UHGV virus genome: UHGV-0180761 | DNA length: 13,254 nucleotides | Source of the DNA: a virus | Direction: 5' to 3' (one strand) | Shown: positions 1 through 13,254 of the stretch, in pieces | Layout of the letters: each line of letters begins with the position of its first letter | How positions within the stretch are numbered: the stretch's first letter is position 1 | Notes under the pieces: model-generated | Told to the model about the DNA's origin: nothing | Databases searched by the model: none | What the model saw: the letters and a program-made list of their open reading frames with translations, nothing else | Position numbers and translations under genes: made by a program

Positions 1-49
1 TTGCAACAAGTTGCTGTTGTTTTATTTTGTACACAAAGTATCTTTAACT

Positions 50-604
50 TTATTTATCCCCTGCAGGAAACCTCTTATACAAAGTTGACACACCAACATC
101 ATAGATAATCGCCACCTTCTGGCGAGGAATGCCTGATGCAATTAATCGCCCGGCCTGCGCCCATTGTTCTAGTGTAAGTTTGGGACGACGTCCCCCAATT
201 CGTCCCTGTGCGCGAGCAGCTTCCAGTCCAGCTTTTGTTCGTTCAACAATCAGTTCTCGTTCCATTTCAGCCAGGGCACCCATCACATGAAAGAAAAAAC
301 GCCCCATCGGTGTGCTGGTATCAATAGCATCCGTCAGGCTGCGAAAATTAACGCCACGTTCGCGCAACTCCTCAACCAGAATGACCAGATGCCGCATACT
401 GCGCCCCAGCCGATCCAGCTTCCAGACAACCAGAGTGTCACCTGCCGATAATGTCCTGAGCAGTTTTTTCAGTCCCGGCCTTTCGGACTTTGTACCGCTT
501 ATCTTGTCTTCAAAAATCAGCTCGCATCCTGCACAGTTCAGCGCATTACGTTGTAGATCTGTGTTCTGGTCATTTGTTGACACACGTACATAGCCAATAA
601 GCAT
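50..604 (-). CDS. pin: Serine recombinase, DNA invertase of the Pin/Gin/Hin/Cin family (184 aa)
   Basis: N-terminal catalytic motif GYVRVSTNDQ, resolvase core, C-terminal HTH (GIPRQKVAIIYDVGVSTLYK). Start taken at internal Met (MLIGYVRV), giving 184 aa; the 12-codon extension in the ORF track has no support. Confidence 0.9.
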   Translation of the reverse strand: MLIGYVRVSTNDQNTDLQRNALNCAGCELIFEDKISGTKSERPGLKKLLRTLSAGDTLVVWKLDRLGRSMRHLVILVEELRERGVNFRSLTDAIDTSTPMGRFFFHVMGALAEMERELIVERTKAGLEAARAQGRIGGRRPKLTLEQWAQAGRLIASGIPRQKVAIIYDVGVSTLYKRFPAGDK

Positions 605-658
605 GGTAGATCTCCCTGACAAAAGCAGGAATGATGCCATTTGCTCGTTATTTCTGCA

Positions 659-684
659 TTTTCATAAATGTTGGTTTGGGAGAA
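659..684. promoter_or_regulatory. Candidate invertase crossover (pix/gix-like) site
   Basis: TTTTCATAAATG-TT-GGTTTGGGAGAA: two 12-bp half-sites around a 2-bp core, the right half resembling the GGTTT-type half-site of gix/hix sites as I remember them; about 55 bp upstream of the pin start. Left half is a poor match. Confidence 0.3.
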
Positions 685-795
685 GCGGCGAAAAGGGATG
701 TGGGCACAGGAGATAATCAGATACCGGATAAAACCGTTCTTACCCGCGCCGAACTTATCCTTCTGCGCGGTTTTCGTGTCTATACGATGCATGGA

Positions 796-1380
796 TTACT
801 CCGGATATTTAAAAATTACGTAGGTATGCGACGGGCAGAGTTTGTTAAGCACACACTCGACAACGGTGTCACCCCAGATACGCAGTGCGGAATCACAGGG
901 ATCGCCACATGTCATCCAGGTGGTGTTGGTGGTGGTTGGCATGTTGACCTGCCAGTAATACCGCCATTCCGGCGCATTCACCGCGTCAGTACAGGCCGAT
1001 GAGCAGGTGAACGTGCTTTTGTCGTATCGCGTGATGGTGGCATCTGGTCTGCCCAGGGCAGCAAGCTGTGCAAGATAAAAATCCTCGTTGATGCCGCCCG
1101 CCAGGTTAACCTTCGCATCCAGCCGTTGCTGACGCTGGCGAAGGGTCTGTGTCCCTGCGGGAATACATTCATCCGGCAGGCCGCACAGACGCTCCCAGCG
1201 ATTTATCAGTTCGGTGGTGGTGCGCGGATCCAGCTCCCGCATCAGGGCATCCGCACGCTGATGAACACGGGTTAATGACGGTGCCGCACCGGCAATCGCC
1301 GGATCGCTGGCTGACCACGCCGGACCGGGGGGCAACAGTGCCGACAACAGACGGATGTAATCATCGTTTGTCACGTCCAT
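796..1380 (-). CDS. ymfQ: YmfQ-like phage baseplate/tail-associated protein (DUF2313-type, 194 aa)
   Basis: ORF 796..1461; start moved to the internal Met at 1380 ([12 protein letters not shown]), which has a GGGGA Shine-Dalgarno about 7 nt upstream and gives 194 aa. Family assignment is from memory, not a search. Confidence 0.6.
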
Positions 1381-1497
1381 GAAATCGTCCCCAGTACCCC
1401 AGCTCGCGGACATCCTTCCCGGTGGGTTCATCAAACTCCAGTACGGAGAGTGTCTCACCATGAGCGATAATCGGTTTCTTTAACTCAAGCTCTTTCA

Positions 1498-1854
1498 TTA
1501 CTGGTAATCCCCTTCTTCACCGTGGAACTCAAGATCAACCGTGCCTTCTTCGGCATTATGGTTCGCTTCTCCGTGCAGCCAGGCGGACGACAATACATAG
1601 ACCTGACCGTTCGCCAGCTCGGCAGTGATGGTCATCTCATCAGACGAGGTGATTTTGCTCACCGGAAAATTCTTCGGCACCTTGAAGGTCCCTTTGACAT
1701 AAGGCGCACGGTGAGTTTCCTTGCGGTCCACTGAACCGTCCAGGCCGATGATGTCATCATTGACCGTCCTGTTCATGGGCACCTCAATGCCGCCGGTCAG
1801 CGATAGCTGCTGACCGTCAATTTTGAAATAACAGGTTCCCCCGATACGGGCCAT
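1498..1854 (-). CDS. Hypothetical phage protein, 118 aa (possibly a tail-tube-like remnant of the structural module)
   Basis: Clean ORF whose ATG overlaps the stop of the upstream 490-aa ORF (TAATG arrangement), which suggests translational coupling. No diagnostic motif recognised; function is a guess from position. Confidence 0.5.
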   Translation of the reverse strand: MARIGGTCYFKIDGQQLSLTGGIEVPMNRTVNDDIIGLDGSVDRKETHRAPYVKGTFKVPKNFPVSKITSSDEMTITAELANGQVYVLSSAWLHGEANHNAEEGTVDLEFHGEEGDYQ

Positions 1855-3326
1855 TATGCAGACTCCTCTGAATACTGAAGACGGAACTGGTTAACCACGG
1901 CAAAAACACGCAACTGGTTAACATAGTCAGGCGGGAACAGCGTGTTCAGGCGGTTCGGATCGCTGGCATCACGCTCCACAACCAGGTACTGCTTAAACAG
2001 TTCGTAGTTTTCCACGATCCCCGCACGCTCAAGCTGACGGTAGGTTGCCAGCAGTTCCCCTTTGATCACCGCCGGAGTGACAATCGCCTGACCGGGACCA
2101 AAGCGGGTACCGTCACTGGCAAGCTTGTGACGCCCGTACTTACTGGTAATGACGGATTTCAGTTTGCGCAGTACATACGCGCTGGTATGCAGCGTCTCAC
2201 TGTCGAGGTAGCTGTTATCCGCAACCCCGTAAGCGTTTTTCCTGTACGTGGTGACATCACGCTGAATGCGCAGTACCCCGCTTTCGACATACGCCGTTGC
2301 CACGCCATGAGACAGCAGGGTCTGTTGTTCGGTCATCGTGAACCGTTTCCCCTTCGGCGCAGGCAGCATACCCACCAGCTCACCGGTCTGCGTGGGACGT
2401 GCCGGATCGTTGCGGATAAACACCGCTGCGCGGGCGGTACGGCTTGCCGCCAGCTCGTCGGCAGGCGTCTGGGTCTCTTTTTCGTACCCCGCCAGGGTAA
2501 TGTGCTGCTGGTTAAACTGGTCACCTGCGGTCACCAGTTCTGACAGCGTACCGGTCTTTGCCGTATACACATGACCATACAGCTGACGCGCATAGCTCCA
2601 GCGACCGCTGGTATCGTTCATCTCGGTCAGGCGAATTTCGTTTGCCCAGGCTGTCCAGTTCGGTTCTTTGGGACGAACCACCTCGCCGTCACATTCGGCG
2701 GCCTGCTCGTACAGGGCGATGATTTTTTTCCAGAGCCACTGTGCGCAGGTCAAATCATCCTGCGTTCCCCACTGGCGCTTTTTAGGGCTGAATACAACCG
2801 CATCAGGATGGCGAGTTAAAAACTCCTGTTCAGCCGTCTGCGTGTCCGGTTGCGAAGCGTCCGGACGAGAAGTTTTTTTATCTGACGGATCATGTTTTGA
2901 TTTTACTGACGGATCCCCGCCAGATTCTGACGGGTGAAAACCCGCTTTTTTGCCAGATTTCGACGCATCAAATTTTGACGGGTCAGATTTTGATGCGTCA
3001 GATTTTGACGGGTCAGAATCTGACAGTTGAGAAAATGCCGCTGCCTGAAGCTTCGCAACGTTAAGCTGATAAACATTCGACGCATTGCGGTTACCCTGGC
3101 GACGCGCCTTACGCGTTAACCAGCCTTCTGCTTCCAGCCGTGCGATAGCCGTTCTGACGGTACTCATTCCCGCGCCAATCTGGCGGGCAATGGTTTCAAT
3201 TGATGGCCAGCACACACCTTCGTCATTACTGAAATCAGCCTGGCGGGCCATAATTGCCACGCTGGATAATTTCATGCCTGATGCAGCGCAACCATCCCAT
3301 ACATAGCCGGTTAATTTAGTGCTCAT
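1854..3326 (-). CDS. YmfN-like chimeric protein (490 aa): N-terminal winged-helix replication-initiator-like domain, low-complexity repeat linker, C-terminal phage structural or packaging domain
   Basis: ATG at 3326 with AGAGG Shine-Dalgarno; N-terminus has an HTH-like segment (SIETIARQIGAGMSTVRTAIARLEAEGWL); middle is a D/S/K/P-rich repeat; the C-terminal 250 aa look like a phage virion or packaging protein, but I cannot tell sheath-like from terminase-like without a search. Confidence 0.7.
   Translation of the reverse strand: MSTKLTGYVWDGCAASGMKLSSVAIMARQADFSNDEGVCWPSIETIARQIGAGMSTVRTAIARLEAEGWLTRKARRQGNRNASNVYQLNVAKLQAAAFSQLSDSDPSKSDASKSDPSKFDASKSGKKAGFHPSESGGDPSVKSKHDPSDKKTSRPDASQPDTQTAEQEFLTRHPDAVVFSPKKRQWGTQDDLTCAQWLWKKIIALYEQAAECDGEVVRPKEPNWTAWANEIRLTEMNDTSGRWSYARQLYGHVYTAKTGTLSELVTAGDQFNQQHITLAGYEKETQTPADELAASRTARAAVFIRNDPARPTQTGELVGMLPAPKGKRFTMTEQQTLLSHGVATAYVESGVLRIQRDVTTYRKNAYGVADNSYLDSETLHTSAYVLRKLKSVITSKYGRHKLASDGTRFGPGQAIVTPAVIKGELLATYRQLERAGIVENYELFKQYLVVERDASDPNRLNTLFPPDYVNQLRVFAVVNQFRLQYSEESA
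2955..3026. repeat. Tandem repeat, about 5 imperfect copies of a 15-bp unit (GATTTTGACGGGTCA / GATTTTGATGCGTCA), inside the YmfN-like CDS
   Basis: Directly visible: agatttcgacgcatca aattttgacgggtca gattttgatgcgtca gattttgacgggtca gaatctgacag. Encodes pentapeptide repeats (SKSDA/SKSDP) on the minus strand; related degenerate copies continue upstream to about 2893. Confidence 0.8.
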
Positions 3327-3335
3327 GACCGACCT

Positions 3336-3674
3336 CTATTTCCCTGAATTTACGACGAAACTGTTCGAGCGGGCTGAAGCACTCATGCTCATAGCCTTCG
3401 CGGAGGTAGATAACACGTTGTGTTTCCGGCTCCCAACGAATGACTCTGACGGGCACACCGTAGTGATCTTTGAACCAGCGGTTAACTTGTCGCAAAGGAC
3501 TGTCTCCTTCTGCCGGTTGAAATCACCCACAGCCCACTCTGCAAAGCTGTGGGTTACAATTTCCCTGTCACCTGGTACATTTACTGCATAGCAATACTCC
3601 ACCTTCGCTTTTCCACCCGGTACAGGAAGCGCAATCAGTTGCGAGCGACGGTAGTGTGTTGTTAAACTGTTCAT
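3336..3674 (-). CDS. ymfM: YmfM-like protein (112 aa)
   Basis: ORF length equals K-12 YmfM (112 aa) and sits in the same position after the YmfL-like gene; ATGA start/stop overlap with the upstream gene. Identity by length and synteny only. Confidence 0.6.
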
Positions 3675-4234
3675 GCGTTAGTTTCTCCACAGTCACGACA
3701 CGCCACGGCGCCCGGAGCTGCACACTCGCGGGCGTCACTACTTTCTGAAACGCAAAAGATTTTGTAGACCAGTGCTGCATGCTCCTGCAGCTTCGAAATT
3801 GAGAGATACAGCTCATCGTTAATTGCTGTCTTCTCATGCGGTTCCACTACACCGTCTTCAATTGCTGAACGAATCTGTTTTGAATAACTGCCGATCTGTT
3901 CAATGACTTCCAGCAGGCGTTGGTTGATATCGGCGTTGTCCACATCCTCGACGTCAGGAAGAGACACAAAGACGCCATTTGCAGACTGCGCCACAGCATC
4001 AGCAATGAAGTGAGTGCCACCAGCACGCTGTAAAACCATTGCCCATCCCAGCGGGAAAATCTGATCGCCATCTGCACGAAGGCGGTTGAATAAAGCGTTT
4101 TCTGTTACATCGAGCCAGTCAGCCGCTTCAGCGTAACCACCCGGCAACGCCGCGATAGTTTTTCTGACAGCTTTCACGTACCACTCAGGCTGTTTTTCTA
4201 TTTTCCAGTGATGCTTACCCACGGTTAGCCTCAT
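3671..4234 (-). CDS. ymfL: YmfL-like protein (187 aa), function unknown
   Basis: First gene downstream of cro on the minus strand, coupled to the YmfM-like gene by an ATGA overlap; C-terminal CxxC pair ([17 protein letters not shown]). Name by synteny and length (K-12 YmfL about 189 aa). Confidence 0.6.
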
Positions 4235-4265
4235 CGTTCTGTGGTTAAAAATTGAAAGTGTTCTG

Positions 4266-4466
4266 CTAATCTTTCGGATAGATATCCGGTCTTAAGTCAG
4301 ATTTCGTAATTGCACCTGACGTGCATTGCTCAAGTTTTTTAGCCAGCACAAAACTGGCTTTTTTATAGCCATTGAAAACCAGCCGTAAGTAGCCAGGTGT
4401 TGAGCCAACTTTTCCGGCCAACTCGCCCTGCTGTTCTTTGGTTAAAGAGTCCCAATACGCTTTCAT
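4266..4466 (-). CDS. croE: Cro-like repressor (66 aa)
   Basis: Short form MKAYWDSLTKEQQGELAGKVGSTPGYLRLVFNGYKKASFVLAKKLEQ with an HTH; GAGG Shine-Dalgarno upstream of ATG at 4466; divergent from the cI-type repressor across an operator region. The 167-aa ORF in the track is an artefactual extension through the operators. Confidence 0.75.
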   Translation of the reverse strand: MKAYWDSLTKEQQGELAGKVGSTPGYLRLVFNGYKKASFVLAKKLEQCTSGAITKSDLRPDIYPKD

Positions 4467-4468
4467 AC

Positions 4469-4493
4469 AATATGTACCTCCGGTGTACATATT
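4469..4493. promoter_or_regulatory. Operator-like palindrome AATATGTAC-N7-GTACATATT (OR site)
   Basis: Perfect 9-bp inverted arms directly upstream of the cro start, in the cro/cI intergenic region. Confidence 0.55.
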
Positions 4494-4520
4494 ACATGAT
4501 TGAAATGAACCTTCAAGATA

Positions 4521-4541
4521 CTTGTACCTTAACGGTACAAG
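4521..4541. promoter_or_regulatory. Operator-like palindrome CTTGTACC-N5-GGTACAAG (OR site), overlapping a putative PRM-like promoter
   Basis: Perfect 8-bp inverted arms 16 bp upstream of the repressor ATG; TTTAAT at 4545-4550 is a possible -10 that would give a near-leaderless repressor mRNA (inference). Confidence 0.55.
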
Positions 4542-4556
4542 GGTTTTAATTTCGTT

Positions 4557-5231
4557 ATGAAAACAATCCATGACATCCGGCGGTCTAACGCCAGAAAACT
4601 GAGAGATGGTGTTGGCGGGAATTCTTCCTTTGCCACTATGATTGATCGCGAGCCAACCCAGACCAGCAGGTTTATGGGAGATGGTGCTACTAAAAATATC
4701 GGTGACAGCATGGCACGACACATCGAAAAATGTTTCGACCTGCCTGTCGGATGGCTCGATCAAGAACACCAGACAACGAACATCACAAAAAAACCTGATG
4801 TTTCAATCACTAATAAACAAATCACATTAGTCCCTGTCATATCATGGGTACAGGCCGGAGCATGGAAAGAAGTTGGATATTCTGAGGTTGATTTGAGCAC
4901 AGCAGAAACGTATCCCTGCCCTGTACCCTGTGGGGAAATGACTTATATCTTGCGGGTGATAGGTGATTCAATGATTGATGAGTACCGCCCGGGAGACATG
5001 ATTTTTGTCGATCCTGAAGTACCTGCCTGCCACGGTGACGACGTTATTGCATTGATGCACGATACAGGCGAAACCACCTTCAAAAGGTTGATAGAAGATG
5101 GGACACAGCGTTATCTCAAAGCGTTAAACCCAAACTGGCCTGAGCCTTACATTAAGATCAACGGTAATTGCTCTATAATTGGTACAGTGATTTTCTCAGG
5201 AAAACCAAGAAGATACAAAATCAAAGCCTAA
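4557..5231 (+). CDS. cohE: CI-type prophage repressor with C-terminal S24 (LexA-like) autopeptidase domain (224 aa)
   Basis: C-terminal S24 motif (VIGDSMIDEYRPGDMIFVDPE ... TFKRL, Ser/Lys dyad context); divergent from cro; length equals K-12 CohE (224 aa). Confidence 0.85.
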   Translation: MKTIHDIRRSNARKLRDGVGGNSSFATMIDREPTQTSRFMGDGATKNIGDSMARHIEKCFDLPVGWLDQEHQTTNITKKPDVSITNKQITLVPVISWVQAGAWKEVGYSEVDLSTAETYPCPVPCGEMTYILRVIGDSMIDEYRPGDMIFVDPEVPACHGDDVIALMHDTGETTFKRLIEDGTQRYLKALNPNWPEPYIKINGNCSIIGTVIFSGKPRRYKIKA

Positions 5232-5243
5232 TCAATGTTTATG

Positions 5244-5266
5244 AACCTGCTTCGGCAGGTTTTTTT
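5244..5266 (+). terminator. Rho-independent terminator downstream of the repressor gene
   Basis: AACCTGC-TTCG-GCAGGTT hairpin followed by a run of 6-7 T, starting 13 nt after the repressor stop codon. Confidence 0.7.
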
Positions 5267-5270
5267 ATAC

Positions 5271-5303
5271 TTGACAATGTACCTTTGAGATACATAATGT
5301 ACC
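5271..5303 (+). promoter_or_regulatory. PL-like sigma70 promoter with two direct AATGTACC operator half-sites
   Basis: TTGACA (5271-5276), 16-bp spacer, CATAAT (5293-5298); AATGTACC at 5276-5283 and 5296-5303 overlap the -35 and -10, sharing the TGTACC core of the cro/cI operators. Confidence 0.55.
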
Positions 5304-5380
5304 CAAGCGAAACAACGAACAGGCAGGACGCCCACGAAGTAGCCGCCTGGGGCATATGAAGTCCAGGATGATTCGTTAGC

Positions 5381-5407
5381 AACAAAAAAGCGCCCTACAG
5401 GACGCTT
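5381..5407 (-). terminator. Minus-strand intrinsic terminator-like hairpin
   Basis: On the minus strand: AAGCG(T)CC-TGTAG-GGCGCTT followed by TTTTGTTG; lies about 240 nt downstream of the stop of the 144-aa minus-strand gene. Confidence 0.4.
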
Positions 5408-5465
5408 AGCTCTTTAACAATCTGGTCCCCATCAACAAGTAACTGATAACTTGAGGAGATGTGAA

Positions 5466-5672
5466 ATGCACAAAACAGAACCCAAAATCGTCGCGCCTGG
5501 CTACACAGATGAGGAAATTTATGAGTGGATGACAAAGAAGCTGGCAGCTATAAACCAGCTTCGTGAAGTGCTGTCTTATCGACAGGAAACAATAGACTCC
5601 TTAAAAAAACTGGATCAGGAAATCACGGTTTTATCACAGGATGTTACTTTAGATATTGTGCAGACAAATTAG
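5466..5672 (+). CDS. Hypothetical small protein (68 aa), first ORF after the PL-like promoter
   Basis: ATG at 5466 with GAGGAG Shine-Dalgarno 6 nt upstream (the ORF track started at an upstream TTG); predicted helical/coiled-coil-like. Its 3-prime end overlaps the convergent 144-aa gene by 29 nt. Confidence 0.4.
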   Translation: MHKTEPKIVAPGYTDEEIYEWMTKKLAAINQLREVLSYRQETIDSLKKLDQEITVLSQDVTLDIVQTN

Positions 5673-6078
5673 GATCCCATTCATTTTCGTCAAAATCATC
5701 AAAGTGATGAATTTGTGATCTCCAGTCTCGATAATCTAAAAATTTCTGGGCGGTTACGCTTATTTTATCAAGTGTGAGTTCATCCTGAATTGAAAGAAGA
5801 AGTTCATCAAATTTCATCTCATTAATCTGTTTTGGCATCCAGTGATGCTTCATCAGAATAAGGTGAACCAGAGCCTTTTTCCCATTCAACTGATTATAGG
5901 GAGTGCCGAATTTCTTCCGGTGCTCATGTAAGACAAGGTCCAAAAGAGTAAGTAATGTTGCCCTTGATTCAACTTTGCTTATTTCGACTGATGACACTAC
6001 CCCACTGATTTCAATGCCCCGATACTTTCCAACATTTTCACAGTGGGATTTGTACAGCGTATAGATATTACCGGACAT
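5644..6078 (-). CDS. Hypothetical protein (144 aa), AT-rich moron gene of unknown function
   Basis: Clean ORF with AAGGA Shine-Dalgarno about 7 nt upstream of ATG at 6078; visibly more AT-rich than flanking prophage genes; opposite orientation to the surrounding plus-strand operon. No motif recognised. Confidence 0.6.
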   Translation of the reverse strand: MSGNIYTLYKSHCENVGKYRGIEISGVVSSVEISKVESRATLLTLLDLVLHEHRKKFGTPYNQLNGKKALVHLILMKHHWMPKQINEMKFDELLLSIQDELTLDKISVTAQKFLDYRDWRSQIHHFDDFDENEWDPNLSAQYLK

Positions 6079-6092
6079 TTCTTTTCCTTTTG

Positions 6093-6143
6093 CGTTGTTG
6101 GGGATAACCAGATTAACCGAATCCTTGTTGTTGGGGAATAACC
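6093..6143. repeat. Direct repeat GTTGTTGGGGATAACCAG / GTTGTTGGGGAATAACCAGG upstream of the 144-aa gene
   Basis: Two 18-20-bp near-identical copies (one has an extra A) separated by about 13 bp, sitting 15-65 bp upstream of the minus-strand start codon. Confidence 0.6.
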
Positions 6144-6364
6144 AGGTCCACCTCGCCTGATGTGGCTAAAAGCAGGCACATAACAGCTAAGTATTTTCAA
6201 CCAGAGAGAATCCTTAGCGTTGTGGTGAATGCGGCTCAGCGCACGCGGGTTAAGGTTGAGGCTGACAGTCGACCTTCTGTGGATACCCACCCGCCTGGTG
6301 TGCAACCTTCGCCAGGCACCGGGAGGCACCCGGCACCACAACTTTATGCTGTGTGTAGTCCTGG

Positions 6365-6410
6365 CGGTACCAGTTTGTACCCTTGCTTCCGGCTGGTACC
6401 GTCCTTTTTA
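6365..6410 (+). promoter_or_regulatory. Inverted repeat CGGTACCAG-N19-CTGGTACCG followed by a T-run; operator cluster or terminator-like element in a non-coding stretch
   Basis: Perfect 9-bp arms; the spacer contains TTGTACCC (same core as the cro/cI operators); followed by TCCTTTTTA. Lies in a roughly 400-bp GC-rich region with no convincing ORF. Confidence 0.35.
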
Positions 6411-6546
6411 CAAAACAGAGAAGAGCATCACCGGACGACGGGCTCATAACCCAATCCATCCGGGCGGCTGCCACCGCAGGTGTTCTTCTCTGTTTTGTGG
6501 AGAAACTAATCGGCCTTGCAGGGTCGATATGATGAGGAGCAGCAAA

Positions 6547-6909
6547 ATGGCTAGCGAACGCAGTACTGATGTGCAGGCATTTATCGGGGAGCTGGACGGC
6601 GGCGTATTTGAAACCAAAATCGGCGCAGTTCTCAGTGAAGTCGCTTCCGGTGTGATGAACACGAAAACCAAAGGTAAGGTCTCACTCAACCTGGAAATCG
6701 AACCATTTGATGAGAACCGTGTGAAAATCAAACACAAACTCTCATATGTTCGCCCGACTAACCGCGGGAAAATTTCCGAAGAAGACACCACCGAAACGCC
6801 GATGTATGTCAATCGCGGTGGTCGCCTGACTATTCTGCAGGAAGACCAGGGACAGTTACTGACTCTTGCCGGTGAACCTGACGGAAAACTCCGCGCAGCA
6901 GGTCGTTAA
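6547..6909 (+). CDS. YfdP-like prophage protein (120 aa), function unknown
   Basis: Start set at ATG 6547 (GAGGAG 8 nt upstream) rather than the 226-aa track ORF; 120 aa and position upstream of a YfdQ-like gene match the CPS-53 yfdP-yfdQ-yfdR arrangement as I recall it. Confidence 0.55.
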   Translation: MASERSTDVQAFIGELDGGVFETKIGAVLSEVASGVMNTKTKGKVSLNLEIEPFDENRVKIKHKLSYVRPTNRGKISEEDTTETPMYVNRGGRLTILQEDQGQLLTLAGEPDGKLRAAGR

Positions 6910-6974
6910 TATCGTTTTTAATTAACTGATTATTTATCTCATCACTGAATATCTTTATATAGTGAGGACTTATT

Positions 6975-7799
6975 ATGTCTCAGAACTTAGACGCAACCGC
7001 AATTAATCAAATCCATGCCCTTATTTCTGCTCAGGGTGTTAATGAAATTATCAGTAAGATTGGTGCCGATGCTGTGGCATTGCCTGAGAATTTCCGCATT
7101 CATGACCTGGAAAAATTTAATTTAAATCGCTTCCGTTTCCGTGGTGCGCTTTCCACTGCCAGCATTGATGACTTTACCCGTTATTCTAAAGATCTTGCAG
7201 ATGAAGGCACCCGCTGCTTTATCGATGCTGATAATATGCGTGCCGTCAGTGTGCTTAACCTGGGTACTATTGATGAACCAGGCCACGCAGATAACACCGC
7301 CACTCTCAAACTGAAAAAGACAGCACCGTTCTCTGCTCTGTTGTCTGTTCACGGCGAGCGTAACTCCCAGAAATCACTGGCAGAATGGATTGAAGACTGG
7401 GCCGACAACCTTGTGGGCTTTGATGCTAATGGTGACGCCATTCAGGCAACCAAAGCGGCTGCGGCGATCCGTAAAATCACAATTGAAGCGAACCAGACTG
7501 CTGATTTTGAAGACAATGACTTCAGCGGCAAACGCTCCCTGATGGAGTCTGTCGAAGCGAAGACCAAAGACATTATGCCAGTGGCATTTGAATTTAAATG
7601 CGTTCCGTTTGAAGGTCTGAAAGAACGTTCTTTTAAATTACGCCTCAGCATTATCACTGGCGATCGTCCTGTACTTGTTCTGCGCATTATTCAGCTGGAG
7701 GCGGTGCAGGAAGAAATGGCTAACGAATTTCGCGATCTGCTTGTTGAGAAATTCAAAGACAGCAAAGTAGAAACCTTTATTGGTACTTTCACCGCCTGA
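6975..7799 (+). CDS. YfdQ-like prophage protein (DUF2303-type, 274 aa)
   Basis: Clean ATG with TGAGGA Shine-Dalgarno; length matches CPS-53 YfdQ (274 aa); sits between YfdP-like and YfdR-like genes. Confidence 0.75.
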
Positions 7800-7811
7800 T
7801 TTGATTACTGC

Positions 7812-7833
7812 AAATGCCCCTGCGGGGGCATTT
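7812..7833. other. Perfect stem-loop AAATGCCCC-TGCG-GGGGCATTT between the YfdQ-like and HD-domain genes
   Basis: 9-bp GC-rich stem with 4-nt loop, 12 nt after the YfdQ-like stop; only a short TTT follows, so it is more likely an attenuator or RNA-processing/stability element than a strong terminator. Confidence 0.35.
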
Positions 7834-7927
7834 ATGGAAACGTAATTAACTCAATAATCGCCGGATGGTGAGGGCTTCCTTTTACCAGAATTCAGTGCGG
7901 TGCAGCGCAAATAACGTGGAGAACAAA

Positions 7928-8476
7928 ATGTCATTTATTAAAACTTTTTCTGGGAAGCATTTTTATTATGACAGGATAAATAAAGACGATATCGTTATTA
8001 ACGATATCGCGTTTTCCCTTTCAAATATCTGTCGCTTTGCAGGACATCTTTCACACTTCTACAGCGTCGCCCAACATGCGGTTCTTTGCAGCCAACTGGT
8101 ACCGCAGGAATTTGCTTTTGAAGCGTTAATGCATGATGCAACAGAAGTGTATTGCCAGGACATCCCCGCTCCACTGAAACGCCTTCTTCCTGACTATAAA
8201 CAGATGGAAGAAAAAATAGACGCCGTAATCCGTGAGAAATACGGGTTACCCCCGGTTATGAGTACGCCCGTGAAATATGCCGATCTCATCATGCTGGCAA
8301 CCGAACGCCGCGATCTCGGGCTTGATGATGGCTCTTTCTGGCCTGTACTGGAAGGCATCCCGGCAACAGAGATGTTCAACGTGATTCCACTGGCACCGGG
8401 CCATGCCTACGGGATGTTTATGGAACGCTTTAAAGAGCTGCATAAGATGCATAAACAATCCAGACAGCGAAATTAA
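7928..8476 (+). CDS. HD-domain phosphohydrolase, YfdR-like 5-prime-deoxynucleotidase family (182 aa)
   Basis: HD-domain signature residues (RFAGHLSHFYSVAQHA ... LMHDATEVY ... D); start set at ATG 7928 with GGAG Shine-Dalgarno instead of the upstream ATG at 7865. Confidence 0.8.
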   Translation: MSFIKTFSGKHFYYDRINKDDIVINDIAFSLSNICRFAGHLSHFYSVAQHAVLCSQLVPQEFAFEALMHDATEVYCQDIPAPLKRLLPDYKQMEEKIDAVIREKYGLPPVMSTPVKYADLIMLATERRDLGLDDGSFWPVLEGIPATEMFNVIPLAPGHAYGMFMERFKELHKMHKQSRQRN

Positions 8477-8519
8477 CTAGTGAAATAGTTTTGTAGCAAA
8501 AGAAATGAGGTTATCAAAA

Positions 8520-8765
8520 ATGCTTCAAATGCTGACACTTGAGGAATGGGCTGCGGAAAAATACAGAAGTAATCCTCCAAGCGTGTCCACATTGCGTCGT
8601 TATGCTAAGCAGAATTTATTTTGTCCACCGGCAATGAAACAAGGTCGACTATGGCGAGTGCGTGAGGACGCAGAGTTAGTTGGGGAATTAGTTACTCCTG
8701 TCATCAAGAAAAATGATTCTATTATTCTACAAAGGATTTTAAGTAATGGCAGCCAGACCACGTAA
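8520..8765 (+). CDS. xis: Excisionase (81 aa)
   Basis: Small basic protein directly upstream of and overlapping the integrase start by 20 nt; start set at ATG 8520 (GAGG 9 nt upstream), giving 81 aa, the length of K-12 XisE. Confidence 0.7.
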   Translation: MLQMLTLEEWAAEKYRSNPPSVSTLRRYAKQNLFCPPAMKQGRLWRVREDAELVGELVTPVIKKNDSIILQRILSNGSQTT

Positions 8766-9873
8766 AAATAATGTTTCAGTCCCGAACTTGTATCCGCTTT
8801 ATAGTAGAAAAGTAAATAAAGTCTATTGGCGATATAAACATCCAGTGACCGGGAAGTTTCATTCTTTAGGCACAAACGAAGCTGAAGCCATTGCTATTGC
8901 CACTGAGGCAAATTCACGCCTGGCTGAGCAAAGAACCCGGCAGATTCTGGCTATCAGTGACAGGATCGCAACCAGCAAAGGAAAAGCAATCACAACGTCA
9001 ACCTGGTTAGATCGCTATCAAGCAATCCAGGAAGACAGACTGAAAAGTGGCGATATAAAGCTCAACACCTATAAACAGAAAGCCAAACCAGTATCCTTGC
9101 TCAGGGAACGAGCAGGACTGAAGTTGATATCAGCCGTTGATGTCAGAGATATAGCACAATTACTTGATGAGTATATCTCTGCTGGACAGCCTAGAATGGC
9201 CCAGGTCGTAAGGTCTGTATTGATCGATGTGTTTAAGGAAGCACAGCATTACGGCGAAGTTCCACCAGGGTATAACCCTGCTCTTGCAACGAAGCAACCC
9301 AGAAGGAAAATTAGCCGTCAACGCCTCAGCCTAGAAGAATGGAAAAAAATATTCGATATCGCAGACGCCGCTCATCGTTATATGGGAAATGCCATGCTCC
9401 TAGCTTTGGTCACTGGGCAGCGTTTAGGAGATATATCCAAAATGAAATTTAGTGATATTTGGGAGGATCATCTTCACGTCATTCAGGAAAAGACCGGGAG
9501 CAAAATCGCTATCCCTCTTTCTTTACGTTTGAATGCTATCAACTGGTGTTTACGTGATGTAGTAGCTCGCTGCCGTGACTACGCAGTCAGCCCATACTTA
9601 GTGCATTTTTTCCGTACTACATCACAGGCTGAACGTGGCGCACAGGTAAAAGCTAATACACTAACGATGAACTTTAGCAAGGCACGTGATCTGGCAGAAA
9701 TTGATTGGGGTACTGGAACTCCAGCAACTTTTCATGAACAAAGATCTTTATCTGAGCGTCTTTACAAGGAACAAGGGATTGATACCAGAAAGTTACTGGG
9801 CCATAAAACCCAGCAGCAAACCGATCGTTACCATGATGACCGAGGGAAAGGTTGGAGCAAAGTAGCATTGTAA
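8746..9873 (+). CDS. intE: Tyrosine integrase, phage integrase family (375 aa)
   Basis: C-terminal catalytic region with conserved Arg/His/Tyr context (LLGHKTQQQTDRYHDD), N-terminal arm-binding region; 375 aa equals K-12 IntE; preceded by xis. Confidence 0.9.
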   Translation: MAARPRKNNVSVPNLYPLYSRKVNKVYWRYKHPVTGKFHSLGTNEAEAIAIATEANSRLAEQRTRQILAISDRIATSKGKAITTSTWLDRYQAIQEDRLKSGDIKLNTYKQKAKPVSLLRERAGLKLISAVDVRDIAQLLDEYISAGQPRMAQVVRSVLIDVFKEAQHYGEVPPGYNPALATKQPRRKISRQRLSLEEWKKIFDIADAAHRYMGNAMLLALVTGQRLGDISKMKFSDIWEDHLHVIQEKTGSKIAIPLSLRLNAINWCLRDVVARCRDYAVSPYLVHFFRTTSQAERGAQVKANTLTMNFSKARDLAEIDWGTGTPATFHEQRSLSERLYKEQGIDTRKLLGHKTQQQTDRYHDDRGKGWSKVAL

Positions 9874-10078
9874 AAATTTAAGCGTTTCAACGCCATCTTG
9901 ATTTTCTTAACATTATGGAAAAGAACCAAACAGTCCGCTTTGAGCCAGGAACAGAGTTTTCTAATATGGTGAACTGCAATGCCTGAACATATATTAGACC
10001 AATCTTTTGAAATTTTGCTAAAGAATCATCAAATAATGTCGATAATAATGATATACCATATGAAAGGGAATATAATTT

Positions 10079-10576
10079 ATGCCACATTTAGACGAAATTC
10101 GCAGAAAGCTAAGGAAACAATGTCCTACATCCGCAGGCGAGGATGGTGAAGAGTATGCTCTTAAATGGTTAGAAAACTCCCAATGGGAGTTTGTATATGT
10201 CGAACAAGGAAAAACAGACCTATCTAAAAGTTTAAAAATATATGGGGGAAAACGCCCCGATTTTATTATTAAAGTTGATAGTAACACCTTTATTCTTCTG
10301 GATGCAAAGTATCATTCAACAGAGAACTGCACCTCCTTTACACTCACAGAGTGTGAAATAGGTAAGTATCGCGCACTCAAGCAATTTTTAATTAATAAAA
10401 ATAGCGAACTTACGTTCGAAGTGATTTTCATGGTATTTCCAAAAGAAAAAGATGGCAAGAAATTTGTATTTGTTAGTTTGGATGAGTTTGATAAAGGAGA
10501 ATGTGTAACTCTAGCATCAAAAAATGCAACAAAGATTAGTCTACTCAATAGAGATAATTTATGGCTTGACCATTAA
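10079..10576 (+). CDS. Hypothetical protein (165 aa) with a PD-(D/E)xK nuclease-fold signature
   Basis: Motif P60-D61 (GGKRPDFII) followed 14 residues later by hydrophobic-hydrophobic-D-A-K (FILLDAKY), with upstream Glu candidates; AAGGGA Shine-Dalgarno upstream of ATG; located in the AT-rich cargo after int. Confidence 0.6.
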   Translation: MPHLDEIRRKLRKQCPTSAGEDGEEYALKWLENSQWEFVYVEQGKTDLSKSLKIYGGKRPDFIIKVDSNTFILLDAKYHSTENCTSFTLTECEIGKYRALKQFLINKNSELTFEVIFMVFPKEKDGKKFVFVSLDEFDKGECVTLASKNATKISLLNRDNLWLDH

Positions 10577-10865
10577 TGTTAAAAGCGACTTGTTTCTGCA
10601 CTTTTTAAGATTGCTATTTTAATTATGCCGACTATAGATGAAATCTGTGAGTCGTAGTGTGTTTAATAAATATATTCCAACGAAACCTCAGATTATATCA
10701 GATTGCCAGCAAGACTACTGTTAGGAATGTTAGCGTCACAAAATTGACTTTCAAAATGGGTTGAATGTCCGCAGTGAACGAAAAACTGACTTGGCACAGT
10801 CACAGCTAGAAAATTAGTAAGACATCCAATGACTTTTCCCCGATATTGGCTGAATGTCTTTATTA

Positions 10866-11705
10866 CTATCTAAATCTAACCTCACAAAACCAGTTATTTT
10901 CCGAGAGACAACTATAGAGTGCGGATTGCCAAGAATTTAAGCTTACCGATTTTTTTCCAGCTGCGGTTTCAGTCAAGTATTTTTTTAACTCGATACTCCC
11001 CCCCCCATCGTAAATTCTCTTTGCGATATATTCAATGCTCGCTAGTTCTTCAGCTGCATGTGATGCATAAAGAGCAGACAACTTAAATGCCTTAAAGTGA
11101 TACTTCATACGTTTAGCTAAAAGTGGGGGGCAATCTTCAGGTGGCTCTACATAAAACTCTATCGCTACAGGAATAGATTCCCGTATTTTTGCCTTAACCC
11201 AAACAAATGCTTCTACATCATCGTAATATGGGTGCAAAGTTTCTTCTTCTGAGCAAATTGGGATATCTTCGCTCTTTGTTTTATTACAATCCTGACAGGC
11301 TGGTATAAGATTAAAAGGCGATACAGCCAATGATGGAAAATGTGCTTTAGGTAAGTGATGATCTAATGTCGATACTACTCTTTGAGAACATAGTGGGCAT
11401 CTTCCATGATCTGGAAGTGACATTAACTTGTCATAATAGATACGCCCTGGGGCTAATTTCTTAGCCATTCTGCTTGTATAGACAACCTTCATTTCGTCAA
11501 CTGTAACAACAGTGGCAACATTGTCTTTAGGCAAAATTGTATGTAATTGTGCAATTGATACTTTTGCATCAAATTCTATTGAGGAATCTTCTATTTCTTG
11601 AGAACATGCTATAAGCCTCCTCTTTAAATCTTCATCGCGAACTCGATCAATGCATGCATTAAATACATCCAACGCACTATCATTCGGTTTTAAGAGTTTT
11701 TTCAT
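10866..11705 (-). CDS. HNH endonuclease-domain protein (279 aa), second gene of an ATPase-nuclease operon
   Basis: Zinc-finger HNH signature CPLC(103-106) ... DHHLPK(115-120) ... N132 ... CQDCN(137-141); the ATG overlaps the stop of the upstream ATPase gene (ATGA), so the two are translationally coupled. Confidence 0.8.
   Translation of the reverse strand: MKKLLKPNDSALDVFNACIDRVRDEDLKRRLIACSQEIEDSSIEFDAKVSIAQLHTILPKDNVATVVTVDEMKVVYTSRMAKKLAPGRIYYDKLMSLPDHGRCPLCSQRVVSTLDHHLPKAHFPSLAVSPFNLIPACQDCNKTKSEDIPICSEEETLHPYYDDVEAFVWVKAKIRESIPVAIEFYVEPPEDCPPLLAKRMKYHFKAFKLSALYASHAAEELASIEYIAKRIYDGGGSIELKKYLTETAAGKKSVSLNSWQSALYSCLSENNWFCEVRFR
10998..11006. repeat. Homopolymeric C9 tract (G9 on the coding strand) inside the HNH gene
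   Basis: Directly visible: ctccccccccccatc at 10996-11009; encodes Gly234-Gly236 of the HNH protein. Confidence 0.9.
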
Positions 11706-13249
11706 GATTGGTTTCTCTTAATTAAAAACAAAGCCCGCAAAATACCTCTAGCTTCAATTCCAAGTTGCCCATTGAAATTTTGCACAGCTGAATCGTAATC
11801 TTCGAATTTATTTACAGCATCGTCAAGAAGATTATGGAATCCAGAGTCGGTATTTTCCAATCCAAATACCTCCCTCGTTAGTATACCCACATTTTCACCG
11901 AAAGATTCTGTTTCTAGCCTTTCTACTTTAGACAAGTAGCCACTACGCCACAACTTCCACGTACAGCTTCGAGGAACTTCCTGGAGAACTACAGGAGAGT
12001 GGGTAGCTATTATAGATACTGCATTCCTATTAATTAATAAATCAGAAAGAGACCTTACAAAAGCTGATAATAATGGTGGATGGAGATGAGCTTCTGGTTC
12101 ATCTAAAAAAACCAAGCTTCTTTCTTCCATTGTCTCGACAAGTCTAGTGATAGTTAGCAATACAATTTTGTGCCCGGAACTTAAATTTTTGAATACTCTT
12201 CCTGCAATATCTTTAAACTCATCTTCATCTTGTCTATTCAATATTGATGCTACATTAATGTCAGCAAATACTGGATCTGACTCCAGCTTATCCACAGCCC
12301 TTTTCCAACGTTCAATTTTCCCTCCTGCCTTACAAGAAAGCATACTTTTCACGAATTCATTTTTCAATATAACAGGGCTTTTGGGCGGGAGACTTTTCTC
12401 ATCACCTTTTTTTACTCTTTTTAGTCCCACATATGAAAACTGTATACCTGTAGATTTATCTTTTTTTTCTGATAAAGGTTCTGTTTCATCAAAAGCGCTA
12501 AAAGTGACTGATACTACGTTAGAGAAAAGCTCACCAGCTAGTTGATCTTTAGATGAAAATTCACCGACTTTTGTTGGCGTTGTATTTTCGTCAATTAATG
12601 AACTAATCATATTATTCATTAAATGCGTTTTCCCAACACCATTCCGACCAATTAGCACATGAATATTTGTTGGGGGATTGCTCTCTGGTATCACTTCAAA
12701 ACTTAACTTAATACGGTCAGAGTCAGTGCCTTTCATCACTGGTGAGTTATATGAAAATGAATATTTTGAAAGTCGAGCACCTCCGTTCGCAAGTCGACGA
12801 AACTGTCCCTTAATAGATGTATGGCTGACGGATCTCAGAAGAGATATGCTAGTGACCCTCTCATTTATTGCTTTATTATATATATCTTCACTCAGAGCAA
12901 TATCATTAAGCGATGATAATATTTCATTTCGGATATCTTCTCCTAGTTCATTCAACACTTCGTAAAAACTATCATCTTGACCAACGGAGAAAAAACTCTC
13001 ATCTAGTTTTTCGAAAGCTTCAGGGATACTTGGTCTACTTTGACCTTTCGCCATATTCAATTGGCCAATTTTAGTAGAACCAATAATATTCTTATCCTTA
13101 TTTGAATCTATATAAACCAATGTATACATTGTAGAAAATTCAAACCAGTCATCCCAATTATCAGTAATTAAATAGGCACAGTTAGATTGTTCAACAGAGC
13201 ACATACTTCCCGCAGGCAGCACCTTAAATCTCATCTTTATCCCACTCAT
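11702..13249 (-). CDS. ABC-type (AAA_15/AAA_21-like) ATPase, 515 aa, with an unrecognised 200-aa N-terminal domain; first gene of the ATPase-HNH operon
   Basis: Walker A GRNGVGKT (aa 201-208, nt 12626-12649), signature-like LSSGHK (356-361), Walker B LVFLDEPE (379-386), H-loop ATHSP (415-419). In-frame TAA sits immediately upstream of the first ATG, 5 nt from the window edge, so the promoter is outside the window. Confidence 0.8.
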   Translation of the reverse strand: MSGIKMRFKVLPAGSMCSVEQSNCAYLITDNWDDWFEFSTMYTLVYIDSNKDKNIIGSTKIGQLNMAKGQSRPSIPEAFEKLDESFFSVGQDDSFYEVLNELGEDIRNEILSSLNDIALSEDIYNKAINERVTSISLLRSVSHTSIKGQFRRLANGGARLSKYSFSYNSPVMKGTDSDRIKLSFEVIPESNPPTNIHVLIGRNGVGKTHLMNNMISSLIDENTTPTKVGEFSSKDQLAGELFSNVVSVTFSAFDETEPLSEKKDKSTGIQFSYVGLKRVKKGDEKSLPPKSPVILKNEFVKSMLSCKAGGKIERWKRAVDKLESDPVFADINVASILNRQDEDEFKDIAGRVFKNLSSGHKIVLLTITRLVETMEERSLVFLDEPEAHLHPPLLSAFVRSLSDLLINRNAVSIIATHSPVVLQEVPRSCTWKLWRSGYLSKVERLETESFGENVGILTREVFGLENTDSGFHNLLDDAVNKFEDYDSAVQNFNGQLGIEARGILRALFLIKRNQS

Positions 13250-13254
13250 TTATA

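Follow-up and report, generated by a model that had tools for sequence, protein, structure and literature searches.

A pinE-type DNA invertase in a decayed e14-type prophage of E. coli has very probably been orphaned by a deletion that removed its fibre segment and left the inversion switch locally inert. The gene lies in a stretch of viral DNA of 13,254 nt that was analysed as a whole (hereafter the window), and the entire 13.25 kb is an e14-family cryptic prophage at icd in advanced decay. Losing the segment in this way amounts to ordinary prophage decay, and Pin-type invertases without a partner were known before.

The invertase gene pin is intact, as stated in the preliminary description, which had noted its 184 codons and catalytic serine. 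The protein contains a Resolvase domain (Pfam, residues 3-135, E 8e-52) and an HTH_7 domain (residues 138-181), and all 184 of its residues are identical to those of PinE of the E. coli strain S1-JOR-02-A, whose locus (L001) has a complete invertible segment. Identity is 177/184 to PinE of K-12 and 141/181 (78%, E 1e-93) to Gin of phage Mu (PDB 4m6f/3uj3), and the catalytic Ser9 in the motif YVRVSTNDQ aligns with Ser9 of Gin (4m6f). Taking a Resolvase-type domain, an N-terminal active-site serine, a C-terminal HTH and a length of about 180-190 aa as the definition of the subclass, the domains, Ser9 and size of the predicted protein assign it to the serine DNA invertases of the Gin/Hin/Cin/Pin type.

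Upstream, pin has retained its native leader. A sigma-70 consensus scan of positions 605-795 including the leader scored no promoter (the scan was uninformative) and no terminator was predicted between ymfQ and pin; hence transcription from its own leader and read-through from ymfQ are both possible, and pin may be expressed. The 5′ end of the gene, which is conserved with one synonymous change against both L001 and the metagenome contig L003, may also contain the recombinational enhancer: two Fis-like 15-mers of the form G-N13-C lie there with a spacing of 49 bp, the first of them ~95 bp away from the middle of the crossover site. The 65-bp enhancer of Hin carries Fis sites at its two ends and is located about 100 bp from hix (PMC3798978).

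Only 191 bp (605-795) separate pin from ymfQ, exactly as first described, with ymfQ ending at 796 and pin starting at 604; at the corresponding place K-12 has 2187 bp and L001 2191 bp. The interval is not plain spacer. It consists of the pin leader (54 bp), the crossover site, 46 bp of the alternative fibre fragment stfE′, the first 62 bp of stfP and 3 bp (793-795), so that between the site and ymfQ there are only the stfE′ and stfP pieces and no tfa gene. The ymfQ gene itself is intact, with 97% nucleotide identity to the annotated ymfQ genes of L001 and K-12. A longer ORF of 221 aa (796-1461), which had been called YmfQ-like, is a spurious upstream extension of ymfQ over another deletion joint, the chaperone/baseplate-J joint at 1395-1405, which causes it. 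On the pin side, an 84-aa ORF created by the junction is probably meaningless; it had no Pfam match and no identical product on record, and in L003 it is 58 aa long owing to the difference at 618/619. The features of the window are compiled in Table 1.

Table 1. Positions of genes, remnants and recombination elements in the window, with the basis of each assignment.
Feature	Position	Strand	Basis
pin (pinE-type serine DNA invertase), 184 aa + stop, intact	50..604	-	Pfam, identity to Gin/PinE
Candidate Fis-dependent recombinational enhancer in pin 5′ end	520..583	-	Position only
Junction-made 84-aa ORF	538..792	-	Translation: StfP N-terminus, nonsense over site, into pin start
Native pin leader, Shine-Dalgarno AGGGAG	605..658	-	Colinear with intact loci L001 and L006
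Pin-proximal crossover site (pix), sole copy left	659..684	-	Identity to L001/K-12 sites
stfE′ remnant: alternative fibre fragment, first 15 codons past site (AAKRDVGTGDNQIPD)	685..730	+	Matches L001 3685-3730, within annotated gp53-like fragment
Deletion joint 730/731	729..731	.	TA microhomology at 729-730; sequences read directly
stfP remnant: start codon + first 20 codons (MHRIDTKTAQKDKFGAGKNG), plus 2 nt	731..792	-	Matches L001 5731-5792, L004 12535-12596 and K-12 ycfK/stfP
ymfQ (Mu gp48-like baseplate protein), 194 aa, intact	796..1380	-	Pfam Phage_Mu_Gp48
Tail-tube gene	1854->1498	-	Gene content of window
HTH_36::sheath fusion ORF, 490 aa	3326->1854	-	Pfam: HTH_36 residues 30-70, sheath domains from residue 234
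cII-like and Cro-like genes		-	Gene content of window
S24 repressor	4557-5231	+	Gene content of window
yfdP/Q/R-like genes and xis		+	Gene content of window
intE	8746-9873	+	Gene content of window
Two-gene cargo past intE	10866-13249	-	PADLOC PDC-M01A/B and PtuA-like ATPase matches

The single pix-like site proposed upstream of pin aligns with the bona fide pix sites of L001 and K-12. Its minus strand reads TTCTCCCAAACCAACATTTATGAAAA, the same as the pin-proximal site of L001, and is identical at 25 of 26 positions to that of K-12 (TTCTCCCAAACCAACGTTTATGAAAA). These reference crossover sites were taken from annotated K-12 and relatives, and the 26-bp site pattern is TTCTCCCAAACC-NN-GGTTT.... 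The site also holds 15 of the 16 bases of the published e14 P-segment inverted repeat (TTGGTTTGGGAGAAGG; PMC12529663), and is single-copy in the window, with 0 copies expected in shuffled sequences. L001 has two sites, at 3659-3684 and 5490-5515, which are inverted and 1803 bp apart. The distal site is lost from the window because L001 5490-5515 falls within the 2000-bp deletion that we describe below.

We searched the window and the 20.6 kb of L003 for a second site, and neither the exact search nor the one allowing up to 3 mismatches found any; Pin has no partner site within 20 kb. Scanning the same sequences for half-sites (≤9/24 mismatches) returned only 6082-6107 and 6113-6138, with 8-9 mismatches, and we rejected both as crossover sites since such matches are at chance level (~2 per 20 kb). 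These two adjacent stretches both carry the direct repeat TTGTTGGGGA and are intergenic, between the divergent ORFs 5644-6078 and 6229-6909, where the repeat may have a regulatory role. The flank beyond pin was read from L003, which is near-identical to the window (3 base differences), and not from the window's own assembly. L003 reaches 7.3 kb past pin, through mcrA and a 54-aa icd remnant (attR) into the host genes ycgX, bluR (MerR family), bluF (BLUF-EAL) and genes of the ymgA/B type. Fibre genes or a second crossover site just beyond pin would argue against an orphan, and neither was present in this flank. The proposal of an orphan Pin with no invertible segment and one site left is thus upheld, with the loss now mapped and no partner in the window or L003. 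Two inverted sites on one molecule, as in a complete switch, are absent here, and so are the fibre C-termini and the assembly genes.

Compared with L001, exactly 2000 bp are missing (L001 3731-5730). Window positions 1-730 correspond to L001 3001-3730 (99.6%) and positions 725-1405 match L001 5725-6406, the BLAST offsets between window and L001 being 3000 to the left of the joint and 5000 to the right. At the joint, base 728 is specific to the left parent and base 731 to the right parent, and the two parents share only TA, inside a patchy tacc-gg.ta similarity. The lost DNA comprises the pin-distal site, the two tfa genes, the variable stfP part with most of the constant one, and stfE′ except for 46 bp. 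The retained site is complete and has native sequence on both sides. A joint 46 bp away from a complete, natively flanked site, with nothing but TA microhomology, argues for an illegitimate deletion and against an exchange by Pin, and we infer that the mechanism was of the RecA-independent, microhomology type.

That Pin itself made the deletion, by recombining its site with a quasi-site so that deletion instead of inversion resulted, is very improbable. The invertase is present at the locus, TA directly precedes the joint in both parents, and the stfP 5′ region by the joint contains an imperfect palindrome (CGGGTAAAACC-GT-TCTTACCCG) with a half-site-like AAACC core. However, the completeness and native flanks of site 659-684 mean that it was not a recombination partner, the left parent at 730/731 compares poorly with a half-site and gave no pix-like sequence in the half-site scan, and the joint is 5 bp from the position expected for the central dinucleotide of the palindrome. 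With the retained site untouched and a joint that is not pix-like, we rejected this explanation. It is similarly hard to believe that the joint is an assembly artefact produced by collapse over the inverted repeats of a segment present in two orientations. Invertible segments often break or confuse short-read assemblies, and the related contig L004 stops just inside the segment, but a collapse would join at the 26-bp sites, whereas the observed joint falls 46 bp into the segment at one end and 243 bp outside the distal site at the other. The same junction, moreover, occurs in the independently assembled metagenome contig L003, reported for 2 samples, and the deletion joint is therefore real.

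The preferred reading, an illegitimate deletion, can also be placed in time. Joint included, L003 (ENA ERZ19693231) agrees with the window at 13,251 of 13,254 positions. L004 (ERZ505437) has 2 mismatches over window positions 725-13254 and shares the sheath fusion and the tube-to-ymfQ joint; from 725 onward, though, its sequence runs through an intact stfP 5′ part and the distal site (TTCTCCCAAACCAAGGTTTTCGAGAG) and enters the segment. Since L004 shares this backbone yet keeps the fibre DNA and the distal site, the deletion is evolutionarily very recent and the latest of at least three. We noticed that the differences between the window and L003 (587, 618 and 619 only) all lie within 33 bp around the pin start. 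Position 587 is a synonymous change in Val6, and at 618/619, directly 5′ of the Shine-Dalgarno sequence, there is a GA/AG swap; the window allele also occurs in strains CFSAN061772 and 23CRST035. Either this patch is a short conversion from another pin copy, or the metagenome assembly drew in reads from repeated pin 5′ ends.

The prophage around pin is a multiply deleted remnant, with two large deletions besides the loss of the fibre segment. Its e14-family gene order, judged from L003 and annotated relatives, has intE and xis at one end, pin, mcrA and the duplicated icd 3′ end at the other, and a Mu-like tail module with ymfQ. Pieces of the window have 95-99.8% identity to E. coli chromosomes, and none of the complete RefSeq E. 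coli genomes spans ≥80% of window positions 1-3400. The 490-aa fusion ORF combines the N-terminal part of an HTH_36 replication-type protein with the C-terminal half of a tail sheath; the sheath homology ends and the homology to the HTH gene begins at ~2627-2629, and this joint marks a large deletion of late-regulation, lysis, packaging and head genes. Just upstream of ymfQ, a 45-aa fragment of a tail assembly chaperone (TAC_7; 1381-1497, minus strand) is fused at 1395-1405 to the final codons of baseplate J, and it is here that the tape-measure and baseplate genes were lost. The remnant has lost all head, packaging, lysis, tape-measure, baseplate and fibre genes, which means that no particle is possible and that the native role of the switch, the choice of fibre tips, is moot. 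The cargo past intE consists of a 515-aa AAA_21/PtuA-like ATPase and a 279-aa partner that match the PADLOC candidate defence system PDC-M01A/B with E values of 3e-210 and 2e-106.

The nearest complete-genome relatives of the right half of the window are in EC06 (L002) and 23CRST035 (L071), with 99.8% and 98.8% identity over 8 kb. Each of these e14-type elements has its own distinct set of internal deletions, and that of EC06 also carries an IS1 insertion. The e14-type lineage loses prophage DNA by independent steps.

A search of 5,426 complete RefSeq E. coli genomes, of plasmids and of phage records did not find the exact joint at 730/731. The orphan state was found elsewhere, through at least four other independent deletions. 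In CFSAN061772 (L007), pinE, the site and 46 bp are joined to an HTH gene 2.4 kb away; 23CRST035 is joined via a 48-bp baseplate scrap to the HTH gene also used in CFSAN061772; contig L046 is joined inside ymfQ; and in contigs L038 and L077 a tfa gene is joined to ymfQ. All of them resemble the window in having pinE and mcrA at attR and in keeping the proximal site while the distal one is deleted. They differ in their right ends (HTH gene, baseplate fragment plus HTH gene, or inside ymfQ) and in their left ends, which, counted from window position 730, are at 0, about +21, +125 and +727. Nearly all of the 61 sampled loci with enough sequence have a partner site 1.6-1.9 kb away. Ten of them appeared to be single-site loci at the first threshold, and with a relaxed threshold a diverged partner was recognized in nine, leaving L077 alone with a single site. 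Among the sampled loci, orphans are thus a small minority (one clear case, L077, in 61) that arises repeatedly, and the orphan-invertase state is recurrent and already familiar.

Three unrelated junctions end at the same retained bases, ...CAGATACCGGATA (window 727-731, L007 6167-6172, and 111-117 of the IMG/VR contig L072). In the window this left end is joined to stfP codon 21. The joint of CFSAN061772 (...CCGGATA/GCCGTCC) leads with GATA microhomology into the HTH gene, and that of L072 (...CCGGATA/GCTCCGC) is a 185-bp internal deletion that leads, with no microhomology, to the fibre fragment's own 3′ part. The base following 730 is T in 117 other loci. A purely random illegitimate deletion does not predict that a left breakpoint is reused in two unrelated junctions, and the shared breakpoint may be a hot spot or a coincidence. 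If 730/731 were a preferred point of DNA breakage, which we consider improbable, sequence-specific nicking or cleavage would drive the loss of fibre cassettes and repeatedly make orphan invertases. L072 was found by a pattern built for departures at 730, so that the ascertainment bias is real, and CFSAN061772 was found otherwise. Among viral contigs, one departure at 730 was seen in 56, against 0 at two control positions (small numbers), and the GTDB representative genomes contained none. Slippage driven by a hairpin at 730 was rejected, as shuffled versions fold at least as well as the intact sequence (z = +1.2). Past 730, three natural alleles diverge within 2-4 bases, which makes this position also a mosaic boundary of the conserved post-site linker.

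The organization of the window resembles that of e14 of K-12, which has intE and xis at one end and pin, mcrA and icd′ at the other, the order ymfQ-(fibre segment)-pinE, and, as another deletion remnant, chimeric genes. The window, in contrast to K-12, has lost the 1.8-kb P segment together with the distal site. The internal deletions and the immunity regions differ too, and the PDC-M01/PtuA-like pair by int fills the slot that lit/ymfD/ymfE hold in K-12. The HTH_36::sheath fusion is analogous to the YmfN chimera of K-12 e14, which unlike it is a replication/terminase chimera. PinR (Rac) and PinQ (Qin) of K-12 are likewise fibre-adjoining invertases of defective prophages with no flanking pair of sites, Rac having the order stfR-tfaR-pinR without an alternative fibre set. 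However, PinQ and PinR are only 38% identical to PinE (PMC12529663), whereas the window orphan is a true PinE-type enzyme that has kept one crossover site and whose substrate loss can be dated as recent. With Gin/G of Mu, Cin/C of P1 and Hin/H of Salmonella, the window shares the enzyme subclass, with its dependence on Fis and an enhancer (PMC3798978), and the architecture of the 26-bp site; these three are complete two-site switches, whereas the window has a single site and no segment to invert.

To become active, enzymes of this class need two site-bound dimers and a Fis-bound enhancer on one supercoiled molecule, a requirement that limits the reaction to intramolecular inversion (PMC3798978). 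Because the invertasome needs two inverted sites and an enhancer in cis, the one site left renders the locus inert. Intact switches do appear to invert in nature, as expected: in the metagenome loci L042, L045, L067 and L068 the variable fibre block that adjoins pin in the window is attached instead to the stfP constant part, and the switch point between pin-joined and stfP-joined loci falls within the 26-bp site. The block is thus found both ways round in different samples, which is natural evidence of inversion by the intact switch. In the window, a single, very probably illegitimate deletion of 2000 bp removed the distal site, the variable stfP part, both tfa genes and most of stfE′, and left behind an intact pin with its own leader, a presumed internal Fis enhancer and one 26-bp site. 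The local switch is therefore dead, with nothing at the locus able to invert, and Pin, if expressed, could do no more than bind the one site left or, in trans, act on paired sites carried by other prophages of the same cell.

Such action in trans is plausible by analogy with published systems. Neither PinQ nor PinR comes with its own segment, and the two enzymes invert the P segment of e14, as a result of which T2 adsorption is blocked; PinE inverts the H segment of Salmonella and the G segment of Mu, and Fin acts on H (PMC12529663). It has recently been claimed that leftover Pin-type recombinases serve the host in phage defence by flipping the fibre cassettes of other prophages (PMC12529663). 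Whether the orphan Pin of the window has been kept for this purpose, flipping fibre segments of other prophages and possibly acting as a phage-defence switch, is more doubtful, and we regard it as a tentative possibility. The enzyme is full-length, has the whole Gin-aligned catalytic region and is identical to that of a complete-segment locus, and window positions 640-760 have a median of 2 and up to 10 matches per E. coli genome, with several such loci in many genomes. On the other hand, the deletion is so recent (2 mismatches in 12.5 kb against a segment-bearing relative) that an intact pin needs no selective explanation, and the consensus scan gave no pin promoter.

Deletion of the segment from a decayed prophage, which we consider by far the best account of this orphan, makes the locus a clean and datable case of the decay of a host-range switch inside a cryptic prophage, with the recombinase left behind. 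It provides background for the claims that leftover recombinases function in defence (PMC12529663). In this strain, the e14-type P segment, which is the published defence substrate, is gone, and any StfE2-type protection from this locus would go with it. In annotation, finding pinE should not be taken as a sign of a working inversion switch.

Follow-up and report, generated by a model that had tools for sequence, protein, structure and literature searches.

The replication origin of phage lambda consists of iterons and an AT-rich tract in the middle of gene O, and in Stx phages two extra iterons add 13 residues to the O protein (PMC7466680). Plasmids carrying ori-lambda iterons block the replication of rep-lambda phages (PMC3349717; PMC4488673). 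A second point of comparison is the e14 prophage of Escherichia coli K-12, whose ymfN (b1149) curators have divided into two pseudogenes, oweE and aaaE. It is likewise an in-frame deletion fusion, of an O-type initiator to a late gene (PMC3614548). For the O initiators with an HTH_36 domain, which are the subject of this work, no published description of an origin was found in the literature.

The window analysed here is the whole 13,254-nt stretch of virus genome UHGV-0180761. It represents the e14 prophage site at icd, with intE, xisE, pinE and mcrA: the window has intE/xisE-like genes (8505-9873) and pin (50-640), and matching contigs and genomes run on into mcrA, icdC and icd. The prophage also carries defence cargo, a PtuA/HNH pair. 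It is very probable, in our judgement, that the ORF described below is a deletion scar of prophage decay and that its 15-bp repeat is a native feature of the initiator gene, most likely the replication origin. Overall, the fusion itself is ordinary prophage decay, and the proposed origin is the part that is, modestly, new.

An initiator gene fused to a tail sheath gene

The features of the chimeric ORF and its neighbours are the following.

3671-4234, minus strand: CII-like ymfL gene, in the same early operon, upstream of the ymfM-like gene
3336-3674, minus strand: ymfM-like gene, in the same early operon, upstream of the chimeric ORF
1854-3326, minus strand: chimeric ORF, 490 aa, ATG at 3326-3324
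2627-3326, minus strand: codons 1-233 of a lambdoid O-type replication initiator gene, truncated, 99.9% DNA identity to vB_EcoS-569R4
3117-3239, minus strand: winged helix-turn-helix, Pfam HTH_36, aa 30-70, E=1.2e-9, above the curated cut-off
2627-2629, minus strand: deletion junction with a 3-bp microhomology (TGA in the sense direction, TCA on the plus strand), joining O nt 700 to sheath nt 725
1854-2629, minus strand: C-terminal 257 codons of a Mu/SfV-type tail sheath (residues 242-498 of 498), from DNA identity, Pfam, PHROG and PDB
1498-1854, minus strand: intact tail tube gene, 118 aa, Pfam Tail_tube E=2.4e-33

A sequence-only reading had claimed a chimeric 490-aa ORF at 1854-3326. The ORF is present on the minus strand, begins with ATG, and ends in a stop codon that shares bases with the start of the tail tube gene. 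It is a real chimera, with the front of an O-type initiator and the back of a tail sheath. Pfam, PHROG and megablast placed the halves in two unrelated families, and domain searches found no coherent family over the full length, so the chimera reading stands. Megablast cuts the ORF cleanly in two, and no record contains both parents together.

For the initiator half (2627-3326), megablast gave genes named 'DNA replication protein O', with 98-99.9% identity. Intact parents of the same identity, repeat region included, are the 'replication protein O' or 'primosomal protein' genes of Shigella phages SfIV, SfII and SfV and the O genes of coliphages vB_EcoS-569R4, Kati and PhiR29. The phage proteins are complete at 313 aa (313 codons in vB_EcoS-569R4), whereas the window copy ends at residue 233. 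The winged-helix initiator N-terminus claimed earlier was recovered as HTH_36 (aa 30-70), and PHROG 391 'replication initiation O-like' covers aa 1-239 (E=5.7e-93). This winged helix is presumed to be the origin-binding domain of the initiator. It is not the Pfam Phage_rep_O domain, which lambda O matches. Further on, aa 70-277 of the intact relative align with aa 78-270 of lambda O (E=1e-25, 30% identity), with clear conservation over about aa 175-277. Only aa 175-233 of this lambda-O-like C-terminal domain are retained in the chimeric ORF, and the last 80 residues are gone. Initiators of the HTH_36 type are present in about 2,050 of the 5,426 complete E. coli genomes and also across Enterobacterales. 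The majority of distant relatives have in common only aa 1 to about 161-169, that is, the binding domain plus the repeat region, and then continue with another C-terminus. Lambdoid N-domain/ori modules show the same swap behaviour.

The C-terminal half had been thought to be a virion or packaging protein; it proved to be a virion protein and not a packaging one. Codons 234-490 correspond to the 3' half of a Mu-type tail sheath gene (SfV orf11, SfIV gp10, SKA5 'Mup39, L', PDB 9khy), and sheath genes of SfV, SfIV, SKA5 and E. coli prophages match the DNA at 1854-2629 with 98-100% identity. Pfam Phage_sheath_1 (aa 234-360) and Phage_sheath_1C (aa 369-481) were both detected, PHROG 165 matches aa 234-483 with its profile positions 243-493 of 493, and tail sheath residues 250-494 of PDB 9khy match query residues 238-482. 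The sheath part is a fragment, the N-terminal half (residues 1-241) being missing. As in Mu/SfV-type phages, the tail tube gene follows the sheath directly, but in the window the majority of the tail genes, the tape measure and baseplate genes among them, have been deleted, so no tail can be built. Since parts are missing from both of its halves, the fusion protein is probably without function. The sheath part does not yet differ from intact prophage copies (100% identity), so decay has had no time to show, and no signs of selection on the fusion were seen in its sequence. In annotation, the ORF should be labelled a pseudogene-type fusion (O-type initiator fragment :: tail sheath fragment) and not a new protein.

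The joint was located by BLAST against phages and by three-way DNA alignment. The parents switch between ...CGCCTGA and CCGAG, TGA being common to both, and the joint-spanning sequence reads ...CGCCTGACCGAG.... The repeat had been taken for the linker that joins the two halves, but the joint, at 2627-2629, is separated from the repeat by 325 nt (about 110 codons) and lies downstream of it in the direction of the gene. On the SfIV map, window 2627-8437 equals 31142-25333 and window 1464-2629 equals 9656-8494, so that about 17.1 kb, (39758-31142)+8494, is missing between the halves. The parents, the joint and the roughly 17 kb absent relative to SfIV bear out the suggestion of a deletion scar. 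We propose that the e14 site in icd received a temperate phage of the SfV/SfIV type, whose early region is lambdoid and whose contractile tail is Mu-like. A single illegitimate recombination across the TGA microhomology would then have removed about 17 kb, from O nt 700 to sheath nt 724, with the antiterminator, lysis, terminase and head genes in between. The truncated genes would by chance have been left in frame as O(1-233)::sheath(242-498).

The 15-bp repeat region

Two groups of sites were found in the initiator part.

2958-3017, minus strand: four tandem in-frame 15-bp units, TCTGACCCGTCAAAA, TCTGACGCATCAAAA, TCTGACCCGTCAAAA and TTTGATGCGTCGAAA, encoding SDPSK/SDASK/SDPSK/FDASK
2880-2939, minus strand: three near-invariant sites, TTTCACCCGTCAGAA, GGGGATCCGTCAGTA and CATGATCCGTCAGAT, 21 and 24 bp apart, then an A-rich run

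With Tandem Repeats Finder, the interval 2954-3017 gave a period of 15 bp, 4.3 copies, 81% matches and the consensus CAGATTTTGACGGGT. The repeat described as about five copies encoding SKSDA/SKSDP is present, with four in-frame units. Each unit is a dyad, TYTGAY-NN-RTCARA, and encodes S-D-x-S-K. The sites at 2880-2939 are the most conserved DNA block of the initiator gene family. GAYCCGTCA occurs 5 times in the window (0.15 expected), and four of these five occurrences fall within 2883-3014. In the SfIV genome (39.8 kb), all six matches to GAYNCRTCARA are inside the O gene, within 134 bp; they lie on both strands, which shows the dyad symmetry.

The repeat is wholly inside the initiator part and is native to intact initiator genes across Enterobacterales. 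The region was found in 69 of 69 non-redundant family members, from Escherichia to Proteus, Providencia and Yersinia. Repeat expansion had been claimed for this locus, but the repeat is not expanded here: the region has the same length in the intact O gene of vB_EcoS-569R4 and in the best 80 IMG/VR loci. Family members carry 4-13 D-x-S units per gene with a modal spacing of 15 bp, and the number differs even among near-identical E. coli alleles. The suggested variation in copy number among homologues is real. The repeat is not to be read as a hypervariable linker made by the fusion.

The best 80 IMG/VR loci are 98-100% identical and of no use for codon analysis; sequences were instead obtained from divergent-protein look-ups and a scan of species-representative genomes. 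We compared columns with a conserved, degenerate amino acid, using the N-terminal domain of the same sequences as an internal control. A single codon accounts for at least 90% of sequences in 17 of 23 linker columns and in 0 of 65 columns of the N-terminal domain (Fisher p=1.6e-13, for related sequences whose columns are not fully independent; a 7-sequence version was also run). Serine is encoded by TCA or TCT in 83% of cases in the linker vs 22% in the N-terminal domain, and lysine by AAA in 96% vs 62%. Third codon positions hold 1.5-2.0 bits of information at 2880-2939, compared with 0.74 in the N-terminal domain, and about 75 nt form a block with almost no variation. As judged from this codon use, the repeat region is shown to be under constraint as DNA. 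All units share one reading frame and encode a segment rich in Ser, Asp and Lys, and some selection on the protein, or concerted evolution of a repeat that is prone to slippage, could contribute to the codon uniformity.

It is unlikely that the repeat is a protein feature only, a flexible low-complexity Ser/Asp/Lys linker that connects the initiator's two domains, changes in length by slippage and has no role as DNA. The in-frame units, the hydrophilic pentapeptide, the range of 4-13 units with its variation among near-identical alleles, and the flexible linker at the same place in lambda O are all what such a linker would have. However, synonymous positions are near-invariant across genera, while the N-terminal domains use 2-5 codons per conserved residue. 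After Ser, Lys and Glu are almost never written with a codon that ends in G (over 500 units, the frequency of G at unit position +11 is 0.00). In the most divergent member the peptide is V/I-D-P-S-N/T in place of S-D-x-S-K, yet the DNA core TTGACCCGTCAA is kept. Finally, the motif is dyad-symmetric and confined to one spot in the whole SfIV genome.

A candidate origin within the initiator gene

From the dyad units with frozen synonymous sites, and from an arrangement like that of ori-lambda inside gene O, we infer that the 15-bp units are distal origin iterons and the three invariant sites core iterons, bound by the initiator. Binding would be by the initiator's own N-terminal winged helix, and the SKSDx pentapeptides would be the mere translation of the iterons. 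Changes in unit number may arise by slippage or by recombination between iterons.

The intact initiator and lambda O share the order of a presumed origin-binding domain first and a lambda-O-like domain second, and a place after cII in the early rightward operon. In both genes, dyad sites occupy a comparable relative position within the middle, linker-coding part, with a core spacing of 20-24 bp, and extra sites lengthen the protein. The lambda record places the iterons at O nt 349-433 of 900, and their starts are 20, 24 and 23 bp apart; here, the sites occupy nt 310-447 of 942, with spacings of 15, 21 and 24 bp. The initiator differs from lambda O in having HTH_36 and not Phage_rep_O, another site sequence, an additional array with 15-bp spacing and a weak AT-rich tract. 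Because the N-terminal domain families differ, the analogy with lambda O in binding is one of architecture and not of binding-domain homology. As for gene context, a CII-like gene is located upstream, and some Pantoea relatives have a Phage_lambda_P gene next. The next gene in E. coli relatives is PerC/YfdN-like and not P, and in the window the downstream partner has been deleted.

The last site is followed by a short, modest A+T tract (25 nt with 72% A+T). GC never falls below 0.40 in 40-nt windows, and the AT-rich tract is clearer in lambda; a marked AT-rich unwinding element after the sites was considered and rejected in favour of a short A-run. A terminator-like hairpin on the antisense strand at 2931-2944 was judged to be due to chance, its left arm not being conserved in relatives, and an Rfam scan of the window gave 0 matches. 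If the origin reading holds, it provides a concrete origin candidate for phages of the SfV/SfIV/e14/CPS-53 type and explains why initiator lengths differ in multiples of five residues.

Independent deletions at the e14 site

The fusion had been likened to K-12 ymfN as a longer version with an expanded repeat. The two are of the same kind and share the locus (icd/intE/pinE/mcrA) and the upstream genes ymfK, ymfT, ymfL and ymfM, and the first 78-79 aa of ymfN are 97% identical to the chimeric ORF. The greater length does not come from repeat expansion, as ymfN retains only those 78-79 initiator residues, lacks the repeat and has another breakpoint. Only aa 1-79 align, and at the DNA level the homology of K-12 with the window stops at 3093. 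The K-12 gene breaks at O nt 234, inside the winged helix, leaving no repeat region, and the partner is the large terminase (455 aa in all) where the window has the tail sheath (490 aa). By their breakpoints and partners, the two fusions are best described as independent deletions, sibling scars of one another. In other strains the same O gene is truncated in different ways, and the e14 site is an example of many independently eroded versions of one phage type at one locus.

Two unrelated prophages, with different integration sites and partners, break at O nt 700 to the nucleotide, immediately before a (TG)4 run. The junction-type pattern gave 0 matches in IMG/VR and JGI metagenomes, compared with at least 120 for the intact sequence, and truncation at O nt 700 was found in none of a spread sample of 60 E. 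coli records. A deletion hot spot at this nucleotide was considered, and the shared breakpoint was left as an unexplained coincidence. It is improbable that O nt 700 is such a hot spot and/or that the initiator half and origin were kept as a decoy or dominant-negative initiator against related superinfecting phages.

The proposal in which the truncated initiator and origin are kept because they are useful, as a chromosomal origin decoy or as a fragment that does not recruit helicase, acting against superinfecting phages with the same origin, seems very doubtful. It has a precedent in the plasmids with ori-lambda iterons that block rep-lambda phages (PMC3349717; PMC4488673), but the lambda effects come from multicopy plasmids and here there is a single chromosomal copy. 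Many independent prophage remnants retain the 5' part of the O gene, with or without repeats, and this prophage carries the PtuA/HNH defence pair. However, the gene adjoins the immunity region, and deletions sparing the repressor and integrase would leave its 5' end in any case; K-12 and strain 23CRST035 retain only 234-288 nt, without repeats. The initiator gene also lies within a repressed early operon, and the fusion shows no sequence sign of selection.

Outside the window, the fusion was recovered solely by looking up the exact protein in metagenome assemblies. The identical 490-aa product, with the same neighbours, is carried by 5 metagenome contigs from at least three samples, one of these contigs being 99.97% identical to the window across 11.3 kb. 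The fusion was found in 0 of 5,426 complete E. coli genomes (megablast) and 0 of 50,697 phage records (BLAST). Tandem repeats and prophage paralogues are classical sources of misassembly and the joint is absent from all complete E. coli genomes searched, but an assembly artefact at the joint or repeat is barely credible given the five contigs from independent assemblies, a joint in unique sequence 325 nt away from the repeat, and an unchanged length of the repeat region in isolated phages and at least 80 viral contigs.

A second deletion scar is located beyond the tail tube gene, where window 725-1405 equals SfIV 17078-16397, and about 6.7 kb of the SfIV map is missing between this segment and window 1464-2629.

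Two parents of the fusion ORF

The 490-codon ORF with an ATG start on the minus strand of the window (1854-3326) is a chimeric product of ordinary deletion, a sibling of K-12 ymfN, and lies in an e14-family prophage that has been eroded. The 15-bp repeat within the ORF played no part in the fusion; its best reading is as origin iterons belonging to a lambda-O-type initiator gene. Both ORF and repeat were reported by a sequence-only reading, and ORF calling and Tandem Repeats Finder recovered them at the same positions.

Profile matches along the fusion protein
aa 1-239, replication initiation O-like, phrog_391 (PHROGs), profile 1-227 of 298
aa 30-70, HTH_36 (Pfam)
aa 234-360, Phage_sheath_1 (Pfam)
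aa 234-483, tail sheath, phrog_165 (PHROGs), profile 243-493 of 493
aa 369-481, Phage_sheath_1C (Pfam)

The halves belong to two distinct families, an O-like initiator and a tail sheath. The replication-initiator-like HTH proposed for the N-terminus was confirmed by HTH_36 and phrog_391. For the C-terminus a virion or packaging protein had been suggested; the virion part stands (Pfam, PHROGs and the one solved structure similar in sequence, tail sheath PDB 9khy, residues 250-494 against query 238-482), while the packaging part does not. In a megablast against phage records the ORF divides at a single point: for 1854-2629 the matches are tail sheath and tail tube genes (SKA5, SfIV, SfI, SfII and SfV; 98-99%), and for 2627-3326 they are genes annotated as DNA replication protein O or primosomal protein in vB_EcoS-569R4 (99.9%), Kati and PhiR29/49. 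In none of the phage records or complete E. coli genomes do the two parts lie side by side.

Junction and deletion history

By three-way DNA alignment the parent switch was located at ...GAAATTCGCCTGA/CCGAGATGAAC..., where both parents have TGA (O, ...CGCCTGA/TGTGTGTG; sheath, ...CTGGTGA/CCGAG), and the joint is therefore window 2627-2629. O contributes nucleotides 1-700 (codons 1-233) to the fusion and the sheath gene nucleotides 725-1497 (residues 242-498), and the lambda-O-like C-terminal domain is cut between WANEIRL and MCVQDGR. The repeat had been taken for the linker of the two halves; the joint lies 325 nt downstream of it, and the repeat has no role in joining. The entire window maps to phage SfIV as three co-linear pieces.

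Co-linear pieces of the window in SfIV
2627-8437, SfIV 31142-25333
1464-2629, SfIV 9656-8494
725-1405, SfIV 17078-16397

Prophage gene order and the SfIV mapping show that about 17.1 kb is missing at the first gap, between the two parent pieces, which bears out the earlier suggestion of a deletion scar. The O 3' end, nin-type genes, Q, lysis genes, cos, terminase, portal and head genes and the sheath 5' half were lost there. The second gap (about 6.7 kb) removed the tape measure and most baseplate genes. At its scar (796-1497) a Mu gp48/YmfQ-type baseplate gene is fused to the beginning of a tail-assembly-chaperone gene, and the mechanically called 221-aa ORF at 796-1461 thereby carries about 26 foreign residues at its N-terminus. 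A short tail-fibre remnant (640-796) is all that separates the YmfQ-like gene from the pin invertase (50-640). Pin normally acts on an invertible tail-fibre segment, and this target seems mostly gone from the prophage.

A second, independent fusion, protein allele P0002 on locus L169 (9001-10020), has the O gene broken at exactly the same nucleotide 700 (window 2627). It joins O to antiterminator Q, in a prophage with a different integrase beside proBA; this junction also runs via TGA, and its partner side again reads GGTGA, like the sheath partner. The breakpoint adjoins a (TG)4 run, shorter by two units in allele P0010. Two results speak against a general hot spot: no truncation at nucleotide 700 was found in a spread sample of E. 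coli records, and the junction-type sequence had no matches in IMG/VR or JGI metagenomes, against at least 120 in IMG/VR for the intact sequence. The shared breakpoint is either coincidence or a weak hot spot.

No evidence of function was seen for the fusion protein, which is without the last 80 initiator residues and the first 241 sheath residues, in a prophage that has lost genes needed for replication and tail assembly. Its gene lies downstream of cro-like and CII-like genes in the early operon, which the LexA-like repressor encoded at 4557-5231 is expected to keep silent. An in-frame join is expected by chance in one case of three, and out-of-frame truncations of the O gene are common in the protein database. 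The sheath part is 100% identical to intact prophage copies; the deletion is therefore recent, too recent for selection to be judged. Lambda plasmid experiments (PMC3349717, PMC4488673) make a decoy or dominant-negative role against related phages conceivable, but the present data lend it no support. An assembly artefact at repeat or joint is very unlikely in view of five public metagenome contigs that carry the exact 490-aa protein with unchanged neighbours (one matching the window at 99.97% over 11.3 kb), of the unique sequence around the joint and of the equal length of the repeat region in isolated phages and 80 IMG/VR contigs.

The e14 locus and K-12 ymfN

The flanks lead to the e14 attachment site in icd, and the window and matching contigs carry intE/xisE, the immunity and early genes ymfK/ymfT/ymfL/ymfM, pinE, mcrA and icdC. 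The same prophage is eroded otherwise in strain 23CRST035 (a 288-bp O remnant beside a tail-fibre remnant) and in strain EC06, where the remnant measures 909 bp. Alignment with K-12 ymfN showed that the likeness noted earlier is right in kind, while the events differ, being independent deletions with other endpoints and partners: ymfN joins 234 nt of O to the large terminase, whereas the window ORF joins 700 nt of O to the tail sheath. Only residues 1-79 are in common (97% identity), and K-12 DNA homology to the window ends at 3093. Nor is the repeat expanded here, as had been thought: ymfN has none at all, and the window copy has the standard number of units.

Directly upstream of the fusion (3336-3674, minus strand) lies a full-length ymfM homologue (PHROG 1170). 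The K-12 gene reportedly acts as an inhibitor of cell division that the SOS response induces (bioRxiv 10.1101/2020.11.19.390815), an activity that the window homologue may retain. Defence cargo of the prophage was found between intE and icd (10866-13249, minus; 10079-10576, plus), where K-12 e14 carries lit, ymfD and ymfE. Profile matches identify a PtuA-type AAA ATPase (515 aa; PADLOC PtuA E=5e-195, PDC-M01A E=3e-210) and an HNH nuclease (279 aa; PDC-M01B E=2e-106), predicted to be a Septu-like defence pair; a 165-aa ORF adjoins them.

The initiator parent

Lambda O (aa 78-270) aligns with aa 70-277 of the intact 313-aa initiator (30% identity, E=1e-25), most clearly along WG..DLT.A.W...PN...WAN.IRLM..DGR.H...C....D.FW..NVLSP.KLR.KW, but the N-terminal winged helix of the 313-aa initiator is HTH_36 where lambda O has Phage_rep_O. 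The gene follows a CII-like gene, and in two Pantoea relatives a Phage_lambda_P gene stands directly after it. Exchange of origin-binding domains is a classic modular pattern of lambdoid phages, and together these features point to a lambda-O-type initiator with a swapped origin-binding domain. E. coli members have a PerC/YfdN-like protein after O (locus L001, 3268-3756) instead of a lambda P/DnaC-type helicase loader.

As a rule, distant relatives have in common no more than aa 1 to about 161-169. Many initiator alleles (P0084-P0103, P0088 and P0110; loci L101-L139) are identical with the E. coli type until DPSVKS (aa 142-143) or about aa 161-169 and then have another C-terminus, Pfam PF09524 (conserved phage C-terminal domain). 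Recombination between phage lineages seems to use the invariant linker DNA block as a crossover point, and such switching is expected if binding domain and sites move as a single module.

The 15-bp repeat as a putative origin

Tandem Repeats Finder gave a 15-bp period at 2954-3017 (4.3 copies, 81% matches), and a 30-bp period also fits (88%). On the sense strand, 2958-3017 holds four in-frame units coding SDPSK, SDASK, SDPSK and FDASK. The repeat was found in all 69 non-redundant genes collected (Escherichia, Shigella, Salmonella, Klebsiella, Citrobacter, Enterobacter, Pantoea, Yersinia, Proteus, Providencia and others). Copy number varies, as had been supposed: genes have 4-13 D-x-S units, and near-identical E. 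coli alleles differ (P0014 lacks 10 residues, P0022 and P0024 lack 26). Neighbouring units are 15 bp apart in 247 of 431 pairs, the rest mostly 21, 24 or 33 bp. The general unit, TYTGAY-NN-RTCARA, is a degenerate palindrome, and the search pattern thus matches both strands. The complete SfIV genome has six matches (0.79 expected by chance), all of them in one 134-bp stretch of the O gene, and GAYCCGTCA occurs five times in the window (0.15 expected), four of them within 2883-3014.

Constraint is seen at the DNA level. Among seven homologues with 59-86% protein identity, invariant residues of the N-terminal domain use 2-5 codons (a single codon in 1 of 39 columns), against a single codon in 12 of 17 such linker columns, including GAT-CCG-TCA-GTA (DPSV) and CCG-GAC-GCT-TCG (PDAS). 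Across the 69 genes, one codon accounts for at least 90% of sequences at 17 of 23 conserved-residue linker columns versus 0 of 65 in the N-terminal domain (Fisher p=1.6e-13, Mann-Whitney p=1.7e-11). Linker serine codons are TCA/TCT in 83% versus 22% in the N-terminal domain, and lysine codons AAA in 96% versus 62%. In a near-invariant block of about 75 nt, ggTTTTgACCCg.CAGAATCTGG.GGgGATCCGTCAGTAAatTCAAaac..GAtCCAtcAg..Aaaaa, third positions carry 1.5-2.0 bits of information, where the N-terminal domain averages 0.74. In the most divergent member V/I-D-P-S-N/T stands in place of S-D-x-S-K, yet the DNA core TTGACCCGTCAA persists there as a perfect 5+2+5 dyad.

Lambda and Stx phages carry their origin, a set of O-binding iterons with an AT-rich tract, midway along gene O, and in Stx phages two extra iterons add 13 O residues (PMC7466680). 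In the lambda record, four iterons of 18 bp span nucleotides 349-433 of the 900-nt O gene (start-to-start 20, 24 and 23 bp); the window sites lie at nucleotides 310-447 of 942. After the 15-bp array come three core sites, at spacings of 21 and 24 bp, and then an A-run, and the AT-rich element is weak (72% A+T over 25 nt). From this architecture, the DNA constraint and the module-like sharing, we infer that window 2880-3017 is a putative origin of the ancestral phage, and the SKSDx peptides would be its translated iterons. The new point is modest, an origin candidate for a widespread initiator family; the scar itself adds one more allele to a type already known. Between array and core sites, antisense to the initiator (2931-2944, plus), a small hairpin with a T-run after it (CGGGTGAAAACCCG CTTTTTTGCC) is probably a chance feature, as its left arm is unconserved in relatives.

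Follow-up and report, generated by a model that had tools for sequence, protein, structure and literature searches.

The cro-cI locus and its prophage

The window, by which we mean the whole 13,254-base stretch of the virus genome UHGV-0180761 that was analysed, contains two divergent genes whose start codons face each other across a short spacer. The ATG of the cro-like gene lies at 4466-4464 on the minus strand and that of the cI-type repressor at 4557, and these positions, read from the sequence, give a spacer of 90 bp at 4467-4556, as claimed in an earlier reading that was made from the letters alone (the sequence-only reading). The cro-like gene (4266-4466, minus strand, 66 aa) is an open reading frame with weak HTH_3/YdaS Pfam matches, and its homolog is labelled ymfT in RefSeq relatives. 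The repressor gene (4557-5231, plus strand, 224 aa) carries a Peptidase_S24 domain (E = 1.5e-26), is named ymfK in RefSeq and encodes a protein 100% identical to the cI of SfIV. Its N-terminal helix-turn-helix includes the helix DREPTQTSR at aa 30-38. Against the PDB, the N-terminal domain gave a marginal match only, to chain 5d50_A, deposited as 'Repressor' (E = 0.0018), while the C-terminal half matched structures of the lambda cI C-terminal domain. The translation has Ala100-Gly101, Ser138 (in GDSM) and Lys176 inside the full-length S24 domain match and, by analogy with lambda cI and LexA, these would be the cleavage site and the catalytic dyad, respectively. Beyond cro lies a CII-like gene with a product of the CP76/186 family.

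The window is an e14/SfV-type lambdoid prophage adjoining icd. In RefSeq E. coli relatives, ymfK and ymfT are found inside a prophage adjoining icd, together with intE and xisE. The segment that holds cI and cro (4200-5400) is 98-99% identical to SfIV, SfV and PhiR29 and ~96% identical to cdtI, Ayreon and Stx2c phages, and the 141 bases at 4440-4580 are 100% identical to ymfK-ymfT of the cryptic prophage e14 of E. coli K-12 MG1655. The switch is common, being present at ≥95% identity in 1324 of 5426 complete E. coli genomes, about a quarter. In the GenBank record of SfV, positions 26377-26445 are annotated as 'putative operator region'; they map to 4472-4540 of the window and, in window terms, run from the start of the first operator described below (O1) to the end of the third (O3). 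Rfam holds no family for the cro-cI intergenic region or for the leader of the promoter downstream of cI.

A single putative operator motif on the promoters flanking cI

Two perfect palindromes are present in the spacer, Pal1 at 4469-4493 (AATATGTAC-N7-GTACATATT) and Pal2 at 4521-4541 (CTTGTACC-N5-GGTACAAG). Both had been noticed in the sequence-only reading, which described them as having different spacer lengths; that difference is an artefact. The two share one geometry, TGTAC-N7-GTACA, with GTAC cores 11 bp apart, and the spacers appear as N7 and N5 because each dyad extends inward or outward to a different extent. By their letters, both palindromes are therefore the same 17-bp putative operator, TGTACC-N5-GGTACA. 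We refer to the core of Pal1 as O1 (4473-4489, TGTACCTCCGGTGTACA) and to the core of Pal2 as O3 (4523-4539, TGTACCTTAACGGTACA). Their centres are 50 bp apart, ~4.8 helical turns, and the flanks of O1 (AATA...TATT) differ systematically from those of O3 (CT...AG). No further conserved dyad was found in the 90-bp cro-cI spacer.

The motif is strongly enriched in the window. Allowing one mismatch at most, we find TGTAC-N7-GTACA at three places (4473, 4523 and 5278), compared with 0.24 expected from shuffles, and all three matches lie on promoters flanking cI, those at 4473 and 4523 as exact dyads and that at 5278 with one mismatch. TGTACC by itself occurs 12 times, compared with 4.07 expected (0 of 200 shuffles reached 12), some of the copies falling at coding positions. 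We also scored all 13,238 positions of the window with a weight matrix made from 80 sites of other species, the window being excluded. In this motif scan, which the sequence-only reading had proposed as a check, the strong sites came out as the top four: 5278 (22.9 bits), 4523 (O3, 22.7 bits), 4473 (O1, 21.2 bits) and 5298 (14.3 bits). The sixth position, 4506 (8.8 bits), marks a candidate weak operator, O2 (4506-4522, TGAACCTTCAAGATACT), which abuts O3 at a spacing of 17 bp and is 33 bp from O1.

PR, PRM and the middle site

The promoter of cro, PR, is predicted on the minus strand with the -10 TAATAT at 4489-4494 and the -35 TTGAAG at 4511-4516, separated by a 16-bp spacer. Both elements are inferred from the sequence, and the candidate scores 8/12 against the consensus, under the threshold of a simple promoter scan. 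With a predicted transcript start at ~4480-4484, O1 spans roughly -7 to +10 of PR, including the edge of the -10 and the start. The Shine-Dalgarno of cro, GGAGG (plus-strand CCTCC, 4477-4481; minus strand), sits within the O1 spacer, 10 nt upstream of the cro ATG, and the O1 spacer is therefore constrained to CCTCC: an alignment of 24 spacer sequences shows no change in any of the four C columns and keeps the T in ≥90%. Equivalents of the PR -10 read TAATAT or CATAAT in enterobacterial members and CATCCT in Pseudomonas phage CF3a, and in the loci read they directly abut O1. The -35 varies among TTGAAG, TTGTAG, TTGCAG and TTGACG, with its CAAG columns invariant or nearly so.

The repressor promoter, PRM, lies on the plus strand at 4522-4550, with the -35 TTGTAC at 4522-4527, a 17-bp spacer and the -10 TTTAAT at 4545-4550, which ends 7 nt before the mapped start described below. 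The overlap of the second palindrome with a -35, which had been suggested before, is borne out, as O3, centred at -26 (4531), lies over the PRM -35 and spacer.

O2, the cro Shine-Dalgarno within the O1 spacer and a second operator at the downstream promoter were not part of the sequence-only reading. The spacer of O2 holds the predicted PR -35, and relative to the PRM start O2 is centred at -43 (4514). Relatives keep its left half, TG(A/T)ACC, almost without change; in Rosenbergiella the equivalent is a perfect dyad, AGTTCC-TTCAA-GGAACT, and in Salinicola and Pseudomonas it reads TGTACC-GTCAA-GGTTCT. In most relatives the matrix ranks the O2 equivalent third to sixth within its own locus. Part of this conservation could come from the PR -35 alone.

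The repressor mRNA is leaderless

The last T of TTTAAT stands at -7 from the repressor ATG (the hexamer occupies -12 to -7, with the 6 nt at 4551-4556 in between), which leaves no room for a transcribed Shine-Dalgarno, and the sequence-only reading had on this basis suggested a leaderless PRM-type transcript. Such a transcript is an already published result, from K-12. In the differential RNA-seq data of Romero et al. 2014 (Table S3), the start of ymfK coincides with the start of the gene, giving a leader of 0 nt, and ymfK of e14 is one of five E. coli mRNAs with leaders <10 nt, three of which encode prophage regulators (Romero et al. 2014). Because the window is identical to K-12 across this region, the repressor mRNA start can be placed at 4557 on the plus strand, the A of the ATG; this position of the PRM start rests on the literature. 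The supplement of the same study lists no start site for PR or for the promoter downstream of cI.

The gene start itself is well constrained. An in-frame TAA occupies 4548-4550, and therefore 4557 is the first possible start codon; cI homologs also align from residue 1. The arrangement is conserved, with an xxxAAT hexamer (mostly TNTAAT) located 6-7 nt before the ATG in 24 of 24 aligned relatives, those of the Pseudomonas and Salinicola lineages among them.

A second putative operator set downstream of cI

Downstream of the repressor gene, an intrinsic terminator of cI was found by scan at 5243-5269 on the plus strand (GAACCTGCTTCGGCAGGTT followed by a T-run); it is annotated in SfV and Ayreon and conserved in relatives. 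It is followed on the same strand by a strong promoter (5271-5298), with TTGACA at 5271-5276, a 16-bp spacer and CATAAT at 5293-5298, matching 11 of 12 consensus positions. This promoter, conserved in enterobacterial members and annotated as a promoter in phage Ayreon, points the same way as cI, toward yfdP/yfdQ/yfdR-like genes, xis and int, and we therefore regard it as the equivalent of PL. The recurrence of the TGTACC core at the promoter downstream of the repressor, claimed in the sequence-only reading, corresponds to the best-scoring site of the window, OL1 (5278-5294, TGTACCTTTGAGATACA, one mismatch), which lies in the PL spacer. Of the 28 loci that share the repressor's recognition helix (see below), 25 have OL1, at +704 to +748; it is absent from the Salinicola and Pseudomonas lineages. 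Twenty base pairs from OL1, a second site, OL2 (5298-5314, TGTACCCAAGCGAAACA), covers -7 to ~+10 of PL, whose start is predicted at ~5305. The left half of OL2 is conserved in most members; the right half is GAAACA in the window and GAAACA, GGAACA, GATACA or GTTACA across relatives. In the leader of PL, a stem-loop with arms at 5346-5350 and 5363-5367 is conserved and shows covariation; a hairpin and a boxA of the rrn type come after it.

The same reading had also placed a recurrence of the core around 6366-6400. A TGTACC does stand there, at 6376, but as a third operator cluster the region was rejected: the GTAC cores start at 6367, 6377 and 6396, the spacing is wrong, TGTACC at 6376 forms no operator-like dyad with GGTACC at 6366 or 6395, and the matrix scores are -10 or lower. 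The Rfam alignment of STnc100 covers 6189-6411 as a full-length match (43.1 bits, compared with a gathering score of 47), and the GGTACC copies lie in the arms (6363-6373 and 6393-6404) of its terminal hairpin, with TTTTT coming next. To judge from these letters, the GGTACC pair is a terminator-like stem at the 3' end of a putative STnc100-like RNA, unrelated to immunity.

Operator motif and recognition helix are conserved together

A scan of viral contigs with the DNA-binding domain returned only copies at 99-100% identity, which have no comparative power. A scan of species-dereplicated genomes, run with an alignment of N-terminal domains, yielded 48 loci, and tblastn searches with the N-terminal domain reached Edwardsiella phage EPP-1 (61% identity) and Pseudomonas phages (55-59%). 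Every locus whose repressor carries helix 3 of the type [DE]R[ED][PA]TQxSR (28/28) has two TGTAC-N7-GTACA sites with at most one mismatch, located at -84/-85/-87 (O1) and -34/-35/-37 (O3) from the repressor ATG. None of 23 loci with another helix 3, among them Endozoicomonas, Acinetobacter and phages RSK1 and BP-4795, has the two sites (Fisher p = 5e-15, a value to be read with the loci not being phylogenetically independent). The 28 loci come from Escherichia, Atlantibacter, Pantoea, Leclercia, Klebsiella, Erwinia, Serratia, Rahnella, Edwardsiella, Rosenbergiella, Salinicola and Phytohalomonas and include phages EPP-1, CF3a and zjk6. They span at least three bacterial orders, and the sites keep fixed positions within otherwise divergent sequence.

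Counted over the sites, the consensus is TGTACC-N5-G(G/A)TACA; at the central five positions, O3 and OL1 show free variation. In the 24-sequence spacer alignment, the invariant or near-invariant elements are the half-sites, the cro Shine-Dalgarno, the CAAG block, the AAT of the PRM -10 and the ATG. Cro, of the YmfT family, was co-inherited with the repressor in every helix-type locus examined. The features, their conservation and their co-occurrence with this repressor and Cro family are direct observations, and they bear out the earlier proposal of an immunity switch built on dyad operators with a TGTACC core, seen here at fixed positions in 28 loci with one type of recognition helix. The comparative data cannot, however, assign the motif to CI or to Cro, because the two are always inherited together.

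Alternative explanations

We considered three other explanations of the palindromes. They might be compositional, for example GTAC restriction-site palindromes without a regulatory role; GTAC and GGTACC are indeed palindromic themselves, and TGTACC also occurs at several coding positions. Chance would, however, have to account for the excess of complete sites over the shuffled expectation, with every one of them on a promoter, for their fixed positions across at least three orders and for a perfect association with the helix type. We regard this explanation as refuted by the comparative data and give it practically no credence. Action at the level of RNA, in which Pal2 and the T-rich run after it would form a terminator or attenuator before cI and a Pal1 hairpin would sequester the cro Shine-Dalgarno, has some surface support, as a terminator scan flags 4521-4541 followed by GGTTTTAATT as terminator-like and the fully transcribed palindromes fold at -13.0 kcal/mol (Pal2, z = -3.5) and -8.7 kcal/mol (Pal1). 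Pal2 was nevertheless rejected as an intrinsic terminator: the T-run is not conserved across the 24 relatives, the N5 loop is variable, and the palindrome lies upstream of the mapped repressor start at 4557. As to Pal1, the predicted PR start falls inside it, so that only one arm would be transcribed, in a 16-nt leader without structure. Where a half-site has changed, for example from GTACA to ATACA in O1 of SfV, the partner arm never carries a compensating change, which favours a protein site over a nucleic-acid hairpin, and the same motif occurs in the non-transcribed PL spacer. Taken together, these points make an RNA-level role very improbable.

The remaining alternative concerns the identity of the protein. 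Cro (YmfT) might be the sole reader of the motif, or different proteins might read O1 and O3, with CI acting on other, unrecognised sites; Cro is co-inherited with the motif in all helix-type loci, and the differences between the flanks of O1 and O3 could tune a differential affinity. On the other side, the 90-bp spacer offers no other conserved dyad that CI might use, lysogeny requires that both PR and PL are silenced, and the motif sites are the only conserved elements on both promoters. Moreover, the recognition helix of the repressor is conserved exactly where the motif is conserved. CI and Cro also share operators in all characterised lambdoid switches, to our knowledge. We therefore consider this alternative improbable.

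A model for the switch

We conclude, with a probability of about 0.85, that the region controls immunity, and with it the choice between lysis and lysogeny, in a lambdoid prophage of the e14/SfV type, where CI and probably also Cro act on TGTACC dyads. In this model, a dimer of the YmfK-type CI most likely binds the 17-bp operators TGTACC-N5-G(G/A)TACA, to judge from the sequences, and the YmfT-type Cro probably binds the same operators; we infer this pairing of proteins and sites, as well as the order in which the sites would fill. Occupancy of O1, which covers the PR -10 edge, the start and the ribosome-binding site of cro, would shut off the lytic promoter PR, possibly with the help of the weak site O2 over the PR -35. 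O3, on the PRM -35 and spacer, would limit repressor synthesis, either by autorepression or by Cro, and O2 might also serve in the activation of PRM. OL1 and OL2 would block the strong PL-type promoter of a leftward early operon that ends in xis and int. Transcription from PRM would start at the A of the cI ATG, as mapped in K-12, to give the leaderless repressor mRNA. Upon DNA damage, RecA-stimulated self-cleavage of the repressor at Ala100-Gly101 would, by analogy with known S24 repressors, lead to prophage induction.

Published observations on e14 agree with such a scheme. Three independent E. coli screens scored the ymfK gene as essential, and its expression amounts to ~0.4 mRNA per cell cycle, which fits a prophage repressor expressed from a weak, self-limited promoter. 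A co-regulated, stress-induced module of e14 genes comprises intE, xisE, ymfH and ymfJ on one arm and ymfT, ymfL, ymfM and ymfN on the other, with activity seen in fur mutants and upon oxidative stress; a module with two arms fits one repressor that controls both PR and PL. Our literature search returned no report of YmfK or YmfT binding here by EMSA, footprinting or ChIP, and nothing relevant for TGTACC combined with prophage, repressor or operator. Mehta et al. 2004 reportedly identified the e14 repressor, Cro and their binding sites by comparison with SfV.

Neither the 50-bp spacing of O1 and O3 nor the 17-bp spacing of O2 and O3 obviously fits the cooperative pairs of lambda. We speculate that the logic of the switch may differ from that of lambda, relying on tight negative autoregulation, via O3, of a leaderless and very low-abundance mRNA and not on cooperative positive autoregulation, and that the stem-loop, hairpin and boxA of the PL leader could act in cis as an antitermination element not described before, in a group of phages that lacks a recognisable N protein; we hold this combined proposal to be tentative and rather unlikely.

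The feature is of an already known kind, as the K-12 e14 switch is identical and the SfV counterpart carries an operator annotation in GenBank. What our analysis adds is the consensus TGTACC-N5-G(G/A)TACA with a map of five sites (O1-O3, OL1 and OL2), and evidence that the specificity and the layout of the leaderless promoter are shared beyond Enterobacterales, reaching Salinicola and Pseudomonas phages. The map could aid the annotation of immunity groups and the prediction of superinfection immunity among SfV, Stx2c and cdtI phages, and it could guide experiments on YmfK, scored essential in K-12. The practical value is small, and no new question is opened.

Comparison with known systems

The closest counterpart is e14 of K-12, in which the stretch of identity includes both operators, PRM and the first codons, the gene order is also cI, cro, ymfL, and PL, OL1 and OL2 are shared with the window. 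The two prophages differ in the genes that follow PL, which are ymfJ/ymfH in e14 and yfdP/yfdQ/yfdR-like in the window, and in the cargo adjoining icd. SfV, SfIV, cdtI and Stx2c phages have the same immunity type, with cI proteins 98.7-100% identical and with O3 and OL1 conserved. O1 of SfV and of Ayreon has ATACA as its right half in place of GTACA, leaving the first palindrome imperfect there, and Ayreon, cdtI and Stx2c phages differ from the window in having a PL leader of a second type.

Short or absent repressor leaders are also found in other K-12 prophages: racR of Rac and dicA of Qin were reported together with ymfK, with leaders of 0 nt and 3 nt, respectively (Romero et al. 2014). The repressor families and operators of racR and dicA differ from those of ymfK.

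With lambda, the locus shares the divergent cI and cro genes, 17-bp dyad operators over both promoters, an autocleaving S24 repressor, a site at ~-42/-43 from PRM (the position of OR2), a second operator set on PL beyond cI and a leaderless PRM transcript. The operator sequence is unrelated to that of lambda, and in place of three sites ~23-24 bp apart there are two strong sites and a weak one, with spacings of 33 and 17 bp. The site with the best consensus in the cro-cI spacer, O3, lies on PRM, whereas OR3 of lambda is the weakest repressor site. Unlike lambda, finally, the locus has an OL region with two sites and a CII-like protein of the CP76/186 family.

Operator sites and repressor starts in related phages

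The operator motif is also found outside the Enterobacterales, in the Pseudomonas phages CF3a and zjk6 and in Salinicola and Phytohalomonas, where the two-site layout is kept with the sites 50-51 bp apart. The leaderless geometry, in which the -10 hexamer lies a few nucleotides before the repressor ATG without room for a Shine-Dalgarno sequence, is likewise present in these lineages. In the DNA-binding domain their repressors share only ~50-68% identity, and their C-terminal parts are different; a PL/OL module (promoter plus operators) directly downstream of cI is absent there. In Edwardsiella phage EPP-1, the repressor CDS as deposited (1435-2169) begins 66 bases before the homologous ATG at 1501 and therefore traverses O3, the operator just upstream of the ATG; this start was probably mis-called, since the later ATG is where the alignment begins in all relatives. 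Within cI itself, TGTACCCTGTGGGGAAA (4922-4938, plus strand) reaches 8.9 bits against the operator matrix and ranks fifth in the window. As only its left half-site is good, this match probably arose by chance.

Candidate RNA elements downstream of the repressor

The leader RNA downstream of PL (5317-5385, plus strand) is conserved, occurring in e14 and SfV as well as in prophages from several genera. It contains a 5-bp stem on the plus strand (5346-5350 paired with 5363-5367) with compensatory changes: among 14 sequences, the variants CCTGG/CCAGG, CCGGT/ACCGG, CCCGG/CCGGG, CCCCA/TGGGG and TCCGG/CCGGA include double changes in four of the five base pairs. The loop is conserved as GGCRTAYGAAK, and the stem is enclosed by an invariant outer CGAA/TTCG helix. 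The leader has no match in Rfam; it could serve as an antitermination element of the nut/put kind or represent a small RNA. A second leader type, unrelated to that of e14 and SfV, is found in phages Ayreon and cdtI and in Stx2c phages.

Downstream of this stem-loop lies a hairpin, AAGCGCCCTACAGGACGCTT (5388-5407), which scores as an intrinsic terminator when read on the minus strand. It is directly followed by a boxA-like sequence, AGCTCTTTAACAA (5408-5420), matching the rrn boxA, TGCTCTTTAACAA, at 12 of 13 positions; in some relatives CGCTCTTTAACAA stands in its place. The order of hairpin and then boxA is that of rrn, unlike the order in lambda nut.

Further downstream, 6189-6411 (plus strand) matches the Rfam family STnc100 over its full length, with E = 1e-6 for the window and 43.1 bits, which falls just short of the gathering score (47), and its 3' end is a terminator-like hairpin followed by TTTTT. 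The match overlaps an ORF (6229-6909) that in RefSeq appears as two genes, a frameshifted hypothetical gene and yfdP.

Gene content and comparison with lambda and e14

The ymfL-like gene next after cro (3671-4234, minus strand) has a Pfam match to Phage_CP76, the family of 186/P2-type CII proteins, and not to lambda CII; any establishment promoter of cI would therefore follow different rules.

A 490-aa ORF (1854-3326, minus strand) joins a winged-helix, replication-protein-like N-terminal part (HTH_36, aa 30-70) to C-terminal phage tail-sheath domains (aa 234-481). The ORF resembles a deletion fusion of the kind seen in the chimeric ymfN of K-12 e14, suggesting a defective prophage.

In the prophage, the segment that separates int from the icd end carries two cargo genes (10866-13249, minus strand). 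One encodes a 515-aa AAA ATPase (PADLOC PtuA, E = 5e-195; PDC-M01A, E = 3e-210), the other a 279-aa HNH nuclease (PDC-M01B, E = 2e-106). The two genes form a Septu-like anti-phage defence module, which takes the position that lit and ymfD/E hold in K-12 e14.

Follow-up and report, generated by a model that had tools for sequence, protein, structure and literature searches.

A 13,254-nt stretch of viral DNA (virus genome UHGV-0180761; hereafter the window) carries, directly behind the terminator of its repressor gene, a promoter-like sequence overlaid by two copies of AATGTACC. The question raised by this locus is whether the promoter is the equivalent of lambda PL, and whether the two copies are direct repeats of a kind different from the operators between cro and cI or parts of operators of the same kind. 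Our main reading, to which we assign a probability of about 0.8, is that positions 5271-5314 constitute the PL/OL control region of an e14/SfV-type lambdoid prophage, with palindromic operators. The genes and signals around it are arranged as follows:

3671-4234, minus strand: cII-like gene, in lambdoid gene order with cro
4266-4466, minus strand: cro-like gene (66 aa, YdaS/HTH_3 type), the first gene of the early-right operon
4557-5231, plus strand: cI-type repressor gene (224 aa; stop codon at 5231)
5243-5268, plus strand: intrinsic terminator of the cI transcript, consisting of a hairpin at 5243-5262, GAACCTGCTTCGGCAGGTTT, plus a T-run
5271-5298, plus strand: PL promoter, with the -35 hexamer TTGACA at 5271-5276, a 16-bp spacer and the -10 hexamer CATAAT at 5293-5298
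8505-8765, plus strand: xis (Pfam Exc), at the distal end of the early-left block
8746-9873, plus strand: int, at the distal end of the early-left block

The window repressor and YmfK (CohE) from the e14 prophage of E. coli K-12 agree at every residue (100% identity), and K-12 has the same PL in front of ymfJ. The counterpart of the cro-like gene is annotated as Cro in SfIV and SfV and is ymfT in e14, and the annotations of SfIV and e14 have the same order of cI, PL region and xis-int. Over positions 4200-5700, Shigella phage SfIV is 98.7% identical to the window; identity is 96-99% for the immunity regions found in SfV, cdtI, Ayreon, 2H10 and several Stx2c phages. The immunity type is that of e14, SfV, SfIV, cdtI, Ayreon and the Stx2c phages.

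The reference for any operator at PL is the region between cro and cI. We scored the whole window with a symmetric position weight matrix (PWM) trained on related loci with the window left out, using 21-nt frames composed of a site and 2 bp on each side. Three sites are of interest in this region:

4473-4489: cro-proximal OR operator (OR-a), TGTACCTCCGGTGTACA, a perfect TGTAC-N7-GTACA (26.3 bits)
4504-4524: candidate weak third OR site, AATGAACCTTCAAGATACTTG (10.8 bits, ranking fourth in the window)
4523-4539: cI-proximal OR operator (OR-b), TGTACCTTAACGGTACA, a perfect palindrome TGTACC-N5-GGTACA (24.0 bits)

The two strong sites are exactly 50 bp apart in 75/75 distinct cro-cI regions. The cro-proximal operator, whose spacer includes the Shine-Dalgarno sequence of cro, was found in all 75 unique related loci, with ATACA as a natural variant of the right arm, and the central 5 bp of the cI-proximal operator vary freely among the 75 loci. 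The candidate site at 4504-4524 overlaps the predicted -35 of PR and is conserved in the phages yong2 and EPP-1, a conservation that could be due to the promoter alone. Adjoining the cI-proximal operator, just before the cI ATG, is a -10-like hexamer, TTTAAT, which fits the finding that ymfK mRNA is leaderless in K-12 (PMC4681348). The SfV record marks a 'putative operator region' only between cro and cI, and our literature search found no published mapping of these e14/SfV-type operators.

At PL, AATGTACC occupies 5276-5283 and 5296-5303, 20 bp apart from start to start, and the first-pass annotation had thus placed the repeats over the -35 and -10 correctly. The 13.2-kb window has three copies where 0.35 would be expected; the remaining one lies at 3574-3581 on the minus strand. 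A reverse-complement arm stands 7 bp past each left arm (ATACA at 5290-5294 and AAACA at 5310-5314). Read in this way, the two copies are the left arms of two predicted tandem 17-bp palindromic sites:

5278-5294: OL1, strong operator, TGTACCTTTGAGATACA, TGTAC-N7-GTACA with one mismatch (26.7 bits)
5298-5314: OL2, weak operator, TGTACCCAAGCGAAACA, with two mismatches and a degenerate right arm (3/5 matches; 6.0 bits)

OL1 takes up the promoter spacer and extends two bases into the -10 hexamer; OL2 runs from the last base of the -10 hexamer across the transcription start, predicted near 5305, to about +10. With up to one mismatch allowed, the window contains the pattern TGTAC-N7-GTACA three times (0.24 expected), namely at both cro/cI operators and at OL1. 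The PWM ranked OL1 as the best site in the window and OL2 as the fifth of about 26,000 positions. Elsewhere in the window only a stretch inside cI, 4920-4940, scored above 0, and it was rejected as an operator at only 3.4 bits. The hexamer TGTACC is found 12 times in the window against 4.07 expected, an excess that is unconvincing after removal of the operator copies.

We then examined how these sites vary. A scan of viral contigs in which only the -35, both left arms and TAA were fixed yielded 123 loci with 63 distinct PL sequences; the left arms and TAA are invariant by construction in these 63 variants, because the scan required them. The five bases of the OL1 right arm were free, and they read GTACA or ATACA in 62 of the 63 variants, the exception reading GCACA. 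Across the same variants the OL1 spacer of 7 bp drifts, apart from a constant C at its start and a constant G at its end, so that OL1 can be written as TGTACC-N5-G[G/A]TACA. The right arm of OL2 appeared as AAACA, CAACA, GAACA, ATACA, GTACG, AAACG or GAACG, and this pattern was kept whether a leader RNA (described below) or another sequence followed.

Two more distant relatives, the Hafnia phage yong2 (74% identical) and the Edwardsiella phage EPP-1 (69% identical), were retrieved via similarity in the repressor region, independently of the operator pattern. Both OL sites are kept in yong2, as TGTACCATTGAGATACA and TGTACCTAAAAGAAACG, and EPP-1 has TGTACCCATGCGGTACA and TGTACTTATAAGATACA, both of which are clear palindromes. 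Among the close relatives, differences between the OL region of SfV and that of the window are confined to spacer bases, and in K-12 e14 the segment from CTTGACA through OL2 differs from the window by one base, in the OL2 spacer. The sole real asymmetry at OL is the weak right arm of OL2.

The alternative that survives best, although we rate it as unlikely, is that OL1 alone is functional and represses as a single site, the second copy of AATGTACC being kept as -10, discriminator and first transcribed bases, and AAACA being the start of the leader RNA. With 6.0 bits, OL2 lies well apart from the other three sites (24-27 bits), yet its rank among all positions of the window is high. The TAAT of the repeat is part of CATAAT, and in Ayreon the left arm of OL2 is TGTAT; against this, the TGTAC past the -10 has no promoter function and is nevertheless kept in yong2 and EPP-1, and the second site of EPP-1 is TGTAC-N7-ATACA, equal to OL1 of the window. 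In most loci -AACA is followed by the conserved leader start CAAC/GCGAAC, and the conservation of -AACA in OL2 could be due in part to the initially transcribed region or to the adjoining leader RNA. However, where there is no leader RNA, the right arm still reads AAACA, AAACG, GAACG, ATACA or GTACG, at a constant 7 bp from the left arm. Two palindromic sites, one strong and one weak, remain the preferred reading.

The first-pass annotation had taken the two copies for direct repeats, in contrast to the palindromic operators between cro and cI, and had raised the prospect of a different binding mode or occupancy. On that account, which we consider very improbable, the repressor would bind the AATGTACC copies head to tail, or as monomers or half-dimers. 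The left arms together with two flanking bases do form an identical stretch of 8 bp (within a full 10-bp unit, A[C/T]AATGTACC) and both strong arms have the same orientation; the partner arm of OL1, which as a conserved element would be missing from a direct-repeat operator, is near-invariant in the 63 variants, as well conserved as the OR left arms and next to a drifting 7-bp spacer. The symmetric PWM scores OL1 as high as the OR palindromes. The poor right arm of OL2 (3/5) speaks for direct repeats, yet it retains an RWACR-like pattern even with a different downstream sequence, and both sites in EPP-1 are palindromic. The repressor, moreover, has a dimerising C-terminal domain of the lambda cI type. 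Because the reverse-complement arms are conserved, there is no basis for a different binding mode: the layout at OL, TGTAC-N7-GTACA, is that of the cro/cI operators, and the claim of direct repeats is contradicted by the right arms, the 63 variants and the EPP-1 palindromes.

The promoter overlapped by these palindromic sites matches the consensus at 11/12 positions and is the best promoter-like site within 4200-6300. The terminator hairpin begins 12 bases past the repressor stop codon, and a terminator is annotated at this place in the records of SfV and Ayreon. That a near-consensus sigma70 promoter directly follows the repressor terminator, as had been proposed from the sequence, is thus confirmed. 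PL is kept in SfV, SfIV, Ayreon, yong2, EPP-1 and K-12 e14, both hexamers are preserved down to 69% identity in every relative of the same immunity type, and the Ayreon record has 'promoter' annotated at the PL position. Synteny, this conservation and the Ayreon annotation support the further proposal that the promoter is a PL equivalent heading the plus-strand xis-int block. By the sequence criterion it is a strong sigma-70 promoter; it lies downstream of cI, in the same orientation, at the head of the operon that runs to xis-int; and operators of the OR consensus overlap it. The PWM revealed no third OL site, with no score above 0 within 100 bp. Three adjacent operators are a trait of classic lambda, P22 and 434 and do not define the functional class. 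Our literature search turned up neither a footprint nor a mapped start site nor a reporter assay of this promoter.

Promoter-like sites in 4200-6300 are as numerous as expected by chance (4 found versus 4.3 expected), so that only the quality and position of PL count. The notion that PL is an inactive chance match to the consensus, with early-left transcription coming from elsewhere or from read-through of cI, draws on this chance-level count but is scarcely credible in view of the 11/12 matches, the hexamers kept in relatives to 69% identity, the strong terminator between cI and PL, and the equally strong TTGACA promoters that stand 19-22 nt before the same leader RNA in unrelated immunity types.

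We next considered how an active PL with palindromic operators would be controlled. The C-terminal domain of the repressor is a Peptidase_S24 domain, homologous to lambda cI, LexA and UmuD. The N-terminus shows weak similarity to 5d50, a repressor of phage SPC32H (E 0.0018), and Pfam detected no HTH in the N-terminal 90 residues; the weak similarity and the symmetry of the sites suggest that the protein may bind DNA as a helix-turn-helix dimer. In the proposed mechanism, the near-consensus sigma-70 PL would fire rightward through the leader RNA and small ORFs to xis and int. In a lysogen, it would be shut off by the cI-type repressor encoded just upstream, a dimer of which would occupy the 17-bp two-fold-symmetric sites TGTAC(C)-N5-(G)GTACA. 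OL1 and OL2 would lie in tandem, with centres 20 bp or about two helical turns apart, and OL2 would probably be filled cooperatively from OL1 via the C-terminal domains, like adjacent lambda operators; by this analogy, the pairing of a strong with a weak site suggests cooperative filling. SOS-triggered self-cleavage of the repressor through its S24 domain would then release PL and PR together. In K-12, an iModulon named 'YmfT' contains ymfJ, ymfH, xisE and intE together with the early-right genes ymfT, ymfL and ymfM and the SOS genes sulA and recN (PMC12132413), and YmfK is listed as an SOS-sensitive repressor (PMC8249747). Both observations fit one cleavable repressor that holds both promoters.

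Just past the promoter, the PL transcript would begin with a structured RNA:

5313-5378, plus strand: structured leader RNA, 66 nt, at the 5' end of the PL transcript
5314-5319 paired with 5372-5377: leader helix P1
5322-5324 paired with 5330-5332: leader helix P2
5346-5350 paired with 5363-5367: leader helix P3
5321-5343, plus strand: invariant core of the leader, AGGCAGGACGCCCACGAAGTAGC, 22-24 nt

By blastn, window positions 5311-5379 recur in phages whose immunity regions are unrelated, always past the repressor gene and in DNA that bears no annotation. The leader is present in SfII, ST64B, ZF40, YeP1-3, Pantoea AH07, mEp237, mEp460, SPN3UB and Klebsiella phages, in e14 (K-12) and SfV, and, within the sets scanned, in over 200 additional phage and prophage loci with many different immunity types. 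About a third of complete E. coli genomes carry it (1846/5426), and it is annotated in none of the matches listed. The 22-nt core was found without change in 92 stretches of species-representative genomes, nearly all of them from Enterobacterales.

In the predicted fold, P2, a small invariant hairpin, and hairpin P3 are enclosed by the outer helix P1, forming a three-way junction. The core is invariant and the flanks change in a compensatory way. Across 50 non-redundant sequences, 95% of the P1/P2/P3 positions could pair, versus 72.6% in column shuffles, none of which (0/500) reached the observed value; slid registers of the structure were only 23-44% paired. Ten of 14 pairs had changes on both sides among these 50 sequences, and an independent count covered 106 sequences; covariation is strong and supports P1 and P3. 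A covariance model of the leader matched the window only at 5313-5378 (92 bits). In 153 unique loci, the core mostly begins 19-22 nt past the -10, and the promoters concerned are strong and carry many operator types, lambda-like ones included. Because the core lies at this distance past the -10 of a strong promoter, the leader RNA is placed at the 5' end of PL transcripts.

Rfam 15 gave no match in the whole window at the gathering threshold, and a permissive Rfam scan of 5150-6400 (E up to 10) gave no plus-strand match over 5311-5379. A text search of the literature with strings of the leader sequence found nothing relevant. The leader RNA appears to be real, widespread, undescribed and structured.

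Known RNAs were compared with the leader. We located HK022 putL by the numbering in PMC9378689 and the HK639 putL-like RNA by its annotation. Covariance model R1, run with filters off, did not detect HK022 putL or putR, nor the HK639 putL-like RNA (34187-34312), and its best non-self matches elsewhere had E values of at least 0.26; homology to put was accordingly rejected. The HK022 putL and HK639 putL-like RNAs resemble each other and not the leader, and the strings ACGAAC and CAGGAUGA, common to the leader and the put RNAs, were judged coincidental. A hammerhead-like three-way junction was also rejected, since the strands at the junction, when compared by eye, did not fit the CUGAUGA and GAAA cores.

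Terminators downstream bear on the role of the leader. A terminator-like hairpin on the same strand follows it within 600 nt in 36 of 232 loci, and within 300 nt in 3; terminators on the opposite strand are common (115/232). Because same-strand terminators seldom follow, we rejected the leader as an attenuator or as a stand-alone sRNA with its own terminator. We would guess at a cis element whose target is the elongating polymerase or some other conserved host factor, in the manner of a put-like antiterminator; the main alternative hypothesis is a 5' stabiliser or processing signal. We put forward only tentatively, as a possibility somewhat on the doubtful side, that this undescribed leader RNA of Enterobacterales is a protein-independent cis regulator, most likely a processive antiterminator or anti-Rho element that would be an analogue of put unrelated to it in evolution. 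If this were true, it would explain how long early-left operons are expressed through convergent morons and terminators without a recognised N. No N homologue was recognised in the window or in the e14, SfV and SfIV annotations consulted.

The DNA downstream of the operators is mosaic, with 5380-6170 common to the window and SfIV and absent from SfV and e14. Homology to Ayreon, cdtI and the Stx2c phages stops at ~5314, the edge of OL2, in megablast and reaches ~5328 in blastn, which is roughly where the boundary of an immunity module would be expected. The following features belong to this variant:

5388-5407: G+C-rich hairpin, a good intrinsic terminator on the minus strand (T-run 5387-5380) with a poor plus-strand T-tract
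5409-5420, plus strand: rrn-type boxA string, a perfect GCTCTTTAACAA in the PL transcript
5466-5672, plus strand: first ORF of the PL operon, 68 aa, phrog_1744 (E 6e-35, full length)
6078-5644, minus strand: convergent gene, phrog_5286

The boxA string is the one match in the window, against 0.10 expected when one mismatch is allowed, and is present in 27 of the 153 loci that carry the leader, within the same mosaic segment. A motif of 14-21 nt at 5419-5439 has reverse complements at 6095-6114 and 6124-6137; copies of the motif thus lie upstream of both convergent genes. The boxA overlaps this repeated motif and so may be coincidental. Reportedly, SfV has a 'transcription-termination immunity' (Roberts, Allison and Verma, 2007), which was considered for the downstream region alongside a P4-like reading. 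Further along, the permissive Rfam scan of 5150-6400 gave only a sub-threshold STnc100 match, in an STnc100/PasD-like sRNA region at 6197-6382 (bioRxiv 10.64898/2026.05.13.724894).

Taken together, these findings indicate that the locus is a PL/OL equivalent of a known kind and that an unusual binding mode is without evidence; the direct-repeat binding mode was a false lead, which can be closed. In its place stands a specific model of the operator, TGTACC-N5-GGTACA, which assigns two sites to OL and two or three to OR and covers the immunity type of K-12 e14, the Shigella serotype-converting phages SfV and SfIV, and the cdt and Stx2c phages. The larger payoff is the leader RNA, which is unannotated, spread across Enterobacterales and always behind a PL-type promoter. 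Should it control elongation or termination, it would represent a second, independent class of phage antiterminator RNA, and it would serve as a marker of early-left promoters in prophage annotation.

Other known systems also bear comparison with this region. With the boxA of rrn and nut it has in common a perfect boxA just after a hairpin in the PL transcript, in the order found in rrn leaders. Unlike in those systems, no boxC or N-type boxB was recognised in the window, and boxA belongs to 27 of the 153 loci.

RNAs of the HK022 put type act in cis to allow read-through of terminators without phage proteins, and their action is blocked by mutations in the zinc-binding domain encoded by rpoC. 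Like the HK022 putL and HK639 putL-like RNAs, the leader is a cis RNA of about 65-75 nt with two hairpins; it lies directly downstream of an early promoter and is folded into stem-loops. In position and size it is similar to HK022 putL (PMC9378689). By contrast, it has no detectable homology to the HK022 and HK639 put RNAs in sequence or structure, its hairpins are enclosed by an outer helix, and the window contains one copy, with none on the PR side.

Compared with OL/PL of lambda, the window has two sites at OL instead of three, and two strong sites 50 bp apart at OR instead of three adjacent ones. The centres of adjacent operators are 23-24 bp apart in lambda and 20 bp apart at OL of the window, and the recognition sequence TGTAC-N7-GTACA is unrelated to that of lambda. 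There is no rexAB between cI and PL, and no N gene or nutL was recognised in the window, which instead has a structured leader RNA and, in this mosaic variant, an rrn-type boxA. The two systems are alike in the position of PL downstream of cI, in the same orientation and at the head of an operon to xis-int; in tandem two-fold-symmetric operators of the OR consensus over the -35/-10 and the start; and in a self-cleaving S24 C-terminal domain of the repressor, homologous to that of lambda cI.

Directly behind the early-left promoter PL, the window carries four elements:

5313-5378 (+): structured leader RNA of 66 nt, with the invariant core AGGCAGGACGCCCACGAAGTAGC
5388-5407: hairpin, predicted to act as a minus-strand terminator
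5409-5420 (PL-transcript strand): perfect rrn-type boxA string GCTCTTTAACAA, directly after the hairpin
5419-5439: motif AATCTGGTCCCCATCAACAAG, with reverse-complement copies at 6095-6114 and 6124-6137

The leader RNA showed strong covariation in its P1 and P3 helices. Across Enterobacterales, it was found 3' of PL-type promoters that belong to many immunity types, the e14 promoter of E. coli K-12 among them. It had no match in Rfam, and no relation to put, the antiterminator RNA of HK022, was detected. Of the 153 loci that bear the leader, 27 also carried the boxA string. Among 232 unique leader-bearing loci, terminator-like hairpins up to 600 nt downstream of the leader were about three times as frequent on the opposite strand as on the same strand (115 vs 36), suggesting that convergent morons are often inserted directly behind PL. 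Hafnia phage yong2 is without the leader RNA; in its place, a tRNA-Gly(CCC) gene (positions 2472-2545 of that phage) lies about 130 nt downstream of the yong2 PL promoter.

The two reverse-complement copies of AATCTGGTCCCCATCAACAAG lie about 660-700 bp from the first, so that the motif stands upstream of both convergent genes, 5466-5672 (+) and 6078-5644 (-). It could be a common operator, a 5'-UTR element, or a means of long-range RNA pairing. Farther downstream, 6197-6382 (+) gave a sub-threshold but significant Rfam match (35.6 bits, E 8.6e-6) to STnc100, a PasD-related family of prophage sRNAs. The corresponding sequence in phage SfV (about 4735-4935) is non-coding. This state, together with the STnc100 match, suggests that ORF 5997-6341 (-) and the 5' part of ORF 6229-6909 are not genuine coding sequence.

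Outside the prophage, past its int end, sits one further system:

10866-13249 (-): two-gene Septu-type defence system

Its PtuA-like ATPase (11702-13249) matched PADLOC PDC-M01A and PtuA with E values of 1e-195 to 1e-210, and its HNH/PtuB-like nuclease (10866-11705) matched PDC-M01B (E 1.7e-106).

In and around the repressor gene cI, we recorded the following:

4504-4524: candidate weak third OR site AATGAACCTTCAAGATACTTG (PWM 10.8 bits)
4545-4559: -10-like hexamer TTTAAT, about 6 nt 5' of the cI ATG
4847-4852 (-), 4922-4927 (+) and 5181-5186 (-): extra TGTACC half-sites within cI

The window holds 12 copies of TGTACC, those in the operators included, where 4.07 would be expected. At 4920-4940, one of the intragenic copies forms part of a full site that matches weakly (3.4 bits). 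The candidate OR site lies between the two strong OR operators, overlaps the predicted -35 of the early-right promoter PR, and is kept in both yong2 and Edwardsiella phage EPP-1. No Shine-Dalgarno sequence precedes the cI ATG within 4545-4559. The absence of this sequence and the position of TTTAAT fit the K-12 counterpart, ymfK, whose mRNA is reported to be leaderless (PMC4681348).

Follow-up and report, generated by a model that had tools for sequence, protein, structure and literature searches.

A 144-aa ECs1072-family prophage gene and its convergent partner: a candidate switchable accessory module in the early-left operon

The 144-aa minus-strand gene described here lies backwards in the lytic early operon of a prophage, and genes of its family are almost always accompanied by a convergent, overlapping partner, so that the two probably form a switchable accessory module. 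The analysis covers a stretch of 13,254 nucleotides from the virus genome UHGV-0180761 (hereafter the window), in which the prophage is of the SfIV/e14-like lambdoid type and the copy present is a heavily deleted remnant. The original prediction, made from these nucleotides, had described the gene as a moron that is transcribed against a PL-like operon and could code for an undescribed exclusion factor.

The 144-aa gene and its family

The gene is a genuine protein-coding gene and is already catalogued as a member of an uncharacterised prophage family. Its ORF (5644-6078, minus strand) starts with ATG, and the Shine-Dalgarno claimed for it was found as AAGGA on the minus strand (reverse complement of 6085-6089), 6 nt 5′ of the ATG. 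The protein matches the NCBIfam model NF033230 ("ECs1072 family phage-associated protein") with 157.8 bits for a cutoff of 70, residues 4-144 being aligned with model positions 2-142 of 142, and it matches PHROG 5286 over residues 1-144 of 144 (E=1.5e-90). Gp36 of Shigella phage SfIV is 100% identical to it. A protein of this family is present in 421 of 5,426 complete E. coli genomes (~8%), and members are also found in the characterised phages SfIV and ST64B and in many other Enterobacterales. A genome scan with a narrow family alignment gave 3 loci only, and a viral scan gave 80 loci whose proteins were all identical. Altogether the family falls into 76 clusters at 50% identity, with full-length members of ~143-157 aa and shorter matches that look partial; the near-invariant residues in the family alignment are L50, R54, L64, G66, A69, H72 and W134. 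Because full-length relatives of ~143-157 aa exist, the 144-aa ORF is not a fragment, and the idea that it might be a piece of a larger, unrelated gene, which had been raised along with the prediction, was ruled out. The gene is also more AT-rich than its neighbours, as had been noticed from the letters: its GC content is 37.9%, the flanking kilobases having 49.1% and 44.3% and the whole window 45.1%. The same lowering of GC relative to the flanks recurs at 12 other loci, and it was seen in every lineage examined.

It had further been stated that no domain is recognisable in the protein and that it could therefore be an undescribed exclusion factor. This goes too far, as the protein belongs to a curated, though uncharacterised, family (NF033230/PHROG 5286). 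Pfam, PADLOC and PDB sequence searches with the 144-aa protein, a 47-member family alignment and the partner proteins returned nothing meaningful. The PADLOC search, run with the 144-aa protein, with 46 relatives, with the partners and with the alternative cargo described below, gave no match to known or candidate defence proteins, and the Pfam search of the 144-aa protein gave no SieB (PF14163) or Rex match. For the NF033230 family no Pfam entry and no solved structure were found. The AlphaFold model is all-alpha with a pLDDT of 94.7, for which the structure comparison found no fold match, and no catalytic motif, helix-turn-helix or other regulator fold was detected in the protein. It is mildly acidic and predicted to be soluble; with a 19-residue Kyte-Doolittle window the maximum average is 0.84, and no transmembrane segment is predicted. 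A literature search for ECs1072, WP_000016389 and SfIV orf36 gave a single microarray table entry, and a functional study was not found. In O157 Sakai cultures that had not been induced, the signal of the ECs1072 probe was regulated and changed with growth phase (PMC2241611).

The convergent partner and its conservation

The 68-aa gene (5466-5672, plus strand) is co-oriented with the PL operon and has a GAGGAG 7 nt 5′ of its ATG. Its product matches PHROG 1744 over residues 1-68 of 68 (E=6e-35), a family which, like PHROG 5286, is annotated 'unknown function'. The protein is small, acidic and coiled-coil-like, with a conserved N-terminal motif, EPxIxxxxxTxEExxxW, followed by a region predicted to be helical and of coiled-coil type. 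As a group the partners are predicted to be soluble (maximum 19-residue Kyte-Doolittle average <=1.01), and in Pfam neither the 144-aa nor the 68-aa protein has a toxin or antitoxin domain. An HMM built only from the partners of other lineages picked out the 68-aa ORF at E=1e-6 among 811 ORFs; the sole other match at that level was the same ORF in locus L001, and the next best had E=0.25. Cross-matches connect the partner families PHROG 3501 and PHROG 1744.

The 3′ ends of the two ORFs overlap convergently by 29 nt (5644-5672), exactly as the original prediction had it, as against 62-227 nt in other lineages. Of the 13 lineages seeded from the ECs1072 side, 12 have the partner, and there the two genes converge and overlap; in all 3 of the lineages seeded from the partner the ECs1072-family gene is convergent and overlapping as well. 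Lineage L101 has an ECs1072-family gene for which the partner HMM search recognised no partner. The predicted orientation against the PL-like operon was seen in the window and also in every other context examined, the partner always running with the phage operon and the ECs1072-family gene against it. The antisense gene occupies lambdoid PL slots in Yersinia, Pectobacterium, Proteus and Morganella, Q-holin slots in ST64B, Klebsiella, Citrobacter, Enterobacter and E. coli M056, and P2-like early operons in Pantoea and Erwiniaceae. The divergence of the 144-aa family is correlated with that of the partner family (Mantel r=0.83, reached in 0 of 5000 permutations). On these comparisons the 68-aa ORF, which had been described as a convergent ORF overlapping the 144-aa gene, is a conserved, co-inherited partner of the ECs1072-family gene and not an incidental neighbour. 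In one Yersinia prophage a SieB gene adjoins the pair in the same antisense orientation.

These data bear directly on one alternative, in which the 144-aa gene is a solitary lysogenic-conversion moron that acts on host physiology, e.g. by regulating or modulating a host protein. The overlap would then result from tight packing, and the small ORF would be an early gene like any other. The terminator, the low GC and the presence or absence of the gene between related prophages fit such a moron, as do the growth-phase changes of the ECs1072 transcript in Sakai, and its antisense orientation resembles that of lambda bor in the late operon. However, pairing, orientation rule and overlap are kept across ~22-72% protein identity and three operon contexts, which chance packing does not explain, and a gene acting on host physiology sits poorly with a protein in which no helix-turn-helix or regulator fold was detected. 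We therefore regard this reading as improbable and keep to the two-gene module.

The cassette and its transcription signals

The PL-like promoter could be located as predicted, in the form of a sigma-70 site (TTGACA-16-CATAAT, 5271-5298, plus strand) that matches at 11 of 12 positions and lies directly 3′ of a cI-type repressor gene (4557-5231, Peptidase_S24) and its terminator (5243-5262). It is followed by a PL leader (5311-5377, plus strand) that forms the left flank of the cassette and is conserved in the Yersinia and Pectobacterium loci; on the minus strand this flank has a weak terminator-like hairpin (5335-5319). Comparison with prophages that have other cargo places the breakpoints at 5377-5380 and 6148, and in other E. 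coli prophages flanks of 96-100% identity enclose four other, unrelated cargo types. By these alignments, the segment 5378-6147 is a swappable accessory cassette. In the following respects the gene is moron-like, as had been proposed: the cassette differs between otherwise near-identical prophages, and the unit has its own terminator and a deviant GC content. The right flank is a leader element (6148-6185, GTGCCTG...CAGGCGAGGTGG) that is conserved across genera and also stands upstream of unrelated cargo such as e14 ymfI; it has 3 compensatory pairs and 98.4% of cells paired, which was matched by 2 of 500 shuffles. Beyond it lies an STnc100/PasD-type sRNA-like element (6189-6411, plus strand) that is divergent from the 144-aa gene and has its own terminator (6362-6410). 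It scores 43.1 bits with Rfam RF02076 (gathering score 47, E=1e-7) over the full model length and has the conserved core and terminator, and Klebsiella phage KPP5665-2 has a 108-bit STnc100 copy in the same arrangement. The element is a conserved flank outside the cassette. The idea that it is a third component always present in the module was considered and rejected, since it was detected only in the window and the Klebsiella phage and not in seven other loci (E<=0.1).

The minus-strand terminator-like hairpin that had been noticed is an intrinsic terminator of the 144-aa gene (5407-5388, minus strand; AAGCGTCCTGTAGGGCGCTT then TTTTGTTG), consisting of a hairpin and a U-run, with a stem of 8 pairs (5 of them GC) and a folding energy of -11.5 kcal/mol. 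It lies 237 nt past the stop codon of the 144-aa gene and upstream of the start of the 68-aa gene, so that the predicted minus-strand mRNA runs antisense along the 68-aa gene from end to end, with a predicted overlap of ~290 nt between the two transcripts. The antisense relation that had been put forward therefore holds as far as the convergent overlap is concerned, but its extent was understated, as the predicted mRNA covers the complete partner gene and not 29 nt. At the other end of the gene, a tandem direct repeat, GTTGTTGGGGA(A)TAACCAG, is found at 6094-6111 and 6127-6145 (minus strand), the two copies being identical except for one inserted A, and this tandem (6094-6145) is part of the putative 5′ leader or promoter region of the minus-strand gene. 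The pair of 18-20-bp repeats had been presented as belonging to the gene; the repeats are real, but they are not gene-specific. They are also conserved in another cassette type (L095), so they are not a chance match; that cassette has the same terminator and the same sequence from 6094 onward around a different, 171-aa cargo gene. The repeats belong to a promoter/terminator shell that is common to different cargo. An inverted copy of the upstream repeat (AATCTGGTCCCCATCAACAAG) occurs at 5419-5439 and, with the repeats at 6094-6114 (I3, 20 nt, 75% complementary) and 6124-6137 (I4, 14 nt, 93%), brackets the cargo genes; the duplex energy is -29.4 kcal/mol as against -17.1 +/- 3.9 in shuffles, and in L095 the two inverted copies are identical at 18 of 20 positions. 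In other lineages a hairpin, TCTTGG-N13-CCAAGA, is found where the window has the tandem repeat. Relatives also have a conserved extended -10-like TGgTATCTT ~45 nt 5′ of the ATG, just downstream of the conserved leader element, a place that is taken by the duplicated repeat in the window. Since no sigma-70 site was found when the minus strand was scanned for the consensus, the gene's own promoter is treated here as putative; extended -10 or sigma-32-like motifs that were read there by eye gave no promoter that we would claim.

The same slot is occupied in e14 of E. coli K-12 by ymfJ/ymfI, which lie between the repressor gene (ymfK) with the PL leader and the STnc100-like region, in flanks that are ~90-95% identical to those of the window. 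There too, two cargo genes converge and overlap, and the one on the minus strand is preceded by a homologous leader. The proteins, however, are unrelated: homology of the present pair to YmfI and YmfJ was rejected by hhalign, with a probability of <=0.1% in both comparisons, YmfI with the ECs1072 family and YmfJ with the partner family. By this comparison, e14 ymfJ/ymfI are analogous and not homologous cargo. In published work, RNA-seq places ymfI-ymfJ among the convergent excludons (PMC12288877); in the SOS response, ymfJ shows a late induction and ymfI a much smaller change (PMC11002266).

Such conservation of the shell raises the question whether the antisense transcription or the RNA itself is the functional entity, dampening read-through from PL or PR′, with the ORF being incidental. 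The unit is always head-on and promoter-proximal to strong lytic promoters, the leader and the terminator are conserved around unrelated cargo, and the excludon report for e14 points the same way. Against this, protein length and key residues are conserved over the 76 clusters, the 144-aa gene has a good Shine-Dalgarno, and the high-confidence structural model was obtained from the family alignment, which requires a coevolutionary signal. We consider it very improbable that RNA alone is at work; an RNA effect is probably an added layer on the protein pair and not the whole story.

The proposed switch and its comparison with known systems

Returning to the two-gene module, we think it quite possible, though somewhat less than probable, that the cassette is a mobile accessory unit in the promoter-proximal slot of the PL operon and works as an excludon-type toggle. 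The PL-like promoter would drive the early-left operon through the cassette, including the 68-aa partner, and transcription of the 144-aa gene would begin in the conserved leader and end at the terminator, past the start codon of the partner. As long as the prophage is lysogenic, PL would be silenced by the repressor and only the 144-aa protein would be made, while its ~700-nt mRNA, complementary to the partner gene over its full length, would capture any PL transcripts that leak through. After derepression, strong transcription from PL would express the partner and run antisense through the 144-aa gene, which would be shut off by transcriptional interference and RNA duplex formation. As to what the proteins do, our suggestion is a tentative one, namely that in the lysogen the 144-aa protein may act in the cytoplasm against phages or abort their infection, and that the phage itself may use the partner to escape or neutralise it, so that its own lytic growth would go ahead unharmed. 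The link to rexAB and sieB that had been drawn was not upheld by the searches, as there is no PADLOC or Pfam match and neither protein has hydrophobic segments; the predicted solubility of both argues against a membrane mechanism of the SieB or RexB type.

The roles may also be reversed, with the partner as a host-toxic takeover or kil-like protein whose leaky expression would be neutralised by the 144-aa protein and the antisense 3′ UTR, so that lysogeny is stabilised and the cassette is addictive. The same convergent overlapping architecture would fit, the predicted antisense mRNA spans the partner's ribosome-binding site and its entire ORF, and the cassette has survived the extensive deletions of this prophage, a retention that is often seen with addiction modules. 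Also, in lambdoid phages the early genes close to the promoter often code for products that kill the host, such as kil and kilR. But the small, acidic, coiled-coil-like partner has no toxin domain, canonical type II toxin-antitoxin genes form a co-directional operon whereas the present genes are convergent, and in L101 the large gene persists with no recognisable partner, which would be strange for an antidote. We thus take the reversed assignment to be unlikely, and proceed with the 144-aa protein as the putative effector. In a wider form the proposal becomes rather doubtful: the pair would then represent a so far unrecognised, widespread two-gene system of Enterobacterales, in which a cytoplasmic anti-phage effector, expressed in the lysogen and with a fold that has no known relative, is placed head-on to PL, PR′ or P2 Pe and is self-neutralised, derepression switching the effector off by antisense transcription and neutralising it through the first lytic gene product. 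In such a scheme convergent pairs would generally collect in the PL-proximal slot, of which e14 ymfJ/ymfI and a 91-aa/49-aa pair would be further examples.

If the proposal is true, a prophage could carry a phage-harming factor without any loss of normal induction, since the effector gene points at the lytic promoter and the first lytic gene supplies the antidote. A role would also be assigned to a family found in ~8% of complete E. coli genomes, further convergent accessory pairs could be sought in the PL-proximal and Q-holin slots, and the architecture could readily be studied by genetics in K-12 with e14 ymfJ/ymfI. Should the model not hold, what remains is an ordinary moron that has already been catalogued.

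Among known systems, the 144-aa gene belongs with NF033230/PHROG 5286, i.e. with SfIV gp36 and ECs1072 of O157 Sakai, which share its size and prophage context. Type II toxin-antitoxin systems are different, being made of co-directional, co-transcribed small genes, whereas the present pair is convergent and has no toxin or antitoxin domain. The sieB gene of P22 and lambda is an early-left gene that is expressed in the lysogen and aborts superinfecting phages, while a phage-encoded escape function protects the phage's own growth; the proposal follows the same logic of a lysogen-expressed abortive gene and a phage escape function. SieB, however, is a membrane protein without sequence similarity to the present ones (no PF14163 match), which have no hydrophobic segments, and P22 esc is an in-frame internal product of sieB whereas the partner here is a convergent gene. 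Both rexAB of lambda and bstA of Salmonella phage BTP1 lie next to the immunity repressor, as the present pair does, and are expressed in the lysogen; the self-immunity element of BstA, the DNA element aba, parallels the role proposed for the partner. The differences are that rexAB is co-transcribed with cI and RexB is a membrane protein, that BstA has ~300 aa, and that PADLOC found no homology to either system, the present pair being two small, soluble proteins whose genes converge. Classical morons in the definition of Hendrix and Juhala, such as lambda bor and HK97 gp15, resemble the unit in having their own terminator, a deviant GC content and presence or absence between relatives, and lambda bor is also antisense to the surrounding lytic operon; in contrast, the unit described here is a convergent two-gene pair that straddles the lysogenic and lytic programmes, with a putative promoter. 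Excludons, first described in Listeria, likewise have convergent genes whose extensive transcript overlap leads to mutually exclusive expression, and at the present locus such an overlap is predicted from the position of the terminator.

Prophage setting and cassette boundaries

The window is a lambdoid prophage of E. coli and belongs to the SfIV/e14 type. On its minus strand lie an invertase gene (50-640), a cII-like gene (3671-4234) and a cro/YdaS-like gene ending at 4266, followed by a plus-strand LexA/S24-type repressor gene identical to e14 YmfK (4557-5231) and by yfdP, yfdQ (DUF2303), yfdR and genes for an excisionase and an integrase (the latter 8746-9873). A replication-initiator HTH_36 domain at the N-terminus and tail-sheath domains (Phage_sheath_1 and 1C) at the C-terminus are joined in one 490-aa ORF (1854-3326, minus strand), and on this ground the element is identified as a deletion remnant, as e14 is too, which retains the immunity region, the cassette, an sRNA-like element, yfdPQR and xis/int. 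After a Rho-independent terminator 3′ of the repressor gene (5243-5262) comes a near-consensus plus-strand promoter (TTGACA-16-CATAAT, 5271-5298), which is the PL equivalent. It may be noted that the first ~70 nt of the PL transcript (5311-5377, plus strand, …AACGAACAGGCAGGACGCCCACGAAGTAGCCGCCTGGGGCATATGAAGTCCAGGATGATTCG…) are conserved in Yersinia and Pectobacterium prophages with different repressors and contain hairpins on either strand; possible roles for this stretch are that of a nut/put-like leader or of a terminator shielding PL and cI from the antisense unit. An AT-rich stretch (31-40% GC) just past the prophage's integrase end contains a two-gene PtuA/PtuB-like system (10866-13249, minus strand; PADLOC PDC-M01A/B, E=3e-210 and 2e-106) consisting of a Septu-type AAA ATPase and an HNH nuclease. 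A 165-aa ORF at 10079-10576 gave no hits.

Parts of 5200-6600 were found in 2,896 complete E. coli genomes, most of the stretch in just 407, and pairwise alignment gave homology breakpoints at 5377-5380 and 6148, nearly equal to the coordinates chosen in the original prediction. The region 5378-6147 is thus a swappable cassette. In prophages with flanks 96-100% identical to the window, its place is taken by a minus-strand 171-aa gene, by a 91-aa gene (plus) with a 49-aa gene (minus), or by the 91-aa gene without a second gene; in K-12 e14, whose flanks are ~90-95% identical, the cargo is ymfJ (plus) and ymfI (minus).

The 144-aa gene and its convergent partner

Every feature listed in the original prediction is present. 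The 144-aa ORF (5644-6078, minus strand) starts with ATG, has AAGGA 6 nt upstream as its Shine-Dalgarno, is AT-rich (37.9% GC vs 44-49% around) and shares 29 nt with the 68-aa plus-strand ORF (5466-5672). No domain had been recognised in the protein, which was put forward as a possibly undescribed exclusion factor; it has indeed no sequence relative in Pfam, PADLOC or PDB, but it is a full-length member of a catalogued family, NCBIfam NF033230 "ECs1072 family phage-associated protein" (157.8 bits, cutoff 70), and belongs to PHROG 5286. Shigella phage SfIV gp36 and proteins of several E. coli phages are 100% identical to it, and 421 of 5,426 complete E. coli genomes contain it. An exhaustive profile search gave 76 clusters at 50% identity, with named relatives in Escherichia, Salmonella, Yersinia, Serratia, Pectobacterium, Proteus, Morganella, Pantoea, Erwinia and Klebsiella. 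Full-length members measure ~143-157 aa, which rules out that the ORF is a fragment of a larger gene. In all loci the gene lies 4-13 GC points under the locus as a whole. Salmonella phage ST64B (AY055382) has a full-length 144-aa member at 3281-3715 of its locus, between sb50 and the holin gene sb51, which is unannotated in the deposited record (PHROG 5286, E=2e-17).

In all lineages examined except one (locus L101, where no recognisable partner accompanies the gene), a small opposite-strand ORF goes with the ECs1072-family gene, their 3′ ends overlapping by 29-227 nt. This partner measures 68 aa in the window, 80 in Serratia, 117 in two Yersinia species, 119 in Pectobacterium, 190 in Proteus and Morganella, 81 in Pantoea, 79 in Erwiniaceae (88 if counted from the first ATG), 119 as annotated with an 85-aa core in ST64B (Sb50) and 85 in Klebsiella phage KPP5665-2 (gp45). 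It has the N-terminal motif (E/Q)P-x-(I/F)-x-x-(G/P)-(D/G)-x-(T/S/N)-x-x-(E/Q)-L-x-x-W-(L/M) and after it a stretch predicted to be helical; its subfamilies are connected by PHROG cross-hits. A partner HMM built without the window sequence and searched against 811 ORFs matched the 68-aa ORF at E=1e-6, the sole other match at that level being the same ORF in comparison locus L001 (next best E=0.25). On searching in reverse from partner homologues of Citrobacter, Enterobacter and E. coli M056, each locus had a convergent overlapping gene of 148-151 aa scoring 142-159 bits against the ECs1072-family HMM. The divergences of the two proteins correlate (Mantel r=0.83, 0/5000 permutations, 14 loci). 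Separately, at the 3′ overlap there is a near-palindrome, TGGGATCC(C)A (~5669-5678 in the window, where the partner ends just ahead of it), with equivalent sites in ST64B and in comparison loci L006, L100 and L105-L109; both of its strands code for W-D-P in several lineages, as 'EWDP' with the invariant Trp in the ECs1072-family protein and as 'PWDP' in the partner.

The pair occurs at three kinds of site: the PL-proximal slot of lambdoid prophages, with the repressor gene on one side and the early-left genes on the other; the interval from antiterminator Q to the holin gene; and, in P2-like prophages, the early operon, where cox and the replication gene flank it. In all cases the phage operon and the partner have one orientation and the ECs1072-family gene the opposite one. 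As far as we could find, this architecture rule is new. In one Yersinia prophage locus, a SieB-domain gene (PF14163, 5827-6321 of that locus), likewise opposed to the early-left operon, stands between the repressor gene and the pair.

Expression shell, leader and neighbouring elements

The predicted direct repeats, GTTGTTGGGGA(A)TAACCAG, are at 6094-6111 and 6127-6145, and a canonical minus-strand terminator is at 5407-5388. Both had been described as the gene's own; they are not specific to it, as homology of the 171-aa cassette to the window extends up to 5425, terminator included, and resumes at 6094, direct repeats included. Repeats and terminator therefore form an expression shell reused for different cargo. 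An inverted copy of the repeat at 5419-5439 is 75-93% complementary to 6094-6114 and 6124-6137, and in the 171-aa cassette the inverted copies (~521-540 and 1078-1100 of its locus) are identical at 18/20, so that cargo in this shell is bracketed by ~20-bp inverted repeats. These could serve 5′-3′ UTR pairing, or could be recombination scars, a footprint of cassette exchange.

The leader 5′ of the ECs1072-family gene is common to the lambdoid PL-slot versions and, with a mean identity of 77% across genera, strikingly conserved for non-coding DNA; it is also conserved ahead of e14 ymfI, a gene unrelated to the family. It contains two inverted repeats (GCCTG-N16-CAGGC and TCTTGG-N13-CCAAGA) with compensatory changes at 3 pairs, the second being replaced in the window by the duplicated direct repeat. 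In related loci the leader also contains an extended -10-like TGgTATCTT. A consensus scan of the window's minus strand found no sigma-70 promoter.

Divergent from the 144-aa gene lies an sRNA-like element, putatively of the STnc100/PasD family (6189-6411, plus strand; Rfam RF02076, 43.1 bits, just below the gathering score of 47, E=1e-7). The core GGUGAAU...CACCGGGAGGCACCCGGCACCA is conserved in it, and it has an intrinsic terminator of its own (6362-6410). In RefSeq this stretch bears the annotation of a frameshifted pseudogene, and in e14 that of ymfH. KPP5665-2 also has an STnc100 (108 bits), placed divergently in the same way beside its ECs1072-family gene, and seven other loci gave no hit at E<=0.1. 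From 6410 to 6498 (plus strand), past the sRNA terminator and ahead of the yfdP start codon, runs a long inverted repeat (25-nt arms, 84% complementary, 39-nt spacer).

Proposed transcription and function of the pair

Antisense transcription had been predicted from the 29-nt overlap. That overlap stands, but read along the minus strand the terminator sits past the 68-aa ORF's start codon, and therefore the predicted minus-strand mRNA is antisense to the entire 68-aa gene. In a lysogen the repressor would hold PL off. Transcription of the minus-strand unit would then begin in the leader and end at the ~5385 terminator, giving the 144-aa protein together with RNA antisense to the whole partner gene. 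On derepression, PL would transcribe the partner first and then run antisense across the 144-aa gene, which would be silenced. We infer these transcriptional steps from an architecture that the data give directly. The e14 pair supports them by analogy: an RNA-seq study lists ymfI-ymfJ as a convergent excludon (PMC12288877), and in the SOS response ymfJ is strongly induced late with a much smaller change in ymfI (PMC11002266). An effect exerted purely at the RNA level appears improbable.

The literature search on the family gave a single hit, a microarray table (PMC2241611) showing a 2.1-fold drop of the ECs1072 probe at a growth transition in uninduced O157 Sakai. The 144-aa protein is soluble and mildly acidic, and its AlphaFold model, made from a 47-sequence family alignment, is confident and all-alpha (pLDDT 94.7, pTM 0.89). 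Neither protein matches PADLOC models of known or candidate defence proteins. Since both lack a hydrophobic segment, membrane action of the SieB or RexB type is unlikely judging by sequence.

The original interpretation is partly right: the cassette is moron-like, and exclusion is a candidate role. A better description of the locus is a convergent gene pair, conserved and of a catalogued uncharacterised family, in a variable promoter-proximal slot. The architecture rule is directly testable, and the function of the pair is so far predicted only. A toxin-antidote arrangement with the roles reversed seems rather doubtful, and a host-directed conversion factor is an unlikely reading. Our tentative proposal is that the large protein may act against phages in the cytoplasm and that the partner may provide the phage's own means of escape. 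P22 sieB/esc and BstA/aba each combine an anti-phage factor with the phage's own escape function, and the logic proposed here would be like theirs.

Follow-up and report, generated by a model that had tools for sequence, protein, structure and literature searches.

A modular structured RNA with STnc100-type and DicF-like parts in the early-left operon of an SfV/e14-type prophage

Layout of the locus

The window—the whole stretch of viral DNA that was analyzed, 13,254 nucleotides in length—contains between an antisense moron (5644–6078, minus strand) and the gene yfdP a region, 6144–6546, that is a plus-strand, modular structured RNA. It belongs to the repressor-controlled early-left operon of a prophage of the SfV/e14 type and lies upstream of yfdP. 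The high GC content ascribed to it by the original prediction is found as 0.55–0.56 across 6151–6600, with 0.36–0.42 on the left and 0.38–0.50 on the right. Folding yields z = −5.8 for the plus strand and z = −1.9 for the minus strand. Hence, together with the covarying stem of the terminator hairpin described below, the plus-strand value indicates structure beyond chance. The features of the operon are listed from left to right, each with the evidence on which it is based.

5271–5276 (TTGACA) and 5293–5298 (CATAAT), plus strand: early-left (PL-type) promoter; promoter scan with 11 of 12 matches, and reading of the sequence
5278–5294 and 5298–5314, plus strand: two repressor operators overlapping the early-left promoter; operator pattern matches
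5466–5672, plus strand: YdfC homologue of 68 aa, first gene of the early-left operon; tblastn (41% identity to ydfC of K-12 Qin) and phrog_1744 match
6148–6186, strand not assigned: element B, 38 nt, CCACC..GCCTGATGTGG..AAAAG.CAGGCACATAAC; 85–97% identity to relatives
6187–6219, plus strand: 5′ hairpin GCUAAG...CUUAGC, start of the STnc100 model match; minimum-free-energy fold and STnc100 alignment from 6189
6219–6342, plus strand: STnc100-type core; Rfam RF02076 match, shared fold and covarying closing helix
6343–6362, plus strand: UUUAUGCUGUGUGUAGUCCU, single-stranded; homology to the 5′ part of DicF
6363–6403, plus strand: terminator hairpin with 13 pairs (6363–6375 with 6391–6403) and a 15-nt loop; fold, compensatory changes and DicF homology
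6405–6409, plus strand: terminator U-tract, which in read-through RNA also supplies the first five pairs of element D; sequence
6405–6503, plus strand: element D, a three-way junction closed by a long hairpin; fold, covariation and model R1
6496–6509, plus strand: conserved box UGUGGAGAAACUAA, partly pairing with the U-tract; exact inverted repeat and conservation across genera
6509–6528, plus strand: small hairpin E, AUCGGCCU-UGCA-GGGUCGAU, downstream of element D and ahead of the ribosome-binding site of yfdP; fold
6534–6909, plus strand: yfdP with Shine–Dalgarno sequence GAGGAG (6534–6539), ATG at 6547 (not 6548) and stop codon at 6907–6909; RefSeq annotation of an identical sequence, phrog_204 match and codon-position bias

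The transcript running through the region probably originates from the promoter at 5271–5298. With a homologue of Qin YdfC as its leading gene, the operon is syntenic with the dicBF operon. An N-like antiterminator protein following the promoter was considered and rejected, the 68-aa reading frame being YdfC-like and not arginine-rich. No sigma-70 promoter was detected by the promoter scan either directly upstream of the core or in element B. By eye, GAGAAT at 6206–6211 is weak and has no −35 element. A sigma-54 promoter of the RNA's own was likewise rejected, since the spacing of its TGGC-N9-GGCA likeness varies among homologues. Searches of the literature on yfdP and on the small RNAs of ST64B returned nothing on this locus.

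Element B delimits the conserved module of SfV-type phages on its left side and occurs at the listed identity in the loci of SfV, Kosakonia, Mangrovibacter, Superficieibacter and Atlantibacter as well as in Hafnia and Salmonella phages. At the other end, the 14-mer UGUGGAGAAACUAA occurs a second time at 3691–3678, at the ymfL 3′ end, within the other early transcript, and relatives keep a hairpin at the position of E with another stem sequence (CGGCGG..CCGCC).

The STnc100-type core and the DicF-like hairpin

The stretch 6219–6342 is a divergent copy of the Rfam STnc100 domain and belongs to the same subtype as the copy in Qin. The match to RF02076 extends over 6189–6411 on the plus strand and covers the full model (1–206) with 43.1 bits (E = 1.1e-7), which is below the gathering score of 47 bits. 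Searching the whole window with Rfam at gathering thresholds gave no match; STnc100 and DicF appear only in E-value mode. An exact STnc100 20-mer is located at 6317–6336. The window holds one copy of the core, and none is present in the rightward operon.

The core is closed by a helix in which GUUGUGGUG (6219–6227) pairs with CACCACAAC (6334–6342). Inside lie AAU, a small hairpin with GCUCAGCG in it, three hairpins that vary and one that is invariant, CCGGG-AGGCA-CCCGG (6320–6334), which abuts the 3′ strand of the closing helix. This helix occurs in 53 sequence variants among 109 instances, is 88% paired, versus 71% with shuffled partners, and the copies of the window, P1 and Qin adopt the same fold. 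The GCGGCUNAGCGC subtype reaches 34–37 bits in Qin (between dicF and dicB), Buttiauxella and L064, and canonical copies reach 52–72 bits. A canonical copy coincides with the Hfq-bound small RNA EcOnc27 (PMC12711010), and the Hfq-bound PasD small RNAs are related to STnc100 (bioRxiv 10.64898/2026.05.13.724894). PasB was ruled out as the identity of the small RNA because it sits in a structural-gene operon.

Adjoining the core, 6343–6409 is a distant homologue of DicF, composed of the single-stranded stretch, a "GGTACC" hairpin and a U-run. The inverted repeat and T-run noted by the original prediction are both present herein: CGGTACCAG (6365–6373) and CTGGTACCG (6393–6401) are separated by a spacer of 19 nt and followed by TCCTTTTTA at 6402–6410, with five T at 6405–6409. 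The resulting layout is that of a terminator, namely a 13-bp stem, then C, then U5. A simple terminator scan missed the hairpin because its 15-nt loop exceeds the limit of the scan. The T-run is invariant in all 18 aligned relatives, and five of the nine consensus stem pairs exhibit compensatory changes among them, for example, UA:8/CG:7, AU:11/GC:4 and CG:7/UG:5/UA:2/AU:2. Since the stem covaries across genera, the hairpin is an intrinsic terminator and not an operator.

The full-length DicF model of Rfam (RF00039) matches at 6350–6404 with 15.7 bits, below its gathering score of 48 bits; the Leclercia orthologue scores 28.4 bits (E = 2.7e-4) and K-12 DicF itself 76.7 bits. In local alignment to DicF, the window attains a score of 28 and the Leclercia orthologue a score of 47, with about 83% of its aligned positions identical. 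For neither was its score reached by any of 1000 shuffles. The stretch 6343–6362 is kept as GCTGTGTGTAGTC in many genera and aligns with UUUCUGGUGACGUU of DicF, which makes it a candidate seed and a putative entry site for RNase E. In DicF, the 5′ part pairs with xylR, and the 3′ end is formed by termination, giving 53 nt, or 19 nt further by RNase III cleavage, giving 72 nt (PMC5069750). In Qin, this RNase III site lies in the long helix downstream of the DicF terminator. Pairing of the window RNA with the start region of ftsZ, by a crude measure that ignores intramolecular structure, is equaled by 48% of shuffles, versus 7% for DicF. Being no better than shuffles, it does not indicate a DicF-like target.

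Element D and its likeness to the initiator-tRNA anticodon arm

Element D begins with the U-tract itself. Its outer helix comprises 25 pairs (6405–6429 with 6479–6503) and encloses an arm at 6431–6463, with the inner stem-loop GGG-CUCAUAA-CCC (6440–6452), and a variable hairpin at 6464–6477. The fold amounts to −51.2 kcal/mol (z = −6.7). In an alignment of 20 sequences, 93.8% of cells are paired, versus 40–56% when the alignment is slid, and ten pairs show compensatory change; none of 500 shuffles reaches this. The model R1 scores 117 bits on the plus strand and 37 bits on the minus strand of D, of which the window contains one copy. The element is conserved across many Enterobacterales and was previously unannotated.

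Within the arm, 6436–6452 is identical in 16 of 17 positions to the anticodon arm of metZ (tRNA-fMet), which was matched by none of 1000 shuffles. Klebsiella phages carry a stand-alone version of D within a tRNA array, ending in (A/G)CCA. Homology of D to a whole tRNA was ruled out: ARAGORN detected no tRNA in the window, and the Rfam tRNA model, with E up to 10, had no match in 6320–6560 or on the stand-alone version from Klebsiella, so that the similarity is confined to the anticodon arm. A Klebsiella phage BLAST match annotated as "tRNA-Arg" in fact lies just after the tRNA.

A daring reading of these data, and a rather doubtful one, is that D represents a tRNA-derived family of phage RNAs, not described before, which would mimic the anticodon stem-loop (CAU) of initiator tRNA and act beyond providing an RNase III site. 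The Klebsiella version would then be a free-standing RNA of 70 nt with an acceptor-like stem. If so, D could be a decoy that engages a VapC-type anticodon nuclease in place of its substrate tRNA-fMet, or a ligand of a reader of the CAU loop such as MetRS, TilS or IF3/30S. An RNase III site is characterized by about 20 bp or more of near-perfect double-stranded RNA that is cleaved in vivo or in vitro, and the conserved stem of D has 25 bp. Yet, RNase III cleavage alone would not explain the near-invariant three-way junction. In any case, D is a widespread covarying RNA structure that includes a mimic of the initiator-tRNA anticodon arm.

Proposed function and comparison with known systems

Taken together, the region is probably the non-coding, structured middle of the early-left operon RNA and the counterpart of the dicF locus of Qin, giving rise to a terminated small RNA and to a processed read-through RNA. 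A structured RNA had been one option of the original prediction, and it is this option that is supported, by the STnc100 match, the similarity to DicF, three covarying helices and the specificity for the plus strand. Transcripts would start at the repressor-controlled promoter (5271–5298), and a part of them would stop at the terminator at 6363–6409, yielding a small RNA of about 190–220 nt. RNase E may trim this RNA to about 65 nt, as it does for DicF (PMC5069750; bioRxiv 10.1101/2023.04.14.536235). The small RNA is expected to bind Hfq via its terminator and U-tail and to base-pair with host or phage mRNAs. Polymerases that read through would produce element D, whose 25-bp stem starting from the U-tract is a likely substrate of RNase III; a cut in this stem would release the small RNA from the yfdP-to-int mRNA, defining the 5′ end of that mRNA. 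The terminator would, thus, also limit the early transcription that reaches yfdP, xis and int. Against this reading stand the scores under the Rfam gathering thresholds for both STnc100 and DicF, the miss of the hairpin by the simple terminator scan, the negative scan for a sigma-70 promoter next to the core, the lack of a predicted pairing with ftsZ, the junction in D that RNase III cleavage alone leaves unexplained, and the distance that transcripts from 5271 must cross, about 900 nt including the antisense moron and its terminators.

It is possible, though on the unlikely side, that the region acts solely in cis as a leader or attenuator that limits and processes transcription into yfdP-xis-int, with the terminated RNA being a targetless by-product. 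Such a role would suit the position of cores of this subtype inside operons, directly before genes and without an intervening terminator (dicB in Qin, tciA in P1, yfdP in Buttiauxella), as well as the invariable placement of D and hairpin E just before a start codon and the absence of a promoter of the core's own in the scan. However, it leaves aside that the stretch preceding the hairpin shows seed-like sequence conservation and aligns with the part of DicF that pairs with xylR (PMC5069750), and that both modules have relatives proven to be Hfq-bound small RNAs (PMC12711010; PMC5069750).

The core might, alternatively, be an antitermination RNA like put of HK022, which would bind RNA polymerase, allow it to pass terminators and replace the absent N protein. 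This is quite improbable. The repressor and the operators do resemble those of HK022, the promoter is followed by the YdfC-like product and not by an N-like protein, and a folded RNA stands immediately before the terminator. On reading, however, the region has no sequence likeness to putL or putR. Furthermore, put and nut sites come in pairs, whereas the core and D are each present as a single copy in the window, with none in the rightward operon. Canonical cores with promoter-like hexamers and a terminator of their own are discrete small RNAs (PMC12711010), and in Qin the core follows the DicF terminator instead of preceding it.

A decayed protein-coding gene, as suggested by the RefSeq label "frameshifted hypothetical protein" and considered as a gene remnant by the original prediction, is barely credible. 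RefSeq marks a frameshifted coding sequence at 6222–6532, the frame of yfdP continues upstream without a stop for 106 codons, and a fusion of 226 aa is annotated in the SfIV record. The same prediction had also found no coding signal, and this holds: none of the six overlapping open reading frames matches Pfam, NCBIfam or PHROGs, and no reading frame is kept open across homologues, the open frame being lost in other genera. Substitutions between the window and ST64B are flat across the codon phases (25/27/26), with gaps of 1, 20, 1 and 1 nt, none of them a multiple of three; in yfdP, the same comparison gives 27/33/80 and one gap of 12 nt. The intact homologous gene in other prophages that would have marked a pseudogene was not found, and conservation takes the form of paired helices. 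Both the RefSeq label and the SfIV reading frame of 226 aa look like mis-annotated RNA.

Equally hard to maintain is the proposal of a second operator set, in which the GGTACC repeat would be a binding site through which the repressor controls the yfdP-to-int block: the GGTACC and TGTACC hexamers resemble operator half-sites, but no 17-mer operator (TGTACC-N5-GGTACA, up to three mismatches) exists in 6144–6546, half-sites are spaced by 13 and not 5 nt, the letters of the stem vary freely in relatives (GGCGGCGTCTGA, AGCGGCACCTGA, GTCGGCGTCCGG and others) with pairing kept, and the identical hairpin is found in phages with other immunity regions, such as mEp460. Of the operator-like core that had been placed in the spacer, a single TGTACC half-site (6376–6381) remains, without an operator-type 17-mer around it. 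Operator-type sites occur in the window only at 4473–4539 and 5278–5314, and the four GGTACC sites of the window are not unusual, ten of 200 shuffles reaching four.

The locus is, thus, a new member of known small-RNA families combined with one unexplained conserved element, D. A 481-bp query matches 2861 of 5426 complete Escherichia coli genomes (about half), 1608 of which carry at least 80% of the query, and the locus is also found in serotype-converting phages of Shigella. It either carries no annotation or is wrongly described as a protein, frameshifted or fused, which its identity as a DicF/STnc100-type RNA corrects. The thresholds of Rfam miss the operon-embedded STnc100 subtype, including the copy between dicF and dicB in E. 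coli K-12. The data suggest that early-left operons of lambdoid prophages lacking N commonly couple the production of a small RNA to gated read-through.

Compared with STnc100, PasD and EcOnc27, the core shares the match to the full-length model, the invariant boxes GGUGAAU and CACCGGGAGGCACCCGGCACC, the closing helix, the multi-hairpin interior and the 3′ terminator. It differs from STnc100 by its score under the gathering threshold (43.1 against 47 bits) and by a first hairpin of the GCGGCUCAGCGC instead of the CCCCCUGUGCGGAGGGG subtype. It is, moreover, embedded in the early-left operon, where the scan detects no sigma-70 promoter of its own, whereas canonical copies stand alone as genes in the neighborhood of Q, stx and lysis genes, several of them with promoter-like hexamers upstream (TTGAC(A/C/G)-18-TAAATT, read by eye).

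With the dicF locus, the region has in common the repressor-controlled early-left operon and the position after a YdfC-type gene, a 5′ part that is single-stranded, with a GGCGG...CCGCC hairpin and a U-run behind it, the adjoining STnc100-type core and a long helix that begins directly after the U-tract. Identity over the 5′ arm and loop is about 80% (UGGCGGUAyCAGUUU.UAC.CC, read off the alignment). Differences are the covariance-model score of 15.7 bits against a threshold of 48, the longer stem of 13 pairs, the downstream gene—yfdP here and dicB in Qin—and the lack of a predicted pairing with ftsZ. The order of the modules is also reversed, the core preceding the small RNA here and following it in Qin.

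Mimicry of a tRNA anticodon arm within an mRNA leader is exemplified by the thrS operator. D likewise displays a copy of such an arm, that of tRNA-fMet (16 of 17 positions). Unlike tRNA-like RNAs, it has neither a D arm nor a T loop and is not recognized by tRNA detectors. Hairpins processed by RNase III are found in early phage RNAs, namely in the N leader of lambda and at the early sites of T7. D resembles these and the hairpin of dicBF by a long, near-perfect stem that separates an upstream RNA in an early operon from the ribosome-binding site of the gene that follows, and it differs from them by its conserved three-way junction, which those sites do not need.

Setting of the region in the prophage

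The window spans the immunity region and the early-left region of a lambdoid prophage of the SfV/SfIV/e14 type, with the following features.

4266-4466, - strand: cro-like gene
4473-4539: operators of the form TGTACC-N5-GGTACA, between the repressor and cro-like genes
4557-5231, + strand: cI-like repressor gene (ymfK type)
5271-5298: strong rightward promoter TTGACA-N16-CATAAT
5278-5314: operators of the form TGTACC-N5-GGTACA, just past the terminator of the repressor gene and overlapping the promoter
5466-5669, + strand: 68-aa gene opening the early-left operon
5644-6078, - strand: antisense moron, ECs1072 family
6547-6909, + strand: yfdP

On the + strand, the promoter is followed by the 68-aa gene, the RNA region (6144-6546), yfdP, yfdQ, excisionase, and integrase. 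Hence, judged from the promoter, its operators, and the downstream gene order, the RNA region lies within the PL-equivalent operon. The product of the 68-aa gene is 41% identical to YdfC, whose gene precedes dicF in the Qin prophage of Escherichia coli K-12. Beyond the integrase, an AT-rich gene pair (10866-13249, - strand) encodes a 515-aa PtuA-like AAA ATPase (PDC-M01A/PtuA, E = 3e-210) and an adjoining 279-aa HNH protein (PDC-M01B, E = 2e-106), which is a Septu-type antiphage defence pair adjacent to the prophage end.

Just upstream of the moron start, direct repeats GTTGTTGGGGA(A)TAACCAG occur 35 nt apart at 6092-6109 and 6127-6145, and a 20-nt inverted copy at 5419-5438 lies past the opposite end of the moron. 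Together, the repeats bracket the moron in the manner of cassette ends or regulator sites; in Kosakonia prophages, they accompany element B. This 38-nt stretch (6148-6186; CCACC..GCCTGATGTGG..AAAAG.CAGGCACATAAC) is 85 to 97% identical among phages that otherwise share little, always with a differing antisense moron just to its left. In SfV, a - strand ORF begins beside it (position 2463 of comparison locus L273). A sigma-70 promoter was sought in element B and not found, and a sigma-54-like spacing within it is not conserved.

A structured, non-coding region

All features of the original prediction were recovered in place. The inverted repeat at 6365-6401 has arms at 6365-6373 and 6393-6401 separated by a 19-nt spacer, is part of a longer 13-pair stem (6363-6375 with 6391-6403), and is immediately followed on its 3' side by TCCTTTTTA. 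The region is GC-rich as described (0.55-0.56, compared with about 0.4 to the left). A structured RNA had been proposed, and fold analysis bears this out: the + strand folds with z = -5.8 (0/100 shuffles as good), unlike the - strand, which shows no marked excess over shuffles (z = -1.9).

The claim that the region is non-coding also holds. Its six overlapping ORFs have no match in Pfam, NCBIfam, or PHROGs. Against the 77% identical homologue in ST64B, substitutions are spread 25/27/26 over the codon phases with gaps of 1, 20, 1, and 1 nt, whereas yfdP shows 27/33/80 and a single 12-nt gap. No reading frame is kept open across genera among the homologues compared, and the suggested decayed gene remnant is rejected on these grounds. 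The RefSeq label "frameshifted hypothetical protein" for 6222-6532 and its copies, as well as two ORFs in the SfIV record (a 226-aa ORF joining the RNA region to yfdP and a 114-aa ORF on the opposite strand), are probably spurious annotation artefacts.

The alternative of a second operator cluster fails as well. Searching for the operator 17-mer, with as many as three mismatches allowed, returns only the OR and OL sites and none in 6144-6546, leaving a lone TGTACC half-site in the hairpin spacer. In relatives, GGCGGCGTCTGA, AGCGGCACCTGA, GTCGGCGTCCGG, or GGTGGCGACCTGA takes the place of the stem letters without loss of pairing or of the T-run, and the identical hairpin also occurs in phages with different immunity regions.

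Three RNA modules

The first module is an STnc100-type core (6219-6342). The Rfam search at curated thresholds reports nothing; in E-value mode, the whole STnc100 model (RF02076) matches 6189-6411 on the + strand with 43.1 bits (E = 1.1e-7), below the gathering score of 47, and its 3' terminator aligns with the predicted hairpin. The core is a multihairpin domain with a closing helix of GUUGUGGUG and CACCACAAC and contains the boxes GGUGAAU and CACCGGGAGGCACCCGGCACC. Scanning viral contigs for the second box gave at least 120 stretches; combined with the other loci compared, these yielded at least 119 distinct instances. Among the matches listed, the closing helix shows 53 sequence variants in the 109 instances with an identifiable 5' partner, with several pair types at each of positions 2 to 5; it is paired to 88%, compared with 71% (maximum 75%) for shuffled partners, although choosing the best 5' partner per instance somewhat favours pairing. 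The subtype of the window has GCGGCUNAGCGC as its first hairpin, and its copies sit within operons immediately 5' of a start codon: in the dicF-dicB interval (K-12 Qin), ahead of tciA (P1 ban operon), and ahead of yfdP (Buttiauxella). They score below threshold (Qin 34.4 bits, Buttiauxella 36.9, comparison locus L064 34.9), whereas canonical copies reach 52 to 72 bits. Several canonical copies have promoter-like hexamers upstream (TTGAC(A/C/G)-18-TAAATT, read by eye) that would place the transcription start at the closing helix, and each of these has its own terminator; a promoter near the core of the window was looked for and not found. One canonical copy coincides with the Hfq-bound sRNA EcOnc27 (PMC12711010), and PasD sRNAs are related to the STnc100 family (bioRxiv 10.64898/2026.05.13.724894). 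The Qin core (L039, 2955-3085) is unannotated; its closing helix, about 20 bp long, begins directly after the DicF U-tract.

The second module (6343-6409) aligns end to end with K-12 DicF (score 28, equalled by 0/1000 shuffles). For the orthologous unit in a Leclercia prophage, the score is 47, with about 83% identity over aligned positions, and in Pseudocitrobacter and Superficieibacter the alignment begins at the DicF 5' end. The full-length Rfam DicF model gives 15.7 bits in the window and 28.4 bits (E = 2.7e-4) in Leclercia, neither of which reaches the gathering score of 48. These alignments and the YdfC-like first gene make the locus a homologue of dicF in both sequence and position, though a much diverged one. 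Across 18 relatives drawn from about a dozen genera, the T-run is invariant and the stem shows compensatory changes (UA:8/CG:7; AU:11/GC:4; CG:7/UG:5/UA:2/AU:2). No ftsZ pairing is predicted for the unit. Other phages join it to alternative 5' domains, such as a Qin-type "GTGACAACCCC" domain or, in Phytobacter, a real tRNA gene, a further sign of modular shuffling. In Phytobacter ursingii (L023, 2222-2300; L028, 1186-1264), this tRNA gene stands where the STnc100 core would be, with the DicF-like stretch and terminator following immediately 3' of it; it scores 52.8 bits with the Rfam tRNA model and is called tRNA-Ile of odd length (79 nt) by ARAGORN. The terminator loop (6374-6392) and its homologues (L003, L011, L030, L031, L033-L035) occur in two forms: the long form has an additional inner hairpin and a conserved GATAATGTTCTG box beside an AGGAGG-like stretch, and the short forms share with DicF a pyrimidine-rich UUU..CCC motif that could be an anti-Shine-Dalgarno sequence.

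The third module, element D (6405-6503), is conserved more widely than any other part of the region. From the U-tract on, a 25-pair helix (6405-6429 with 6479-6503) can form and close a three-way junction (-51.2 kcal/mol, z = -6.7). D lies 5' of yfdP homologues in Salmonella ST64B, Leclercia, Enterobacter, Kosakonia, Phytobacter, Mangrovibacter, Atlantibacter, Superficieibacter, Scandinavium, Pseudocitrobacter, and, more distantly, Providencia; other genes lie downstream of it in some phages. On a 20-sequence alignment, the structure is 93.8% paired, compared with 40 to 56% when partners are slid, and 10 pairs show compensatory change; 0/500 shuffles match the observed values. A covariance model derived from this alignment (R1) scores 80 to 122 bits on the + strand and 28 to 46 bits on the - strand and matches the window once; an Rfam search of D gave no match. 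One arm ends in GGG-CUCAUAA-CCC, and 6436-6452 matches the E. coli tRNA-fMet anticodon arm at 16/17 positions (reached by 0/1000 shuffles). The versions in P1 and Providencia retain the CAU-containing loop.

In the P1 ban operon (L005, 1429-1625), a D-like element with the loop GGGUUCAUAUCCC (34.6 bits with R1) overlaps the start of upl on the opposite strand and is directly followed by an STnc100-type core just before tciA; the P1 record annotates neither. In Klebsiella phages (L006, 1509-1578; L169, L171, L224, L245, L270), the junction is free-standing with about 70 nt, located after tRNA-Asn and tRNA-Arg and downstream of the Q gene. An acceptor-like 6-bp stem (GGCCUG with CAGGCC) closes it, and the (A/G)CCA end that follows is encoded; ARAGORN and the Rfam tRNA model both fail to recognise it as a tRNA. 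The exact 14-mer TGTGGAGAAACTAA, for which about 0.16 chance matches with up to two mismatches are expected, is present on both early transcripts: on the leftward one (6496-6509, +), it flanks D, and on the rightward one (3678-3691, -), it comprises the 3' terminal codons of the CII-like gene ymfL together with the following gene's ribosome-binding site.

Proposed processing and comparison with known systems

The predicted feature is real and is an RNA locus. To the anatomy, homologies, strand, and structural conservation shown by these comparisons, we add functional steps that we infer from the dicBF operon as the most likely ones. DicF has no promoter of its own there, and its 3' end is set either at the terminator (53 nt) or, through RNase III cleavage, 19 nt beyond (72 nt) (PMC5069750); the latter end should fall in the long closing helix after the U-tract in Qin. 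By analogy, transcription from the promoter at 5271 would partially stop at 6409, yielding an STnc100-like RNA about 200 nt long, from which trimming may produce a DicF-like RNA of about 65 nt. RNA from polymerases that pass the terminator would fold into D, with the stem beginning in the U-tract, and an RNase III cut in this stem would part the sRNA from the message for yfdP, xis, and int. In a second role, the terminator would gate early-left expression. Weak points of this mechanism are the negative promoter search near the core, the negative prediction of ftsZ pairing, and the invariant three-way junction inside D, for which it does not account.

A leader acting purely in cis is a less probable reading, to which we give perhaps a minor share of belief. 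A put-like antiterminator is very improbable, since there is just one copy in the window, reading putL and putR revealed no similarity, canonical core copies end in their own terminators, and the Qin core is located 3' of a terminator.

The locus belongs, as a divergent and operon-embedded member, to two families of prophage sRNAs, DicF and STnc100; a weak point of this assignment is that its scores are below both family thresholds. New are an operon-embedded STnc100 subtype missed by Rfam, including the K-12 Qin copy; a DicF homologue in prophages of the yfdP type, which are very common (of 5426 complete E. coli genomes, 2861 contain sequence matching the 481-bp query); and element D, a covarying structure with an apparent mimic of the initiator-tRNA anticodon arm. 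Given its membership in both families, the locus is therefore not a new kind of system, and it differs from Qin in module order: the core precedes the sRNA in the window, whereas the sRNA precedes the core in Qin.

Follow-up and report, generated by a model that had tools for sequence, protein, structure and literature searches.

Positions 9874 to 13254 of the window (the whole 13,254-nt stretch of viral DNA analyzed here) form the slot for variable cargo in a defective e14-like prophage integrated in icd, bordered by int on one side and by the conserved attachment-proximal end of the prophage on the other. Only three ORFs are present between int and icd, ORF165 and, convergent with it, ptuB and ptuA. 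The features to which we refer are as follows.

8746-9873, plus strand: intE, lambda-type tyrosine integrase; left border of the slot, context rather than cargo
9874-9964, no strand: last part of the conserved e14 backbone, past the int stop codon; the endpoint of similarity varies between prophages
9937-10730, plus strand: cassette A, made up of ORF165 and the DNA that accompanies it (about 140 bp upstream, about 150 bp downstream)
10079-10576, plus strand: ORF165, putative 165-aa stand-alone PD-(D/E)xK nuclease-like protein; its family is unannotated
10731-10774, no strand: cassette junction, inside the 289-bp spacer (10577-10865) of the convergent genes
10775-13254 and on to window-equivalent ~13469 (215 bp past the end), minus strand: cassette B, comprising the ptuAB operon and its flanking DNA
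10866-11705, minus strand: ptuB, 279-aa HNH nuclease partner with an HNH motif of the Zn-finger type
11702-13234, minus strand: ptuA, 510-aa ABC/SMC-type ATPase
12665-13234, minus strand: N-terminal domain of PtuA, about 190 aa, kept across phyla, with DNWDDWFEFST and GQDD motifs

Borders and turnover of the slot

The integrase is annotated as intE in NZ_AP045805.1 and matches the Pfam families Arm-DNA-bind_1 (6.3e-37) and Phage_integrase (2.2e-16). The order int-ORF165-ptuB-ptuA-icd is found in E. coli 23CRST035 (NZ_AP045805.1) in Shigella flexneri and in several assemblies; S. flexneri SFBU0723 is 99.95% identical to the window across 7.5 kb. In these genomes the sequence can be followed past the window. 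As the original prediction had expected, extension toward icd reaches the conserved end of e14, at window-equivalent positions 13479-13616 (about 225-360 bp past the window end), and then icd itself. The prediction had also allowed for further components past 13254, and these did not materialize: the island extends only about 215 bp more, which is the promoter/leader of ptuA, before e14 DNA and icd follow. The 484 bp past the window end and the 289-bp spacer hold only short ORFs of 31-50 aa, and no further gene was found there. An Rfam search of these 484 bp and of the 289-bp spacer gave a single sub-threshold match, to STnc150 at the icd terminator (33 bits vs. a gathering score of 60). A TTGACA-16-TATTTT site is present about 140 nt upstream of ptuA, and the promoter and terminator scan was otherwise unremarkable.

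The slot is the place where e14 of K-12 carries lit, ymfE and ymfD, the region between intE and the icd attachment end, as had been proposed. That its content turns over could be seen directly by comparing seven e14-like prophages, an outcome that the original prediction had anticipated. The int genes are 83-92% identical and the last 100-240 bp before icd, together with icd, are 94-97% identical, whereas the contents between int and the icd end are unrelated in all seven. The K-12 allele is lit/ymfE/ymfD (GC 0.359), the GF31 allele has a PD-Lambda-5 methylase and ATPase, the MDR_56 allele has DarT/macro and HD genes, and three more alleles consist of hypotheticals. The e14-like slot is a small defense hotspot, occupied by lit in K-12 and by genes of the Septu type, PD-Lambda-5 or DarT/macro in other prophages. 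Several of the alleles, and ORF165, are without a known family.

The window and K-12 share the physical place between intE and icd, the AT-richness of the cargo (with an abortive-infection gene, lit, in K-12) and the same principle, that one type of integration and backbone accommodates interchangeable defense cargo. They differ in gene content, which is wholly unlike, in the presence of two cassettes in the window and in frequency: among 5426 complete E. coli genomes, the cargo of the window was found in 3 and the K-12 allele in 281-283. In the same set, an intE-like gene is present in 501 genomes and the SW4848 allele in 32. The cargo of the window is carried by Shigella flexneri/sonnei and by a small number of E. 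coli. Each cassette has close relatives that reside within other mobile elements in other genera; among 50,697 sequenced phage records, the cargo found no match either as DNA or as protein.

The change in base composition and what it signifies

The GC content is 0.481 at positions 1-9873 and 0.361 at 9874-13254, and no backbone window of equal size (3381 bp) falls below 0.448. When a single change point is fitted to the whole window by maximum likelihood, it comes at 9858, which is 15 nt short of the final base (9873) of the int stop codon, and the log-likelihood ratio is 75.3. This value was never reached in 1000 block shuffles, whether the blocks were of 100 bp (maximum 23.3) or of 500 bp (maximum 63.9). 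The difference in GC between adjoining 1-kb segments to the left and right is likewise largest at 9868. Coding and intergenic DNA both contribute to the shift: the three cargo genes have a GC content of 0.349-0.379 and a GC3 of 0.27-0.29, as compared to a GC3 of 0.39 in int and 0.37-0.65 in the rest of the backbone genes, and the intergenic DNA of the cargo region is at 0.312 and 0.356. The abrupt turn to AT-rich DNA past int, in genes and between them, was the core of the original prediction and is borne out by both measures. Its placing of the border at the int stop codon agrees with the change point but less so with homology. In pairwise blastn of the seven int-to-icd regions, the e14 backbone runs 0-91 bp further, to about 9964, and megablast matches in other genomes stop at window positions 9768-9952. 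A second, smaller AT-rich patch is present within the backbone, at about 5500-6100.

As a whole, these features are best explained by an e14-like slot that has acquired two AT-rich cassettes, a Septu-type ptuAB operon and ORF165 (we place the probability at roughly 0.8). As seen here, a simple change point in GC immediately behind the integrase gene of a prophage locates the slot for interchangeable cargo, which is of use in annotation and in mining for unknown cargo alleles. It should be noted that prophage-borne, AT-rich and swappable defense cargo beside int and att is well documented, so current understanding is unchanged, and what is seen here is an unremarkable case of a familiar kind.

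What the low GC content signifies is less straightforward. It was originally attributed to a donor of lower GC, and such a donor is plausible. In Vibrio sagamiensis and Glaciecola, the ptuAB cassette has a GC content of 0.39 with flanks at 0.40. As the cassette thus reaches a host-like composition somewhere, the data are compatible with a gammaproteobacterial source of low GC. A specific donor is not demonstrable, however: the most closely related cassettes are carried by mobile elements too, and their hosts have a higher GC content; moreover, all seven slot alleles, unrelated as they are, are AT-rich (0.336-0.421, vs. 0.44-0.47 for their int genes). Low GC is therefore a shared property of this class of cargo. 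It is nearly an even bet, though somewhat short of one, that AT-richness is characteristic of prophage cargo and defense genes in general, as a circulating pool, and does not reflect the GC content of any given donor. This could come about, for example, through long periods spent in mobile elements, through mutational bias, or because such DNA is tolerated under H-NS silencing. The cassette fits such a pool in Shigella, Xenorhabdus, Enterobacter, Tatumella, Marinobacter and Salinivibrio, where its GC content is 0.37-0.40 and that of the flanks 0.45-0.50; it fits less well in the two hosts with matching flanks, and distant relatives in high-GC hosts are at 0.53-0.58. With a gene pool as the source, the shift would still mark accessory cargo, which refines the preferred explanation of acquired cassettes and does not exclude it.

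That the region is native e14 backbone, or a chance fluctuation in a backbone that is itself heterogeneous (0.38-0.60 in 500-bp windows), can be dismissed, given that no block shuffle reproduces the change point, that the cargo is in 3 genomes vs. 501 with an intE-like gene, and that unrelated genes occupy the same place in other e14-like prophages.

ORF165 and the mosaic of two cassettes

ORF165 is the lead from this locus: its family, which is small, unannotated and of a nuclease fold, turns up repeatedly in slots of this kind. From its structural model, it is a putative PD-(D/E)xK protein with an Hjc-like nuclease fold. The model has the core fold of the superfamily and the E...D...(D/E)xK arrangement, with E24, D61, D75 and K77 as the candidate catalytic residues. 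Sequence searches assigned the protein to no family: none of PADLOC v2.0.0 at E ≤ 0.01, none of Pfam or NCBIfam at their cut-offs, and none of Pfam for ten distant members of the family either. When a profile was searched against 1.84 billion representatives, the family grew to 221 clusters and was linked to no named one. Searches of Pfam, NCBIfam and PADLOC and a PDB profile search yielded no more than sub-threshold hints of RmuC, McrBC, FokI and HYExAFE.

The homologues are found in prophage accessory slots and in the neighborhood of defense genes, a distribution that suggests another accessory gene, probably for phage exclusion. Some are in ordinary chromosomal neighborhoods (loci L021 and L056), and a defense role is at present weakly supported. 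ORF165 might represent an undescribed family of single-gene nucleases for the exclusion of phages or of other elements, a tentative proposal with clearly less than even odds. Its members would be Hjc-like PD-(D/E)xK proteins of about 170 aa, each on its own small cassette, that move between defense islands and prophage slots such as int-icd of e14, gpS-gpV of P2 and prophage ends beside umuDC-like genes. Under the same proposal, a second candidate for novelty would be the N-terminal domain of PtuA, as a new phage-sensing module. We consider the locus mildly novel, and in ORF165 only.

It is rather unlikely that ORF165 is instead a phage housekeeping Holliday-junction resolvase (Hjc/RecU type) or a selfish homing-type endonuclease, with no part in defense. 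The Hjc resolvases and the small PD-(D/E)xK restriction and homing endonucleases do share with its model the alpha-beta-beta-beta-alpha-beta core and equivalent positions and spacing of the E...D...(D/E)xK residues. However, the identity to Hjc is only 12-15%, with no family membership at the sequence level, and ORF165 has an extra N-terminal helix pair and extra C-terminal strands. Its genomic setting is that of accessory slots and not of recombination modules: here it is in the AT-rich stretch that follows int, away from the recombination/replication module. Islands unrelated to phages contain it as well, in one instance it is a solitary insertion in a chromosome, and it has no homologue in the 50,697 phage genomes.

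The original prediction spoke of one horizontally acquired module. Acquisition stands, given the rarity of the cargo (3/5426 genomes) and the turnover of the slot, but the unity of the module does not: from comparisons of nucleotide sequence, the island is a mosaic of two cassettes that move independently. Cassette A has relatives of 74-77% nucleotide identity in Rouxiella (from 9937), Citrobacter, a metagenome contig and Rahnella (to 10730), all without ptuAB. Cassette B, over window-equivalent positions 10775-13469, is 92% identical to DNA of Xenorhabdus sp. TCT-1 and 86% to that of Enterobacter genomosp. O. In Xenorhabdus it is beside phage terminase and portal genes, in Enterobacter between a P4-type integrase and SIR2+HerA, and in Tatumella directly after icd, with IS genes and, at a distance of about 4 kb, an integrase that shares 51% identity with that of the window. 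The homology of A ends at or before 10730 and that of B begins at 10775. The junction between them has no Rfam match and no predicted terminator, and a search for repeats flanking the cassettes, as insertion scars, returned only short imperfect pairs at chance level.

The mosaic bears on whether ORF165 could be a third component of PtuAB (a regulator, sensor or second effector). ORF165 does adjoin ptuBA, at near-100% identity, in every E. coli and Shigella context found. But among 29 PtuA-related loci, ORF165 is present in the Shigella locus only (0 of the 28 others), and its homologues in Rahnella, Citrobacter, Rouxiella, Idiomarina and metagenomes are without ptuAB. The genes also converge, and homology at the nucleotide level is interrupted between them, at 10730/10775. 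A shared system is thus very improbable and is largely refuted by distribution.

The ptuAB operon

By its sequence, ptuAB is a Septu-type operon of an ABC-ATPase and an HNH nuclease. PtuA has the full set of ABC/SMC-family motifs, with Walker A at G196-T203, the signature LSSGHK at 351-356, Walker B (LVFLDEPE) at 374-381 and an H-loop (THSP) at 411-414. PtuB, encoded immediately downstream in the same operon, has CPLC at 103-106, DHH at 115-117, N132 and CQDCN at 137-141. The two genes are translationally coupled, the ptuA stop codon overlapping the ptuB start codon (ATGA), and ptuB directly follows ptuA in 24 of the 26 loci with a substantial PtuA match, in many phyla. PADLOC identifies PtuA at 5e-195 and the pair also as PDC-M01A/B. 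PtuB alone matches PDC-M01B (1.7e-106) and PDC-M62B, with no named PtuB model in the best 25 of 51 matches; it also matches Pfam HNH (8.7e-5, above the cut-off) and phrog_10378, an HNH endonuclease. With solved PtuA proteins, the resemblance in sequence does not go beyond the C-terminal ATPase motifs (E 1e-5 with a single sequence, 1.5e-8 with a profile), and PtuB aligns with solved PtuB proteins at the HNH motif only, not significantly (E about 0.9).

The window's PtuA differs from that of stand-alone PtuAB (e.g., PDB 8EE4/8EE7; EcB88) in having the conserved domain of ~190 aa before the ATPase. This domain has no sequence match in Pfam or the PDB, and was without a match in a fold search with the full-length PtuA model; it may act in sensing or in assembly. 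In the window's PtuA, the lysine of Walker A is at residue 202, vs. K43 in EcB88, so architecture and regulation may differ from those of that system.

The best matches of PtuA in the PDB, by sequence as well as by structure, are ATPases of type I-A retrons (Ec78/Eco7) and of Ec83, which also have an HNH partner. That ptuAB is the effector module of such a retron, rather than a stand-alone Septu, is nonetheless most improbable. No reverse transcriptase ORF is present anywhere from int to icd, nor adjacent to ptuAB, and no msr/msd RNA was found, the island having no Rfam match to a retron or other ncRNA at E ≤ 1. The retron-specific N-terminal extension is also missing, and the NCBIfam model for PtuA of retron Ec78 scores 37 bits vs. 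a cut-off of 500. A retron of type I-A is thus refuted for this locus, barring an RT or ncRNA that is encoded elsewhere in the genome and acts in trans.

In other Septu systems, protection from phage depends on the ATPase as well as the HNH activity (PMC13096335). EcB88 cleaves tRNA-Tyr in its variable loop and requires the Walker and HNH residues (PMC13096335). Stand-alone PtuAB is a DNA-nicking enzyme that ATP inhibits and that reportedly senses the phage tail fiber (PMC12819146). In Ec78 and Septu, the complex forms through a C-terminal extension of PtuA and the C-terminal helical domain of PtuB (PMC12819146); the predicted model of the window's PtuA ends in helices (465-509). By analogy with Septu and the PtuAB of retron-Eco7, a mode of action, including activity against phages, substrates and trigger, can be proposed. 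PtuA and PtuB would form an ATPase-nuclease complex that is inactive in uninfected cells. Phage infection would release the complex to cut nucleic acid, by DNA nicking, tRNA-Tyr cleavage or both, and phage replication would stop at a cost to host growth. In S. flexneri SFBU0723, ptuB is frameshifted, which indicates that the system is not always maintained.

Compositional shift and the int-icd slot

At the end of int, the tyrosine integrase gene (8746-9873, +), the composition of the window changes. GC is 0.481 in 1-9873 vs. 0.361 in the cargo region (9874-13254), and the lowest value of any backbone window of the same length is 0.448. Over the whole window, the maximum-likelihood single change point is position 9858, with 9873 as the last base of the int stop codon; its log-likelihood ratio of 75.3 was reached in 0 of 1000 block shuffles (maximum 23.3 with 100-bp and 63.9 with 500-bp blocks). 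The largest 1-kb GC step is at 9868. The shift that the original prediction placed after int is real and sharp, and it holds for coding and intergenic DNA alike: the three cargo genes have GC3 0.27-0.29 (vs. 0.39 in int and 0.37-0.65 elsewhere), and the two spacers have GC 0.31 and 0.36. The genes are:

10079-10576, +, ORF165, 165 aa, no family match
10866-11705, -, ptuB, 279 aa
11702-13234, -, ptuA, 510 aa from the start called by PGAP, with another in-frame ATG at 13249

Judged by the nearest complete genomes, the region belongs to an e14-like prophage sitting at icd. E. coli 23CRST035 has xisE-intE-ORF165-ptuB-ptuA in that order, followed by 484 bp and the icd stop codon, and this order up to icd recurs in several further assemblies. 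Shigella flexneri SFBU0723 has an identical gene order and 99.95% identity to window 5704-13254.

The int-to-icd stretch was compared in seven e14-like prophages, whose int genes are 83-92% identical to the window-like copy. Homology ends 0-91 bp past the int stop and restarts 100-240 bp ahead of the icd stop codon. The DNA between these shared ends is unrelated among the seven, the cargo turnover that this comparison had been proposed to reveal, and the slot is indeed the one where K-12 e14 carries its own cargo.

Contents of int-icd slots in e14-like prophages
K-12: lit, ymfE, ymfD
GF31: PD-Lambda-5-type methylase and ATPase
MDR_56: DarT fragment, HD protein, macro-domain protein
SW4848: three hypotheticals with an integrase remnant
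20AR0354: two hypotheticals, one weakly PDC-S02-like
TUM1880: three hypotheticals with IS elements

An intE-like gene is present in 501 of 5426 complete E. coli genomes; by slot allele, the counts are 281-283 for that of K-12, 32 for that of SW4848 and 3 for that of the window. Within the SW4848 cargo are an integrase pseudogene and a duplicate of the icd 3′-end with 81% identity (3220-3429 and about 2661-2809 of locus L010), suggesting that an earlier tandem integration at icd left a remnant here. Because of this icd copy, the SW4848 query finds near-universal partial matches in E. coli.

Two cassettes and the question of a donor

By nucleotide homology, the island is split into two cassettes. 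Window 9937-10730 has counterparts (74-77% identity) in Rouxiella, Citrobacter, Rahnella and a metagenome contig, at loci with an ORF165 homologue and without ptuAB. From 10775 to window-equivalent 13469 (numbering carried beyond the window), identity is 92% to Xenorhabdus sp. TCT-1 and 86% to Enterobacter genomosp. O, whose loci have ptuAB without ORF165. Twenty-nine PtuA-related loci, drawn from many phyla, were compared; 26 have a substantial PtuA match, and in 24 of these ptuB lies directly 3′ of ptuA. ORF165 was present in one of the 29, that of Shigella.

In other genera, too, the ptuAB cassette is carried by mobile elements. It adjoins terminase and portal genes in Xenorhabdus, and in Enterobacter has a P4-type integrase on one side and SIR2+HerA on the other. 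In Tatumella it directly follows icd; IS genes are present there too, and about 4 kb on lies an integrase with 51% identity to the window's. The ptuAB cargo thus lies at the end nearest icd in two elements that integrate at this gene but are only distantly related to each other. The Tatumella saanichensis copy (L027, 4064-8372) has 83% nucleotide identity and is followed by IS genes, an HTH-M78 regulator and the integrase.

Since the ptuAB cassette ends at about 13469 and e14-conserved DNA restarts at 13479-13616, the island does run past 13254, as predicted, but only by about 215 bp, and no further gene was found there. The final ~50 bp ahead of icd are the icd terminator, common to nearly all E. 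coli. Past the window, at about 13611-13704 (L001 17738-17831, +), Rfam gives a match below threshold (33 bits vs. a gathering score of 60; E 2e-4) to the 3′ part of the Hfq-binding sRNA STnc150, overlapping the conserved icd terminator region. The sRNA C0293 is annotated in K-12 at the corresponding e14 end.

All slot alleles are AT-rich (GC 0.336-0.421 vs. 0.44-0.47 in the adjoining int), and this uniformity suggests that low GC is a trait of the cargo pool and not of a single donor. The ptuAB clade of roughly 37% GC holds its composition in hosts with flanks at 0.45-0.50. Only in Vibrio and Glaciecola do it and the flanks have equal GC (about 0.39-0.40), and distant relatives in high-GC hosts have GC 0.53-0.58. 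These values are compatible with a low-GC gammaproteobacterial origin of ptuAB. The original prediction was correct in its finding and essentially right in its interpretation: acquired cargo is borne out by the mobile cassettes and slot turnover, but one lower-GC donor is not, and the single module has become two cassettes. Defence cargo in prophage hotspots is a known phenomenon (PMC10121019), of which the window's case is an ordinary instance; some potential for novelty lies in ORF165 only.

The ptuAB pair and ORF165

ptuA and ptuB form a two-gene minus-strand operon, their stop and start codons overlapping as ATGA. PtuA matches PADLOC PDC-M01A (2.9e-210), a PtuA1|PtuA Septu model (5e-195, a full-length match) and Pfam AAA_21 and AAA_15; PtuB matches PDC-M01B (1.7e-106) and Pfam HNH. 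PDC-M01 is an unpublished PADLOC candidate name whose calls duplicate DefenseFinder Septu calls in a comparative study (PMC11811056). Every catalytic motif is intact in PtuA (Walker A 196-203, signature LSSGHK 351-356, Walker B 374-381, H-loop 411-414) and PtuB (CPLC, DHH, N132, CQDCN). The pair is of a known kind, Septu-type. A retron reading was rejected, since the locus has no reverse transcriptase and Rfam finds no retron RNA. The PtuA family is a very large one, with at least 7880 clusters at E<=1e-20, and the window's PtuA is 100% identical to a Shigella sonnei protein. In SFBU0723 (L024) ptuB, intact in the window, appears pseudogenised by a one-base deletion at window-equivalent 11006 that leaves only residues 1-236 in frame.

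Stand-alone Septu PtuAB is a large ATPase-nuclease oligomer that nicks DNA, is inhibited by ATP and has a phage tail-fibre protein as its reported trigger (PMC12819146). By analogy with such characterised relatives, the window pair, which has the same catalytic equipment, would also act as an ATPase-nuclease. It differs in a divergent PtuB and an extra N-terminal domain of PtuA, so that its trigger and substrate may differ from those of characterised Septu. This domain (the first ~190 residues) is strongly conserved in taxa as far apart as Gammaproteobacteria, Cyanobacteria and Campylobacterota, has no sequence relatives in Pfam or PDB, and is left uncovered in structural alignments of PtuA.

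ORF165, a protein of PD-(D/E)xK nuclease fold, matched no family in Pfam, NCBIfam or PADLOC. Its own family is small: a word-indexed search finds 33 proteins, and a profile search over 1.84 billion representatives finds 221 clusters. Most of the proteins stand alone and are about 170 aa long. E24, the GGKRPD61 loop, D75-A-K77-Y-H79 and E93 are invariant. Homologues were found in these settings:

Rahnella P2-like prophage, between gpV and gpS
Citrobacter and a metagenome contig, next to umuDC-like genes at prophage ends
Idiomarina island, with SIR2, HEPN-ApeA and AbiTii
beside ResIII/NucS/RadC genes
plain chromosomal settings

The gpV-gpS position is the site of the non-essential AT-rich orf30 in P2. 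The distribution fits an accessory, possibly phage-exclusion, gene. Just upstream of the Rahnella homologue, in the same slot, is a 329-aa protein (L002 5844-6833, +) with no Pfam or PADLOC match, a further cargo gene and a candidate partner there.

Decay of the remaining prophage

The rest of the window is a decayed prophage, with:

pin invertase
Mu gp48-like fragment and tail tube gene
1854-3326, -, chimeric ORF of 490 aa, HTH domain plus C-terminal half of tail sheath
CII-like and cI/LexA-like regulators
yfdQ/yfdR-like genes

The chimeric ORF matches HTH_36/GntR-type helix-turn-helix domains at residues 30-80, and the phage tail sheath subtilisin-like and C-terminal domains at residues 234-481. 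Apparently a deletion has joined an early gene, of regulation or replication, to a late tail gene, and this marks the prophage as defective. Window 731-3089 is missing from the otherwise closest complete genome.

A smaller second AT-rich patch lies in the backbone at 5500-6100 (GC 0.38 in 500-bp windows). Its ORF 5644-6078 (-; GC 0.379, GC2 0.27) has no Pfam family and is annotated in NZ_AP045805.1 as 'ECs1072 family phage-associated protein'; lying between the cI-like repressor and yfdP/Q/R-like genes, it may be another moron.

Follow-up and report, generated by a model that had tools for sequence, protein, structure and literature searches.

The open reading frame (ORF) at positions 10079-10576 is a real, conserved gene, and we propose that it encodes an autonomous PD-(D/E)xK endonuclease, predicted to be catalytically competent, that may well act as a single-gene effector against phages or other mobile elements (probability about 0.5). 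It lies in the window, by which we mean the whole stretch of UHGV virus genome UHGV-0180761 that was analyzed (13,254 nucleotides). The gene belongs to an uncharacterized family within a well-known superfamily. This family has already been clustered as PHROG 28481, a library entry that comes with no annotation, fold, active site or context. We infer nuclease activity, a dimeric state, a substrate and a role in defense for the product, and each of these is put forward below as a prediction. A role as a stand-alone effector is plausible, the case for it being one purely of genomic context. The features of the window that enter the argument are collected in Table 1.

Table 1. Features of the window discussed in the text, with their positions and strand.
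Feature	Position	Strand	Remarks
e14-type tyrosine integrase IntE	8746..9873	+	Pfam Arm-DNA-bind_1 and Phage_integrase; RefSeq annotation in E. coli 23CRST035
Conserved AT-rich 5' region travelling with the ORF	9937..10078	+	blastn homology in seven unrelated contexts
ORF, 165 aa plus stop	10079..10576	+	predicted stand-alone PD-(D/E)xK (Hjc-like) nuclease, PHROG 28481 family
E24 codon (GAA)	10148..10150	+	alpha1 helix, 'GEDGE'; predicted metal-ligand glutamate; invariant in the 24- and 71-sequence alignments; pairs with Hjc E12
G57-K58-R59-P60-D61 codons	10247..10261	+	basic loop and PD motif, start of beta2; D61 codon GAT at 10259-10261
D75-A76-K77 codons	10301..10309	+	(D/E)xK motif, middle of beta3; pairs with Hjc E55-M-K57; D75 codon GAT at 10301-10303, K77 codon AAG at 10307-10309
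E93-I-G-K-Y97 codons	10355..10369	+	helix 91-107, after the core strands; E93 and Y97 family-specific and invariant in 24 sequences
Non-coding 3' flank	10577..10730	+	common only to two P2-like prophage copies (L002, L039); blastn homology to 10729-10730
PtuB-like HNH nuclease (PDC-M01B), context	10866..11705	-	Pfam HNH, 8.7e-5; PADLOC PDC-M01B, 1.7e-106
PtuA-like AAA_15/AAA_21 ATPase (Septu / PDC-M01A), context	11702..13249	-	Pfam AAA_21, 5.4e-20; PADLOC PDC-M01A, 2.9e-210, and PtuA, 5e-195

A conserved gene with a nuclease motif

The ORF of 165 codons starts with ATG, nine bases downstream of a Shine-Dalgarno sequence (AAGGGA, 10064-10069), and its GC content at the three codon positions (0.446, 0.313 and 0.289) follows the pattern expected of a coding frame. 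Its overall GC content is 0.349; that of the block from 9874 to 13254 is 0.361 and that of positions 1-9873 is 0.481. An earlier interpretation of this DNA (the sequence-only reading) had noticed a PD ... hh-D-x-K arrangement in the product. This arrangement can be read directly in the translation, as P60-D61 and D75-A76-K77 with the hydrophobic pair L73-L74 ahead of D75. By itself, the motif is merely mildly unusual. The pattern PD-x(8-25)-hh-[DE]-x-K arises in 187 of 20,000 shuffles of the ORF protein (0.9%), and among the 26 stop-free stretches of at least 100 amino acids in the six frames of the window only the ORF contains it. What takes the motif beyond chance is its conservation across homologues, together with a confident model of a restriction-endonuclease-like fold.

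A word-indexed search covering 5.8 billion proteins gave 33 relatives, with identity down to 40% and lengths of about 165-177 aa, all of them named 'hypothetical'. An exhaustive HMM search of 1.84 billion cluster representatives gave 221 matches at E<=1e-3, of which 86 reach E<=1e-10 and 30 reach E<=1e-30. The matched representatives are mostly 160-210 aa long, and members of the family are typically 165-180 aa. Longer members (P0034, P0038, P0045, P0154, P0162 and P0179) have no informative Pfam domain, and one candidate member, P0055, was a false positive (a repeat protein). The ORF matches PHROG 28481 from end to end (2.3e-117, profile positions 1-165 of 165), and distant members of the family likewise match this entry.

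Conservation was assessed in two alignments, one of 24 close sequences and a wider one of 71 sequences that reaches about 20% identity. Twenty positions are invariant in the 24 sequences, including G23-E24, G56-G57-K58-R59-P60-D61, D75, K77, H79, E93 and Y97. In the wider alignment E24 and D61 are still invariant, and conservation is at least 90% at G20, K58, R59, P60, D75 and K77. The sequence-only reading had singled out D61, D75 and K77 as residues that homologues should share. All three are kept, and E24 is conserved as well. Full-length conservation spans Enterobacterales, Idiomarina, Pseudoalteromonas and Acinetobacter.

It has also been suggested for this ORF that the motif arose by chance in AT-rich DNA, or that the ORF is a decayed fragment of a restriction enzyme. 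We consider it very improbable that the ORF is a decayed or orphan remnant of a type II or type IV restriction enzyme or that its motif is functionless, and this explanation is largely refuted by conservation and fold. The motif is short, as the 0.9% of shuffles attests, no curated family matches significantly, and IS1 interrupts the ORF in two complete E. coli genomes out of the three (of 5,426) that have the locus, so the ORF is dispensable in those two genomes. However, the conservation of E24, D61, D75 and K77, the 20 invariant positions and the taxonomic breadth of full-length homologues are not what a remnant or a chance motif would leave, and the model is compact and confident and the codon-position GC is of the coding type. 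A length of about 165-175 aa is normal for complete members of the family and does not point to a fragment. The marks of an orphan or decayed type II restriction enzyme, an adjacent cognate methyltransferase or truncation relative to full-length relatives, are missing as well: there is no methyltransferase among the scanned ORFs of the window, and none adjoins the homologues in most of their contexts. Intact copies are found widely among E. coli and Shigella assemblies, with the exact ORF sequence present in 455 blocks of an assembly collection.

Predicted fold and active site

The assignment of the product to the PD-(D/E)xK nuclease fold, made at first from the motif, is borne out by structure prediction. 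The AlphaFold2 model obtained with the 24-sequence alignment (mean pLDDT 88.7, pTM 0.84) has the alpha-beta-beta-beta-alpha-beta core of the restriction-endonuclease-like fold. Its elements are helices at residues 4-14 and 16-32 (with E24), a strand at 37-40, a helix at 50-55, strands at 62-65 (with D61 at the start), 70-79 (with D75 and K77) and 86-90, a helix at 91-107 (with E93 and Y97) and a strand at 112-121, followed by a beta-rich tail at 128-165. The acidic residue on alpha1, the (P)D at the start of beta2 and the (D/E)xK in beta3 that characterize the superfamily are all present and conserved. The helix that contains E93 and Y97 is reminiscent of the QxxxY helix motif found in RecB/Cas4-type nucleases and might have a similar role.

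The closest structures are those of Hjc and Hje (PDB 2wcw, 1gef, 1ob8 and 1hh1), at an identity of about 11-15%. Foldseek matched the model to Hje in the PDB (1ob8, E 1.6e-4) and to viral Holliday-junction resolvases in BFVD. When the 71-sequence profile was compared with Hjc of S. solfataricus (1hh1_A) by hhalign, 123 columns were aligned, with a pairwise E of 0.0017 and a probability of only 15%. In this alignment E24 pairs with E12 of Hjc, GGKR with GSKR, P60-D61 with P41-D42, D75 with E55 and K77 with K57. E12, D42, E55 and K57 are the published catalytic residues of Hjc, and the alignment provides an equivalent for each of them in the ORF product. Judged from the model and the alignments, the product is predicted to have an intact, conserved catalytic tetrad on a restriction-endonuclease fold, and the topology together with the pairing to Hjc suggests that E24, D61, D75 and K77 cluster in space.

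There are also clear differences from Hjc and Hje. These have E-x-K where the ORF product has D-A-K, and the ORF product adds an N-terminal helix, an insertion at residues 41-55 and about 40 residues of C-terminal beta elements. The Pfam model for Hjc matched neither the ORF at E<=1 nor the 71 members at E<=0.01. Furthermore, Hjc is a core recombination gene of archaea, whereas the ORF is cargo of bacterial prophages and islands. The likeness to Hjc is equally what a resolvase of recombination or repair would show.

Comparison with curated families placed the ORF in none of them: no family in Pfam, NCBIfam or PADLOC matched above threshold. Sub-threshold matches in Pfam and the PDB over the motif region include three PD-(D/E)xK families (RmuC, McrC of McrBC, and the FokI cleavage domain), and the 71 members gave scattered Pfam matches to NERD, RmuC, HSDR_N, DpnII, PDDEXK_7 and VRR_NUC, each in one or two members. 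A profile search of PDB sequences had no match with the 24-sequence alignment, and with the 71-sequence alignment the sole match was to the catalytic motif of McrC, from the type IV restriction system McrBC. Here 'GGKRPDF...LLDAKYH' of the ORF aligns with 'SSQKPDYVV...VLDAKYR' (6ut5, E 0.13, which is below significance). The Pfam McrBC model reaches 12.6 bits, against a cut-off of 23.9, and covers residues 24-85 only. McrC proteins are about 350-460 aa long and the ORF lacks the remainder of McrC; no gene for the McrB GTPase was found near the ORF in the window or in the related loci examined.

PADLOC-DB v2.0.0, which includes Shedu, PD-T4/T7/Lambda and the PDC/HEC candidates, contains no family that matches the ORF at E<=1, and thus no experimentally validated defense family is related to it at the sequence level. 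At the level of structure, Foldseek matched the model to the DREN nuclease domain of SPARDA (9qcc, E 9e-4). Shedu SduA and SPARDA use a PD-(D/E)xK nuclease as the defense effector of an island, a concept that the ORF would share with them. However, they are two to three times longer and have sensor domains or an Argonaute partner, whereas the ORF product is essentially a bare nuclease domain. WP_001120279 was named in no paper that we found, and literature searches on e14/icd hotspots and on Hjc-like defense genes returned nothing specific.

The cargo slot and the neighboring PtuA/PtuB pair

A degraded e14/SfV-like prophage makes up the left 9.9 kb of the window. In E. coli 23CRST035, which has an identical locus, the annotated genes run yfdQ, yfdR, xisE, intE, a hypothetical gene (the ORF), an HNH endonuclease gene, an AAA ATPase gene and icd, and the far prophage end has a displaced fragment of icd. 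This gene order and the displaced icd indicate that the ORF and its neighbors are cargo between the integrase and the attachment site. Other strains have other genes between intE and icd, for example genes for a macro-domain protein, DarT and an HD protein (DarTG), for an AAA ATPase and a 188-aa protein, or for proteins of 1,040 and 156 aa. The 156-aa gene that follows intE on the plus strand in one such strain (L032) was considered as a relative of the ORF and found to be unrelated. In E. coli K-12 the slot contains lit, ymfD and ymfE.

Next to the ORF, the overlapping HNH and ATPase genes (PtuB-like and PtuA-like, respectively) are transcribed toward it, and 289 bp separate the stop codons of the ORF and the HNH gene. 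The HNH protein shares 26% identity with lambda Ea31 along 98% of its length. The sequence-only reading had described the ORF as an independently transcribed gene, convergent with the ATPase-HNH operon in AT-rich cargo DNA. The opposite strands, the low-GC block to the right of the integrase and the ORF's own upstream region (see below) agree with that description.

The neighboring pair, of the kind represented by Septu (PtuA and PtuB), the PADLOC candidate PDC-M01 and lambda Ea59/Ea31, occupies the same cargo slot beside the attachment site, and the ORF could have been an accessory of this pair. As a sensor, regulator or second effector, it would then be the third component of a three-gene system. 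Consistent with such a role, all 24 of the E. coli and Shigella contigs examined that encode the identical protein have the same PtuAB-like pair next to it in the intE-icd slot, and low GC content is common to the three genes. However, this pairing at 100% identity represents a single lineage. Beyond that lineage, neither PtuA nor PtuB was found with diverged homologues of the ORF in any of about 15 other contexts, and the ORF has a different fold and runs opposite to PtuAB from a separate, conserved promoter-like region; a third component would be expected to occur with PtuA and PtuB consistently and in the same orientation. Conversely, PtuB-like genes are found in 19 phage records (including lambda ea31 beside ea59) and 79 plasmid records and, among the records listed, usually adjoin an annotated AAA ATPase gene. 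By contrast, none of 50,697 sequenced phage genomes matches the ORF family, and a plasmid collection yields a single match, a frameshifted copy. PADLOC treats PDC-M01 and Septu as two-gene systems, and Shigella copies combine an intact ORF with a shortened HNH gene (239 aa instead of 279). We therefore think it quite improbable that the ORF serves as an accessory of PtuA/PtuB, and the suggestion that it is a partner or regulator of the neighboring system did not hold up.

A mobile promoter-plus-ORF cassette

The DNA that the window shares with unrelated contexts is confined to the ORF and its immediate surroundings. By blastn, homology to these contexts extends from about 9930-10035 to about 10584, and in the two P2-like copies (L002 and L039) from 9932 to 10730. 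The limitation of DNA homology to the ORF and its flanks points to a promoter-plus-ORF cassette with no antitoxin, methyltransferase or regulator. Sequence comparison thus shows a self-contained unit of about 0.65-0.8 kb, made up of the ORF and its own promoter-like region of about 140 bp.

That upstream region has a mean identity of 73% in an alignment of seven sequences. It contains a promoter-like pair, with an invariant TAAAGA (10019-10024) separated by a 16-bp spacer from GATAAT (10041-10046), and the seven contexts also have a ribosome-binding site of the AAGGA type. A different promoter proposed by a consensus scanner (ATGATA-17-TATAAT, 10048-10076) is not conserved. Small ORFs in the flanks (56 aa at 9979-10149, 66 aa at 9887-10087 on the minus strand, and 28 aa at 10638-10724) were also rejected, as their start codons are not conserved. 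The 5' region has no conserved RNA structure, the Rfam search of the flanks had no match, and the predicted RNA fold of the 3' flank is not significant (z = 0.04), with weak covariation in three sequences. A second ATGCCGA motif occurs in the 3' flank, at 10625-10631.

A cassette that moves among unrelated sites could also be a selfish one. A free-standing homing-type endonuclease would spread its own gene by cutting target sites that lack it. We consider this improbable, since in nearly all contexts the flanks and the sites of insertion are unrelated and no common target is evident. The breakpoints, too, vary from context to context (5' ends at 9930-10109, 3' ends at 10542-10730). The ORF lies outside any intron, intein or conserved gene, and nothing like the single conserved target site of an I-Ssp6803I-like homing endonuclease accompanies it.

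Diverged homologues in prophages, satellites and islands

The contexts of diverged homologues are varied, and a search for related loci with the 24-sequence alignment found four genome loci and seven viral loci. Two homologues are in the gpS-gpV slot of P2-like prophages, each with its own companion (a 329-aa gene transcribed in the same direction or a 407-aa gene transcribed in the opposite one), and another is at the end of a P4-like satellite. Homologues with 30% identity directly follow a P2-type integrase gene, and one homologue adjoins a DUF3800 gene. Some homologues at prophage ends have Ppl (PADLOC 2e-157), an integrase and Pin/tail-fibre genes as neighbors, and others at such ends have umuDC, DinI and SRAP nearby. 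Several homologues are in islands: one in Idiomarina with ApeA-HEPN, AbiTii and SIR2; one with a type III restriction-modification (R-M) system, AIPR and a NucS_C protein; one in Acinetobacter with a type III R-M system and a PDC-S06/PrrC-like gene; and one bounded by two integrases, with HipBA, BrxR and JetD. Two or three contexts have nothing recognizable.

Altogether, at least 11 of about 16 independent contexts are prophage, satellite or integrase-bounded cargo. Recognized defense genes lie within one or two genes of the homologue in 6 of the about 16, which is a raw count with no background control. No recognizable defense gene was seen in Citrobacter and at a metagenome prophage end with umuDC/DinI/SRAP, in Pseudoalteromonas, or at a locus flanked by efflux and type I secretion genes. 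Hotspots in prophages and satellites are documented reservoirs of defense systems, and 11 of 16 systems tested from P4 hotspots were active (bioRxiv 10.1101/2021.01.21.427644).

An all-against-all comparison of the neighboring proteins found no recurrent partner. Neighbors of 329, 407, 203, 205, 364 and 383 aa matched no Pfam or PADLOC family, and they are mutually unrelated. Across the contexts, there is no conserved linked methyltransferase, antitoxin or other partner.

The main alternative to a defense nuclease is a structure-specific junction-resolving or repair nuclease, analogous to Hjc, RecU or RusA, that would serve recombination, fork processing or damage tolerance of the element or the host and have no part in immunity. 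Hjc provides both the closest structures and the sole full-length profile alignment, including the basic G-x-K-R loop before PD, and a junction-specific nuclease requires no immunity partner. In addition, umuDC is within 1-2.5 kb of the homologue in three contexts, two of which also have DinI and one SRAP/YedK. However, umuDC is common cargo of mobile elements, and two of the three contexts are related (their UmuC proteins are 84% identical). The ORF and its homologues occupy variable slots (between int and att, between gpS and gpV of P2, at the ends of satellites, and in islands) and not the recombination or replication modules of phages. The locus is rare in complete E. coli genomes, and the absence of the family from sequenced phage genomes argues against a core function in the phage life cycle. 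There is also no SOS/LexA-box pattern (CTG-N10-CAG) between intE and the ORF. On balance, we regard a resolvase or repair role as unlikely.

A candidate single-gene defense nuclease

Our preferred reading is that the ORF product is a Mg2+-dependent DNA endonuclease used in defense. It would consist of a minimal Hjc-like core (alpha1-beta1-beta2-beta3-alpha-beta) extended at the C terminus by about 40 beta-rich residues specific to the family. If it follows the chemistry known from the superfamily, its metal ligands would be E24, D61 and D75, with K77 activating or positioning the water for attack. Contacts to the DNA backbone may be made by R12 and by the invariant G-G-K-R loop ahead of P60-D61. 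The protein is probably a homodimer, in analogy to Hjc, RecU and type II enzymes.

We postulate that the gene is a horizontally mobile 'moron', a cassette dropped into the variable cargo slots of prophages, satellites and defense islands. In the window this slot would be the one between intE and icd of the e14-like prophage, with the Septu-like PtuA/PtuB merely a neighbor. The most likely role would be that of a single-gene defense or exclusion nuclease that cuts the DNA of invading phages or mobile elements.

How such a nuclease would spare its host bears on its specificity. The gene has no conserved protective partner and is widespread in intact form, so the product is unlikely to cut unmodified host duplex at sequence sites. 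Selectivity for DNA structure, such as the branched intermediates of replication or recombination recognized by Hjc, is favored by the Hjc-like core and loop, and we offer it as a possibility that is nonetheless somewhat doubtful. Selectivity for modified DNA is less likely than selectivity for structure. A trigger-dependent, abortive mechanism is possible. Taken together, we tentatively suggest that PHROG 28481 could be an unrecognized single-gene anti-phage system: a bare Hjc-like nuclease of about 165 residues, with no sensor, methyltransferase or antitoxin, that would tell an invader by the structure or modification of its DNA and spread within the cassette described above.

If the product were a junction resolvase for recombination or repair, the ORF would be an ordinary accessory gene. 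In either role, the PtuA/PtuB pair is to be annotated as a two-gene system and the ORF as a separate unit. If the product acts as a stand-alone defense nuclease, it would rank with the smallest known ones. In that case it would also show how a bare restriction-fold domain can be carried safely when no partner provides modification or an antitoxin, a point relevant to the distinction between self and non-self DNA. Furthermore, an unannotated PHROG would gain a function, and the intE-icd slot of e14 and the gpS-gpV slot of P2 would be worth mining as hotspots.

Variable cargo slots in e14-like and possibly P2-like prophages

In e14-like prophages, variable cargo collects in a hotspot, the intE-icd slot. 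We compared this slot in E. coli TUM1880, MDR_56, AMSHJX01 and S19-651 (loci L030-L033). The cargo there included a macro-domain protein with a DarT fragment and an HD protein, an AAA ATPase with a 188-aa protein, a 1,040-aa hypothetical protein with a 156-aa one, and three hypotheticals with IS elements. The majority of these cargo genes carry no annotation.

Homologues of the 165-aa ORF (a stand-alone, predicted Hjc-like PD-(D/E)xK nuclease) are also found at the gpS-gpV junction of P2-like prophages, where they are accompanied by unknown genes that differ between loci (L002 and L039; table). Two P2 hotspots have been described, and this junction is not among them (bioRxiv 10.1101/2021.01.21.427644). 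The gpS-gpV junction may be an additional variable cargo slot.

The prophage in the window carries what looks like a deletion scar. The N-terminus of a 490-aa ORF has an HTH_36/replication-protein-like domain (residues 30-80), and this is joined to the last two domains of a phage tail sheath, which make up residues 234-481 of the ORF. Such a scar would make the prophage defective.

Features discussed in the text, with positions in the window or in the locus named
Feature	Sequence	Position	Strand	Remark
Mu Gp48-like gene	window	796-1461		near 490-aa ORF, by tail-tube gene
Tail-tube gene	window	1498-1854		adjoins 490-aa ORF
490-aa ORF	window	1854-3326	-	chimera of two parts
Hairpin-plus-T-run site	window	9881-9894	-	just past intE
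ATG(C/T)CGA	window	10036-10042; 10625-10631
HNH/ATPase pair	window	10866-13249	-	compared with lambda
b-region stretch	phage lambda J02459.1	24524-25399		compared with window
Shorter HNH call	L043, L044	5907-6626
IS1 disruption	L012 (E. coli EC06)	1855-2624
IS1 disruptions	L013 (E. coli X14-3)	3288-4001; 6265-6962
329-aa gene	L002	6844-7833	+	gpS-gpV junction; weak DUF3226 match
407-aa gene	L039	1002-2225	-	gpS-gpV junction
DNA-damage genes	L010	9523-11481
DNA-damage genes	L019	8679-10369; 1454-1693
DNA-damage genes	L015	9075-10732
Four-gene row	L017	4377-7468
Four-gene row	L029	1377-4480
Tandem GAGCAAT	L018	~70-115

The neighbouring HNH/ATPase pair

The HNH protein encoded beside the ORF resembles Ea31 of phage lambda (26% identity, 98% of the HNH length, E 9e-23), and ea59, which adjoins ea31, encodes an AAA ATPase. 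Because of this resemblance and this adjoining ATPase, the lambda b-region pair beside attP looks like a PtuB/PtuA pair of the Septu/PDC-M01 type. With respect to the attachment site, ea31/ea59 and the pair in the window are placed alike. Two NCBI chromosomes (CP178307.1 and CP182545.1; L043 and L044) have a PtuB-like HNH gene with a called length of 239 aa and not 279 aa; both carry an intact 165-aa ORF of identical sequence.

Disruption of the ORF by IS1

Of the three complete E. coli genomes that carry the locus, two have an ORF destroyed by IS1. The element in EC06 lies in codons 23-25, on the catalytic E24, and is associated with a 9-bp target duplication that corresponds to window 10146-10154. 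In X14-3, a deletion bounded by IS1 takes out all sequence up to window 10456 from the left, and the ATPase gene is interrupted by another IS1. These losses could mean that the gene is costly to carry, or they could simply come from a preference of IS1 for AT-rich DNA.

Sequences flanking the ORF

The heptamer ATG(C/T)CGA is present about 43-45 nt 5' of the start codon in most loci of close homologues (loci concerned: L002, L011, L018, L019, L022, L023, L024, L026 and L034). The window, the Ppl-linked loci and the locus from Rahnella have a further copy, about 46-58 nt past the stop codon. After each copy comes an A/T-rich hexamer that resembles a -10 element, either GATAAT, GACTAT or GAAAAT. 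The repeated heptamer may have arisen by duplication of a promoter or operator, or may be a relic of a cassette end. A different heptamer, GAGCAAT, occurs in about six tandem copies in L018, directly 5' of where homology to the 5' region of the cassette starts.

A simple terminator scan of window 9850-10900 gave five hairpin-plus-T-run sites, compared to 0.6 expected from shuffles. Four of the five fall within the ORF itself, and the scan found no such site in the convergent intergenic region (10577-10865).

Homologues near DNA-damage genes and integrases

umuD/umuC are located within 1-2.5 kb of a homologue of the ORF in three loci (L010, L019 and L015). Two of these loci also contain DinI, one contains an SRAP (YedK-like) gene, and two are related to each other, with UmuC proteins that are 84% identical. 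A LexA-box pattern was looked for in the region upstream of the ORF in the window, and none was found. The proximity to umuDC may be coincidental cargo of mobile elements, or it may hint at a link to DNA damage.

More distant homologues (30% identity) close a tight row of four genes in L017 and L029. The order is a 207-aa protein, which in our own reading of its sequence is probably similar to S24-type repressors, a 297-aa protein with no Pfam match, a tyrosine integrase of 338 aa and, last, the nuclease homologue, which has 170-174 aa. Neighbours in this row are separated by 3-30 bp, and therefore the nuclease homologue may be co-transcribed with the integrase in this lineage.

What the first reader, a model, noticed from the sequence alone, without database searches (positions are those of the whole stretch)
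10866..13254. Translationally coupled ABC-ATPase plus HNH nuclease operon in the integrase-adjacent cargo slot: Septu-like defence candidate with a non-canonical ATPase N-terminus
A 515-aa protein with a complete ABC-ATPase motif set is fused by an ATGA overlap to a 279-aa protein with a textbook HNH motif. An ATPase plus HNH nuclease is the architecture of Septu (PtuA/PtuB) anti-phage systems. In canonical PtuA-type ATPases the Walker A lies near the N-terminus; here it is preceded by about 200 residues of unrecognised sequence, so this may be a divergent or unclassified variant. The operon occupies the slot between int and the att site, where K-12 e14 carries the lit abortive-infection gene; e14 also carries mcrA at its other end. 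Its promoter lies beyond the window edge.
Basis: partly seen in the sequence, partly recalled or inferred. Interest (0 to 1): 0.85.

Follow-up and report, generated by a model that had tools for sequence, protein, structure and literature searches.

The report
Lambda Ea59/Ea31-type ATPase–nuclease cargo
The two genes are real and form an ATPase plus HNH nuclease pair, but they are a copy of phage lambda's old, unexplained ea59–ea31 genes, a widespread family already listed as an untested anti-phage candidate, so this is a new member of a known kind.

Summary
Two overlapping minus-strand genes (ATGA at 11702-11705) encode an ABC-type ATPase and a 279-aa HNH protein. The ATPase more likely starts at the second ATG (13234), giving 510 aa, not 515.

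The pair is not unclassified. Both proteins match PADLOC's untested candidate PDC-M01 over their full length (697 and 354 bits). They are also full-length homologues of phage lambda Ea59 (40% identity, E 1e-123) and Ea31 (26%, E 2e-30). Lambda has the same ATPase-then-HNH order and 4-bp overlap, next to int/attP.

The ATPase is PtuA-like. One PADLOC PtuA model covers it fully, and its best PDB fold matches are all PtuA. The HNH partner shows no significant similarity to PtuB (hhalign probability 0.4%). So it is Septu-like in design but not a demonstrated Septu member.

The context supports accessory or defence cargo: low GC, a variable intE–icd slot, and relatives beside integrases, restriction systems, GAPS4 and Wadjet. 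Function is untested.

The parts
11702..13234 (-). ABC-type ATPase, 510 aa (lambda Ea59 family; PADLOC PDC-M01A; phrog_8066). The stop codon is included. An alternative upstream ATG at 13249 would give 515 aa.
   Evidence: PDLC04235, 697 bits, full length; PtuA1|PtuA PDLC00282, 647 bits. (WP_001211403.1). (40% identity to Ea59, E 1e-123)..
12830..13234 (-). Family-specific N-terminal domain, about aa 1-135. It has a five-stranded sheet plus helices and invariant W27, D29, K55, G57, S83, G85 and Q86. No known fold matches it. It is a putative sensor or regulatory domain.
12626..12649 (-).
12092..12115 (-). Walker B with catalytic Glu, LVFLDEPE (D378, E379).
11702..11705 (-). ATGA overlap of the ATPase stop and the HNH start (translational coupling). 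Lambda ea59/ea31 has the same 4-bp overlap.
10866..11705 (-). HNH nuclease subunit, 279 aa (lambda Ea31 family; PADLOC PDC-M01B; phrog_10378).
   Evidence: PF01844, 23 bits; PDLC04264, 354 bits, full length. (26% identity to Ea31 over the full length, E 2e-30)..
11283..11399 (-). HNH (beta-beta-alpha-metal) core with two Cys pairs: C103-x2-C106, D115-H116, N132, C137-x2-C140-N141.
   Evidence: (aligns in register with PtuB catalytic H75 and N91, though not significantly).

Best explanation
**What it is.** This is a two-gene module of the phage lambda Ea59/Ea31 family, equal to PADLOC candidate PDC-M01. It is a Septu-like clade. It is carried as low-GC accessory cargo in the variable intE-to-icd(attL) slot of an e14-like prophage.

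**Shown here.**
- An ABC-type ATPase (510 aa) with key motif residues invariant across homologues, preceded by a family-specific N-terminal domain of about 135 aa.
- Translational coupling to a 279-aa zinc-finger-type HNH nuclease.
- Conservation of the pair as an operon across phyla and in lambda itself.

**Inferred mechanism.** The ATPase and the nuclease form one complex, as PtuA and PtuB do in Septu. The ATPase head and its N-terminal domain keep the nuclease silent until a cue from an infecting phage or other mobile element arrives. The HNH subunit then cuts nucleic acid and stops the invader's replication, possibly at a cost to the cell. The target could be DNA, in line with the ssDNA-dependent endonuclease reported for lambda, or a tRNA, as in characterised Septu.

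**Expression.** Here the operon probably has its own promoter in the icd-proximal spacer just outside the window. It could therefore be expressed from the resident prophage.
For: **Identity**
- Both proteins hit PDC-M01A and PDC-M01B over their full length.
- They are full-length homologues of lambda Ea59 and Ea31, with the same gene order and 4-bp overlap.
- PHROG families phrog_8066 and phrog_10378 match.

**PtuA-like ATPase**
- PADLOC PtuA1|PtuA model PDLC00282 aligns 1-515/520.
- The top 40 Foldseek PDB hits of the AF2 model (pLDDT 87) are all PtuA from retron I-A or E. coli Septu. ABC transporters rank lower.

**Likely catalytic competence**
- Invariant Walker A Lys, Walker B Asp-Glu and H-loop His. 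Invariant HNH residues Cys, Asp-His and Asn.

**Conflict-system context**
- GC is 34-39% here against 42-59% in the rest of the window.
- The cargo is present in only 3 of 5,426 complete E. coli genomes, while the flanking e14 backbone is common.
- The same slot holds other cargo in other strains: an AAA_15 ATPase with a D12 methylase in one, hypothetical proteins in another.
- Relatives lie between GAPS4 and Wadjet.
- Relatives lie in a Vibrio island with an integrase, type I HsdR and GmrSD.
- A relative lies directly after int in a Providencia lambdoid prophage.
- Relatives occur on 82 plasmids.
- PDC systems were nominated because cassettes were found embedded in BREX, DISARM or type I RM loci.

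**Other**
- Candidate promoter TTGACA-16-TATTTT with TG lies about 140 bp upstream of the start.
- Lambda is reported to encode an ssDNA-dependent endonuclease (Benchimol et al. 1982, cited).
Against: - No experiment shows defence for any PDC-M01 or Ea59/Ea31 pair. PDCs are explicitly untested. No paper in the searched library links Ea59 or Ea31 to defence.
- In lambda these are early lytic proteins of a region dispensable for plaque formation. Expression from a repressed prophage is not expected there (my knowledge). That fits a role in the phage's own lytic cycle as well as it fits host defence.
- Complex formation, the trigger and the substrate are all inferred by analogy with Septu. Yet the HNH subunit shows no significant similarity to PtuB.
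- The assignment of lambda's Ben endonuclease to Ea31/Ea59 rests on my memory and was not verified here.
- The promoter is only a consensus match. The scan found 17 sites against 13.9 expected by chance.
Confidence: 0.6

Rival explanations
1. It is simply a Septu system. The proteins are true PtuA and PtuB orthologues. They would work as described for E. coli Septu: a PtuA6:PtuB2 horseshoe, ATP-inhibited DNA nicking and/or cleavage of tRNA-Tyr in the variable loop.
For: - PADLOC labels one of its PtuA models (PDLC00282) with this very subfamily, full length including the N-terminal domain.
- The best PDB fold matches are all PtuA.
- PADLOC users report loci called both Septu and PDC-M01.
- The ATPase-then-HNH two-gene design is the same.
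Against: - The HNH protein matches no PtuB-named PADLOC model in its top 25. The validated PtuB EcB88 hits PtuB1 models and no PDC-M01B model in its top 25.
- TIGR02646 and NCBIfam PtuB do not hit.
- Profile-profile comparison with the PtuB family gives probability 0.4% and E 0.16.
- NCBIfam PtuA scores 37 bits against a cut-off of 500.
- The PDB PtuA sequences match only about 80-160 residues of the C-terminal half of the ATPase (residues 290-465 at most). The PtuA EcB88 profile comparison aligns only the Walker A region. Identity in fold alignments is 10-14%.
- The ATPase carries an extra 135-aa domain, and the HNH protein an extra 40-aa N-terminal region, relative to PtuA (K43) and PtuB (H75).
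Confidence: 0.15
2. It is a phage-benefit accessory nuclease, not a host defence. It would act during the element's own induced or lytic cycle, for example to degrade host or competitor DNA or to process DNA intermediates. This follows the lambda case, where Ea59 and Ea31 are made early from pL.
For: - Lambda carries the module and expresses 'Ea' proteins early in lytic growth (my knowledge).
- It is dispensable for plaque formation.
- Lambda specifies an ssDNA-dependent endonuclease.
- In Providencia and lambda the pair is co-directional with int.
Against: - Here the operon is convergent with int. It has its own upstream spacer with a promoter-like site, so it is not wired into the e14 early transcript.
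- Most relatives are in non-phage contexts such as plasmids, integrative islands and defence islands.
- Only 24 phage records hold a match.
Confidence: 0.15
3. It is a selfish stabilisation module, either addiction-like or a mobile HNH homing endonuclease with a helper ATPase. It would persist by harming cells or genomes that lose it, with no role against phages.
For: - HNH nucleases are common homing endonucleases.
- The pair is always on mobile elements and is patchily distributed.
- IS1 insertions occur in or next to the cargo in two of the three E. coli carriers.
Against: - Both partners are very strongly conserved over their full length across phyla: about 55% identity for the ATPase and about 48% for the HNH protein.
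- Operon structure is strictly conserved.
- It associates with known defence systems.
- It is not inserted within host genes as homing elements are.
Confidence: 0.06
4. It is a housekeeping DNA-repair or transporter ABC ATPase with an associated nuclease.
For: Weak partial hits to ABC_tran, SMC_N and MutS2-type models.
Against: - All such hits are far below the curated cut-offs and cover only the P-loop or signature regions.
- The pair is present in 3 of 5,426 E. coli genomes, inside a prophage, with low GC.
Confidence: 0.01

Closest known systems
Phage lambda ea59-ea31 (b region, next to attP/int)
   Same: - The ATPase is homologous over its full length, including the N-terminal domain (40% identity, E 1e-123).
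- The HNH protein is homologous over its full length (26% identity, E 2e-30).
- Gene order is ATPase then HNH, with a 4-bp overlap.
- Both modules are int-proximal accessory cargo of a lambdoid or e14-type temperate element.
- Both hit the same PADLOC (PDC-M01A/B) and PHROG families.
   Different: - In lambda the pair lies across attP from int and is co-directional with it, on the early pL transcript. Here it lies between int and attL, convergent with int, with its own upstream spacer.
- The sequences are diverged. The nearest relatives of the window pair are in Salmonella, Providencia, Marinobacter and Vibrio (83-92% identity), not lambda.
PADLOC phage defence candidate PDC-M01 (Payne et al., guilt-by-embedding set; untested)
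   Same: Both proteins match PDC-M01A (PDLC04235, 697 bits, 1-506/510) and PDC-M01B (PDLC04264, 354 bits, 1-279/282) end to end.
   Different: None in architecture. This is a member. The class itself has no experimental validation.
Septu (PtuA ABC ATPase + PtuB HNH), e.g. E. coli ATCC 25922 (PDB 8EEA) and Septu EcB88
   Same: - Two-gene ABC ATPase plus HNH nuclease operon.
- The ATPase's nearest solved folds are PtuA.
- One PADLOC PtuA model covers it.
- The HNH catalytic residues align in register with PtuB H75 and N91.
   Different: - An extra N-terminal domain of about 135 aa. Walker A Lys is at 202, against 43 in PtuA.
- The HNH partner has different flanking domains and no significant similarity to PtuB/TIGR02646.
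- Sequence identity to PtuA is 10-14%.
- The trigger, the target (tRNA-Tyr or DNA nicking) and the assembly are unknown here.
Retron type I-A (Ec78/Eco7, Ec83) PtuAB effectors
   Same: They are the closest solved ATPase structures by Foldseek rank and by PDB sequence search.
   Different: - There is no reverse transcriptase and no ncRNA nearby.
- The retron PtuA N-terminal extension is a short helical element that binds the RT. It is not the sheet-plus-helix domain seen here.
OLD / Gabija GajA / PARIS AriA class ABC ATPase-nuclease defences
   Same: They share the AAA_15/AAA_21 ABC ATPase class. Weak PADLOC hits to AriA cover the C-terminal half.
   Different: The nuclease is a separate HNH protein, not TOPRIM. 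None of these appear in the top 50 fold matches.

Membership tests
Lambda Ea59/Ea31 family (= PADLOC PDC-M01) | ATPase homologous to Ea59 / PDC-M01A over its full length, including the N-terminal domain | tested here: met
   BLASTP gives 40% identity over residues 1-504, E 1e-123. PDLC04235 scores 697 bits over 1-506/510. The N-terminal 190 aa alone score 212 bits.
Lambda Ea59/Ea31 family (= PADLOC PDC-M01) | HNH partner homologous to Ea31 / PDC-M01B over its full length | tested here: met
   BLASTP gives 26% identity over 1-273, E 2e-30. PDLC04264 scores 354 bits over 1-279/282. phrog_10378 scores 387 bits.
Lambda Ea59/Ea31 family (= PADLOC PDC-M01) | Operon order ATPase then HNH, on the same strand and tightly coupled | tested here: met
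   ATGA overlap here. A 4-bp overlap in lambda. Adjacent pairs in Desulfosporosinus, Lacibacter, Marinobacter, Vibrio and Providencia.
Lambda Ea59/Ea31 family (= PADLOC PDC-M01) | Demonstrated biological function (defence or other) | not testable with these tools
   PDC systems are untested. Lambda ea59/ea31 are known only as non-essential.
Septu (PtuA/PtuB) | PtuA: ABC-type ATPase with AAA_15/AAA_21 signatures that matches PtuA profiles | tested here: met
   AAA_21 scores 73 bits and AAA_15 38.8 bits, both above cut-off. PADLOC PtuA1|PtuA PDLC00282 scores 647 bits over the full length. The top PDB fold hits are PtuA. However, NCBIfam PtuA NF041760 scores 37 bits against a cut-off of 500. PDB PtuA sequences align only in the C-terminal half of the ATPase, and the PtuA EcB88 profile only at Walker A.
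Septu (PtuA/PtuB) | PtuB: HNH protein of the PtuB/TIGR02646 family | tested here: not met
   No PtuB-named PADLOC model appears in the top 25 for the whole protein or for the HNH core. No NCBIfam hit. hhalign against PtuB EcB88 gives probability 0.6%, and against a 25-sequence PtuB family profile 0.4%, E 0.16. The validated PtuB hits PtuB1 models and no PDC-M01B model in its top 25.
Septu (PtuA/PtuB) | Adjacent two-gene ATPase-plus-HNH operon | tested here: met
Septu (PtuA/PtuB) | PtuA architecture: the ABC head starts near the N-terminus (Walker A Lys about 40), with no separate N-terminal domain | tested here: not met
   Walker A Lys is at 202. A folded extra domain occupies residues 1-135. 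PtuA EcB88 has K43.
Septu (PtuA/PtuB) | PtuA6:PtuB2 assembly through a bundle of the PtuA C-terminal extension and the PtuB C-terminal domain; anti-phage activity that depends on Walker and HNH residues | not tested
   No complex prediction or experiment was possible.
Retron type I-A (RT + ncRNA + PtuAB) | Adjacent reverse transcriptase and retron ncRNA | tested here: not met
   No RT gene lies between intE and icd. There are no Rfam hits in the window.
OLD / Gabija / PARIS (ABC ATPase + TOPRIM) | TOPRIM nuclease domain or partner | tested here: not met
   The partner is HNH (PF01844). No TOPRIM hit was found in either protein.

The most novel reading that the evidence does not exclude
The Ea59/Ea31 (PDC-M01) family is an immune or inter-element conflict system that works differently from Septu. 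Its family-specific N-terminal domain, a fold with no known relative, would be the sensor. Its nuclease would be activated by a cue such as single-stranded DNA. Phage lambda's ea59-ea31 genes, unexplained for decades, would be the phage-borne version of this system. That would give a function to classic orphan lambda genes and add a widespread defence class with thousands of members across phyla.
Probability: 0.3. Interest if true: 0.65.

Novelty: new member of a known kind. Interest (0 to 1): 0.4.

Why it matters
By itself this locus adds little. It is one more copy of a very large family that is already catalogued.

Its value is the link it exposes. An untested PADLOC candidate (PDC-M01), one 'PtuA' model in the Septu set, and lambda's ea59-ea31 genes are the same module. 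Lambda genetics and an easily cloned E. coli e14 variant could therefore settle three questions:
- whether this clade defends against phages;
- what its conserved N-terminal domain senses;
- whether it should be merged with Septu or separated from it.

It also documents the intE-icd junction of e14-type elements as a slot where different cargo modules are exchanged.

Tried and rejected
- **Sequence search of the PDB.** With the single proteins and with family profiles, it found only partial matches to PtuA in the C-terminal half of the ATPase. Nothing was significant for the HNH protein.
- **Other architectures for the N-terminal domain.** The profile search found 2,184 representatives. In all 150 listed hits the domain is N-terminal. 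Shorter hits look like contig-truncated fragments.
- **A third conserved gene.** None was found. The 165-aa ORF next to the pair is unrelated to the 164-aa gene after the Marinobacter pair and has no phage tblastn match.
- **Retron or ncRNA involvement.** There are no Rfam hits and no meaningful repeats.
- **Literature.** Nothing was found on the two RefSeq accessions. No validation of PDC-M01 was found. The Providencia 'Septu' that was tested is a canonical PtuB with H53, not this family. Doron 2018, Li 2024, Wang 2025 and Casjens & Hendrix 2015 are not held. I therefore could not check which subfamily the original Bacillus Septu systems belong to, nor the ben = Ea31 assignment. The lambda GenBank record carries no such note.
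Full report
**Observation**

- The junction reads tcATGAaaa. The ATPase stop and the HNH start share four bases.
- The ATPase has Walker A GRNGVGKT (12626-12649), Walker B LVFLDEPE (12092-12115), a signature-like LSSGH and an H-loop ATHSP.
- The key residues of these motifs are invariant in an alignment of 30 homologues from Proteobacteria, Firmicutes, Bacteroidota, Actinobacteria and Planctomycetes.
- The second protein has a two-Cys-pair HNH core, CPLC...DHH...N...C..CN, whose catalytic and zinc residues are invariant.

One correction concerns the start codon.
- RefSeq, all homologues and lambda Ea59 start at the second ATG (13234).
- A GTGGGA Shine-Dalgarno-like element precedes that ATG.
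- The protein is therefore 510 aa, and the Walker A lysine is K202.

**Surroundings**

The window is an e14-like prophage.
- Peptidase_S24 repressor at 4557-5231.
- CII-like regulator at 3671-4234.
- YfdQ (DUF2303) at 6975-7799.
- YfdR-like protein at 7865-8476.
- Excisionase at 8505-8765.
- Lambda-type integrase at 8746-9873.

In the complete genome of E. coli 23CRST035 the order is xisE, intE, a 165-aa hypothetical gene (+), HNH (-), ATPase (-), about 485 bp of spacer, then icd. An icd 3' fragment and mcrA lie at the other end of the element.

Several facts mark the slot as exchangeable cargo.
- The cargo is 34-39% GC, against 42-59% for the rest of the window.
- It occurs in only 3 of 5,426 complete E. 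coli genomes.
- The backbone up to intE is found at about 97% identity in many genomes.
- In other strains the same slot holds an AAA_15 ATPase with a D12 adenine methylase, or three hypothetical genes.

The only promoter-like site upstream of the operon is TTGACA-16-TATTTT with an upstream TG. It lies about 140 bp before the start, outside the window. It is a consensus match only.

**What the proteins are**

- Pfam sees AAA_21/AAA_15 only in the C-terminal half of the ATPase. It gives a borderline HNH hit (23 bits). It finds nothing in the first 190 residues.
- PADLOC gives end-to-end matches to its candidate system PDC-M01: A component 697 bits, B component 354 bits.
- For the ATPase, PADLOC also gives an end-to-end match to one model labelled PtuA1|PtuA (PDLC00282, 647 bits). 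That model includes the N-terminal 190 residues, which score 191 bits on their own.
- PDC systems are the 145 untested candidates nominated by 'guilt-by-embedding'. Others exclude them as unvalidated. Users report loci called both Septu and PDC-M01.

**The lambda link**

A tblastn of the ATPase against phage genomes returned phage lambda Ea59 over 99% of its length.
- In lambda, ea59 (525 aa) is followed by ea31 (296 aa) with a 4-bp overlap. The pair lies beside attP and int.
- Pairwise, the window ATPase is 40% identical to Ea59 from residue 1 to 504 (E 1e-123). The window HNH protein is 26% identical to Ea31 over its whole length (E 2e-30).
- Ea59 and Ea31 hit the same PDC-M01A/B and PDLC00282 models.
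- The window proteins fall in the PHROG families phrog_8066 (unknown function) and phrog_10378 (HNH endonuclease).

The module is thus the e14-borne counterpart of a classic lambda b-region operon.
- In the library I could search, ea47, ea31 and ea59 appear only as non-essential genes that are replaced in engineered phages. No paper connects them with defence.
- My recollection that this 'Ben' activity maps to Ea31 could not be verified.

**The N-terminal domain**

- AlphaFold models are confident, for residues 1-145 alone (pLDDT 89) and for the whole protein (pLDDT 87). They show a five-stranded sheet followed by helices, then a standard ABC head from about residue 150.
- A profile of the domain finds 2,184 50%-identity cluster representatives (1,470 at E<=1e-10). 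In all 150 listed hits it lies at the N-terminus, and the full-length proteins are about 500-530 aa.
- Within PADLOC it matches only PDC-M01A models and PDLC00282.

It is also the defining, conserved feature of a large family, not a peculiarity of this locus. Its strong conservation (W27, D29, K55, G57, S83, G85 and Q86 are invariant) suggests a conserved ligand or partner. That is inference.

**Relation to Septu**

For the ATPase the relation is real but distant.
- The 40 best Foldseek matches in the PDB are all PtuA chains, from retron I-A or from E. coli Septu (8EEA, 8EE4). They rank ahead of ABC transporters. TM-scores are about 0.3-0.4 and identity is 10-14%.
- Sequence and profile searches of the PDB align only parts of the C-terminal half of the ATPase. 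The comparison with PtuA EcB88 aligns only the Walker A region.

For the nuclease I found no specific relation.
- The HNH protein matches no PtuB-named PADLOC model in its top 25, and no NCBIfam PtuB or TIGR02646 model.
- The experimentally validated PtuB of Septu EcB88, taken from the paper's supplement, hits PtuB1 models and no PDC-M01B model in its top 25.
- A profile-profile comparison of the two HNH families gives probability 0.4% and E 0.16. The alignment does place CPLC/CAYC, DH/EH and N/N in register.

The pair is therefore Septu-like in design, and its ATPase is PtuA-like. A defining Septu feature, a PtuB-family partner, was tested and not met.

**Genomic company of relatives**

The pair is conserved as an adjacent operon in the following places.
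- Desulfosporosinus, between GAPS4 and Wadjet.
- Lacibacter.
- A Marinobacter integrative element.
- A Vibrio parahaemolyticus island at smpB, with an integrase, type I HsdR and GmrSD.
- A Providencia lambdoid prophage, directly downstream of int.
- 82 plasmids, mostly in Streptomyces, Clostridium, Rhodococcus and rhizobia.

No third gene is conserved.

**Mechanism**

- **Shown:** an ABC ATPase with invariant key motif residues plus a family-specific N-terminal domain, translationally coupled to an HNH nuclease with intact catalytic residues, on mobile elements and often among defence genes.
- **Inferred:** the two proteins form a complex. The ATPase and its N-terminal domain gate the nuclease. 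An infection cue releases cleavage of DNA or tRNA, which blocks the invader.

I give this 0.6. The main rivals are as follows.
- The pair is simply Septu with the published Septu mechanism (0.15).
- It serves the element's own lytic cycle, as its early expression in lambda might suggest (0.15).
- It is a selfish stabilisation or homing module (0.06).
- A housekeeping role is effectively excluded.

**Verdict**

The locus is a new member of a known, catalogued but untested kind. The useful new point is the identity with lambda ea59-ea31, which makes the family's function directly testable with standard lambda and E. coli tools. Interest is 0.4.

Noticed in passing
window 10079-10576 (+): A 165-aa ORF lies between intE and the HNH gene, convergent with the pair, in the lowest-GC stretch (about 34%). 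It reads like a PD-(D/E)xK nuclease (RPDFII...LDAKY). Its only Pfam hits are sub-threshold and all to PD-(D/E)xK families: RmuC, McrBC and the FokI cleavage domain (E 0.03-0.09). It matches phrog_28481 (unknown function) over its full length. It has no PADLOC hit and no tblastn hit in phage genomes. It may be a separate small cargo gene.
   Followed up: partly
L009 1777-4416 (E. coli GF31) and L008 2123-4594 (E. coli SW4848): The same intE-to-icd slot of related e14-like elements holds different cargo. GF31 has a 569-aa AAA_15/AAA_21/SMC_N-type ATPase with a D12-class adenine methyltransferase. SW4848 has three hypothetical proteins and an integrase fragment. The slot behaves as an exchange point for accessory modules.
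   Followed up: partly
one search hits H1 (NZ_CM169496.1) and H3 (NZ_CP084055.1): Two of the only three complete E. coli genomes that carry this cargo have an IS1-family insertion inside or next to it. In EC06 the match is split into two pieces. In X14-3 it starts at window position 10456, so the 165-aa ORF is truncated.
   Followed up: no
L006 (lambda) compared with window 8746-13234: In lambda the pair lies across attP from int and is co-directional with it. In Providencia it follows int directly on the same strand (L012 7611-11384). In this window it is inverted, convergent with int, and lies on the int side of attL. The module seems to have been acquired independently next to integrases.
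   Followed up: partly
L004 8001-10500 (Azospirillum brasilense): An ATPase homologue has no called HNH gene after it. A gap of about 940 bp is followed by IS transposases. This may be a degraded pair. A 968-aa SMC_N/AAA_21 protein lies nearby.
   Followed up: no
L005 4289-7889 (Lacibacter sp.): Directly upstream of the conserved pair lie another HNH protein (263 aa) and a 725-aa protein with no Pfam hit. This may be a second nuclease module.
   Followed up: no
L011 7021-8991 (Vibrio parahaemolyticus): A 656-aa HATPase_c (GHKL-type) protein ends 10 bp before the ATPase gene, on the same strand. It is a possible lineage-specific third component or a neighbouring system.
   Followed up: no
one search hits H65-H67 (BL21(DE3)-type strains): The DE3 prophage of BL21(DE3)-type lab strains keeps only the first 870 bp of lambda ea59. 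These common expression hosts therefore carry a truncated copy of the module.
   Followed up: no

Follow-up and report, generated by a model that had tools for sequence, protein, structure and literature searches.

A nine-base G tract in the nuclease gene of a putative Septu-like operon in Escherichia coli is a likely slipped-strand hotspot and probably an accidental one

Introduction

Septu, which pairs the PtuA ATPase with the PtuB HNH nuclease (PDB 8EE7/8EEA), and the PtuAB modules of retrons Ec78 and Eco7 are the described systems closest to the locus reported here. [quoted passage not shown] In the window that we analysed, by which we mean the whole 13,254-nucleotide stretch of DNA, we found the same kind of ATPase–nuclease pair. 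Unlike retrons Ec78 and Eco7, the locus has no reverse transcriptase or ncRNA, and, compared with solved PtuB, the nuclease carries about 95 additional residues as a helical N-terminal region. In contrast to Septu, its PADLOC class is the candidate PDC-M01, and its anti-phage role is predicted.

Defence systems are costly, and they are quickly lost and regained. Several of their genes are phase-variable: Type I and Type III restriction–modification genes in Haemophilus, Neisseria and Helicobacter belong to this group, mod genes are likewise phase-variable, and pglX of the Streptomyces coelicolor Pgl/BREX system carries a phase-variable G-tract. At such loci both phases are frequent, reversibility has been measured, and the tract is usually 5′-proximal and conserved among strains or species. 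Here we describe a run of nine G residues in the nuclease gene of the putative Septu-like pair and the alleles of different length that exist at this site in nature, and we weigh whether the run is a switch, an accident or an error.

Results

A candidate defence operon in an e14-like prophage

The nuclease gene (10866..11705, minus strand) encodes a PtuB-like HNH protein of 279 residues that is identical to WP_000734887.1. In this protein a helical extension at the N terminus precedes an HNH core, which is followed by a helical C-terminal domain, and it is the combination of the last two that characterizes the PtuB fold. The catalytic motif (residues 103–145; 11271..11399, minus strand) was located by Pfam HNH, with 23.0 bits against a cut-off of 21.4 bits, and by alignment, in which C103/C106, D115-H116, N132, C137/C140 and N141 are invariant. 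The gene lies immediately downstream of one for a PtuA-like ABC/AAA_21 ATPase (11702..13234, minus strand; 510 residues as annotated), the open reading frame of which reaches further upstream, to an ATG at 13249. The stop of the ATPase gene and the start of the HNH gene share four nucleotides (ATGA), so the two genes form one operon.

Profile searches placed the two proteins together. The ATPase matched the PADLOC models PDC-M01A (2.9e-210, residues 6–512 of 515) and PtuA PDLC00282 (5e-195, residues 6–511) as well as Pfam AAA_21 (5.4e-20) and AAA_15 (1.1e-9), and its closest sequence relatives in the PDB were the PtuA chains of retron Ec78 (1.3e-5). Its score against the NCBIfam equivalog for retron-type PtuA was 37 bits, the cut-off being 500 bits. 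The nuclease matched PDC-M01B over its entire length (1.7e-106, residues 1–279 of 279), and the adjacent matches to PDC-M01A and PDC-M01B make up the candidate PADLOC system PDC-M01. The best 25 PADLOC matches of the nuclease, in a search that matched 46 families, were to PDC-M01B or PDC-M62B, with no PtuB model among them, and searches of PDB sequences and of NCBIfam with the HNH protein gave no match. Its identity to solved PtuB is 12–16%. The next match scored 6.2, and Foldseek ranked the same solved relatives at the top, but weakly. On these grounds the gene pair is a putative Septu-like ATPase–nuclease defence module that is distant from the characterised ones. A neighbouring open reading frame of 165 residues was considered as a third component of the system and rejected, as it is absent beside homologues in other genera.

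The operon lies between icd and intE/xisE in a cryptic e14-like prophage of E. coli and Shigella. Elsewhere, too, the window consists of e14-type prophage sequence, which encodes an excisionase, an integrase, YfdQ/YfdR, an S24 repressor and a Pin-type invertase along with remnants of the tail tube and sheath. In E. coli K-12, ymfD, ymfE and lit occupy this slot. The e14 element of K-12 (icd–ymfD–ymfE–lit–intE) and the one described here share the icd integration site and the int/xis module, and both carry defence-type cargo between icd and intE, but the cargo genes are unrelated, with the Lit peptidase in K-12 and the ATPase–HNH pair here. The 2.65-kb operon region is present in 3 of 5,426 complete RefSeq E. 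coli genomes, at 99.9–100% identity. A megablast search of the phage collection with the operon gave no match, and the literature on the e14 defence hotspot yielded nothing directly usable.

A nine-base G run near the 3′ end of the nuclease gene

Direct reading of the plus strand at the tract gave …GATACT CCCCCCCCC ATCG…, in which nine C residues occupy 10998–11006; on the minus strand, which encodes the HNH protein, this is a G9 homopolymer. Codon 234 begins at 11006, so that the run is exactly GGG GGG GGG and encodes residues G234–G236. A preliminary description of this DNA had assigned the tract to these positions and codons and had stated that its present length keeps the full open reading frame in register, and direct reading of the sequence and of the reading frame bore out both statements, with the 279-residue frame intact. 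The tract lies at 84% of the HNH open reading frame, near its 3′ end, and is the longest G/C run of the window, the runner-up having a length of six. In 200 dinucleotide-preserving shuffles of the window, the expectation was 0.03 nine-base G/C runs per window, and at least one such run occurred in 6 of the 200. A run of this length is thus unusual in a 13-kb window, but not across a whole genome. The G+C content of the HNH gene is 38%. Four of its six glycine codons are GGG, three of these four being inside the tract, whereas the GGG share in the co-transcribed ATPase gene is 5 of 31 glycine codons.

Slippage by −1, +1 or +2 removes codons 237–279 (10869..10997, minus strand). The C-terminal loss that the preliminary description had foreseen therefore stands, with the exact count being 43 residues instead of about 45. 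The G8 product gains three alternative residues (239 residues in total) and the G10 product gains nine (245 residues in total); G8 and G11 products end in …GGG(G)VSS before the stop, and G10 products in …GGGEYRVKKILD. Because the HNH motif lies upstream of the tract, all frameshift products keep the HNH core. We also considered that the shifted frames might provide an alternative C terminus, as in dual coding, and rejected this, as these frames stop after 3 and 9 codons.

The segment that is lost contains the invariant residues N257, W259 and W272 and the near-invariant residues S258, Q260, Y264 and F278. In a structure model, it comprises the distal half of helix 209–254 together with helices 259–269 and 271–276. 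The −1, +1 and +2 alleles stop 3–9 codons past the tract and give nucleases of 239–245 residues that keep the HNH core. By analogy with the solved PtuAB and retron-Eco7 structures, distant relatives that are 12–16% identical, residues 237–279 would belong to the helical C-terminal domain by which PtuB docks onto a PtuA dimer, between the C-terminal extensions of the latter, and the shortened nucleases would be unable to assemble with the ATPase. We infer that the frameshifted protein cannot dock on the ATPase, which would leave the defence system off.

Natural alleles that differ in tract length

We predicted the products of tracts from G6 to G12 and looked up their exact sequences in a collection of 15 billion proteins. 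The G9 product (279 residues) was present in 601 index blocks, and the exact ATPase sequence in 651. The G8 product (239 residues; P0121, WP_241223722, an 'HNH endonuclease' of Shigella flexneri/Enterobacteriaceae) was found in 13 contigs, the G10 product (245 residues; P0135, WP_244587702) in 5, the G11 product (240 residues; P0122, WP_272834294) in 1 and the G6 product, which is in frame (278 residues; P0123), in 2; exact look-ups of the G7 and G12 products in this collection found neither. Altogether, the natural alleles at the tract are G6, G8, G9, G10, G11, G6TGG(TGT) and G6AGG. Variant loci differ from the window at 1–5 positions in 2,655 bp (at least 99.8% identity), and the indel is at the tract. 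The tract had been described beforehand as prone to slippage, with a comparison of its length across strains as a means of checking this; the G8, G10, G11 and in-frame G6 products in public data agree with that view, and the presence of several lengths rules out a uniform one.

All three complete RefSeq carrier genomes have G9. Frameshifted alleles amount to 19 contigs, against about 600 G9 blocks and about 70 other full-length occurrences, a comparison that is approximate and in which the units differ. The corresponding share of about 3% for the OFF state is rough, as variant loci were sought deliberately and other amino-acid backgrounds fall outside the exact look-ups. The nearest to an unbiased sample are the 24 longest contigs with the exact ATPase, of which 3 carry G8 (all S. 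flexneri), 1 carries G6 and 20 encode the 279-residue HNH protein. We also scanned JGI metagenome contigs and IMG/VR for the flanked tract at any length; the pattern, which does match the fetched loci, gave 0 matches in each.

In natural lineages, replication slippage has altered G9 on several occasions, by −1, +1, +2 or −3. The G10 allele of locus L014 carries 12113G>A, a marker common to the G9 locus L030, whereas the other four G10 contigs are without it and end exactly at the site of IS1 in the ATPase gene of X14-3, a G9 strain. G10 is therefore found on two marker backgrounds, each with a G9 sibling, indicating at least two G10 events. G8 is found on at least four locus haplotypes. One of these, haplotype A, is defined by 12345G>A, 11732delT and 11496C>T, plus 10752G>A where the contig extends that far; another, with 11951G>A and 10709C>T, is shared by five S. 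flexneri complete genomes, and the SNP pattern of the S. flexneri icd flank differs from that of haplotype A. For G8, two or more origins are probable; the private SNPs radiate like a star from the reference haplotype, a pattern that is also compatible with a single origin. Counting G11 and G6, we found at least five length-change events at one 9-bp site. In clean assemblies, the 2,655 bp outside this site show 14 SNP sites, one other 1-bp deletion, one microhomology deletion and IS1 insertions.

Other runs in the HNH gene (C6, two A7, A5 and C4) served as controls. Of the ten predicted ±1 products at these runs, two exist, in three Logan contigs: the C6−1 product in two and one A7+1 product in one. 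The other eight were absent in exact look-ups in the same protein collection. As control slip products are rare, G9 is the dominant slip site, though not the sole one.

Absence of the tract from homologues in other species

We assembled 80 homologous loci, one genome per species; one of them was the S. flexneri G8 copy, and the 79 others were compared with the window. None of the 79 other-species homologues has a G/C run longer than seven anywhere in the gene, and Yersinia is no different. The tract is thus not conserved among these orthologues, and we rejected it as a family trait. Whether homologues encode the glycines with mixed codons had been proposed as a check, and they do: the aligned site holds GGT, GGC, GGA, AGT and others, reading GAT GAC GGT GGT AGT in Xenorhabdus (92% amino acid identity), GAA AGT GGT in Enterobacter and GAA GGT GGT in Yersinia. 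Because the homologue codons differ, the E. coli tract needed four G-ward substitutions in 9 nt. These four changes, two of them synonymous, exceed the expectation from the roughly 7% divergence of the locus. The G-ward excess, together with the use of GGG three times over against the codon usage, could reflect selection for a mutable tract. In the alignments only G236 of the three glycines is conserved at 90% or more, positions 234–235 being variable (E/K/D/N/T-S/G).

We also observed three derived alleles that alter base 11000, with which codon 236 begins: a G→T change (G236W), a G→A change (G236R) and G→T combined with A→T at 10997 (G236W/S237C), the last in about 30 index blocks. They share a haplotype (12056A>T, 11723A>G, 10908T>C) to which G9 genomes belong as well. 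Each of these variants breaks the run to G6 and replaces the sole conserved glycine. They may reflect a mutational hotspot, selection that stabilises the tract or selection that alters the protein.

Accidental hotspot or selected switch

Considering these data together, we favour, with a rough probability of 0.6, the reading that G9 is a real slipped-strand hotspot of a Septu-like nuclease gene and that it is accidental rather than a selected reversible switch. The tract would then be an accident of the E. coli allele, and no other single route would disable the system as often. The absence of the tract from homologues, an ON share of about 97% and the occurrence of OFF alleles beside other lesions argue against a selected contingency switch.

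The alternative that survives best, although we regard it as unlikely, is that G9 was selected for stochastic and reversible ON/OFF expression of a costly or self-toxic Septu-like nuclease, by which a lineage would hedge phage protection against autoimmunity or against the uptake of useful DNA. A more specific form of it, which seems to us somewhat more doubtful still, is that second-order selection, acting through the four G-ward changes, made the tract an evolved switch by which lineages turn an autoimmune-prone defence system off and back on, with the nuclease uncoupled from the ATPase and not eliminated. The tract has the form of a phase-variable locus, being a slippable run in which a change of length shifts the frame, and its length is polymorphic among near-identical strains, with more than one origin and several independent events. 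The G-ward changes relative to the nearest homologues and the improbability of three GGG codons from the codon usage of the operon also favour selection, and G-tract phase variation of defence genes has precedent. Moreover, in about four of the roughly seven OFF lineages the ATPase is apparently intact, so that these alleles could in principle revert, which is compatible with a switch able to turn back on.

Other observations weigh against selection of the tract as a switch. OFF alleles make up approximately 3% of occurrences, whereas both states are common at classical contingency loci, and the small haplotype network shows no sign of an OFF-to-ON reversion. The run is missing from the 79 other-species homologues, derived alleles that interrupt it exist, and it is not 5′-proximal, so the HNH domain is still made after a slip. 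Several OFF alleles also occur beside further damage. In haplotype-A G8, a frameshift also removes the last nine residues of the ATPase; at the G8 locus L010, about 63 bp of the ATPase gene are missing through a microhomology deletion; and one G10 lineage lies in an operon with IS1 in the ATPase gene, where G10 arose after IS1 had killed the ATPase, as in neutral drift. An independent allele, P0056, has IS1 inside the HNH gene itself. With about three of the seven OFF lineages carrying a second and irreversible lesion in the ATPase, the pattern looks like decay, not switching. E. coli is proficient in mismatch repair, which keeps slip rates at nine-base runs well under those of classical phase-variable species, at least approximately; the literature on run-length indel rates in E. 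coli yielded nothing directly usable.

It is improbable that the three glycines are merely tolerated and that length changes are neutral in a system already non-functional in its hosts. The variability of residues 234–235, the existence of an in-frame G6 allele and the cryptic, degraded state of the prophage would all fit such neutrality. However, the full-length HNH protein and the ATPase are intact and near-invariant in about 600 indexed occurrences, and the C-terminal residues that a slip removes rank with the family's most conserved positions. An intact, near-invariant pair with a conserved C terminus points to purifying selection that maintains the ON state.

A tract that is stable in vivo, with the G6, G8, G10 and G11 records being homopolymer miscalls, would be still harder to reconcile with the data, and we consider it very improbable. 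Homopolymers are a classic error site of long-read and some short-read chemistries, and assembly error had been put forward from the start as the other explanation of the tract. G11 is on one assembly only, and G6 is on one assembly and one SRA run, perhaps of the same sample; both alleles are less secure than G8 and G10. Rare C6 and A7 slip products also occur in Logan contigs, two of the S. flexneri G8 assemblies (L005 and L006) are error-rich, and another assembly (L029) contains 19 columns with indels, several of which fall in A/T runs. Yet the tract in L029 reads G9, and two further S. flexneri G8 assemblies (L007 and L034) are without private indels besides the tract, so that at least two complete genomes with this haplotype are clean. 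Haplotype-A G8 recurs with its linked SNPs in four independent datasets (two NCBI and two Logan short-read assemblies), and G10 recurs in five datasets on two backgrounds. Apart from one linked delT, homopolymer indels elsewhere in the 2.6-kb region are absent from clean assemblies. That G8 and G10 recur together with linked SNPs in independent datasets from NCBI, ENA and Logan indicates that they are inherited alleles, not read errors. Likewise, because G9 is the modal length in public data and keeps the conserved C terminus in frame, the G9 of the window is not an assembly error.

Least credible of all is slippage of RNA polymerase or the ribosome on G9 that yields a fixed ratio of full-length to truncated HNH protein: bacterial transcription can slip on long homopolymers and the truncated product would keep the nuclease domain, but the known efficient bacterial slippage sites are A/T runs, the alternative frames, which end after 3 and 9 codons, hold no conserved sequence, none of the 79 other-species homologues examined has the tract, and natural alleles are fixed at G8 or G10, so the variation is genomic.

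Discussion

As a probably accidental hotspot, the locus illustrates in E. coli and Shigella, in a form that is easy to score, how a defence system may be lost, with a nine-base run as the commonest disabling route alongside IS1. There are practical consequences for annotation. The G8 and G10 products have ordinary WP_ accessions and the name 'HNH endonuclease', and defence predictors and pangenome analyses will score these alleles as present, although, by analogy with the solved complexes, they probably encode an uncoupled nuclease. Real alleles could be 'corrected' in error when homopolymers in long-read assemblies are polished. [quoted passage not shown]

Like pglX and the phase-variable restriction–modification genes, the locus has a poly-G run in the reading frame of a putative defence gene, a ±1 change in the run shifts the frame, and the length of the run varies among near-identical strains. 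Unlike them, it has an OFF share of about 3%, a 3′-proximal tract, a single allele lineage and a host proficient in mismatch repair. Two other bacterial examples concern different organisms and genes. For Bordetella pertussis, microevolution of homopolymeric tracts is reported, without proven adaptive switching (PMC1891110). For glpK of Mycobacterium tuberculosis, reversible frameshifts are reported, with both reversion and a phenotype demonstrated, in which respect it differs from the tract examined here (bioRxiv 10.1101/717272). The tracts of B. pertussis and glpK resemble the G9 tract in that they are coding homopolymers that vary among clonal isolates and give rise to truncated proteins.

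Sequence variation within the HNH nuclease gene

The G9 tract that encodes the tri-glycine of the HNH nuclease is also altered by substitution. Independent changes were found at base 11000 in codon 236, with G to T giving G236W and G to A giving G236R (public operon loci L111, L112 and L113). Either change interrupts the run and replaces the sole conserved glycine of the three. The three loci all lie on a single clonal haplotype, which also includes G9 genomes. A double allele, G236W with S237C (11000 G to T together with 10997 A to T, codons 236-237), was present in about 30 index blocks, the units of occurrence in the protein collection. The changes at base 11000 may reflect a mutational hotspot, or selection that either stabilises the tract or acts on the protein itself.

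We also found products predicted from slippage at two shorter runs, a coding-strand C6 run at codon 192 (window 11125-11130) and an A7 run at codon 250 (window 10950-10956). The 195-residue product of losing one C was present in two short-read (Logan) contigs and the 264-residue product of gaining one A in one such contig. The existence of these products therefore indicates that lower-level slippage, or error, occurs at shorter runs too.

Insertions and neighbouring genes

IS1 insertions recur within and near the ATPase-HNH operon (loci L002/L025 and L003/L028; protein variant P0056). One interrupts the ATPase gene at window ~12690-12704 in strain X14-3 and in four metagenome or SRA contigs. 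Another lies inside the HNH gene at codon ~164 (window ~11215) in P0056, where the reading frame continues into what we take to be the end of IS1. IS1 has replaced most of e14 in X14-3 and in genomes carrying G8 haplotype A, and in EC06 it adjoins a 165-residue ORF, on the side of intE.

This ORF (10079-10576, plus strand) lies between intE and the HNH gene and drew no match from searches of Pfam, PADLOC and NCBIfam. A PD...D-A-K stretch in its sequence (RPDFIIKV...LLDAKYH) is reminiscent of PD-(D/E)xK nucleases. The ORF and the operon occur together only in E. coli/Shigella e14 contexts; the ORF is absent beside homologues of other genera. Elsewhere in the window, a 490-residue ORF (1854-3326, minus strand) has a winged-helix/HTH_36 region near its N terminus (residues 30-80), followed by phage tail-sheath domains (residues 234-481), and looks like a fusion generated by deletion in the degraded prophage.

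The two ends of the ATPase gene

The ATPase ORF remains open for five codons further upstream (window 13235-13249), with an ATG at 13249, whereas the RefSeq start is at 13234. The window stops five bases past this ATG, so the operon promoter region lies outside it. At the other end, G8 haplotype A carries a 1-bp deletion of T at window 11732, in ATPase codon ~501 (loci L004, L008, L012 and L013). The ATPase thereby loses its last nine residues, its end changing from ...LRALFLIKRNQS to ...LRACF. By analogy with PtuA, these residues would be the C-terminal extension that holds PtuB, in which case both lesions of this haplotype would strike the presumed interface.
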